Origin: Promethearchaeota archaeon
Lineage (GTDB): Archaea; Asgardarchaeota; Lokiarchaeia; Sigyniarchaeales; SOKP01
NCBI GenBank assembly: GCA_011364975.1
Contig: RDOE01000055.1
Location: forward strand, 1 to 20,962
Length of the DNA: 20,962 nucleotides
Direction: 5' to 3'
Shown: positions 1-20,962 of the stretch, in pieces
How positions within the stretch are numbered: the stretch's first letter is position 1
Layout of the letters: every line of letters starts with the position of its first letter
Program-made: the position numbers and the translations under genes
Notes under the pieces: generated by a model
What the model saw: the letters and a program-made list of their open reading frames with translations, nothing else
What the model was told of the DNA's origin: nothing
Database searches by the model: none

Positions 1-155
1 CATAATAATCTATGTTTATATTATCTATTAAACATCATCAAAATCAAAATAGTATAGGTTAGTAATCCTTTCAATATATATAGAGTGATTTATTTATACT
101 CTTAATTAGTATAAAAAATAATTTCATTTAAAACATATATTTGTAAGGTGAGAAT

Positions 156-899
156 ATGGAATATGAAACTGTTATATATGAATCTTCTAAAAAGATAGGG
201 TATATTACTCTTAATAGACCGGAAAAACATAACGCGTTAAGTTATCAACTCTTAGATGATCTTGATGCTGTGCTTGATGAAGCTGAAGCAGATGAGAAAG
301 CACGGGTAATCATATTAAAAGCCAATGGCAAAAGTTTTTGTTCAGGATTTGATTTAAAAGGATCGTATTATCTAACTCCTCCAGAGGGGGGATGGAAATA
401 TAAAAATTCCTACGATATCTTAAATAAAAAAATTTATGCTAAATATTTACGGCTTTTTAATTTTCCTAAACCTACTATTGCTCAAGTTCACGGGTACTGT
501 ACTGATGCGGGATGTTATTTACAACTTCTGTGTGATATTTCTGTCGCTGCGGAAGATGCCATCTTTGGACATCCAGCACAAAGATGGGGGGGAGCACAAA
601 GTATGCCCTTATGGCAATTTTATCTGGGAGTCAAAAAAGCACGGTATCTCTTAATGACTGGAAGAACTATAAATGGAATCGAGGCTGAGAAAATAGGATT
701 AATTAGTTTAAGCGTGCCAAAAGAACAACTCGAAGAAGAAGTTAATAAAATTGCACAAGAAATTTCTGAAATACCTCCAGATGGTGCTTTACACAATAAG
801 ATTTGTCTAAACACAGACCTTAAAATTAGAGGATTAGATGCTTTATTTGATTACTATGGACAAATGAACCGCTATACTAGGTTTGTTTTACGGAAATAA
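156..899 (+). CDS. Enoyl-CoA hydratase/isomerase (crotonase superfamily) protein, non-canonical active site
   Basis: ITLNRPEKHNAL, oxyanion-loop FCSGFDL, FPKPTIAQVHGYC, LLMTGRTINGIEAEKIGLI; SD-like AGGTGA upstream of ATG. Confidence 0.93.
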   Translation: MEYETVIYESSKKIGYITLNRPEKHNALSYQLLDDLDAVLDEAEADEKARVIILKANGKSFCSGFDLKGSYYLTPPEGGWKYKNSYDILNKKIYAKYLRLFNFPKPTIAQVHGYCTDAGCYLQLLCDISVAAEDAIFGHPAQRWGGAQSMPLWQFYLGVKKARYLLMTGRTINGIEAEKIGLISLSVPKEQLEEEVNKIAQEISEIPPDGALHNKICLNTDLKIRGLDALFDYYGQMNRYTRFVLRK

Positions 900-930
900 A
901 TTTATTAAATGTGGATTTTTCTTTTTTTCT

Positions 931-1404
931 TTAATTTAATTGGATAACTTTCCTTGCTATTATTGGATCTCTCATTTTAAATAAGGGAACTCCAACACCA
1001 TAGGTCGTAACTTTATTGGGAATTCGAATTTTTATCCAAATATAATCTTGAGGTAGGTCTGCTTTTTCGGTATGTTTTAAGTATTTTGAAAATATTATTC
1101 TAGCCTTGTCATTATCCTTTGCTAAAATCTCAGCATCAGTTGTAAAGTGTATTTCCGCGGGTGGTGCTGGGATAAGTTTATGGAAGAAATTCTTTCTTAT
1201 TGGAATGGTCACGGCTACATGACTATTATTTCTGATATTATTTGCTTTAAGAGTATTTTCTCCTGTTTGGCAGATTATTATGTTACCATCACTTTGATAA
1301 ACTAAAACCGAGCTATAAGGGATATTATCTTTATCAGTGGTACTTAAAACTAACCACAAATTTTCCTTTATTATTGTCCTTACTTTTTTAGGCAAATTTT
1401 TCAA
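931..1404 (-). CDS. Pyridoxamine 5'-phosphate oxidase-like FMN/F420-binding split-barrel protein
   Basis: VLSTTDKDNIPYSSVL and TGENTLKANNIRNNSHVAV match the PNPOx-like pattern LAT..dG.P / T....K..Ni..Np.V; TTG start. Confidence 0.8.
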   Translation of the reverse strand: MKNLPKKVRTIIKENLWLVLSTTDKDNIPYSSVLVYQSDGNIIICQTGENTLKANNIRNNSHVAVTIPIRKNFFHKLIPAPPAEIHFTTDAEILAKDNDKARIIFSKYLKHTEKADLPQDYIWIKIRIPNKVTTYGVGVPLFKMRDPIIARKVIQLN

Positions 1405-1455
1405 AAAGACTCATCTTATTTATAATTTTAGGTGACTTTATTCTATAGATTAAAT

Positions 1456-2151
1456 TTATTTTAAAATTTCATTAGGTTTTCTTAATTCAATACGCATCCA
1501 TATGGGTAAAGTTGCAATAATGACTTTTAAAATTTCATATGAATTAGTAAAATCAGTTAACTTTATTATTTCTTCAACATCCTCAACAGAATAGGTCATT
1601 CTTAATTGTTTTTTTAGAAAGCGGGGTAAGAGTTTTTTATTAAGAAACGTTTCGTCTTTTAGATTGTGTTTTAACGCTTTTTTAAATTGTTCTTTATCAT
1701 AGTTCTTGTATGTTTCAAACAAAACTGCTTTACAATTTGGCTTTAAAATCCGATAAATTTCATTCAATGACTCTTTAGGCTGATTCCAAAGATAAAAACT
1801 GCCAGTACAGGTTATTAGATCGAAAAAATCCTTTTCATATATGGTAGAGTTTATGTTTCCTTGCATTAAATTTACTTGAATTTGAGCTACGTTAGTTTTA
1901 GCTAGTTCTATCATAGCTTTTGAAATGTCAAGACCATATAGTTCTATTTGAGGATTCAATTTATGGATTTCTTTTAAAAGTTTACCATGACCAGTTCCAA
2001 TATCGAGAAGACGACCCCTTTTAATTACTTTTAATAAATCTTGTGCAATTTGTGAAATTTGATTTTGAACAGGAGCAATACTCATCATTTTATTATAGAT
2101 TTTAGCACCAAACACGGGTAATTTAATAAAGTTTTGCTCTCCACGATCCAT
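1456..2151 (-). CDS. Class I SAM-dependent methyltransferase (UbiE/Methyltransf_11-like)
   Basis: Motif I LLDIGTGHG, GLDISKAMI, FDLITC, LNEIYRILKPN. Confidence 0.92.
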   Translation of the reverse strand: MDRGEQNFIKLPVFGAKIYNKMMSIAPVQNQISQIAQDLLKVIKRGRLLDIGTGHGKLLKEIHKLNPQIELYGLDISKAMIELAKTNVAQIQVNLMQGNINSTIYEKDFFDLITCTGSFYLWNQPKESLNEIYRILKPNCKAVLFETYKNYDKEQFKKALKHNLKDETFLNKKLLPRFLKKQLRMTYSVEDVEEIIKLTDFTNSYEILKVIIATLPIWMRIELRKPNEILK

Positions 2152-2265
2152 AGAATTACATCATCTCTAATTTTCCAAGAATAGAAGATTACATAAATTA
2201 TTTATTATTAAGATTTATCTCAATTTGAGATTTCAAAAATCATCCTTACCTTAATCCTTTAATTT

Positions 2266-3339
2266 TTATTTTTGAAGAACTAAGCAATAATGGTGATGGA
2301 CATTCGACACATACGTCTTAGGATATCCCCAAATTCCTAATTGTTTTTGATTTTGACACCAAATAAACTCTTGTCTTAACTTATAAGTTGTTGAGAGTAA
2401 TTTCGCTAAATCCCAGGCAATTGGGATCATTAATCCTCCTTTAGGGCGTACATTCTGCACAACGATGATTAAATAGCCGTCATTTTTAAGGATCCTAAAT
2501 ATATCATTAAATATAACCTCCATTTCTTTAATATAGTCCTCATAGTTCGATATATTTCCTATGTCATTAGGACTTTCGCTATACTTTTCATCTAAGCCGT
2601 CTTCTATTCTTTTTTTATGAGTTGACTTTACTCCTCCCCTCGAAGTTCTTAAAATGTTCCAATATGGAGGGGATGTTATGCAAAAATCTATTGGTGGAAA
2701 GTTATTCTGTTTATGTAGATTTAATACATCTCTACAATCATTGTTAAATATTTTGCAAAATAAGTCATCTAATATCTTTAGAGAATTTTTTTGTTCCGCG
2801 ATCCTTTTAGTAGCATAATTAAAATATTTTAGATTGATTTCAGTACCCCAACAATTCCTACCTAGATTTAAGCACGCAACGGCAGTGCTTCCGATACCCA
2901 TAAATGGATCGAAAACCCAGCCTTCTTTTTTTGTAAAAAATTCTATAAAATATTCTATAAGCTCTGGTGGAAAAGAAGCAGGGTGATCTTTAATTTCTTT
3001 TGGAATATCCGAGGGTTTTCCATCAACGATTATCCAACTTTTTGTGTGTCTTAACCATTCTTTGCCATTCAAATCATTTAGAGTATTCTTATAGTTATAA
3101 GACCCTTGTTTTTCAATTTTAAAGTACAACTCATGAATACTTTTTGCTACTTGACGAAATAGTTTTGCTGAAGAGGGAAAATTGCCACTCATAAAGGTTT
3201 GTTGAGCATTCATCATCAATTCTTTTATATCATTATATTTTGAATAGATTAATTTCTCATTTCCTTCATATATAATGTCTAGATCGGATTTCAACTTGGA
3301 AATTAAAGATTTATACTCAATCTTATCATTCTTACTCAT
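2266..3339 (-). CDS. Amino-DNA methyltransferase (N4-C/N6-A family, SPPY type), permuted motif order, with N-terminal helical extension; no adjacent restriction enzyme recognised
   Basis: HPASFPPEL (motif X region), VFDPFMGIGST (motif I), GTEIN (II), ITSPPYW (IV), FRILKNDG (VI). Confidence 0.9.
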   Translation of the reverse strand: MSKNDKIEYKSLISKLKSDLDIIYEGNEKLIYSKYNDIKELMMNAQQTFMSGNFPSSAKLFRQVAKSIHELYFKIEKQGSYNYKNTLNDLNGKEWLRHTKSWIIVDGKPSDIPKEIKDHPASFPPELIEYFIEFFTKKEGWVFDPFMGIGSTAVACLNLGRNCWGTEINLKYFNYATKRIAEQKNSLKILDDLFCKIFNNDCRDVLNLHKQNNFPPIDFCITSPPYWNILRTSRGGVKSTHKKRIEDGLDEKYSESPNDIGNISNYEDYIKEMEVIFNDIFRILKNDGYLIIVVQNVRPKGGLMIPIAWDLAKLLSTTYKLRQEFIWCQNQKQLGIWGYPKTYVSNVHHHYCLVLQK

Positions 3340-3468
3340 TTTTAAACCACATGAAAAACATTATCACGTAGAAAAATTTAGTTAATTTATGTCTAAGAAT
3401 TAACCATTAAATATTTGTCTTAGATTTCATTTTTGATCTTATAGTGTGTAATTTTTTAAGGGTTTTCT

Positions 3469-3858
3469 ATGAAAGAATATGAGGACATTTTGAAAAATTA
3501 CGTCCCAAATGAAGTTGAGGGTAAATTTTTTGTTTTGGATAGGGCTCAACAGAAGTGGATTCAGGGCTGGATTGCAATAGATTCAAATTTAAAAGCTTTT
3601 ACTAAAAGTTTAAAAGAAGAGATTGACTACTCTTGGAACTTAGATCATATATTTATCGAAAACTTTTCGATCTTCTACATTAATACCGATAATAATGCTT
3701 TGGTAGAAATTAAAGATAATAAAACATTAAGCATTGCTAGGAGAAGAGAATTGGTATTAATTGTTTTACTTGATAAAAGTGTAAAATTTAGAACCATAAA
3801 AGATATTAAACCACTATATGACTGGTATTCCACAAATATTAAAGAAATATCATCTTAA
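3469..3858 (+). CDS. Hypothetical protein, possible PB1-like/ubiquitin-like beta-grasp fold
   Basis: 129-aa ORF divergent from the DNA MTase and filling the gap to the next convergent gene; the FSIFYINTDNNALVEIKDNKTLSIA segment resembles the PB1 OPCA region. The fold call is tentative. Confidence 0.6.
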   Translation: MKEYEDILKNYVPNEVEGKFFVLDRAQQKWIQGWIAIDSNLKAFTKSLKEEIDYSWNLDHIFIENFSIFYINTDNNALVEIKDNKTLSIARRRELVLIVLLDKSVKFRTIKDIKPLYDWYSTNIKEISS

Positions 3859-3892
3859 ATAAAGGAAATTATAATAAAATAGATTAAATATA

Positions 3893-5167
3893 TTATTCCG
3901 TTTTAAATTTTCGATATTTTAGAAGCTGTGCTAACCAGGCACCAATTCTTGCTTCCATTTTATCCTCGCTTTTTGACTCAGATTCAAGGACAGATTCTGC
4001 AGTTTGTGGTATTTCGACGCTTTTTACAGATTCAGCGCTTAAAATGAATTGTTCTTCATTTTCTGGTTTACTAATTGGTTCTTTTGGGATTTCTGGTGCA
4101 CTCTCCGGTAATGATTCATAAATTAATATTGATTTTGACTCATCTTCAGGTGGTTTAACTTCAGGAATGACTTTTGGTGCTAAGTGAACATCGGATTGTT
4201 CTAGCGCTTTAGACATTAAGGGGGAGACTTCCTCGATTTTTAGTTTGGTATCTGATTCAATATTTATTTCTGGTGCGGTTTCTGGCAACGATTTAGCAAT
4301 AGATACTAATTTTGGTTCATCTTTCAACCCAAAATCTCTGTAAGTAAGGAGCTGGGTTAACCATTCATATATTCTCTTTTCAGGCGTAATCTCTATTTCA
4401 GGGATAGTTTCCAAACTAGGTTCGAGATATACTTCCGTTTCTGCCATAACTTCTTCTTTAGCTATAACTTCACTCATTTCAGAAGAGGATACTACCATTT
4501 CTGATTCTTCTTGGGGCGTTTCATCTATTATTGTTGTCGGTGTTAATTCAGTAGTTTCATCATATTCTGGTGCAGGAATAGGTAATGGTGCGGGTTCAAA
4601 TGTTGAAGACTCTTCTGAGTTTTGTTCAATTACTTGCTTAGGTTTATGTGTAGGTTCTGACTCATAAACGGGTTCTGGTTCTTTAAAAACAATCTCTTTC
4701 TCATCTTTTTCTAATTTTACTTTAGTATCAATTATCTCACTTTCATCTCCTAGTATCAATTCACTTGGAGATTGAATGATCTTAAATGGATTATTCTCAG
4801 GTCGAAACATTTCAGAACCTAGAAATATCATTTTTGATTTAATCATTTTATTTTTTATCCGCAATTCTACTTCAAAATCTCCGGGTGTTAAAAAGTCGAA
4901 CCCATCTAATTCACTATCTAACACAGTATTCCATTCAATCGTATTTTTTTGTGTTTCATTTACTTTATAAGTATTTTCAGTTCTATAGACGTTGATAATT
5001 TTAATTTTATCTAAACATTTTATTTTTCCTTGGAATGACTGCCTTTTTTTCCCTTTAATGGTCCATCTTAAATGAAATCCATCTGATTGTTTCCATAAAA
5101 CATATCCTAAAAATTTACCGGGAATAAAGTCCGGTTTTCCTAAAATCGTTTTTACATTCATTTTCAA
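3893..5167 (-). CDS. Hypothetical protein: N-terminal beta-rich globular domain plus long Glu/Pro/Ser/Thr-rich disordered region with duplicated motifs
   Basis: 424-aa ORF (TTG at 5167, or ATG at 5161). Residues ~1-131 are beta-strand-like (GYVLWKQSDGFHLRW...LDGFDF...IFLG...NNPFKI), followed by acidic low-complexity sequence. Confidence 0.8.
   Translation of the reverse strand: MKMNVKTILGKPDFIPGKFLGYVLWKQSDGFHLRWTIKGKKRQSFQGKIKCLDKIKIINVYRTENTYKVNETQKNTIEWNTVLDSELDGFDFLTPGDFEVELRIKNKMIKSKMIFLGSEMFRPENNPFKIIQSPSELILGDESEIIDTKVKLEKDEKEIVFKEPEPVYESEPTHKPKQVIEQNSEESSTFEPAPLPIPAPEYDETTELTPTTIIDETPQEESEMVVSSSEMSEVIAKEEVMAETEVYLEPSLETIPEIEITPEKRIYEWLTQLLTYRDFGLKDEPKLVSIAKSLPETAPEINIESDTKLKIEEVSPLMSKALEQSDVHLAPKVIPEVKPPEDESKSILIYESLPESAPEIPKEPISKPENEEQFILSAESVKSVEIPQTAESVLESESKSEDKMEARIGAWLAQLLKYRKFKTE
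3905..4375 (-). repeat. Intragenic protein repeats: RIxxWLxQLLxYRxF x2 and SLPExAPEI x2
   Basis: RIYEWLTQLLTYRDF (~4331-4375) versus C-terminal RIGAWLAQLLKYRKF (~3905-3949); SLPETAPEI versus SLPESAPEI lie between them. Confidence 0.8.
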
Positions 5168-5448
5168 TCAAAACTTTTTTGTACAACTAATGTTAATTTA
5201 TTGAACGGCTAATAAATAAATCTTTATATTGAATTTTTCATTTTAAGAAAGCTTTATATAGTACTAATGATGAGAAATTTTCTATTTGAATAATCTATCA
5301 TCTTGTTATAATACTTATATGATTTACTTTATTTATTGAAGTTAGAAAAAAGATGACATTTTCATTAAGATCTAAACCAAATTTATGGAAGCTTCTTAAA
5401 TTTTAATTTGAGAAATATTAGTAGGAATAAATTAAGAAAATCAAAACG

Positions 5449-5472
5449 AAAAAAAAATTGGAATTAAAAAAA
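5449..5472 (-). terminator. Archaeal oligo-U terminator tracts after the K/A/P microprotein gene
   Basis: A7 (5466-5472) and A9 (5449-5457) on plus give U7 and U9 on the minus transcript, about 20-40 nt after the TAA. Confidence 0.5.
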
Positions 5473-5490
5473 CTTATTTTATTTGCTAGC

Positions 5491-5586
5491 TTATTTTTTC
5501 GGAGCCTTTTTCTTAGCGGGTGCTTTTTTTTTCGGAGCAGCTTTTTTAGCAGGTGCTTTTTTAGCAGGAGCTTTCTTTTTTGCCAT
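5491..5586 (-). CDS. Unannotated 31-aa basic microprotein MAKKKAPAKKAPAKKAAPKKKAPAKKKAPKK (histone H1 tail / PAKK-repeat-like)
   Basis: ATG at 5586, TAA at 5493-5491, 32 codons. GAGGT SD 8 nt upstream. Synonymous codon variation among repeats (CCT/CCG/CCC, GCA/GCT, AAA/AAG). Below the ORF-track length cutoff. Confidence 0.85.
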   Translation of the reverse strand: MAKKKAPAKKAPAKKAAPKKKAPAKKKAPKK

Positions 5587-5594
5587 TAGATAAT

Positions 5595-5643
5595 ACCTCT
5601 TCTTAACTATTTTATAATTTATAAAAATGATTTATTTTATAAA
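5595..5643 (-). promoter_or_regulatory. Shine-Dalgarno (GAGGT, 5595-5599) and candidate TTTATAAA TATA boxes for the microprotein gene
   Basis: Minus strand reads ...TTTATAAA...AAGAGGTATTATCTA-ATG; TATA-like octamers near 5616-5625 and 5636-5643. Confidence 0.55.
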
Positions 5644-5909
5644 GAATTGTTTAAGATATTTTTAAATGTTCCTATTTTGTCATATTGGATGATAAATTTA
5701 CTCTCATTTTACCCTAAGCTATGTTGTGGAATACTTAAGGGTTGAAAGCTATAAAATTCTTGTTAAAACTATAAGATAAAGGAATTTAAAACAAATTTGA
5801 GGCTCTGCTCAGTATATATTTAATGTGTACTGATTTCTAAAACATGTATTAAAGATATTTAAGATAAAAAAAAATGAAAGAACGCTTTACTTTAAATTAT
5901 TAGATTGTT

Positions 5910-6161
5910 ATGAATCAAACCAATAAAAGATTTAAAATCTCTGAAAAAGCGATATTGATTACTGGAATCTTGTTAATTATTCTTTCTTTTATAAGTGAGA
6001 TCAATTTTCACTTTATACAAGAATTTAGGCATGAATTAGTTGAAACAGATACGTTTTGGAGAGCTGAAGCTCCTGAAGTATTCAATTCAATGAGCTTTTT
6101 AATTATTGGGGTTATTTTGATAATAATCGCTTTTAAACTCTCAAAAAAGACCCAAAAATAA
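5910..6161 (+). CDS. Small two-helix membrane protein, unknown function
   Basis: Hydrophobic segments AILITGILLIILSFIS and FLIIGVILIIIAF flanked by basic termini (positive-inside pattern). Confidence 0.7.
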   Translation: MNQTNKRFKISEKAILITGILLIILSFISEINFHFIQEFRHELVETDTFWRAEAPEVFNSMSFLIIGVILIIIAFKLSKKTQK

Positions 6162-6193
6162 ATCTTGTTTATTTAAAATAACGATTATTAAGC

Positions 6194-6580
6194 TCATAAT
6201 AATTTATCAATTATTTTGTCGACTTTATCTTTAATATCCAATACTTTGGAAGAGGGATTTTTTAATACTTGTTTTGTCTCTATAAAAATGTGAGTGCTTA
6301 TACGTTTAACTAGTTGTAGATCTACTTCATTTTCAATTAAAAATACAAAGTAAATGGATTTTTGATCCGAGAACAAGTCTTTAGTGATGATAAGGATTTC
6401 ATAATTTTCACCATAATTTATTGTCGCAATATCTTCTTTAAAAAGCTGTTTTCCAATAGCTCCAATGGCTGAGATTAATCCGCTGAATATCGCAGGTTCA
6501 ATATCATTTAATGTATCATCCATTTTTTTAGAATAGAAAGGATATCCTTGAGAATCACAGATTAGAATCGATTTAATCAT
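6194..6580 (-). CDS. Stand-alone longin-like domain protein (Asgard eukaryotic-signature type)
   Basis: MIKSILICDSQGYPFYSK (beta-beta hairpin), IEPAIFSGLISAIGAIGKQL (alpha1), three further strands, then two helices: longin topology at 128 aa. Confidence 0.75.
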   Translation of the reverse strand: MIKSILICDSQGYPFYSKKMDDTLNDIEPAIFSGLISAIGAIGKQLFKEDIATINYGENYEILIITKDLFSDQKSIYFVFLIENEVDLQLVKRISTHIFIETKQVLKNPSSKVLDIKDKVDKIIDKLL

Positions 6581-6667
6581 AATAATAGTTTTTTTCTAAT
6601 TATATTATTTAATAGAATATTTTTGTATTCATAGTAAAATAGGTATTTTTTAATTTTTACTATCTTC

Positions 6668-7636
6668 TTAAAAAAGTATTATAATAACGCCAACGACTGT
6701 TAGAATAACGCCCAAAAAACCTCTCTTTGTTAATTTTTCTTTATTTATTATGTAGGAAAAAGGAATTGTAAAGAGTGGTAATGCCGTCGAAATTAATGAC
6801 ATGAAGGAAGCACCTACTATATGAATTGCTTCCCCAAAAAAGAGACTCCCAAGAACATAACTAAGAATTGCAGAAATAATTAATATTTTCCAAGTTTGCC
6901 TATTTTTAGGTATTGGCTTATATTTTTGTTCAATATACGCAATTGTATTTAGAATAACTGCCGCAAAAAGAAATCTTACCATTAAAGCTAAAATCGTACT
7001 AAATATATTAGTACCTAATATCTGATTAACTTGACTGATCGAATAGTCTGATAAAGCAAGTCCAATTGCCCATGAAATTGCTGCTATGCTTGCATAAATT
7101 AATCCTTTAATCGAAATCGGAATATCAATTAATTTAAAATTAGTATGATCCCCCTCCTTATCATCTAATATTGTTTTTGGATTAGATTGTTTTTTTTGTT
7201 CAAAAATTTTTACTTTTTGTTTTGTGATAATAACCACACCTATTCCAATTAATATTCCAGAGAAAATCATTTGGAAGGTGAATGGACGATTTAAAAAAAG
7301 TGTAGCAAATAATATTGTAAAAAATGGGGTAGTATTTGTAATTGCAAGAGCTTTTGCAGGACCCAAAATCTTTTGAGAGTGGAGATAAGAGGTATCCCCT
7401 ATAATTACAGTAAATAAGATACTCATACCTAATAATGAAATAACCAACAAAGGAAGATTAATAATATTAAAAAGAAAACCAGAGAATAAGCAAATTATTA
7501 AAAAGCTGATTAGCCCAATAAGAGATCGTATGGCATTTTGAAAGATAGGCGTAGCTTCTTTTTCTATCTTCCTTGCAAGCACGAATGAAAGCGCAAATGA
7601 CACAGTAGTAAGAATTGCGACTACTTCTCCATACAT
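6668..7636 (-). CDS. EamA/DMT superfamily transporter
   Basis: About 10 TM segments in two repeats; TPFFTILFATLFLNRPFT and LPLFTIPFSYIINKEKLT...GVILTVVGVIII EamA signatures. Confidence 0.92.
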   Translation of the reverse strand: MYGEVVAILTTVSFALSFVLARKIEKEATPIFQNAIRSLIGLISFLIICLFSGFLFNIINLPLLVISLLGMSILFTVIIGDTSYLHSQKILGPAKALAITNTTPFFTILFATLFLNRPFTFQMIFSGILIGIGVVIITKQKVKIFEQKKQSNPKTILDDKEGDHTNFKLIDIPISIKGLIYASIAAISWAIGLALSDYSISQVNQILGTNIFSTILALMVRFLFAAVILNTIAYIEQKYKPIPKNRQTWKILIISAILSYVLGSLFFGEAIHIVGASFMSLISTALPLFTIPFSYIINKEKLTKRGFLGVILTVVGVIIILF

Positions 7637-7768
7637 CTTACCTTATATCTCCTAGGTTTAATACAGAATTAAATTTATAATATAAAGTAATAATATGAAG
7701 AAAAAAATTCAAATAAAAATAAAATTCTTTATTTTTAAGAAAAAGTTTTCAAGTTAAAAAAGAATTAT

Positions 7769-8710
7769 TTAGCTATTTTTGACATTTTTCAATACAAAGA
7801 ATAGTGCTCCTAATTCACCAGTGATTGAAGTATTTGGAGGGACAAAATCATAACTTTGGTTATATACTGCCATCAATTCGAATCCACCAGCTTGAGCAAG
7901 CTTTTTAAATTCATCATAAATCCATAATCGAAGCTCATGTGCTTCTTGTACTACAAATTTTTGACCATTCTCCTCGACTACCATTTGAAAATCAACATGC
8001 CTTATACGATTCTCAATATCGTACCAATTAATTGCCCATGTAAGCTCAATTTCTAATCCATTTTCTTTTACATACCAAGTATCATCATATTTCTTTTCAT
8101 TCTTAATATCGTCGCATTTACAGCTAATTTCTACTATATATATGCCACCCTTTTTTATTGACTCTCCAGTTGCTTTAAAGTGCGAAATAATGTCTTCATC
8201 ATTTCTTAAGTAACCCAAACTATTTATACAAACGAAAGCAGCATCATATTTAGTCTCAAATATCATATCTTTCATATTTCCAACAACAGCATCGGATTCC
8301 ATATTCGAGATACCACATTTTCTTAAACGTTCTTTCGAATATTCAACCATAGCAGGGTTTAAATCATAACCTAGAGCAATATACCCAAATTTAGGTAATG
8401 CTTCTAAAAACATTCCCGGACCACACGCCGGTTCCATGACACGTTTCACAGCGATATCTGAATATAATTGAAAGCATTTTTGGAAAAAATTAATATCACT
8501 TATCACATCCCTTGTAAATGCCTTATCATAATACTTAGGAAAATCGTAGAAATGCTGGGTCTTAGGTTTCATATCTACAGCATAATTTTCTGAAATAGTC
8601 AAGTTTTCTTCAATAGCAGCATTAGCATTTTTATTTTGCGTTAAAATCAAATTCTTTTCATTCGAGTTCGTTAATGGTTTTTGGTGTATTGATTCTATAT
8701 TATTTATCAT
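7769..8710 (-). CDS. Class I SAM-dependent methyltransferase with beta-cap domain
   Basis: YDFPKYYD, VMEPACGPG, GYDLNPAMV, YDAAFVCINSLGYL, IKKGGIYIVE; GAGGT SD before ATG 8710. Confidence 0.9.
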   Translation of the reverse strand: MINNIESIHQKPLTNSNEKNLILTQNKNANAAIEENLTISENYAVDMKPKTQHFYDFPKYYDKAFTRDVISDINFFQKCFQLYSDIAVKRVMEPACGPGMFLEALPKFGYIALGYDLNPAMVEYSKERLRKCGISNMESDAVVGNMKDMIFETKYDAAFVCINSLGYLRNDEDIISHFKATGESIKKGGIYIVEISCKCDDIKNEKKYDDTWYVKENGLEIELTWAINWYDIENRIRHVDFQMVVEENGQKFVVQEAHELRLWIYDEFKKLAQAGGFELMAVYNQSYDFVPPNTSITGELGALFFVLKNVKNS

Positions 8711-9059
8711 TTTTATAACCTCAACTTATATATTTAATATGTCGATTAAATGTGCATATTATTCTTGTAATCATATTTTAATTAAAAGAAAGAAAGTTAT
8801 TTTTCCTTAGATTTTTGGAATTCCTAAATCCATTAATAAAATAAGATTTTTCTTATGTTTCTTATAAGTAGATTGAATCGTTTCAAATATATAAACTTTT
8901 TCTTGAAAAAGTAATAAAAGTTTTTAAGAACTTTATTTAAAAGGTTATTTTTTCAATAATGTTGGTATTATATCAACTAATACTATTTATTAATTAAATC
9001 ATTTAATTGGATTAATAGTACTTAGCATTAAATGACTTAATTTAAATAGAATTGGGAGT

Positions 9060-10457
9060 GTGATCTATATTTCTTCCCCCCCTAATAATACAGATAATCT
9101 AGATGATAGTGCCCTTAAAACCAAAACAATGCGAATTTCAATTGCTGAGGGAAGTTTTGGAGTATTTAGCAGTATTTTAGTTGACAATTACATCGTTCCC
9201 TTTTCACTCAGTATTAACTCCTCCCCATTTCAAGTTGGCCTTCTCACCTCATTGGGAAATTTAATCTCTCCCATGGGACAATTAATTGGAGCTTGTGGTA
9301 TCGAGAGAACTTCCCGAAAGTTTACTTTATTAAGTGGAATATTAGGTCAAGCTGCAGTGTGGCCGTTTTTCTTCATAATTGCTTTTCTATTTCAAATGGG
9401 AATGTTACAAGCATACCTTTCTTGGATTTTAATTGGATTCTTTTTAATATATATGTTAAGTGCAGGGATTATGAATCCTCCTTGGTTTTCAGTCATGGGC
9501 GATATCGTCCCAGAAAATTATAGAGGGAGATATTTTGCGAAGAGAAATTTAATTACTAATTCAATTGGTTTAATTGGGATATTATTATTATCTTTTTCTC
9601 TTGATTGGTTCAACCTTCAAGGGGCACTTCTAGTTGGATTTATGGTAATATTTATTCTTGGTTTAATTACACGATTAGTTTCAGCATTTCTTTTCACCCG
9701 CCAATATTACCCCTCATATAATTTTGAAAAAATAGATCACGTAAAAACAAGTCACTTTTTTAAAGAAATCCCTAAAAGTAATTTTGGGAAATTTACTCTT
9801 TTTGTATCGTTACTCATTTTTGGACAATGGATAGCAGGCCCTTTTTTCTCAGTATATATGCTAGATGAGTTACATTTTGATTATTCTATTTTTATCATTA
9901 TTAATTTATCCTCATCGTTAGTTGGACTTTTCATTTTTCCCATACTCGGTAGAGTTTCCGATAAATATGGAAATGTAATATTAATCAAACTTGGTGGAAT
10001 AATTATTCCTATTTTACCCCTCTTATGGTTATTTTTTAATACTCCATTAAGTATTATATTAGGACCTCAATTACTAGGAGGTATAGGATGGACAGCATTC
10101 AATTTAGCCACATCAAACTTCATTTTTGATAATATCGTCTCAAAAAAAAGAGGGAAATATATTGCCTTGTATAATTTGTTATTGGGAATAGCAATAACAA
10201 TGGGTGGTTTACTCGGAAGCGTTATAATTAGCTTTATTCCTATAGATTTCATGAATCAATATCACTTTTTATTTTTGCTTTCTGGAATTGTTCGTGTTAT
10301 TGTAGTAATTTTCTTTTGGCGAAAAATACAAGAAGTCAGAATAAAAGCAAAACCAATTTTCAATATTAAGAATTCAAGCATTTATAAATGGCTTTACGAT
10401 ATTACATTACGTAATAATCATAACGGAAAGAAAAACAAAGATAAAGTTGAAAATTAA
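9060..10457 (+). CDS. MFS transporter
   Basis: About 12 TM segments; MGDIVPENYRGRYFA and motif A-like GRVSDKYGN; GTG start; stop overlaps the convergent RING gene by 4 nt. Confidence 0.92.
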   Translation: MIYISSPPNNTDNLDDSALKTKTMRISIAEGSFGVFSSILVDNYIVPFSLSINSSPFQVGLLTSLGNLISPMGQLIGACGIERTSRKFTLLSGILGQAAVWPFFFIIAFLFQMGMLQAYLSWILIGFFLIYMLSAGIMNPPWFSVMGDIVPENYRGRYFAKRNLITNSIGLIGILLLSFSLDWFNLQGALLVGFMVIFILGLITRLVSAFLFTRQYYPSYNFEKIDHVKTSHFFKEIPKSNFGKFTLFVSLLIFGQWIAGPFFSVYMLDELHFDYSIFIIINLSSSLVGLFIFPILGRVSDKYGNVILIKLGGIIIPILPLLWLFFNTPLSIILGPQLLGGIGWTAFNLATSNFIFDNIVSKKRGKYIALYNLLLGIAITMGGLLGSVIISFIPIDFMNQYHFLFLLSGIVRVIVVIFFWRKIQEVRIKAKPIFNIKNSSIYKWLYDITLRNNHNGKKNKDKVEN

Positions 10458-10837
10458 GACCGAATAGTTAAAGAATTTTTTATTGAAAATGTTGTATTCG
10501 GTTTAATAAATGTATTTTGACATAAGGGGCAGGAATTATATTTTATTAACCAATTAGATACACACCTATAATGGTATTTACTTCCACAGAAAGAACATTC
10601 AATGGTATCAAATCGATTATTCCAGATGTATTTATGACAAACAACACACTGTACTTTATTTGTTTCGTGAATTTTCTCATTTTTCAATTTATGACCACAA
10701 TTTCGACAATAATTAATCTGTTCGTTGTTACTTCTCACAATTTTTATCCCACAATATGCGCAATAATTCATGATCCCTTCTTCTACCATTATCTCTTTTG
10801 CACTTAAAATTTCTTTTAGCTTTACTCTTATTACCAT
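10454..10837 (-). CDS. Double zinc-ribbon plus C4HC3 RING-finger protein (putative E3 ligase); true start may be ATG 10771
   Basis: CAYC..CRNC ribbon; CVVC-x13-CSFC-x4-H-x2-C-x3-W-x6-CPLC, with the RING Trp and CP.C. SD-like GAAGGGA precedes ATG 10771. Confidence 0.82.
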   Translation of the reverse strand: MVIRVKLKEILSAKEIMVEEGIMNYCAYCGIKIVRSNNEQINYCRNCGHKLKNEKIHETNKVQCVVCHKYIWNNRFDTIECSFCGSKYHYRCVSNWLIKYNSCPLCQNTFIKPNTTFSIKNSLTIRS

Positions 10838-11015
10838 AAGTTCTAAATTAGTAAAAAATGATTTCTAGTCCAATTTTTAATGATAAATTTACAGATATTT
10901 GGTTTATTCAATGATTTATTAAATTAGAATTACCTTGACTAACTTTTTTGCTAGGTTTTGTTAAAATTAGTTGTCAAAAATCTATATAAATTGAATGAGA
11001 TAATTAAGTCTTAAG

Positions 11016-11582
11016 GTGATAAAAATAGCAATTCAATCTGAAGATATTTTAATTCATGCTATTAGTCATAAAATTAGGAGAGAAATCTTGGAATTATTGG
11101 ATAATTCCCCTAAAAGCTTTTCTGAAGTTCTTAATTATTTTGATTTGTCCACAGGCAAGTTAGATTATCATTTAAAGCAAATAAAGGGATTTATTTTTAA
11201 AAATGAAACAAATAATTACGAACTTACATCTTTGGGACAAAAAGCGTTAGAAATATTAAGAATTATTAAAAAAGAAGTGGGATTTGAGGAACAACCCTAT
11301 TTAAAAGAAGCTTTTATTTCCCAAAAAAGTAGTTCATCCTCTATATTTAGCCAAGGAGTTAATCTTGGCATTGGAGGATTAGTTTTTATTACCGCAATAA
11401 CTATATTTTTGCTTATTGTTTTTTTAAATGTTGCGGATGCCCCCTTTTTTATTTGGCCAATAATAATTACTATGTTTTTAGGCGAGTTGTATGCGTTAAT
11501 CTGGCTCATCAGGTTAAGAAAACATGGTCCAGCATTCATAGAACGCCTTAATAAGCATCTTAAGGAAGAAAATTCAAACTGA
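11016..11582 (+). CDS. ArsR-like winged-HTH protein fused to a C-terminal two-TM hairpin
   Basis: ISHKIRREILELL...SFSEVL...STGKLDYHLKQIKGFI...YELTSLG, then two hydrophobic helices; GTG start. Confidence 0.85.
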   Translation: MIKIAIQSEDILIHAISHKIRREILELLDNSPKSFSEVLNYFDLSTGKLDYHLKQIKGFIFKNETNNYELTSLGQKALEILRIIKKEVGFEEQPYLKEAFISQKSSSSSIFSQGVNLGIGGLVFITAITIFLLIVFLNVADAPFFIWPIIITMFLGELYALIWLIRLRKHGPAFIERLNKHLKEENSN

Positions 11583-11599
11583 ATTTCACTTTTTTTTAT

Positions 11600-12451
11600 T
11601 TATTTAAGATACTTTTCATTAATTGCATTAATTGCATTTAAAAGATTCTCCCAATTAGCTCCAGATAATCCACCTTCCGGCTCAAAAGTAAGAATTCCCT
11701 TGTATCTCCATTGCTTTAGAATAAGTTCCAATGCCTCTTCCACAGTAAAGGGTGAATTTTTCAATTTCCATTGATCATCTTCTAATTCGCCTCTAATATG
11801 CACATTAGCTATTTTTTTTTTTATTTTTGAAAATTTTTTTAACTCATCATATAATGCACACCATCTTAAATCTAAGGTAATCCATTTAAAGTCTTTGATT
11901 AACTCAAATGGTGTGAAATTTGGCATGCTAGTAGGAATATTCTCAACACTCAAAATGAGATGTGGAAATTCTGCTGAAATTTTATAAATAGTTTCTTTTA
12001 GGAGGGATAAATTTAATGTTTTACTTTTAGTATCCCATATATGAAACACGCAGAGTTTAGCTTTTAATAGTTCTGCTAAACTGGCAGACTCCTTAAGCAA
12101 AACTCTGCCATTCTTAAGATTTTCACGACTTTCTGAACATAATAGTAGCCCAATATCTCTATTTCCATGAATCGATAATATTGGAACGCTTAAATTGTTA
12201 AGTTTATTACCAATTTCTTTAACATCATATTTTAAACTATCTTTCCAATTGCTTAATCGACTATAACGTGGATCATCATCTTCAGGTGGATGTCTTCTAT
12301 TCCATTCTGCTAAATATTGAAACTCGAATCCTTGGATGATAGAGAAATTCCATAACTTTAGCATAACCTCTAATGTTTTATCCAAATCGAAATAATTACT
12401 ATTAATAATTCGGGTAAGAGGAGACGTAGAAAAGGATAATTTATTTTTCAT
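11600..12451 (-). CDS. Sugar phosphate isomerase/epimerase / AP endonuclease family 2 TIM-barrel protein
   Basis: ILSIHG, VFHIW, LSVENIP, ITLDL, NVHIR, LTFEP metal-ligand pattern; GGAGGA SD. Confidence 0.8.
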   Translation of the reverse strand: MKNKLSFSTSPLTRIINSNYFDLDKTLEVMLKLWNFSIIQGFEFQYLAEWNRRHPPEDDDPRYSRLSNWKDSLKYDVKEIGNKLNNLSVPILSIHGNRDIGLLLCSESRENLKNGRVLLKESASLAELLKAKLCVFHIWDTKSKTLNLSLLKETIYKISAEFPHLILSVENIPTSMPNFTPFELIKDFKWITLDLRWCALYDELKKFSKIKKKIANVHIRGELEDDQWKLKNSPFTVEEALELILKQWRYKGILTFEPEGGLSGANWENLLNAINAINEKYLK

Positions 12452-12492
12452 GATCCTCCAAAGAATAATATAATTTTGATTTAGGGATATAT

Positions 12493-12660
12493 TTAACTAC
12501 CGAAGTTCTCATTAATAATGTCTTCCAAAAATTTTAATTCTACAGGATTATGAGATTTAATCTTTTTCATTAGCGTTCCAGCTAGTTGATTAATAGGATC
12601 AATTTTTTACCACTAATTGCAAAATTTCAAAGCATTTCCATAAAATTCTAGATTAATTGA
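12493..12660 (-). pseudogene. Decayed TPR-like gene fragment
   Basis: One frame reads NLEFYGNALKFCN*W*KIDPINQLAGTLMKKIKSHNPVELKFLEDIINENFGS*, with TPR spacing (Y..A, then 12 residues to the P of DP.N..A) interrupted by two stops. Confidence 0.4.
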
Positions 12661-12684
12661 TATTTATTCTTGCTTCTACTTGCA

Positions 12685-13704
12685 TTATAGATTTAAGATT
12701 TCGATAATTTCCAATCCATCCTCCATATCTGCAACATAAGCAATGTTCCCATCAACCATAACGTCGTAAGCGTGTCCTCCATCGAAGTAGTGACCAGTTT
12801 TAATTGGATTAGATGGATCACTTATATCAATTATATTTAACCCCATTTCATAATCTGCTAAAAATGCATAATTTTCTTGGATGCATGACGCAAAAATTGC
12901 ACCTCCATCATGATGATATCCTACTTGAATTATATGAGATGGATCGGAAATATCAAGAATGTGTAATCCGCCTCCATTCATCGCATGGTTGCAAACATAT
13001 ACATAATCGTCTTTAACAAAAGGATTCCAGTAATCAACATCCATAGGAGCATGATTTCCAACTTGAATCGGATGGTAAGGGTCACTCACATCAACAATTC
13101 TTAAACTACTATACGTAGAAAGATGATCTACTATATAGGCTCTATTATTAAGGATGTAAAGCTGACTACATGCTCCAGAGGTCGCAAATCGTGCTAATTC
13201 TCTAATATCATGATAATCACTAATGTTTAAAATAACTAATCCTCTTGACCAATCAGCTATATAAGCAATTTCCCCTACGATTTGCACATCATAAACAGCA
13301 CCACTGCTTGTAAACTGATCCAATTTAATGGGATTTGAAGGGACACTCACATTAATAACCTCTAATCCAATGTTCGGGTTAGCTAAAAAAGCAGTCTCTC
13401 CCACTACATCTACCTTAATTGGAAATCCTCCATCATAGAAGAACCCTAACTTGGCAGGATGGCGGGGATCACTAATATTAATAATTACTAAACCTCCTGG
13501 ATTCTGTTCTGCTCTATCTACTAAATATGCTATATCCCCTTCAATATCTAGATCGTATGCAAACCCACCAGTATCTAATTGTCCTAATTCGACTGTGTTA
13601 AATGGAAGATATTTCGAGAAAAAGATTAGAGGGAGTATGATAGCGGCACTTGCTATAAAACAGATAGAGACAATTAGCAGTACTTTTTTACGGTTAATTA
13701 GCAA
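12685..13704 (-). CDS. LVIVD-repeat (beta-propeller) surface protein with N-terminal signal/TM anchor
   Basis: About 7 repeats of V.V.G..AYxAD...GL.I.DISDP..P...G; N-terminal RKK plus hydrophobic helix; TTG start. Confidence 0.9.
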   Translation of the reverse strand: MLINRKKVLLIVSICFIASAAIILPLIFFSKYLPFNTVELGQLDTGGFAYDLDIEGDIAYLVDRAEQNPGGLVIINISDPRHPAKLGFFYDGGFPIKVDVVGETAFLANPNIGLEVINVSVPSNPIKLDQFTSSGAVYDVQIVGEIAYIADWSRGLVILNISDYHDIRELARFATSGACSQLYILNNRAYIVDHLSTYSSLRIVDVSDPYHPIQVGNHAPMDVDYWNPFVKDDYVYVCNHAMNGGGLHILDISDPSHIIQVGYHHDGGAIFASCIQENYAFLADYEMGLNIIDISDPSNPIKTGHYFDGGHAYDVMVDGNIAYVADMEDGLEIIEILNL

Positions 13705-13807
13705 GATAATCTCTTTTTAGAGTATAAACTATAATTCTAGTTCAATTTGTCAATTAAAATAGATTTCGAAAATAAAGCTAATTAAAAAGGTTGATTTAAA
13801 AAATAGG

Positions 13808-14437
13808 TTATTTCATTTCATATTTTGTAATTATCATTTTAGTTAAACTCTCAAAAGCATTCTCGAGATTCGCGCCCGTAAGAATATCGCATTCAAAATA
13901 ACCATTTAATTCTTCAGAGGCTACAAAATCTAACCCTTCCTCTTTAGTTACTTGGCGGGTATCATTTAAATCATCACTACTACCCAACAAAATAATGGGA
14001 ACATTATCGGTATTATCCCTTATGATTTGAACCCATCTAGATAGTTTATGTAATGTTTCTGAATCTGAAATTTCAAACATTAATATCGCTCCCAATGCTC
14101 CTCTACAGTAGTAAGGAATCATTTGTCTCCATCGTTCTTCAGATGCTAAATCCCATATCTGCAATTTAATATTAATATCTTCTATTTTTATCTCTTTTAT
14201 CCCAAAGCTTATACCAATTGATAACTTTGTATTAGCTTTAAACCATGAGTTTCCAAACTTCTCTAAATAATCAAACTTACCTAAATTGCTATGCCCCAGT
14301 AATATAACTTTAAATGAAAAATGAGGTTCAAAATATTCTTCCGTCTTTCTTTTTGGTAGGAACGAAGGCTCCTTACTTATGATTGATAAATCCTCATTTA
14401 TTCTTCTTTTACTTCTTTTTCTTTTAAATAATCCCAA
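13808..14437 (-). CDS. Rab-like pseudo-GTPase with N-terminal MG plus polybasic extension
   Basis: Rab-family scaffold (KLQIWD, YYCRGA), but G1 GHSNLGKF, G2 S, G3 DLAS, G4 SSDD and G5 CDIL are all degenerate. TTG start; an in-frame stop lies 8 codons upstream. Confidence 0.85.
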   Translation of the reverse strand: MGLFKRKRSKRRINEDLSIISKEPSFLPKRKTEEYFEPHFSFKVILLGHSNLGKFDYLEKFGNSWFKANTKLSIGISFGIKEIKIEDINIKLQIWDLASEERWRQMIPYYCRGALGAILMFEISDSETLHKLSRWVQIIRDNTDNVPIILLGSSDDLNDTRQVTKEEGLDFVASEELNGYFECDILTGANLENAFESLTKMIITKYEMK

Positions 14438-14547
14438 AGCAGTTTTAGTCCTTGATTTTTAAATTAGTTCCTGTTATAAAATTAGAACTTATATTATATA
14501 ATAGAGAAGGGCAATATAAAATAAATAGCAATCCGGGTATTTTATAA

Positions 14548-15063
14548 TTATCGTATTCTATCTAACATCAGTTTGGTTAAAATTTTAAAACACTCTTCTA
14601 CATTCTCTCCCGTTTTACTGGAACATTCTATAAAGCCATCTAAACCCATAGATTTCGCAACCCTTTTTCCTTCTTCATAAGAAATTTCTCTAATTACTTC
14701 TAAATCTAATTTACCTCCAATTAAAAGGATCGGCATTTGCTCTCTAGCGCCATTCATAACAGTTAACCAATCGCTGAGGTGCACAAAAGAGGAATCTTCT
14801 GTAATATCATACATTAAAATTCCTCCCTTTGCTCCCGATATATATCGAGGAAAGATAAACCGAAATCGTTCTTCACCGCCAAAATCCCATATCATCAGCT
14901 TTACTCGCGATCCGTCAATTTTTAGATCCTTCGTCTCAAAATCAACTCCTATTGTCATGTGTAAGCCTGGAAGATAAAGTTCAGTTATGAATCTTTTGGC
15001 TAAGGTTGTTTTACCACAACCAGCATCACCAAAGATTACTACTTTGAAAATAGCGTCGTACAT
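14548..15063 (-). CDS. Rab-like small GTPase (Ras superfamily), no prenylation tail
   Basis: G1 GDAGCGKT, G2/RabF1 TIGVDF, G3 WDFGGEERF, G4 GGKLD, G5 CSSK. Confidence 0.95.
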   Translation of the reverse strand: MYDAIFKVVIFGDAGCGKTTLAKRFITELYLPGLHMTIGVDFETKDLKIDGSRVKLMIWDFGGEERFRFIFPRYISGAKGGILMYDITEDSSFVHLSDWLTVMNGAREQMPILLIGGKLDLEVIREISYEEGKRVAKSMGLDGFIECSSKTGENVEECFKILTKLMLDRIR

Positions 15064-15152
15064 GTTATTCTTTTTCCAATAATATTTTTTTTACTTCGGA
15101 ATATTGTTATTTGTATTATTATTAAACGAGATCATCTCTAATCTGCATCATT

Positions 15153-15217
15153 CCAATAAATCTTTAATTGGCACTTGAATATCCTTATGCTCTTAAATAC
15201 GCCTTTTTTGTATAAAA
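15153..15217 (-). promoter_or_regulatory. Conserved leader element, copy 1 (CCAA-N11-TTGG dyad plus ACGCC-T-rich block)
   Basis: 15153-15175 matches 20902-20924 at 17/23; 15199-15217 matches 20941-20959 at 17/19. Confidence 0.65.
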
Positions 15218-15246
15218 ATAATACAACCTAAAAAGAAATAATCTTT

Positions 15247-15263
15247 ATATTTAAATCTTTTCC
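15247..15263 (-). promoter_or_regulatory. Candidate BRE-TATA promoter for the 14548..15063 GTPase
   Basis: Minus strand GGAAAAGATTTAAATAT: purine-rich BRE followed by TTTAAATA; implies a leader of roughly 160 nt. Confidence 0.45.
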
Positions 15264-15394
15264 ATCTAATTAATTGGTTTTTCATTTTTTCCACGTAAGT
15301 TAACTGAAAAGTATAACTTTAGGATAAATTTAATTGCTATTCCATTTTGTCCCATGAATTTAAGGAATAAATTAATAAAATATTTATAATAATT

Positions 15395-15922
15395 TTAAAT
15401 CCATGAGCTTCTGTTATTTTTTAACATAATTTGTGCTAATTCTTGAAAAATAACATCTACATTTTGCCCTGTTTTACTTGAACTCTCTAAAAATGCATTT
15501 AATTCATGTTCTTCCATCAATTTTTTTCCTTCCTTAGTGGATACTTCACGATAAGCCTCTAAATCCATTTTGCCTCCAACTAACATAATTGGAAATGATT
15601 CAGAGGATTCCTTAATAACTGCTAACCACTCATCAATATGAAGTGTCGAAGCTAAGTTTGTAATATCATACATAAATATACCCCCATGAGCTCCTTTTAC
15701 ATATCTTGGAAGGAAAAATCTAAATCTCTCCTCTCCGCCAAAATCCCAAATCTGTAATTTCACGCTCTTATTATCTACGGTCAGCACCTTTACTTGTAAG
15801 TCGACACCTATAGTCATTTGAGTATCTGAAATAAATTTATTCGTCATGAATCTTTTTGCTAAGGTGGTTTTACCACAGCCAGCGTCACCGAAGATAACAA
15901 TTTTGAAGATTGCATCAAACAT
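15395..15922 (-). CDS. Rab-like small GTPase, no prenylation tail
   Basis: GDAGCGKT, TIGVDL, KLQIWDFGGEERF, GGKMD, SSSK. Confidence 0.95.
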   Translation of the reverse strand: MFDAIFKIVIFGDAGCGKTTLAKRFMTNKFISDTQMTIGVDLQVKVLTVDNKSVKLQIWDFGGEERFRFFLPRYVKGAHGGIFMYDITNLASTLHIDEWLAVIKESSESFPIMLVGGKMDLEAYREVSTKEGKKLMEEHELNAFLESSSKTGQNVDVIFQELAQIMLKNNRSSWI

Positions 15923-16155
15923 GATATCTCTTAGAGAATTAATTTAAAGATATTTAATATAACTTATAAACAGAACGTTATTATTAAAAATTATTTTTAT
16001 TTTTCATCACTTTCTTATTTAGCGAGTTAGTTCTAATACACTTACTAATAGATAAAAAGCAAAAGAAAATTAAAAGATAATATTGAATATATATAAAAAA
16101 ATGATTTTGGAGAAAATGTAGGAAAAAATCAATCTAAACAGCTTAAATTATTTCT

Positions 16156-16956
16156 TTAAAACCAATCTCTATTGATGAAAGCATAAGGGGCAAAATCCTT
16201 TTCTTCAACTTGTGCTAAGATTTTCCCTTTAACCATGGTGTTGGTACCCTTTGAATAAACACCCCCCAATATTCTAATAATTTCTACTTCTTCCCAAGGG
16301 TCATGAACAGATGACTTCAAATTAATATTACCCTCTCCAACTTCAATCACTTCTGAGCGATACTGGGTTATAACTTCAGTTAACCAAGGTTTATAATCAA
16401 ATCCTTTTCCATTAGGGGCTGGAAATCTTTTGAAATTAAAAGCTCTGGCATCAGGATTTAAAGCATCGACTTCCTGTAATTTTTGGTCAATATCTTCCGC
16501 ATTAGGTTTTCCTGTTAATTTAATAGATAATTCAATGTTTCTAGTATCATGTCGTTCTGACCATCCGTTAATCACATTTCCTTCATATTTATAGTAAATA
16601 TTAGCTAATTTTTTAGGAAATCCCCATAATTCACGCCCATATATCTGTCCCATATCTCTTCCGGGACCATCTAAATGCATTGCTAGGCAATAATTTCCAA
16701 ATTTTCCATCATATTCCGCCCGAATGAATATTGCTGATTCGGAATACCCATAAGTGAAATTAGTATCAGCCCATTGACCTACAAAAGCTGTAGCAAGAGG
16801 AAATTTAGGAGGTTTGAGGGGTTTAGGGAGTAATTTTTCCACCACATTGAATGATGTTTCCCAGAACACACTTGCAGTTTCGGCTTCATAAAAAATTAGT
16901 TTTTGTTCTTTTTTTACTCTATCTTTTATTTCTTGGGGGGTTTTAACAAATGACAT
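16156..16956 (-). CDS. Acetoacetate decarboxylase-like (ADC family) protein
   Basis: VEKLLPKPL, YSESAI, Schiff-base Lys motif GRELWGFPKK, HDPW. Confidence 0.9.
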   Translation of the reverse strand: MSFVKTPQEIKDRVKKEQKLIFYEAETASVFWETSFNVVEKLLPKPLKPPKFPLATAFVGQWADTNFTYGYSESAIFIRAEYDGKFGNYCLAMHLDGPGRDMGQIYGRELWGFPKKLANIYYKYEGNVINGWSERHDTRNIELSIKLTGKPNAEDIDQKLQEVDALNPDARAFNFKRFPAPNGKGFDYKPWLTEVITQYRSEVIEVGEGNINLKSSVHDPWEEVEIIRILGGVYSKGTNTMVKGKILAQVEEKDFAPYAFINRDWF

Positions 16957-17084
16957 ATTATATCTTTAGCTCTTTTTCACGAAAATTTCTTAATTAAATC
17001 TTAAACTTAATATAATTTTAATATTTCGAATAGTTATAATTTTTGTAAATTATATATTAAAGAGCAAGTATATAGGTTTTAGAC

Positions 17085-17630
17085 TTAAATTTTTGAAAGA
17101 TCCCTCGAGATCATTTTTCGGCGGTAAGAGGGTTCCTTTTTGCTTATTGTTCGGCAAGCTTTCACAGTAAGTGCTGACACTTTTGATGCACGCTTTTGGT
17201 ATTGTTCTTCTGTCAACTCTATGAATCCTAAACAATCATAAAAACAAAATTCTACGCATATGGGGTTACCACCACATAAATCACATTTCACAATACCTAC
17301 ATCCTTAATATATTCTATTGCACCAAATGGGCAAGCAACAACACAGTGATGGCATGCAATACATTTTTCCTTGTCAATCTCTATAATTTTATCACCCTGA
17401 GCGTTTACTGATTTAAATATTGCATCAGCTGAACAGACTTTTAAACATAAAGGATCTTTACAATGCACACATACAAGAGGATTAGACCAGCCCTTTAATC
17501 CATCAGTCACAACTTTAATTCTTGAACGCATAGGAATAAATTGTCCTTCTTTAGCACTTGAACATGCTAATTCACATAAATGGCATCCCGTACAATTTTC
17601 CGCCTTAATGACTAGAACTCTTGAATTCAT
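17085..17630 (-). CDS. 4Fe-4S multi-cluster ferredoxin-type subunit (DmsB/HydN-like), AOR-associated
   Basis: CTGCHLCELAC, CVHCKDPLCLKVC, CIACHHCVVACP, KCDLCGGNPICVEFC. Confidence 0.93.
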   Translation of the reverse strand: MNSRVLVIKAENCTGCHLCELACSSAKEGQFIPMRSRIKVVTDGLKGWSNPLVCVHCKDPLCLKVCSADAIFKSVNAQGDKIIEIDKEKCIACHHCVVACPFGAIEYIKDVGIVKCDLCGGNPICVEFCFYDCLGFIELTEEQYQKRASKVSALTVKACRTISKKEPSYRRKMISRDLSKI

Positions 17631-17637
17631 ACGATTT

Positions 17638-17925
17638 TTAACCCCCTGTAATTTGAATCGTTATAATTAACTCGTCTCCATCACTTAAAATAGTTTGATA
17701 CTTATCCGGTAATGAAACCACATTAGTCCCATTAAGTAAAACTGAAAATTCTTTCTTCAGATTACCATCTTTAAATAAGATGTCAGCTAAAGAGCTATTT
17801 TGTCTATCTATCACCCTAAATAATACTTGGTGTATGGTGAACTGATTTCCTTCAACATATTCAAAATTATTGGGGAAATCTTGGTTAGAAACTCCAATTA
17901 ATTGAATTTTAACTTTTATAATCAA
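17638..17925 (-). CDS. moaD: MoaD/ThiS/SAMP-family ubiquitin-like sulfur carrier
   Basis: VLLNGTNV...TILSDGDELII...TGG with C-terminal diglycine; AGGTGA SD; TTG start 15 nt after the aor stop. Confidence 0.85.
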   Translation of the reverse strand: MIIKVKIQLIGVSNQDFPNNFEYVEGNQFTIHQVLFRVIDRQNSSLADILFKDGNLKKEFSVLLNGTNVVSLPDKYQTILSDGDELIITIQITGG

Positions 17926-17940
17926 AATTCACCTTTAATC

Positions 17941-19773
17941 TTATATAATTATTTTGGGGTCATTATCATAACCATAATTCATAATAGTTTCCTTAGTAGG
18001 GATACCTTCTTCATCCCAACCACGACATGTGTAATATTCAGCCCGCATTTTTAAGAAATTATCCGTTCCTATAATTTTTTCTTTAGGTGGACCATCTGGA
18101 AGACGTTCTTCTAAAATTCTTTGTGGTAGGTAATCATCTTTAGAACTCAATCCCTCACGAATATTAATCCTACGAATAAGAGTTTCGATAGCTTCACTTC
18201 GTTCTATAAGGTCTCTTCCACTATAATTTGATCCCACCACAATATTCACATAATTCGCCCAACTATCTTCATTTAAATTAATTCTTGGACCAATCATATC
18301 ACAAACTATAAGAGAATGCATTATACTACGATGATTCATTAAATCGCGCACAATTTCTGCTTTCCCCTCAACTTTAAAAGGATTTAAGCCACCTAATAAT
18401 TCTACGGAAGGAGGCCACGCTCTTCGATGGCAACCGCCTCTTGGGGTAATTGAATATGTAATTGCAGACCCCCAACCTGCACGGGGATCATATGCGGGTA
18501 ATTCCAACCCTTTCACATGCATTGCATATTCTTCAGTATTCTTTTTAAGCTCCCGAGCCATGATTTTAACTCCTTTAGCACAAAAAGCTCCAAACTCCTT
18601 TTTATGAGCTATAAGTTCAAGTAATTCCATAATTACAGGATAATTCCCAAAATTAAGTTTTAAACCATAAGTATCTTCCTCAGTTAAAATTCCTCTTTCA
18701 TAGCACTCCATTACAAATCCAATTACTACACCGGTAGAGATCGTATCCATCCCCAAATCATCGCAGAGATAATTTGCTTTCATAATTGCTGGTAGATAAT
18801 CTATTTCTAAATTAGACCCAAGCATGGCAAGAGTTTCATATTCTGGGCCTTCCAGAATTAAGTCCTTATAGATTCCATCCTTAATTCGTGTCATATTTGA
18901 GCAGCCCGCGAAACAAGCAAAACACGCTCTATCTCCAATTTTGACACCTATAACCGCATCCTTGTCAATATTGCCCGTAGCTTTTGGAAATTGACCCTTA
19001 GAAAAGTTTCGAGTAGGAAGCATGCCAGCGGCATTAGTAATACTCAATGTCATTGGCGTCATATGTCGGAATTTAACTCTTTTTTGATGGTCTAGAACAA
19101 GCTGAGTAAGAGTCGCCATTTCCGAGCACTTAATTCCCCCAGAACCTTTAACAGCTATCGCTTTAAGGCTCTTGGAACCCATTACAGCACCAGCACCTCC
19201 TCTACCAGCTTTTCTAAAATATTCACTTCCAACACATGCAAATGGGATAAGATTCTCTCCTGCAGGCCCAATAGATAAACTACCACATTCAGATTCAAAC
19301 CTTTCCCGAATAATTGTTTCTGTTTCAAAAGCACCTTTACCCCATAAATCCTTTGCATCTGAAAATTCAATATCATCATCATAGATAAATAAATTAATCG
19401 GAGCTTTAGCTTTTCCAGTAATAATTAGAGCATCGTATCCAGCGTATTTAAGCTCTGAAGCAATTCTTCCACTTGAGTAAGATTCTAACCAAGCACCGCT
19501 TGCAGGTGATTTTGTTACTATCAGATGTTTACCCGCGGTAGGTGCAATCGTTCCACTCAAGGGCCCTGTGAGAATCATAAAAACATTATTTGGGTCAAGT
19601 GGTCCTGTGTCGGGAGGTACTAAATCCCAATAAAGCTTTGCTCCAAGACCTCTGCCACCAATATACTTATTTAAGACATTTTCTGGCCACTTTATTATTT
19701 TATATGTTTCTTGACTTAGGTTTATATATAAAAACTGTCCTTTATATCCATAGACCATATTCTCAGCATTCAT
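17941..19773 (-). CDS. aor: Tungsten-containing aldehyde:ferredoxin oxidoreductase family protein
   Basis: YIGGRGLG, KSPASG, ELKYAGYD, IGPAGEN, GRGGAGAVMGSKSLKAI, CFACFAGC, GPEYET, DDLGMD, VKGLELPAYDPR, RGGCH, IVCD, RGWDEEGIP. Confidence 0.96.
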   Translation of the reverse strand: MNAENMVYGYKGQFLYINLSQETYKIIKWPENVLNKYIGGRGLGAKLYWDLVPPDTGPLDPNNVFMILTGPLSGTIAPTAGKHLIVTKSPASGAWLESYSSGRIASELKYAGYDALIITGKAKAPINLFIYDDDIEFSDAKDLWGKGAFETETIIRERFESECGSLSIGPAGENLIPFACVGSEYFRKAGRGGAGAVMGSKSLKAIAVKGSGGIKCSEMATLTQLVLDHQKRVKFRHMTPMTLSITNAAGMLPTRNFSKGQFPKATGNIDKDAVIGVKIGDRACFACFAGCSNMTRIKDGIYKDLILEGPEYETLAMLGSNLEIDYLPAIMKANYLCDDLGMDTISTGVVIGFVMECYERGILTEEDTYGLKLNFGNYPVIMELLELIAHKKEFGAFCAKGVKIMARELKKNTEEYAMHVKGLELPAYDPRAGWGSAITYSITPRGGCHRRAWPPSVELLGGLNPFKVEGKAEIVRDLMNHRSIMHSLIVCDMIGPRINLNEDSWANYVNIVVGSNYSGRDLIERSEAIETLIRRINIREGLSSKDDYLPQRILEERLPDGPPKEKIIGTDNFLKMRAEYYTCRGWDEEGIPTKETIMNYGYDNDPKIII

Positions 19774-19803
19774 CGTCTTTTAAATTATATTTATTTTATT
19801 CCC

Positions 19804-19822
19804 TTATAAAAATACTTTTTAT
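19804..19822 (-). promoter_or_regulatory. Candidate BRE-TATA of the aor-moaD-ferredoxin operon
   Basis: Minus strand ATAAAAAGTATTTTTATAA, about 30 nt upstream of ATG 19773, consistent with a near-leaderless transcript. Confidence 0.45.
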
Positions 19823-20292
19823 GTCTGTTTTTCTTCTGTTCATAATCTTAAAGTTCTTTTAATTCAAATAAGAAGGGTTATAAGAACTTTAACTTAATCC
19901 TAATTTACAATATAAAAACTACAATATCTAGTTTGAATATATAGAAATGAACTTTTCTTTTTTTAGATAAGCAAATCATGTAGCATAAACTAAAGTGTAA
20001 TTTATATTGATAGAATAATTCTTATTAAGCTTAATATGATAGATGATGAGCCACTTACCTAATTTCCTCCCATTAGTAAAAGTTCTGATAAAAATTTTCA
20101 TGCTAATCAAAATAAGGGAATTATCTTCTCTTTTTCTCATTAATATTGCTGGGGATATTACCCAAAGGCAAAAATTATTATAATGAATAAAAGAGACCAA
20201 AAGCCATTACATGCAAGGGTAAAAGGCCTTTTGATTGATAATTTTTTCAAGAATTTCCTTCTAAATTAAAGGAGGAGGTTGTTAGACTTTAA

Positions 20293-20805
20293 TCACGTCC
20301 TATTTAAAATTAATTTTGTAAGAATTTTAAACGCTTTTTCTACATTTTCACCCGTTTTACTTGAACATTCAAGAAATAAATCTAATCCCATCGATTTAGC
20401 AGTTTGGATTCCCTCATCATATGAAACTTTTCTAAATGAATCTAAATCTGCCTTACTTCCTAATAATAAAATAGGGAATTTATATCTGCCTCCATTTACA
20501 ACTGACAACCATTCATTAATGTGAGTGAATGATGATTCATCTGTTACATCATACATTAAAATTCCTCCCTTTGCTCCAGCAATATAATGTGGGAATATGA
20601 ATCGAAATCGTTCCTCCCCAGCAAAATCCCATATTAATAGTTTTATCCTCATTCCGTCAATAGTTAGGCATTTTGTTTCAAAATCAACACCCACGGTCAT
20701 AGTTGTATTTGACACAAATGAATTGGTCATAAAACGCTTTGCTAATGTCGTTTTACCTGAACCCGCATCACCAAATATAACTACTTTAAATGTAGCACTA
20801 TACAT
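20293..20805 (-). CDS. Rab-like small GTPase, close paralogue of 14548..15063
   Basis: GDAGSGKT, TVGVDF, WDFAGEERF, GSKAD, CSSK; 117/170 identical to the 14548..15063 protein by ungapped manual alignment. Confidence 0.95.
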   Translation of the reverse strand: MYSATFKVVIFGDAGSGKTTLAKRFMTNSFVSNTTMTVGVDFETKCLTIDGMRIKLLIWDFAGEERFRFIFPHYIAGAKGGILMYDVTDESSFTHINEWLSVVNGGRYKFPILLLGSKADLDSFRKVSYDEGIQTAKSMGLDLFLECSSKTGENVEKAFKILTKLILNRT

Positions 20806-20895
20806 TTGACCCTAACCTGATAGAGTTTAAATTATGTTATTCAATTATCAGAATTTGTATTCTCTCGAGCCCGAAGATTATGTTAATGGTTATAA

Positions 20896-20959
20896 GAGCT
20901 ACCAAAATAACTTTTTTTGGTACTCTTTTCTATTTTTACGACGCCATTTTTGTATGAAA
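20896..20959 (-). promoter_or_regulatory. Conserved leader element, copy 2 (GAG-C-TACCAAAA...TTTTGGTA-CTC dyad plus ACGCC block)
   Basis: Same order and motifs as 15153-15217; the ACGCC block begins 136 nt from the start codon in both copies. Confidence 0.65.
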
Positions 20960-20962
20960 TGT

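Follow-up and report, generated by a model that had tools for sequence, protein, structure and literature searches.

The minus strand of positions 5491..5586 in the stretch of Promethearchaeota archaeon DNA analysed here (the window, 20,962 nt) carries a genuine, conserved gene for a microprotein made of lysine, alanine and proline (K/A/P), and this gene is under purifying selection in its K/A/P frame. Judged by its sequence, the microprotein is best called the shortest, free-standing, archaeal form of a putative K/A/P nucleic-acid-binding module, with a sequence link to the tail of the lineage's own histones. We give about an even chance to the reading, drawn from sequence and analogy, that the peptide is a disordered polycation which binds DNA or histone chromatin in the manner of a histone tail acting in trans or of a tail-only H1 protein.

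A sequence-only reading of the window had claimed a complete 31-aa K/A/P ORF without acidic residues, and the ORF list contains it exactly as described:

5491..5586, minus strand: CDS of the 31-aa K/A/P microprotein (ATG 5584-5586, stop TAA 5491-5493), defined from the ORF list, orthologues, third-position bias and a synonymous variant allele

The encoded peptide is MAKKKAPAKKAPAKKAAPKKKAPAKKKAPKK. It consists of 15 K, 10 A, 5 P and 1 M with 0 acidic residues; its net charge at pH 7 is about +14.5 and its computed pI 11.1. A proline occurs every 3–6 residues, and hydrophobic residues are as absent as acidic ones. The resemblance in composition to the C-terminal domain of histone H1 that had been pointed out is borne out by this K/A/P content. 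The gene is also as isolated as had been proposed (a gap of ∼740 nt), since one flanking ORF ends at 5167 and the next starts at 5910, leaving 742 nt. Tandem Repeats Finder resolved the ORF into imperfect 15-, 17- and 33-nt units with 65–85% matches, so the repeats are divergent at the DNA level. When the whole 3.74-Mb genome (GC 30.6%) was scanned in all six frames, a 20-residue stretch composed entirely of K, A and P (20/20) was unique to this ORF, the runners-up being two stretches at 16/20. As a mean of 32 orthologues, GC content is 0.39 in the CDS compared with 0.18 in the flanks.

The sequences on either side of the gene contain candidate expression signals, the first two upstream of the ATG and the others downstream of the stop:

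5595-5599, minus strand: SD-like GAGGT, 8 nt 5′ of the ATG, unchanged in the metagenome variant allele
5659-5666, minus strand: conserved TATA-box-like TTTAAAAA, 80 nt 5′ of the ATG, a presumed archaeal promoter
5466-5472, minus strand: first oligo-T run (T7), 18 nt after the stop, probably terminator-like for archaeal RNA polymerase
5449-5457, minus strand: second oligo-T run (T9), after the stop on the coding strand

A well-spaced GAGGT and downstream U-tracts had both been predicted, and both recur across the orthologues: a purine-rich SD-like site lies 4–20 nt 5′ of the ATG in 46 of 48 orthologous loci, and a run of at least 6 T is found within 75 nt 3′ of the stop in all 47 complete genes. 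The prediction of TATA-like boxes held in part. The box at 5659-5666 is conserved among orthologues, whereas boxes nearer the start are not. In 46 of 48 loci a TTTAWAW box occurs at −100 to −73 from the ATG, most commonly at −81; the two remaining loci have a one-base variant at the equivalent place, and in many loci an AGAAA-like stretch lies 5′ of the box. The predicted box at 5659-5666 would imply a 5′ leader of ∼50 nt, and box and T-runs may act as archaeal promoter and terminator, respectively. A known RNA family was rejected as the identity of the locus, on the ground that the interval 5170-5910 gave no Rfam match at E values up to 1. Scanning with bacterial-type models returned 3 promoter-like sites against 6.3 expected and 0 hairpin terminators, such models being uninformative for an archaeon. 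Among the sequencing runs listed, the 24 that hold the locus include none of RNA, which we take as saying nothing on expression.

Orthologues were sought with DNA patterns back-translated from the peptide, and every match in the family was fetched and translated. DNA patterns were chosen because a protein search in relatives recovered far fewer genomes, only 5 of 41 with the window genome included. Reversed control patterns gave 0 matches, against short ORFs in related genomes with the peptide-derived patterns. Absence from related genomes, which the sequence-only reading had named as evidence against its proposal, was not what we found: the gene is present, as a single copy each, in 48 of the 135 genomes of one family, a count that, like those by genus, is a lower bound. 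These genomes belong to the genus of the window genome (g1, 17/42) and to g22 (29/54), g21 (1/10) and g15 (1/6); with the same DNA patterns, the remaining nine genera of the family gave 0/23. The g15 locus is identical to a g22 locus, flanks included, and its contig may be mis-binned. In a synteny check of g22, the four genomes that had the neighbouring genes but had been missed by the first patterns all proved to carry a variant starting with MAKKAAP. A locus search in named genomes confirmed 1 of 369 pattern matches, the rest presumably being lost to low complexity. Since the DNA patterns did not find the gene in 87 of the 135 family genomes, including seven g1 genomes that are 98–100% complete and that gave no gene even with a general K/A/P pattern, its distribution is patchy; either the gene is dispensable or the patterns miss variants.

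The 47 complete copies are 27–38 aa long and represent 45 distinct sequences, and 1 further copy is cut by a contig end. K (772), A (427) and P (268) account for 1467 of the 1586 residues in the complete copies, the remainder being M (47, all of them initiators), G (39), T (10), V (9), S (9), R (4) and N (1). None of the 1586 is D, E, C, H, L, I, Q or aromatic. Outside the family, the MAKKKAP-start pattern matched 2 of 19 genomes in the rest of the order and 3 of 246 elsewhere in the phylum, and the general K/A/P pattern matched 20 genomes. Of 22 such non-family loci, 20 were fetched (the other two lie in G379 and G380), and in these the match was the tail of a longer protein; in addition, a contig end carried a 28-aa ORF (L147) that contains E, V, S, I and D and was left out of the family as doubtful. 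Five sister-family genomes, three of them single-contig, were searched directly; K/A/P sequence was found there only in tailed histones, and the microprotein gene was not found. As seen here, the gene is confined to one family of the phylum.

The claim that the ORF is shaped by protein-level selection rather than being a microsatellite was examined at the level of codons. In 118 equal-length pairs, 171, 273 and 1113 differences fell at codon positions 1, 2 and 3, and 940 codon differences were synonymous compared with 365 non-synonymous; the pairs are non-independent and the repeat register is uncertain, but the bias is nevertheless large. An earlier subset, the first 32 genes, gave 30, 68 and 374 differences by codon position and 340 synonymous versus 84 non-synonymous ones. 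Compared with the window, a metagenome contig that covers the gene together with its flanks on either side (X7, record 21) has 5 differences in the ORF, all of them at third positions and all synonymous; a further 4 are listed in the 16 nt upstream of the ATG, where GAGGT is intact. Only flank-spanning pieces were used for this comparison, the short contigs that pile up on 5520-5580 being other K/A/P-coding DNA. The third-position bias, together with the 5 of 5 synonymous differences in the variant allele, sustains the claim of protein-level selection. A microsatellite and a chance ORF were ruled out by conservation and by the codon-position pattern. In three species a stop shortens the ORF and in-frame K/A/P codons continue beyond it, so the length of the peptide is flexible. 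The codon use of the microprotein is closer to that of histone genes than to the genome average, with an AAG fraction of 0.33 in microprotein genes and histone genes versus 0.23 for the genome.

The DNA pattern for the MAKKKAP start also detected 77–94-aa proteins that run from this start into a histone fold. The window genome has four histone genes; the tailed histone among them (contig C177) matches PF00808 with an E value of 9.1e-10 and has residues 1–7 in common with the microprotein, and within this genome these two are the only proteins with a MAKKKAP start. Residues 1–10 of the window peptide are identical to the start of the commonest tail among the 49 complete tailed histones of the lineage, and rarer tails are lengthened to 17–26 aa by K/A/P units as in the microprotein. 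Over residues 1–10 the peptide thus has the lysine-rich N-terminal tail of tailed archaeal histones (PF00808, CBFD_NFYB_HMF); for membership in the histone fold itself, Pfam gave no match.

The sequence-only reading had raised the concern that the ORF could be the orphaned tail of a longer gene. However, an in-frame stop lies 15 codons upstream of the ATG, and the regions upstream of the microprotein and histone genes differ, each having its own conserved promoter and SD context. A tblastn search with the fold found no histone-fold remnant in the 48 microprotein loci (110,593 nt; best E 5.8). A truncated histone pseudogene or orphaned tail was rejected on these grounds, and considering the separate promoter and SD contexts and the lack of any fold remnant at the 48 loci, the microprotein and tailed histone genes are not, so far as these regions tell, recent partial duplicates. 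The common start is short (7–10 residues), and descent of the microprotein from a histone tail may at most be entertained. In sister genomes MAKKKAP also opens RadA, a 44-aa protein and others, raising the possibility that it could simply be a favoured expression start.

Searches of family databases placed the peptide in no described family. Pfam returned none for the window peptide at E values up to 10 and, for 31 family members, only DUF1388 (in 6 of 31, best E 0.12). At E values up to 10, 0 of the 31 members matched PF07382 (Hc2) and none matched a ribosomal or protamine family. There was no Pfam match to the Linker_histone winged-helix domain, and 31 aa is too short for the globular domain. 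Similarly, the long KPAA repeat joined to a folded N-terminal domain that is typical of AlgP and PhaF was not found in the microprotein, which is 27–38 aa long and has no other domain. Because the defining domains or profiles were thus tested and not found, the microprotein does not, on this evidence, belong to the families of H1, Hc2, AlgP or the histone fold. None of 10 family sequences is present in a 15-billion-protein collection, in keeping with the sequence-only claim of a gene that the track had missed. Searched with a profile of the family, 1.84 billion representatives yielded five matches to K/A/P-repeat proteins of 213–383 aa (E 1.3e-5 to 1.9e-4), which are weak and composition-driven, and no short relatives, a 31-aa low-complexity query being hardly able to reach significance. 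The nearest clusters in the ESM Atlas are unnamed 'hypothetical proteins' of 32–38 aa (scores 0.96–0.97, 107–158 members), which may be the microprotein family or mere look-alikes; the nearest Pfam-bearing cluster has HC2 on 17% of its members (score 0.91).

Of the known systems with which the microprotein can be compared, the tails of Asgard tailed histones (HLoB/HMpB type) come from its own lineage. The likeness consists of the MAKKKAP start, with 10 of 10 residues as in the family's commonest tail, and of the K/A/P units that extend some tails to 26 aa. In contrast to these histones, the microprotein lacks the fold, is a separate gene with its own promoter and SD context, and is 2–3 times as long as the usual 13–14-aa tail. 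The H1 C-terminal domain is alike in composition (the microprotein family is 49% K, 27% A and 17% P; n = 1586); acidic residues are missing from both, and both can be expected to be disordered and presumably neutralise the charge of DNA. The H1 C-terminal domain is, however, ∼100 aa long, compared with ∼30 aa for the microprotein, which also lacks the winged-helix globular domain and S/TPKK phosphorylation sites (S and T together make up 19 of 1586 residues). This likeness appears to be compositional, and homology is not demonstrable. Protamines and tiny basic ribosomal proteins such as eL41 are likewise very short and extremely basic and bind nucleic acids by charge, but they are arginine-rich, whereas R accounts for only 4 of 1586 residues in the microprotein family.

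Closer in architecture are the tail-only H1-like proteins described from kinetoplastids and Toxoplasma, which are also free-standing, small, basic, K/A/P-rich and without a globular domain (PMC9769792). According to that account they are chromatin-associated, whereas the archaeal microprotein is known from sequence and compared by composition; TgH1-like has 91 aa (PMC9769792), and the microprotein is one third of that. AlgP and PhaF, as described in PMC9239181, and chlamydial Hc2 (PF07382) have lysine/alanine/proline repeats as the microprotein does. These bacterial proteins differ from it in being 200–380 aa long, in their repeat unit and in their GC-rich codon style. A folded domain is present in addition in AlgP and, as read from their sequences, in some of the five profile matches.

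On the basis of these comparisons we propose how the peptide might work. The locus would be an independent gene with its own promoter, an SD-bearing leader and an oligo-T terminator, translated to a 31-residue unfolded peptide that would act by charge alone, lying on a polyanion; with such a composition it can hardly do other than bind one. The polyanion would most probably be AT-rich chromosomal DNA or the DNA of histone-wrapped chromatin, which is our best guess on account of the histone-tail start, the histone-like codon use and the literature on K/A/P domains. Neutralisation of phosphates by the peptide could then lead to compaction or bridging, as with a histone tail or the H1 C-terminal domain, but in trans. 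Since residues 1–10 match the histone tail, the peptide may possibly be processed by the enzymes that act on that tail (Met removal, lysine methylation or acetylation). Transcription, translation, the DNA or chromatin target and any modification of the peptide are thus predictions from sequence, and we only infer DNA condensation, phase separation and lysine modification, by or of the peptide.

The literature on K/A/P domains is consistent with this proposal in several respects. KPAA-repeat peptides of AlgP are reported to bind DNA in vitro (PMC9239181), and tail-only H1-like proteins to act on chromatin without a globular domain (PMC9769792). The tailed histones of cultured Loki and Hod are described as abundant, with Met1 removed and tail lysines methylated; in Loki, tail residues 2–10 are methylated and an acetyltransferase acts broadly on lysine-rich disordered tails (10.64898/2026.07.02.735847). 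The proteomes in that study come from families other than that of the microprotein.

K/A/P tails are not restricted to histones. In the phylum they are found on Rad51/RadA, RNA polymerase Rpb1 and Rpb3/D-type subunits, Alba and histones, in other classes of the phylum on eS25 (PF03297), uL18/L5e (PF17144) and an FKBP isomerase, and within the family also on a Clp protease and an AAA_5 ATPase. Because such tails also occur on non-DNA proteins, the composition argues for polyanion binding in general, and the K/A/P module is, by its sequence contexts, a general handle for nucleic acids or polyanions and not DNA-specific. Binding to RNA, the ribosome or polyphosphate is for this reason the main rival reading, the tails on eS25 and uL18/L5e in other classes being the precedent: the main partner of the peptide would be ribosomal or other RNA, with a ribosome-associated or RNA-chaperoning role, or polyphosphate granules. 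The K/A/P domain of AlgP is reported to localise to polyphosphate granules (PMC9239181), and TgH1-like to accumulate also in the nucleolus with ribosomal proteins (PMC9769792). However, in the family that carries the gene, the matching start belongs to a histone, 0 of 31 members match a Pfam ribosomal family at E values up to 10, and the gene lies outside any ribosomal-protein cluster. Tiny ribosomal proteins, moreover, are helical and rich in R and K, unlike a peptide with a proline every 3–6 residues. We consider this reading rather unlikely, though not negligible.

A second alternative dispenses with the peptide altogether. The ORF would be non-functional and the peptide incidental; what is conserved would be an element of the DNA or RNA, or a leader ORF that regulates a neighbouring gene. 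The neighbours concerned, here and below, are the following:

6194-6580, on the side upstream of the microprotein gene: longin/roadblock-like gene, 128 aa, assigned by predicted fold
6668-7636: EamA transporter
7769-8710: class-I methyltransferase, generic, far below every NCBIfam cut-off
9060-10457: MFS transporter

The model of the 128-aa protein has a pLDDT of 75, and Foldseek matches it to zeta-COP, AP sigma, LAMTOR and MglB (E 2e-5 to 8e-4). Searches by tblastn with short flanks gave no synteny matches, and wider searches revealed conserved neighbours in g22. In 22 of 29 g22 genomes the 128-aa gene and the microprotein gene share contig and strand, and in 19 of these they lie no more than 3.3 kb apart, which would suit a leader ORF; so would the finding that 29–32 of 32 genes have no stops in the three other frames examined, as can be expected of low-complexity DNA. 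Against this, the third-position and synonymous pattern fits the K/A/P frame alone, start codon, SD site and stop codon are all conserved, in 47 of 47 cases a T-run stands between the ORF and the gene downstream, and Rfam gave no match. Furthermore, the 128-aa gene is upstream of the microprotein gene in the window, compared with 0.3–3.3 kb downstream in many g22 genomes, and is found in 0 of 41 other g1 genomes, though 16 of those carry the microprotein ORF. The methyltransferase and MFS pair (7769-10457) is near the microprotein gene in 8 genomes placed, at 0.3–7.3 kb and in varying orientations, and most g1 loci have other neighbours. Since distances vary, a T-run intervenes and neighbours differ at most g1 loci, we read the conservation of neighbours as inherited gene order rather than an operon. 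We regard a non-functional ORF as improbable.

Alternatively, the peptide could serve as a decoy or buffer that competes for the histone-tail methyltransferases, acetyltransferases, deacetylases and Met-aminopeptidase and so tunes histone modification. The match of residues 1–10 to the commonest histone tail would fit such a role, as would the tail methylation and broad-acting acetyltransferase reported for Loki (10.64898/2026.07.02.735847). Yet we can only infer such competition, no modifying enzyme is consistently linked to the gene, and the methyltransferase at 7769-8710 is generic and lies 0.3–7.3 kb from the gene in only 8 placed genomes, which leaves a decoy very unlikely. An exported polycationic antimicrobial or RiPP-like peptide, modified by the neighbouring methyltransferase and exported by the MFS or EamA transporter, can be largely dismissed: all three genes are near the microprotein gene in the window, the methyltransferase and MFS genes are syntenic near it in 8 genomes, and the best NCBIfam matches of the methyltransferase include RiPP methyltransferases, but these reach 19–29 bits against cut-offs of 175–400, distances (0.3–7.3 kb) and orientations vary, the neighbours are different at most g1 loci, and the peptide shows no signal, no leader/core layout, no Cys, almost no Ser or Thr and no hydrophobic face.

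Returning to the reading that we prefer, a disordered polycation on DNA or histone chromatin, a more far-reaching form of it can be put forward tentatively, as something that we would not expect to hold in full. In the microprotein, archaea would have their first linker-histone-like factor, namely a histone tail encoded by a gene of its own that arose from, or co-evolves with, the tail of the tailed histones, is read and written by the lysine-modifying enzymes of that tail, and binds between or along histone–DNA particles to set the packing of Asgard chromatin. If this were true, it would show that a tail module acting by charge alone could occur unattached in an Asgard lineage. It would possibly add a further layer to Asgard chromatin, a cheap, tunable and trans-acting neutralisation of charge beside tailed histones that are described as abundant and modified (10.64898/2026.07.02.735847). 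A linker-histone-like or tail-only partner for Asgard chromatin was not found in the literature searched. In the main text of 10.64898/2026.07.02.735847, the words linker histone, microprotein, small protein and tail-only are absent, and the main texts searched on Asgard small ORFs, archaeal H1-like proteins and peptide motifs made no mention of the microprotein. Any bearing on the origin of eukaryotic H1 is speculative, because only one family was seen to have the gene, which a direct search of five related genomes did not find.

The family also illustrates a blind spot of annotation, in that it is absent from the look-ups of called proteins made here and that trypsin-based proteomics would destroy the peptide. 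As for the rest of the window, no viral genes were seen. It encodes four Ras-family GTPases, a RING/PHD-like zinc finger, AFOR, transporters and methyltransferases and is an ordinary Asgard-like chromosome.

K/A/P tails in the same style as the microprotein were found on several longer proteins, with one example of each kind examined with Pfam:

Rad51/RadA, with an N-terminal K/A/P tail (L026, L094 and L099)
AAA_5 ATPase of 420–449 aa, with a long N-terminal K/A/P tail (L027, L030, L096 and L109)
Clp protease, with a C-terminal K/A/P tail (L112)
unassigned protein of about 287 aa, with a K/A/P tail near the C-terminus (L123, L130 and L143)

In other classes of the phylum, K/A/P-rich tails are carried by Alba (L144), an Rpb3/D-type RNA polymerase subunit that has 4Fe-4S motifs (L145/L146), an FKBP isomerase (L150/L153) and the ribosomal proteins eS25 (L152/L155/L156) and uL18/L5e (L157/L160/L161/L163). 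On nucleic-acid proteins, such tails are a phylum-wide habit.

The MAKKKAP start itself also opens other small proteins. Three of ∼65 aa were seen in another class of the phylum (L114, L115 and L116) and, by eye, what follows the start resembles a small helical domain, either DNA-binding or histone-fold-like. Another conserved small protein, of 44 aa, is present in six genomes of the family (L056, L090, L091, L097, L098 and L101), where the start is followed by a conserved basic C-terminal motif. At a further locus (L142, genome G090), an RNA polymerase Rpb1-domain-5 ORF ends with a similar motif, preceded by a K/A/P linker; possibly, the 44-aa protein is an appendage of RNA polymerase that has become detached.

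At three microprotein loci, each from a different species (L082, L105 and L107), the ORF stops early and 5–11 more in-frame K/A/P codons precede a second stop. The persistence of these codons past the first stop points to recent truncation, or possibly to stop-codon read-through.

The window also contains the following genes:

13808–15922 and 20293–20805, minus strand: four genes for Ras-family small GTPases, three of which follow one another on the same strand
10454–10837, minus strand: small RING/PHD-like zinc-finger protein
6194–6580, minus strand: single-copy longin/roadblock-like gene, 128 aa
3893–5167, minus strand: very acidic, E/P/S-rich repetitive protein of 424 aa, directly downstream of the microprotein gene

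Four Ras-family GTPase genes together with a RING/PHD-like zinc finger within 21 kb are typical of Asgard genomes. The acidic protein, which has no Pfam or NCBIfam family, makes a curious pairing with the adjoining polycation gene; its gene was not found beside the microprotein gene in other genomes.

Homologues of the 128-aa gene occur in 38 of the 54 genomes of genus g22 (66–79% identity) but in none of the 41 other genomes of g1, the genus to which the window's genome (G000; contamination, 6.09%) is assigned. Given this distribution, and the gene order that the window locus has in common with g22, the whole contig (C156) may be mis-binned or may represent a transfer from a g22-like relative. 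A second such case concerns L136 (genome G072, genus g15), which is identical to L139 (genome G139, g22) across the gene and the flanks shown; the 3.9-kb contig of G072 has probably been placed in the wrong bin, unless both bins derive from one shared population.

Follow-up and report, generated by a model that had tools for sequence, protein, structure and literature searches.

Asgard archaea carry dozens of Rab/Ras-like genes, and pseudo-GTPases are known as scaffolds of eukaryotic cells. What the Asgard genes do, and how their products gain access to membranes without prenylation, is a question that concerns the origin of the eukaryotic endomembrane system. Non-canonical G motifs are found in the animal RGK and Rit proteins, which reach membranes by means of unlipidated tails of the polybasic-plus-aromatic type; these tails are C-terminal and nucleotide is still bound. 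Loss of the P-loop hydroxyl in Ras or Rab weakens the binding of Mg2+ and GTP and favours the exchange-factor-bound state. Ras S17N is a dominant-negative P-loop mutant (PMC11914678). Among the eukaryotic pseudo-GTPases, CENP-M and the two non-binding pseudo-GTPase domains of p190RhoGAP are described as scaffolds (PMC10211241). The Asgard Rab-like or "RasL" GTPases, such as the Thorarchaeota Rab (PDB 7ezb, 7eze), bind both GDP and GTP and have canonical boxes (PMC10933270). For Asgard Arf-like proteins, membrane binding without myristoylation by means of an unlipidated N-terminal amphipathic helix was proposed or shown (PMC11914678 and bioRxiv 10.1101/2024.02.28.582541).

The protein considered here is encoded in a 20,962-nucleotide stretch of archaeal DNA, referred to below as the window. 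Like CENP-M and p190RhoGAP, it has a GTPase fold with lost G motifs and is expected to be an interaction module without a catalytic cycle; compared at the superfamily level, it differs from them in being plainly Rab-like (Ras E=1e-33), archaeal, a stand-alone protein of 209 aa and equipped with a basic tail. With the Asgard RasL proteins it shares the fold, the Rab-type motifs, the missing C-terminal prenylation tail and the membership in a large paralogue set (35 full-length Ras-like domains in this genome). It differs from them in belonging to a pseudo-GTPase family with none of the five boxes intact and with an added N-terminal tail. An unlipidated N-terminal element in an Asgard small G protein recalls the Arf-like proteins; those belong to the Arf clade, depend on GTP and use an amphipathic helix, whereas the present protein is Rab-like and has a polybasic element that is predicted to be disordered, and no dependence on nucleotide is expected. 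The likeness to RGK and Rit is an analogy only, their tails being at the other end of the protein. In contrast to laboratory point mutants of the Ras S17N type, the P-loop change is natural, family-wide and accompanied by the loss of four other boxes. Full-text searches turned up no paper in which "Asgard" and "pseudoGTPase" go together, and "pseudoGTPase" and "archaea" were joined only in two general pseudoenzyme reviews.

Reading frame and selection

The features of the locus are collected in Table 1. The open frame is 216 aa long, with an in-frame stop 7 codons upstream of the TTG. The next canonical start lies within beta3, so that TTG is the sole start that preserves the P-loop. All 12 relatives with DNA have ATG at the equivalent codon, and the plus-strand A at 14437 is T in each of the three covering runs (from three other metagenomes), which restores ATG on the coding strand. 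The N-terminal tail is therefore genuine and is not cut off by a true start further downstream.

Table 1. Features of the pseudo-GTPase locus (coordinates in the window)
Feature	Coordinates	Strand	Evidence or remark
CDS, Rab-like pseudo-GTPase, 209 aa	13808..14437	-	stop codon 13808..13810; ORF list, Pfam match, relatives
Start codon, TTG in the window	14435..14437	-	ATG in the 98%-identical strain and all other relatives
Hydrophobic-plus-polybasic N-terminus MGLFKRKRSKRR..., residues 1-15	14393..14437	-	composition in 36 relatives; disordered in the model
Linker of near-constant length, residues 16-41	14315..14392	-	whole tail 41 aa in 32/36; dN/dS 0.44
Rab-fold domain, residues 42-209	13811..14314	-	Ras E=1e-33; pLDDT 85-96 outside residues 50-70; Rab8/Rab11/Rab4 TM 0.82-0.85
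Degenerate G1/P-loop GHSNLGKF, residues 48-55	14273..14296	-	alignments to neighbours, Ypt31/Rab11 and family
Helix 1, switch I and interswitch, residues 57-96, best-conserved part of the family	14150..14269	-	19/40 columns invariant
G2 position, Ser73 replacing Thr	14219..14221	-	family: Thr 20, Ser 16, Ile 1 of 37
Degenerate G3 DLAS, residues 96-99	14141..14152	-	Gly in 0/37
Degenerate G4 SSDD, residues 153-156	13970..13981	-	Lys in 1/37
Degenerate G5 DIL, residues 184-186	13880..13888	-	alignment to Ypt31/Rab11 and family
Rab-like paralogue, canonical nucleotide-binding motifs, not a conserved neighbour	14548..15063	-	context only
Second Rab-like paralogue, canonical motifs, not a conserved neighbour	15395..15922	-	context only

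The reading frame is unbroken in all 13 DNA copies (the window and the 12 relatives). Locus L012 (1663 bases) was excluded from the synteny and dN/dS counts as the first 16 residues are missing there; L002, L003 and L004 repeat L005, L008 and L006 over a shorter length, the same proteins are encoded by L016 and L018 as by L015 and L017, and each pair was counted once. The dN/dS ratio amounts to 0.10-0.33 in 73 of 78 pairs, the remaining 5 pairs being saturated. Relative to the 98%-identical strain it is 0.113, with 12 neighbouring genes spanning 0.04 to 0.53. By part, it is 0.19 for the domain alone, 0.44 for linker residues 16-41 and 0.66 for residues 2-15. The comparison of orthologues that the first-pass annotation had called for thus gives purifying selection and no neutral decay, and its description of the gene as an intact frame, not a broken copy, is borne out by the open frame in all copies, by the dN/dS values and by the conservation of the replacement residues. 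These data support a conserved pseudo-GTPase rather than a decaying copy, as judged from the sequences.

Mean column identity in the family is 0.89 for the interswitch, 0.83 for helix 1 with switch I and 0.72-0.77 for later segments. F78 and W95 are invariant and Y110 is nearly so; they are aligned to Phe, Trp and Tyr of Rab11. At the level of sequence, the Rab fold and its face formed by switch I, interswitch and switch II are evidently under purifying selection.

A Ras-like match elsewhere in the window (20290-20793), reported with one TGA inside, is no case of recoding: it overruns the stop of the ORF 20293..20805 by one codon.

Nucleotide-binding site

The G boxes were placed by HMMER alignment to Ypt31 and Rab11 as well as by alignment to the two neighbouring paralogues. 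The alignments agree with the earlier assignment of changes to all five boxes (G1 GHSNLGKF, G2 Ser, G3 DLAS, G4 SSDD, G5 DIL), none of the canonical motifs (G1 GxxxxGK[ST], G2 Thr, G3 DxxG, G4 NKxD, G5 SAK) being intact. In G1 of the window protein Gly and Lys are retained and Ser/Thr is replaced by Phe. Of the 35 full-length Ras-like domains of the genome, this one alone has changes in all five boxes, and two more show a partial alteration.

The same picture is seen in the family alignment (37 rows). The P-loop hydroxyl residue is replaced in every row (Ile 34, Phe 2, Val 1). As to the P-loop Lys, 27 rows have it and accordingly retain GxxxxGK, and the other 10 have His, Ser, Asn, Thr or Glu in its place. 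The Asp of DxxG is present in 37/37 and its Gly in 0/37; at NKxD, Asn is found in 34, Lys in 1 and Asp in 22 rows, and the SAK motif of G5 in none. The residues predicted to serve Mg2+, phosphate and guanine are thus swapped family-wide for other, conserved residues. Weak Mg-free binding of phosphate or nucleotide may nevertheless persist, because GxxxxGK, the Asp of G3, the Asn of G4 and the Thr of G2 are partly retained. The exchange of Thr for Ser at G2 is a conservative one, with Thr present in 20/37.

Overall structure

The sequence of residues 43-202 matches the Pfam Ras family (PF00071) with 116.7 bits (cut-off 21.6, E=1e-33), TIGR00231 is matched with 56.6 bits (cut-off 42.5), and Ypt31/Rab11 are found among PDB sequences at ~1e-30. 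The motifs IGISF, KLQIW, RWRQMI, YCRGA and LMFEIS, listed previously as RabF-like, are present and align to the matching segments of Rab11/Ypt31; most of them are conserved across the family, and we take them to be the Rab-family motifs of the switch/interswitch region. The window protein ends with ...TKYEMK and has no Cys beyond residue 183, hence no C-terminal prenylation motif; a C-terminal Cys is found in none of the members of the family alignment.

The AF2 model obtained with a 79-row alignment has a mean pLDDT of 75.7. Its best Foldseek matches are Rab8, Rab11 and Rab4, with target-normalised TM-scores of 0.82-0.85 and rmsd of 2.9-4.0 Å, in agreement with the six-stranded sheet and five helices of solved small GTPases. 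The P-loop, helix 1 and switch I form the least confident region (pLDDT ~51 at residues 50-70), and the shape of the presumed binding face is therefore poorly predicted. The lowest rmsd (2.9-3.1 Å) is observed with nucleotide-free complexes of Rabs with exchange factors (4lhx, 6ixv, 6djl), and most Rabs bound to GTP analogues give 3.6-4.0 Å. This may be a weak hint of a nucleotide-free state, the region concerned being the least confident part of the model. A first model, based on the 37 family rows alone, was discarded (pLDDT 62, Foldseek TM-scores of 0.5-0.67, rmsd ~8 Å); 7ezb and 7eze were among its matches.

The N-terminal arm

The polybasic N-terminal extension noticed in the first-pass annotation is real: it comprises 41 aa and is absent from the other Ras-like proteins of the genome, including the two neighbours, so that the window protein is the only one among them with a basic N-terminal tail. 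Averaged over 36 relatives, the first 15 residues contain 7.2 Lys or Arg and 1.3 Asp or Glu, and the net charge of the tail is +5.3. Gly2 is present in 31/36, and at positions 3-4 most members have hydrophobic or aromatic residues (mainly Leu, Phe or Ile). The tail is disordered in both models, with pLDDT < 50 in the 79-row one. It has the sequence attributes of a polybasic motif for peripheral membrane targeting, namely a Lys/Arg cluster, adjacent hydrophobic residues and disorder, and it is plausible that it binds membranes. Binding of nucleic acid or of an acidic protein would fit equally, as the dN/dS of residues 2-15 indicates fast evolution in which composition alone is kept.

In the consensus for N-myristoylation, Gly2 goes with a small or hydroxyl residue at position 6, where most family members have Arg or Lys. 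A search of the 99%-complete genome with the N-myristoyltransferase profile PF01233 gave no match, and since the control genomes were blank too, its sensitivity is not shown.

Among proteins of a representative library, 6 of the 45 whose P-loop is degenerate have a basic N-terminal tail, as against 2 of the 94 whose P-loop is canonical. Since the sequences are related and the profile used to find them covers the tail, this count is only a hint. In P0088, a degenerate relative at a greater distance, long hydrophobic N-terminal stretches take the place of the basic tail. At the top of the same search, P0045-P0048 looked like fused family members and turned out to be tandem canonical Rab domains with summed scores.

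Family and genomic context

At least 36 relatives of ~210 aa share 55-83% identity and the same substitutions. In a tree of the Ras-like paralogues of this genome and 12 family members, the family forms one clade (support 99/98) with a stem of 0.61 and short internal branches, which are shorter than in most active paralogues. The pseudo-GTPase and its two neighbours lie within one group (support 91/82), in which a sister relation between the pseudo-GTPase clade and the neighbours is not resolved. Members were detected in a single genus, in 6 of its 42 genomes, whereas the 69 further genera sampled from the phylum gave none. A distribution of this kind does not support the proposal that the gene is an ancestral "pre-prenylation" targeting module. 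Searches of the remaining 36 genomes of the genus, some of which are 98-100% complete, did not find the gene, which is therefore dispensable.

The two same-strand paralogues directly upstream had been called catalytically intact. They do possess canonical G1-G5 boxes, but the word holds for the nucleotide-binding motifs only, both having Glu at the catalytic-Gln position (DFGGEE). The same Glu in the pseudo-GTPase is thus inherited and constitutes no new defect. The three tandem genes are separated by 110 and 331 bases, and the trio recurs solely in the 98%-identical strain (L010). Upstream DNA of 1.5 kb or more is available for 8 other distinct loci, and none of these has an upstream gene that is Ras-like or orthologous to any gene of the window. 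Their neighbours include a Na/Ca exchanger, a flavin oxidoreductase, a glyoxalase, an M28 peptidase and a citrate-type transporter. Ras-superfamily genes do occur within ~7 kb in L005, L007, L009 and L013, being just 26-39% identical to those of the window. In one subclade (L009, L011 and L014) a winged-helix DNA-binding gene of 113 aa is found on the same strand 36-48 bases upstream; the DUF7347 protein of the window (11016..11582) was considered as its counterpart and is unrelated (E=0.23). Across the loci compared, no conserved neighbour points to a partner. A role in defence was dropped: the pseudo-GTPase matches nothing in PADLOC, and the two neighbours have no more than weak matches to mad8 (E 1e-5, 2e-4).

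Discussion

In our reading, Asgard archaea possess a family of Rab-like pseudo-GTPases, small, conserved and made of stand-alone proteins, which would work as nucleotide-independent adaptors, with the basic tail resting on an anionic surface; we regard this reading as probable, if only just. The protein would neither bind GTP nor cycle, and would offer one fixed Rab-like surface to a conserved partner. Because only one such surface would be presented, the protein is probably a permanently set adaptor with a positive tail and not a molecular switch. More tentatively, its unlipidated N-terminal arm (Gly2 and a hydrophobic residue pair or triplet followed by a cluster of Lys and Arg, all within a disordered stretch of 41 aa) would hold it at the anionic surface, most likely the cytoplasmic face of the membrane.

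It is scarcely credible that the locus is a decaying pseudogene or an annotation artefact, in which the TTG and the altered boxes would record a lost function. The start codon of the window and the failure to find the gene in most genomes of the genus might suggest so, but the 13 copies in frame with their low dN/dS, the conserved replacement residues, the ATG of the other strains and the branches shorter than those of most active paralogues all contradict it. Another possibility is that the protein is still a switch, which binds GTP, GDP or another nucleotide without Mg2+ and changes its conformation. Poor G4 and G5 boxes do not keep some Rab-like proteins from binding nucleotide, and GxxxxGK (27/37), the G3 Asp (37/37) and the G4 Asn (34/37) are retained here. 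We nevertheless consider it quite improbable: the Mg-coordinating hydroxyl has given way to a bulky hydrophobic residue in all 37 proteins, the G3 Gly is lost in all of them, the guanine-specifying Lys and Asp persist in 1 and 22, and, with the P-loop Lys replaced in 10/37, selection is unlikely to act on the holding of a ligand that is beyond the reach of a quarter of the family.

If the protein is an adaptor, what its arm touches can be read in more than one way. A cytosolic adaptor with the basic tail on nucleic acid, the ribosome or an acidic protein is unlikely. The tail is a disordered Lys/Arg-rich one conserved in composition alone, the window protein has an acidic G domain (net charge -7), and the winged-helix DNA-binding gene of the three loci lies immediately upstream; on the other hand, the mean charge of the domain in the family is merely -2.6, the hydrophobic or aromatic residues at positions 3-4 resemble membrane-inserting basic motifs, and P0088 has hydrophobic stretches at the same end. 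The proposal of the first-pass annotation, a membrane anchor or decoy acting with the adjacent tail-less Rab-like proteins, is not supported and appears very improbable. It draws on the one-strand tandem, in the window and in L010, and on the common tree group of the three proteins; the same tree leaves the pseudo-GTPase clade unresolved as sister to the neighbours, the genes are set apart by gaps, and the 8 other loci have other genes upstream, with nearby Ras genes, where there are any, of low identity. A bolder variant would make the protein a natural mimic of a Rab without nucleotide, locked in the form with the tightest binding to exchange factors and tethered to the membrane by its unlipidated hydrophobic-polybasic N-terminus, and would have it recruit or sequester an exchange factor or another regulator of the large archaeal Rab-like network; we think it distinctly unlikely.

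Seen in a single genus and in a minority of its genomes, the family carries limited weight for eukaryogenesis. If the adaptor reading is true, it would mean that regulatory "dead" paralogues already arise within archaeal GTPase expansions, and the protein would be a small, soluble and easily expressed probe for binders of the Rab-like effector face. In the representative library the same N-terminal module is found on other degenerate and on a few canonical Rab-like proteins; should the Rab-mimic reading be true, this module would serve archaea in general as a means of bringing Rab-like proteins to membranes in the absence of prenylation.

Fold and nucleotide-binding motifs

Residues 43–202 of the pseudo-GTPase match the Pfam Ras family (E=1e-33, 116.7 bits), and the solved structures closest to it in sequence are those of Ypt31, Rab11, Rab4, Rab8 and similar proteins (E ~1e-30). 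In the AlphaFold model, built from a 79-row alignment (mean pLDDT 75.7), the domain is predicted with pLDDT 85–96 apart from residues 50–70 (P-loop, helix 1 and switch I), where it is ~51. A Foldseek search against the PDB returned Rab8, Rab11, Rab4, Rab1 and Rab3 (TM 0.82–0.85 on target length). The lowest rmsd (2.9–3.1 Å) is to nucleotide-free Rab-exchange-factor complexes, which is only a hint, since the comparison depends on the region modelled with the lowest confidence.

The G boxes were placed by HMMER alignments to Ypt31 and Rab11 as well as by alignment with the two neighbouring paralogues, and the first-pass annotation, which described all five as altered, proved correct in each detail. 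The P-loop (G1) reads GHSNLGKF, with both glycines and the lysine kept and Phe at the Mg2+-binding Ser/Thr position. The switch I Thr (G2) is replaced by Ser73, a conservative substitution, and DxxG is changed to DLAS, NKxD to SSDD and SAK to DIL. The Glu at the position of the catalytic Gln is also present in the intact neighbours (DFGGEE) and is therefore inherited. The Rab-type segments said to persist (IGISF, KLQIW, RWRQMI, YCRGA and LMFEIS) were all found, and the two upstream genes on the same strand, described as catalytically intact, indeed carry canonical boxes. With its G boxes lost the protein does not qualify as a working GTPase and, having no C-terminal Cys, it does not qualify as a eukaryotic-type Rab.

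The genome (3.74 Mb, 200 contigs, 99% complete) encodes 35 full-length Ras-like domains. Alteration of all five boxes is unique to the pseudo-GTPase, two others being partly altered, and so is the basic N-terminal tail.

Positions of further Ras-like genes of this genome are given in the table. The gene on contig C128 has altered G2, G3 and G5 and forms the longest branch of the tree described below; in that on C79 the second P-loop Gly is replaced by Gln and the G4 Asp by Glu. In the intact paralogues of the clade the catalytic Gln of Ras/Rab is replaced by Glu (DFGGEE/DFAGEE) and NKxD by GGKxD or GSKxD, so to judge by these motifs even "active" members may hydrolyse GTP unusually. Seven of the 35 domains are preceded by N-terminal regions of ~160–180 residues.

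Positions of the pseudo-GTPase gene and of other genes discussed (C, contigs of the same genome; L, other loci carrying family members)
Feature	Contig or locus	Position	Strand	Remark
Pseudo-GTPase CDS	window	13808..14437	minus	209-codon open frame, TTG start
LVIVD-repeat gene	window	12685..13704	minus	directly downstream of pseudo-GTPase
Intact paralogue	window	14548..15063	minus	
Intact paralogue	window	15395..15922	minus	
Intact paralogue	window	20293..20805		
Intact paralogue	C127	36232-36786		
Ras-like, altered boxes	C128	23576-24409	plus	
Ras-like, altered boxes	C79	2385-3149	plus	
Ras-like, long N-terminal region	C43	31512-33074		
Ras-like, long N-terminal region	C43	33197-34765		
Ras-like, long N-terminal region	C39	6441-7904		
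Ras-like, long N-terminal region	C124	25391-26404		
Ras-like, long N-terminal region	C22	49304-50347		
Ras-like, long N-terminal region	C119	4510-5550		
Ras-like, long N-terminal region	C104	384-1370		
Winged-helix gene	L009	417-758	same as pseudo-GTPase	
Winged-helix gene	L011	2968-3309	same as pseudo-GTPase	
Winged-helix gene	L014	107-448	same as pseudo-GTPase	

Family-wide conservation and selection

A search of 5.8 billion proteins yielded 36 relatives (161–219 aa, 55–83% identity), some named at source as Rab family GTPases of Promethearchaeota, Lokiarchaeota, Thorarchaeota or Hodarchaeota metagenome-assembled genomes. Below them lies a gap, ordinary Ras-like proteins all being <37% identical. 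In the resulting 37 rows the P-loop hydroxyl position is occupied by Ile (34), Phe (2) or Val (1), and the P-loop Lys is kept in 27, with Thr, Ser, Asn, His or Glu in the other 10. The G2 position holds Thr in 20, Ser in 16 and Ile in one. The Asp of G3 is present in all rows and its Gly in none (Thr 26, Ser 5, Ile 5, Ala 1); at G4 the Asn is kept in 34, the Lys in one and the Asp in 22; G5 starts with Asn in 32, followed by Ile or Val in all 37. By this alignment the G-box "defects" are characters of the family, and the conservation of the replacement residues fits a remodelled pocket and argues against drift.

Selection was estimated on 13 coding sequences: that of the window, five from genome loci and seven from metagenome loci. 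In 73 of 78 pairs Nei-Gojobori dN/dS is 0.10–0.33; dS is saturated in the remaining five. Against the 98%-identical strain (locus L010) there are 10 synonymous and 5 non-synonymous differences, a ratio of 0.113, and 12 neighbouring genes range over 0.04–0.53. By region (51 pairs), dN/dS amounts to 0.19 in the domain, 0.44 in residues 16–41 and 0.66 in residues 2–15. By column, conservation is greatest for the interswitch hairpin (0.89; no variation at 12 of 21 columns) and helix 1 with switch I (0.83), against 0.72–0.77 for segments further on and 0.56 for the tail. F78 and W95 never vary and Y110 hardly does; in the alignment they match Phe, Trp and Tyr residues of Rab11, which form the hydrophobic effector-binding triad of Rabs. 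Comparison of the sequences shows a conserved family rather than a decaying copy and gives the pseudo-GTPase reading good support.

Start codon and N-terminal tail

In the AT-rich window (G+C ~30%) an in-frame stop lies 7 codons upstream of the TTG (open frame of 216 aa) and the next canonical start downstream falls within strand β3, so a P-loop-containing product must begin at the TTG codon. The homologous codon is ATG in 12 of 12 other coding sequences, the near-identical strain included, and the base at 14437 gives ATG in contigs of all three public runs (from three studies) that cover it, a fourth run not reaching this position; the TTG is thus a variant, particular to the strain, of an ordinary start codon. 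The N-terminal tail is a genuine part of the protein. It comprises 41 residues in 32 of 36 members, within its residues 1–15 Lys+Arg average 7.2 and Asp+Glu 1.3 (36 members), the second residue is Gly in 31 of 36, and residues 1–32 are unstructured in both AlphaFold models. The contigs of these three runs, which differ from the window at 14437 (ATG versus TTG), also have Leu for Ile at codon 13 (window 14401). Of the five amino-acid changes relative to L010, four are in the tail.

In a wider set of 191 G domains (the 150 best representatives and weaker matches of the search for relatives) 75 have at most three of the five canonical boxes, a count biased by a query profile that is itself degenerate. 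A similar hydrophobic-basic N-terminus is found in several of these more distant Rab-like proteins with degenerate G boxes (P0077, P0117, P0134 and P0038/39/91), while in P0088, also degenerate, its place is taken by long hydrophobic stretches. Basic tails occur in 6 of 45 degenerate-P-loop proteins versus 2 of 94 canonical-P-loop ones, a link that is a hint only, the sequences being related and the profile including the tail. P0056 is a further distant degenerate-box protein with a hydrophobic-plus-polybasic N-terminus, and P0189 and P0192 combine a basic N-terminus with a canonical P-loop.

Genomic context and distribution

In a maximum-likelihood tree of the 35 genome domains and 12 family members (every third alignment row) the family forms a single clade (99/98, stem 0.61), nested in a 91/82 group with the intact paralogues of the window; a sister relation to them is not resolved in the tree. 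The tandem arrangement recurs in L010 only, where the entire gene order is present at 92–99% protein identity. Eight further distinct loci have 1.5 kb or more of upstream sequence (L005, L006, L008, L011, L013, L015/16, L017/18 and L019). In none of them is the upstream gene Ras-like (0/8) or a neighbour an orthologue of a window gene; neighbours there include an Na/Ca exchanger, an old-yellow-enzyme-type oxidoreductase, a glyoxalase, an M28 peptidase, a citrate-type transporter and an MFS transporter. The partnership with the two adjacent Rab-like proteins suggested in the first-pass annotation is therefore unsupported.

Of the 42 species genomes in its GTDB genus, 6 carry the gene (E<=1e-45), one of the six being the genome of the window; the other 36, several of them 98–100% complete, gave no match at this threshold. 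An even draw of 301 phylum genomes (best 10 candidates per genome) gave the same six positives only, with none in 69 other genera, and the family makes up one 50% cluster in a representative library of 1.84 billion proteins. The distribution is narrow, and it lends no support to the proposed "pre-prenylation" module.

The adjoining 339-aa LVIVD-repeat (β-propeller) protein has a hydrophobic N-terminus, and its gene keeps this place in L010 only. In one subclade a 113-aa winged-helix (HTH_20/HxlR/DUF7347) gene lies 36–48 bases upstream of the pseudo-GTPase gene; its L009 and L011 copies are 92% identical, above the identity of the pseudo-GTPase itself, and the window has no counterpart.

Possible mode of action

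By descent the pseudo-GTPase belongs to the Asgard Rab-like ("RasL") expansion. In function the closest known proteins would be CENP-M and the non-binding p190RhoGAP domains, eukaryotic scaffold pseudo-GTPases (PMC10211241). Literature searches for Asgard or archaeal pseudoGTPases (general reviews only for pseudoGTPase with archaea) and for Lokiarchaeal degenerate nucleotide-binding (sole match unrelated) found no description of the family; nor do titles and abstracts among the matches listed for Asgard with polybasic describe one.

The Rab fold combined with family-wide loss of the residues for Mg2+, γ-phosphate and guanine, the purifying selection strongest on the switch/interswitch face and the conserved disordered basic N-terminal arm suggest how the protein could act. 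The family probably functions without GTP binding: nucleotide would not be cycled, and one fixed Rab-like face would be offered to a conserved partner. The role of the arm is more conjectural. The main alternative to a membrane is that it targets nucleic acid or an acidic protein. Asgard Rab-like proteins are without the C-terminal extension that is prenylated in Rabs, and in HeLa cells they were not targeted to membranes (PMC10933270). Some Asgard Arf-like proteins bind membranes via an unlipidated N-terminal helix (PMC11914678), which provides a precedent for an unlipidated N-terminal targeting element in Asgard archaea. It is possible, if slightly short of an even chance, that the basic arm holds the pseudo-GTPase at an anionic surface, which would most likely be a membrane.
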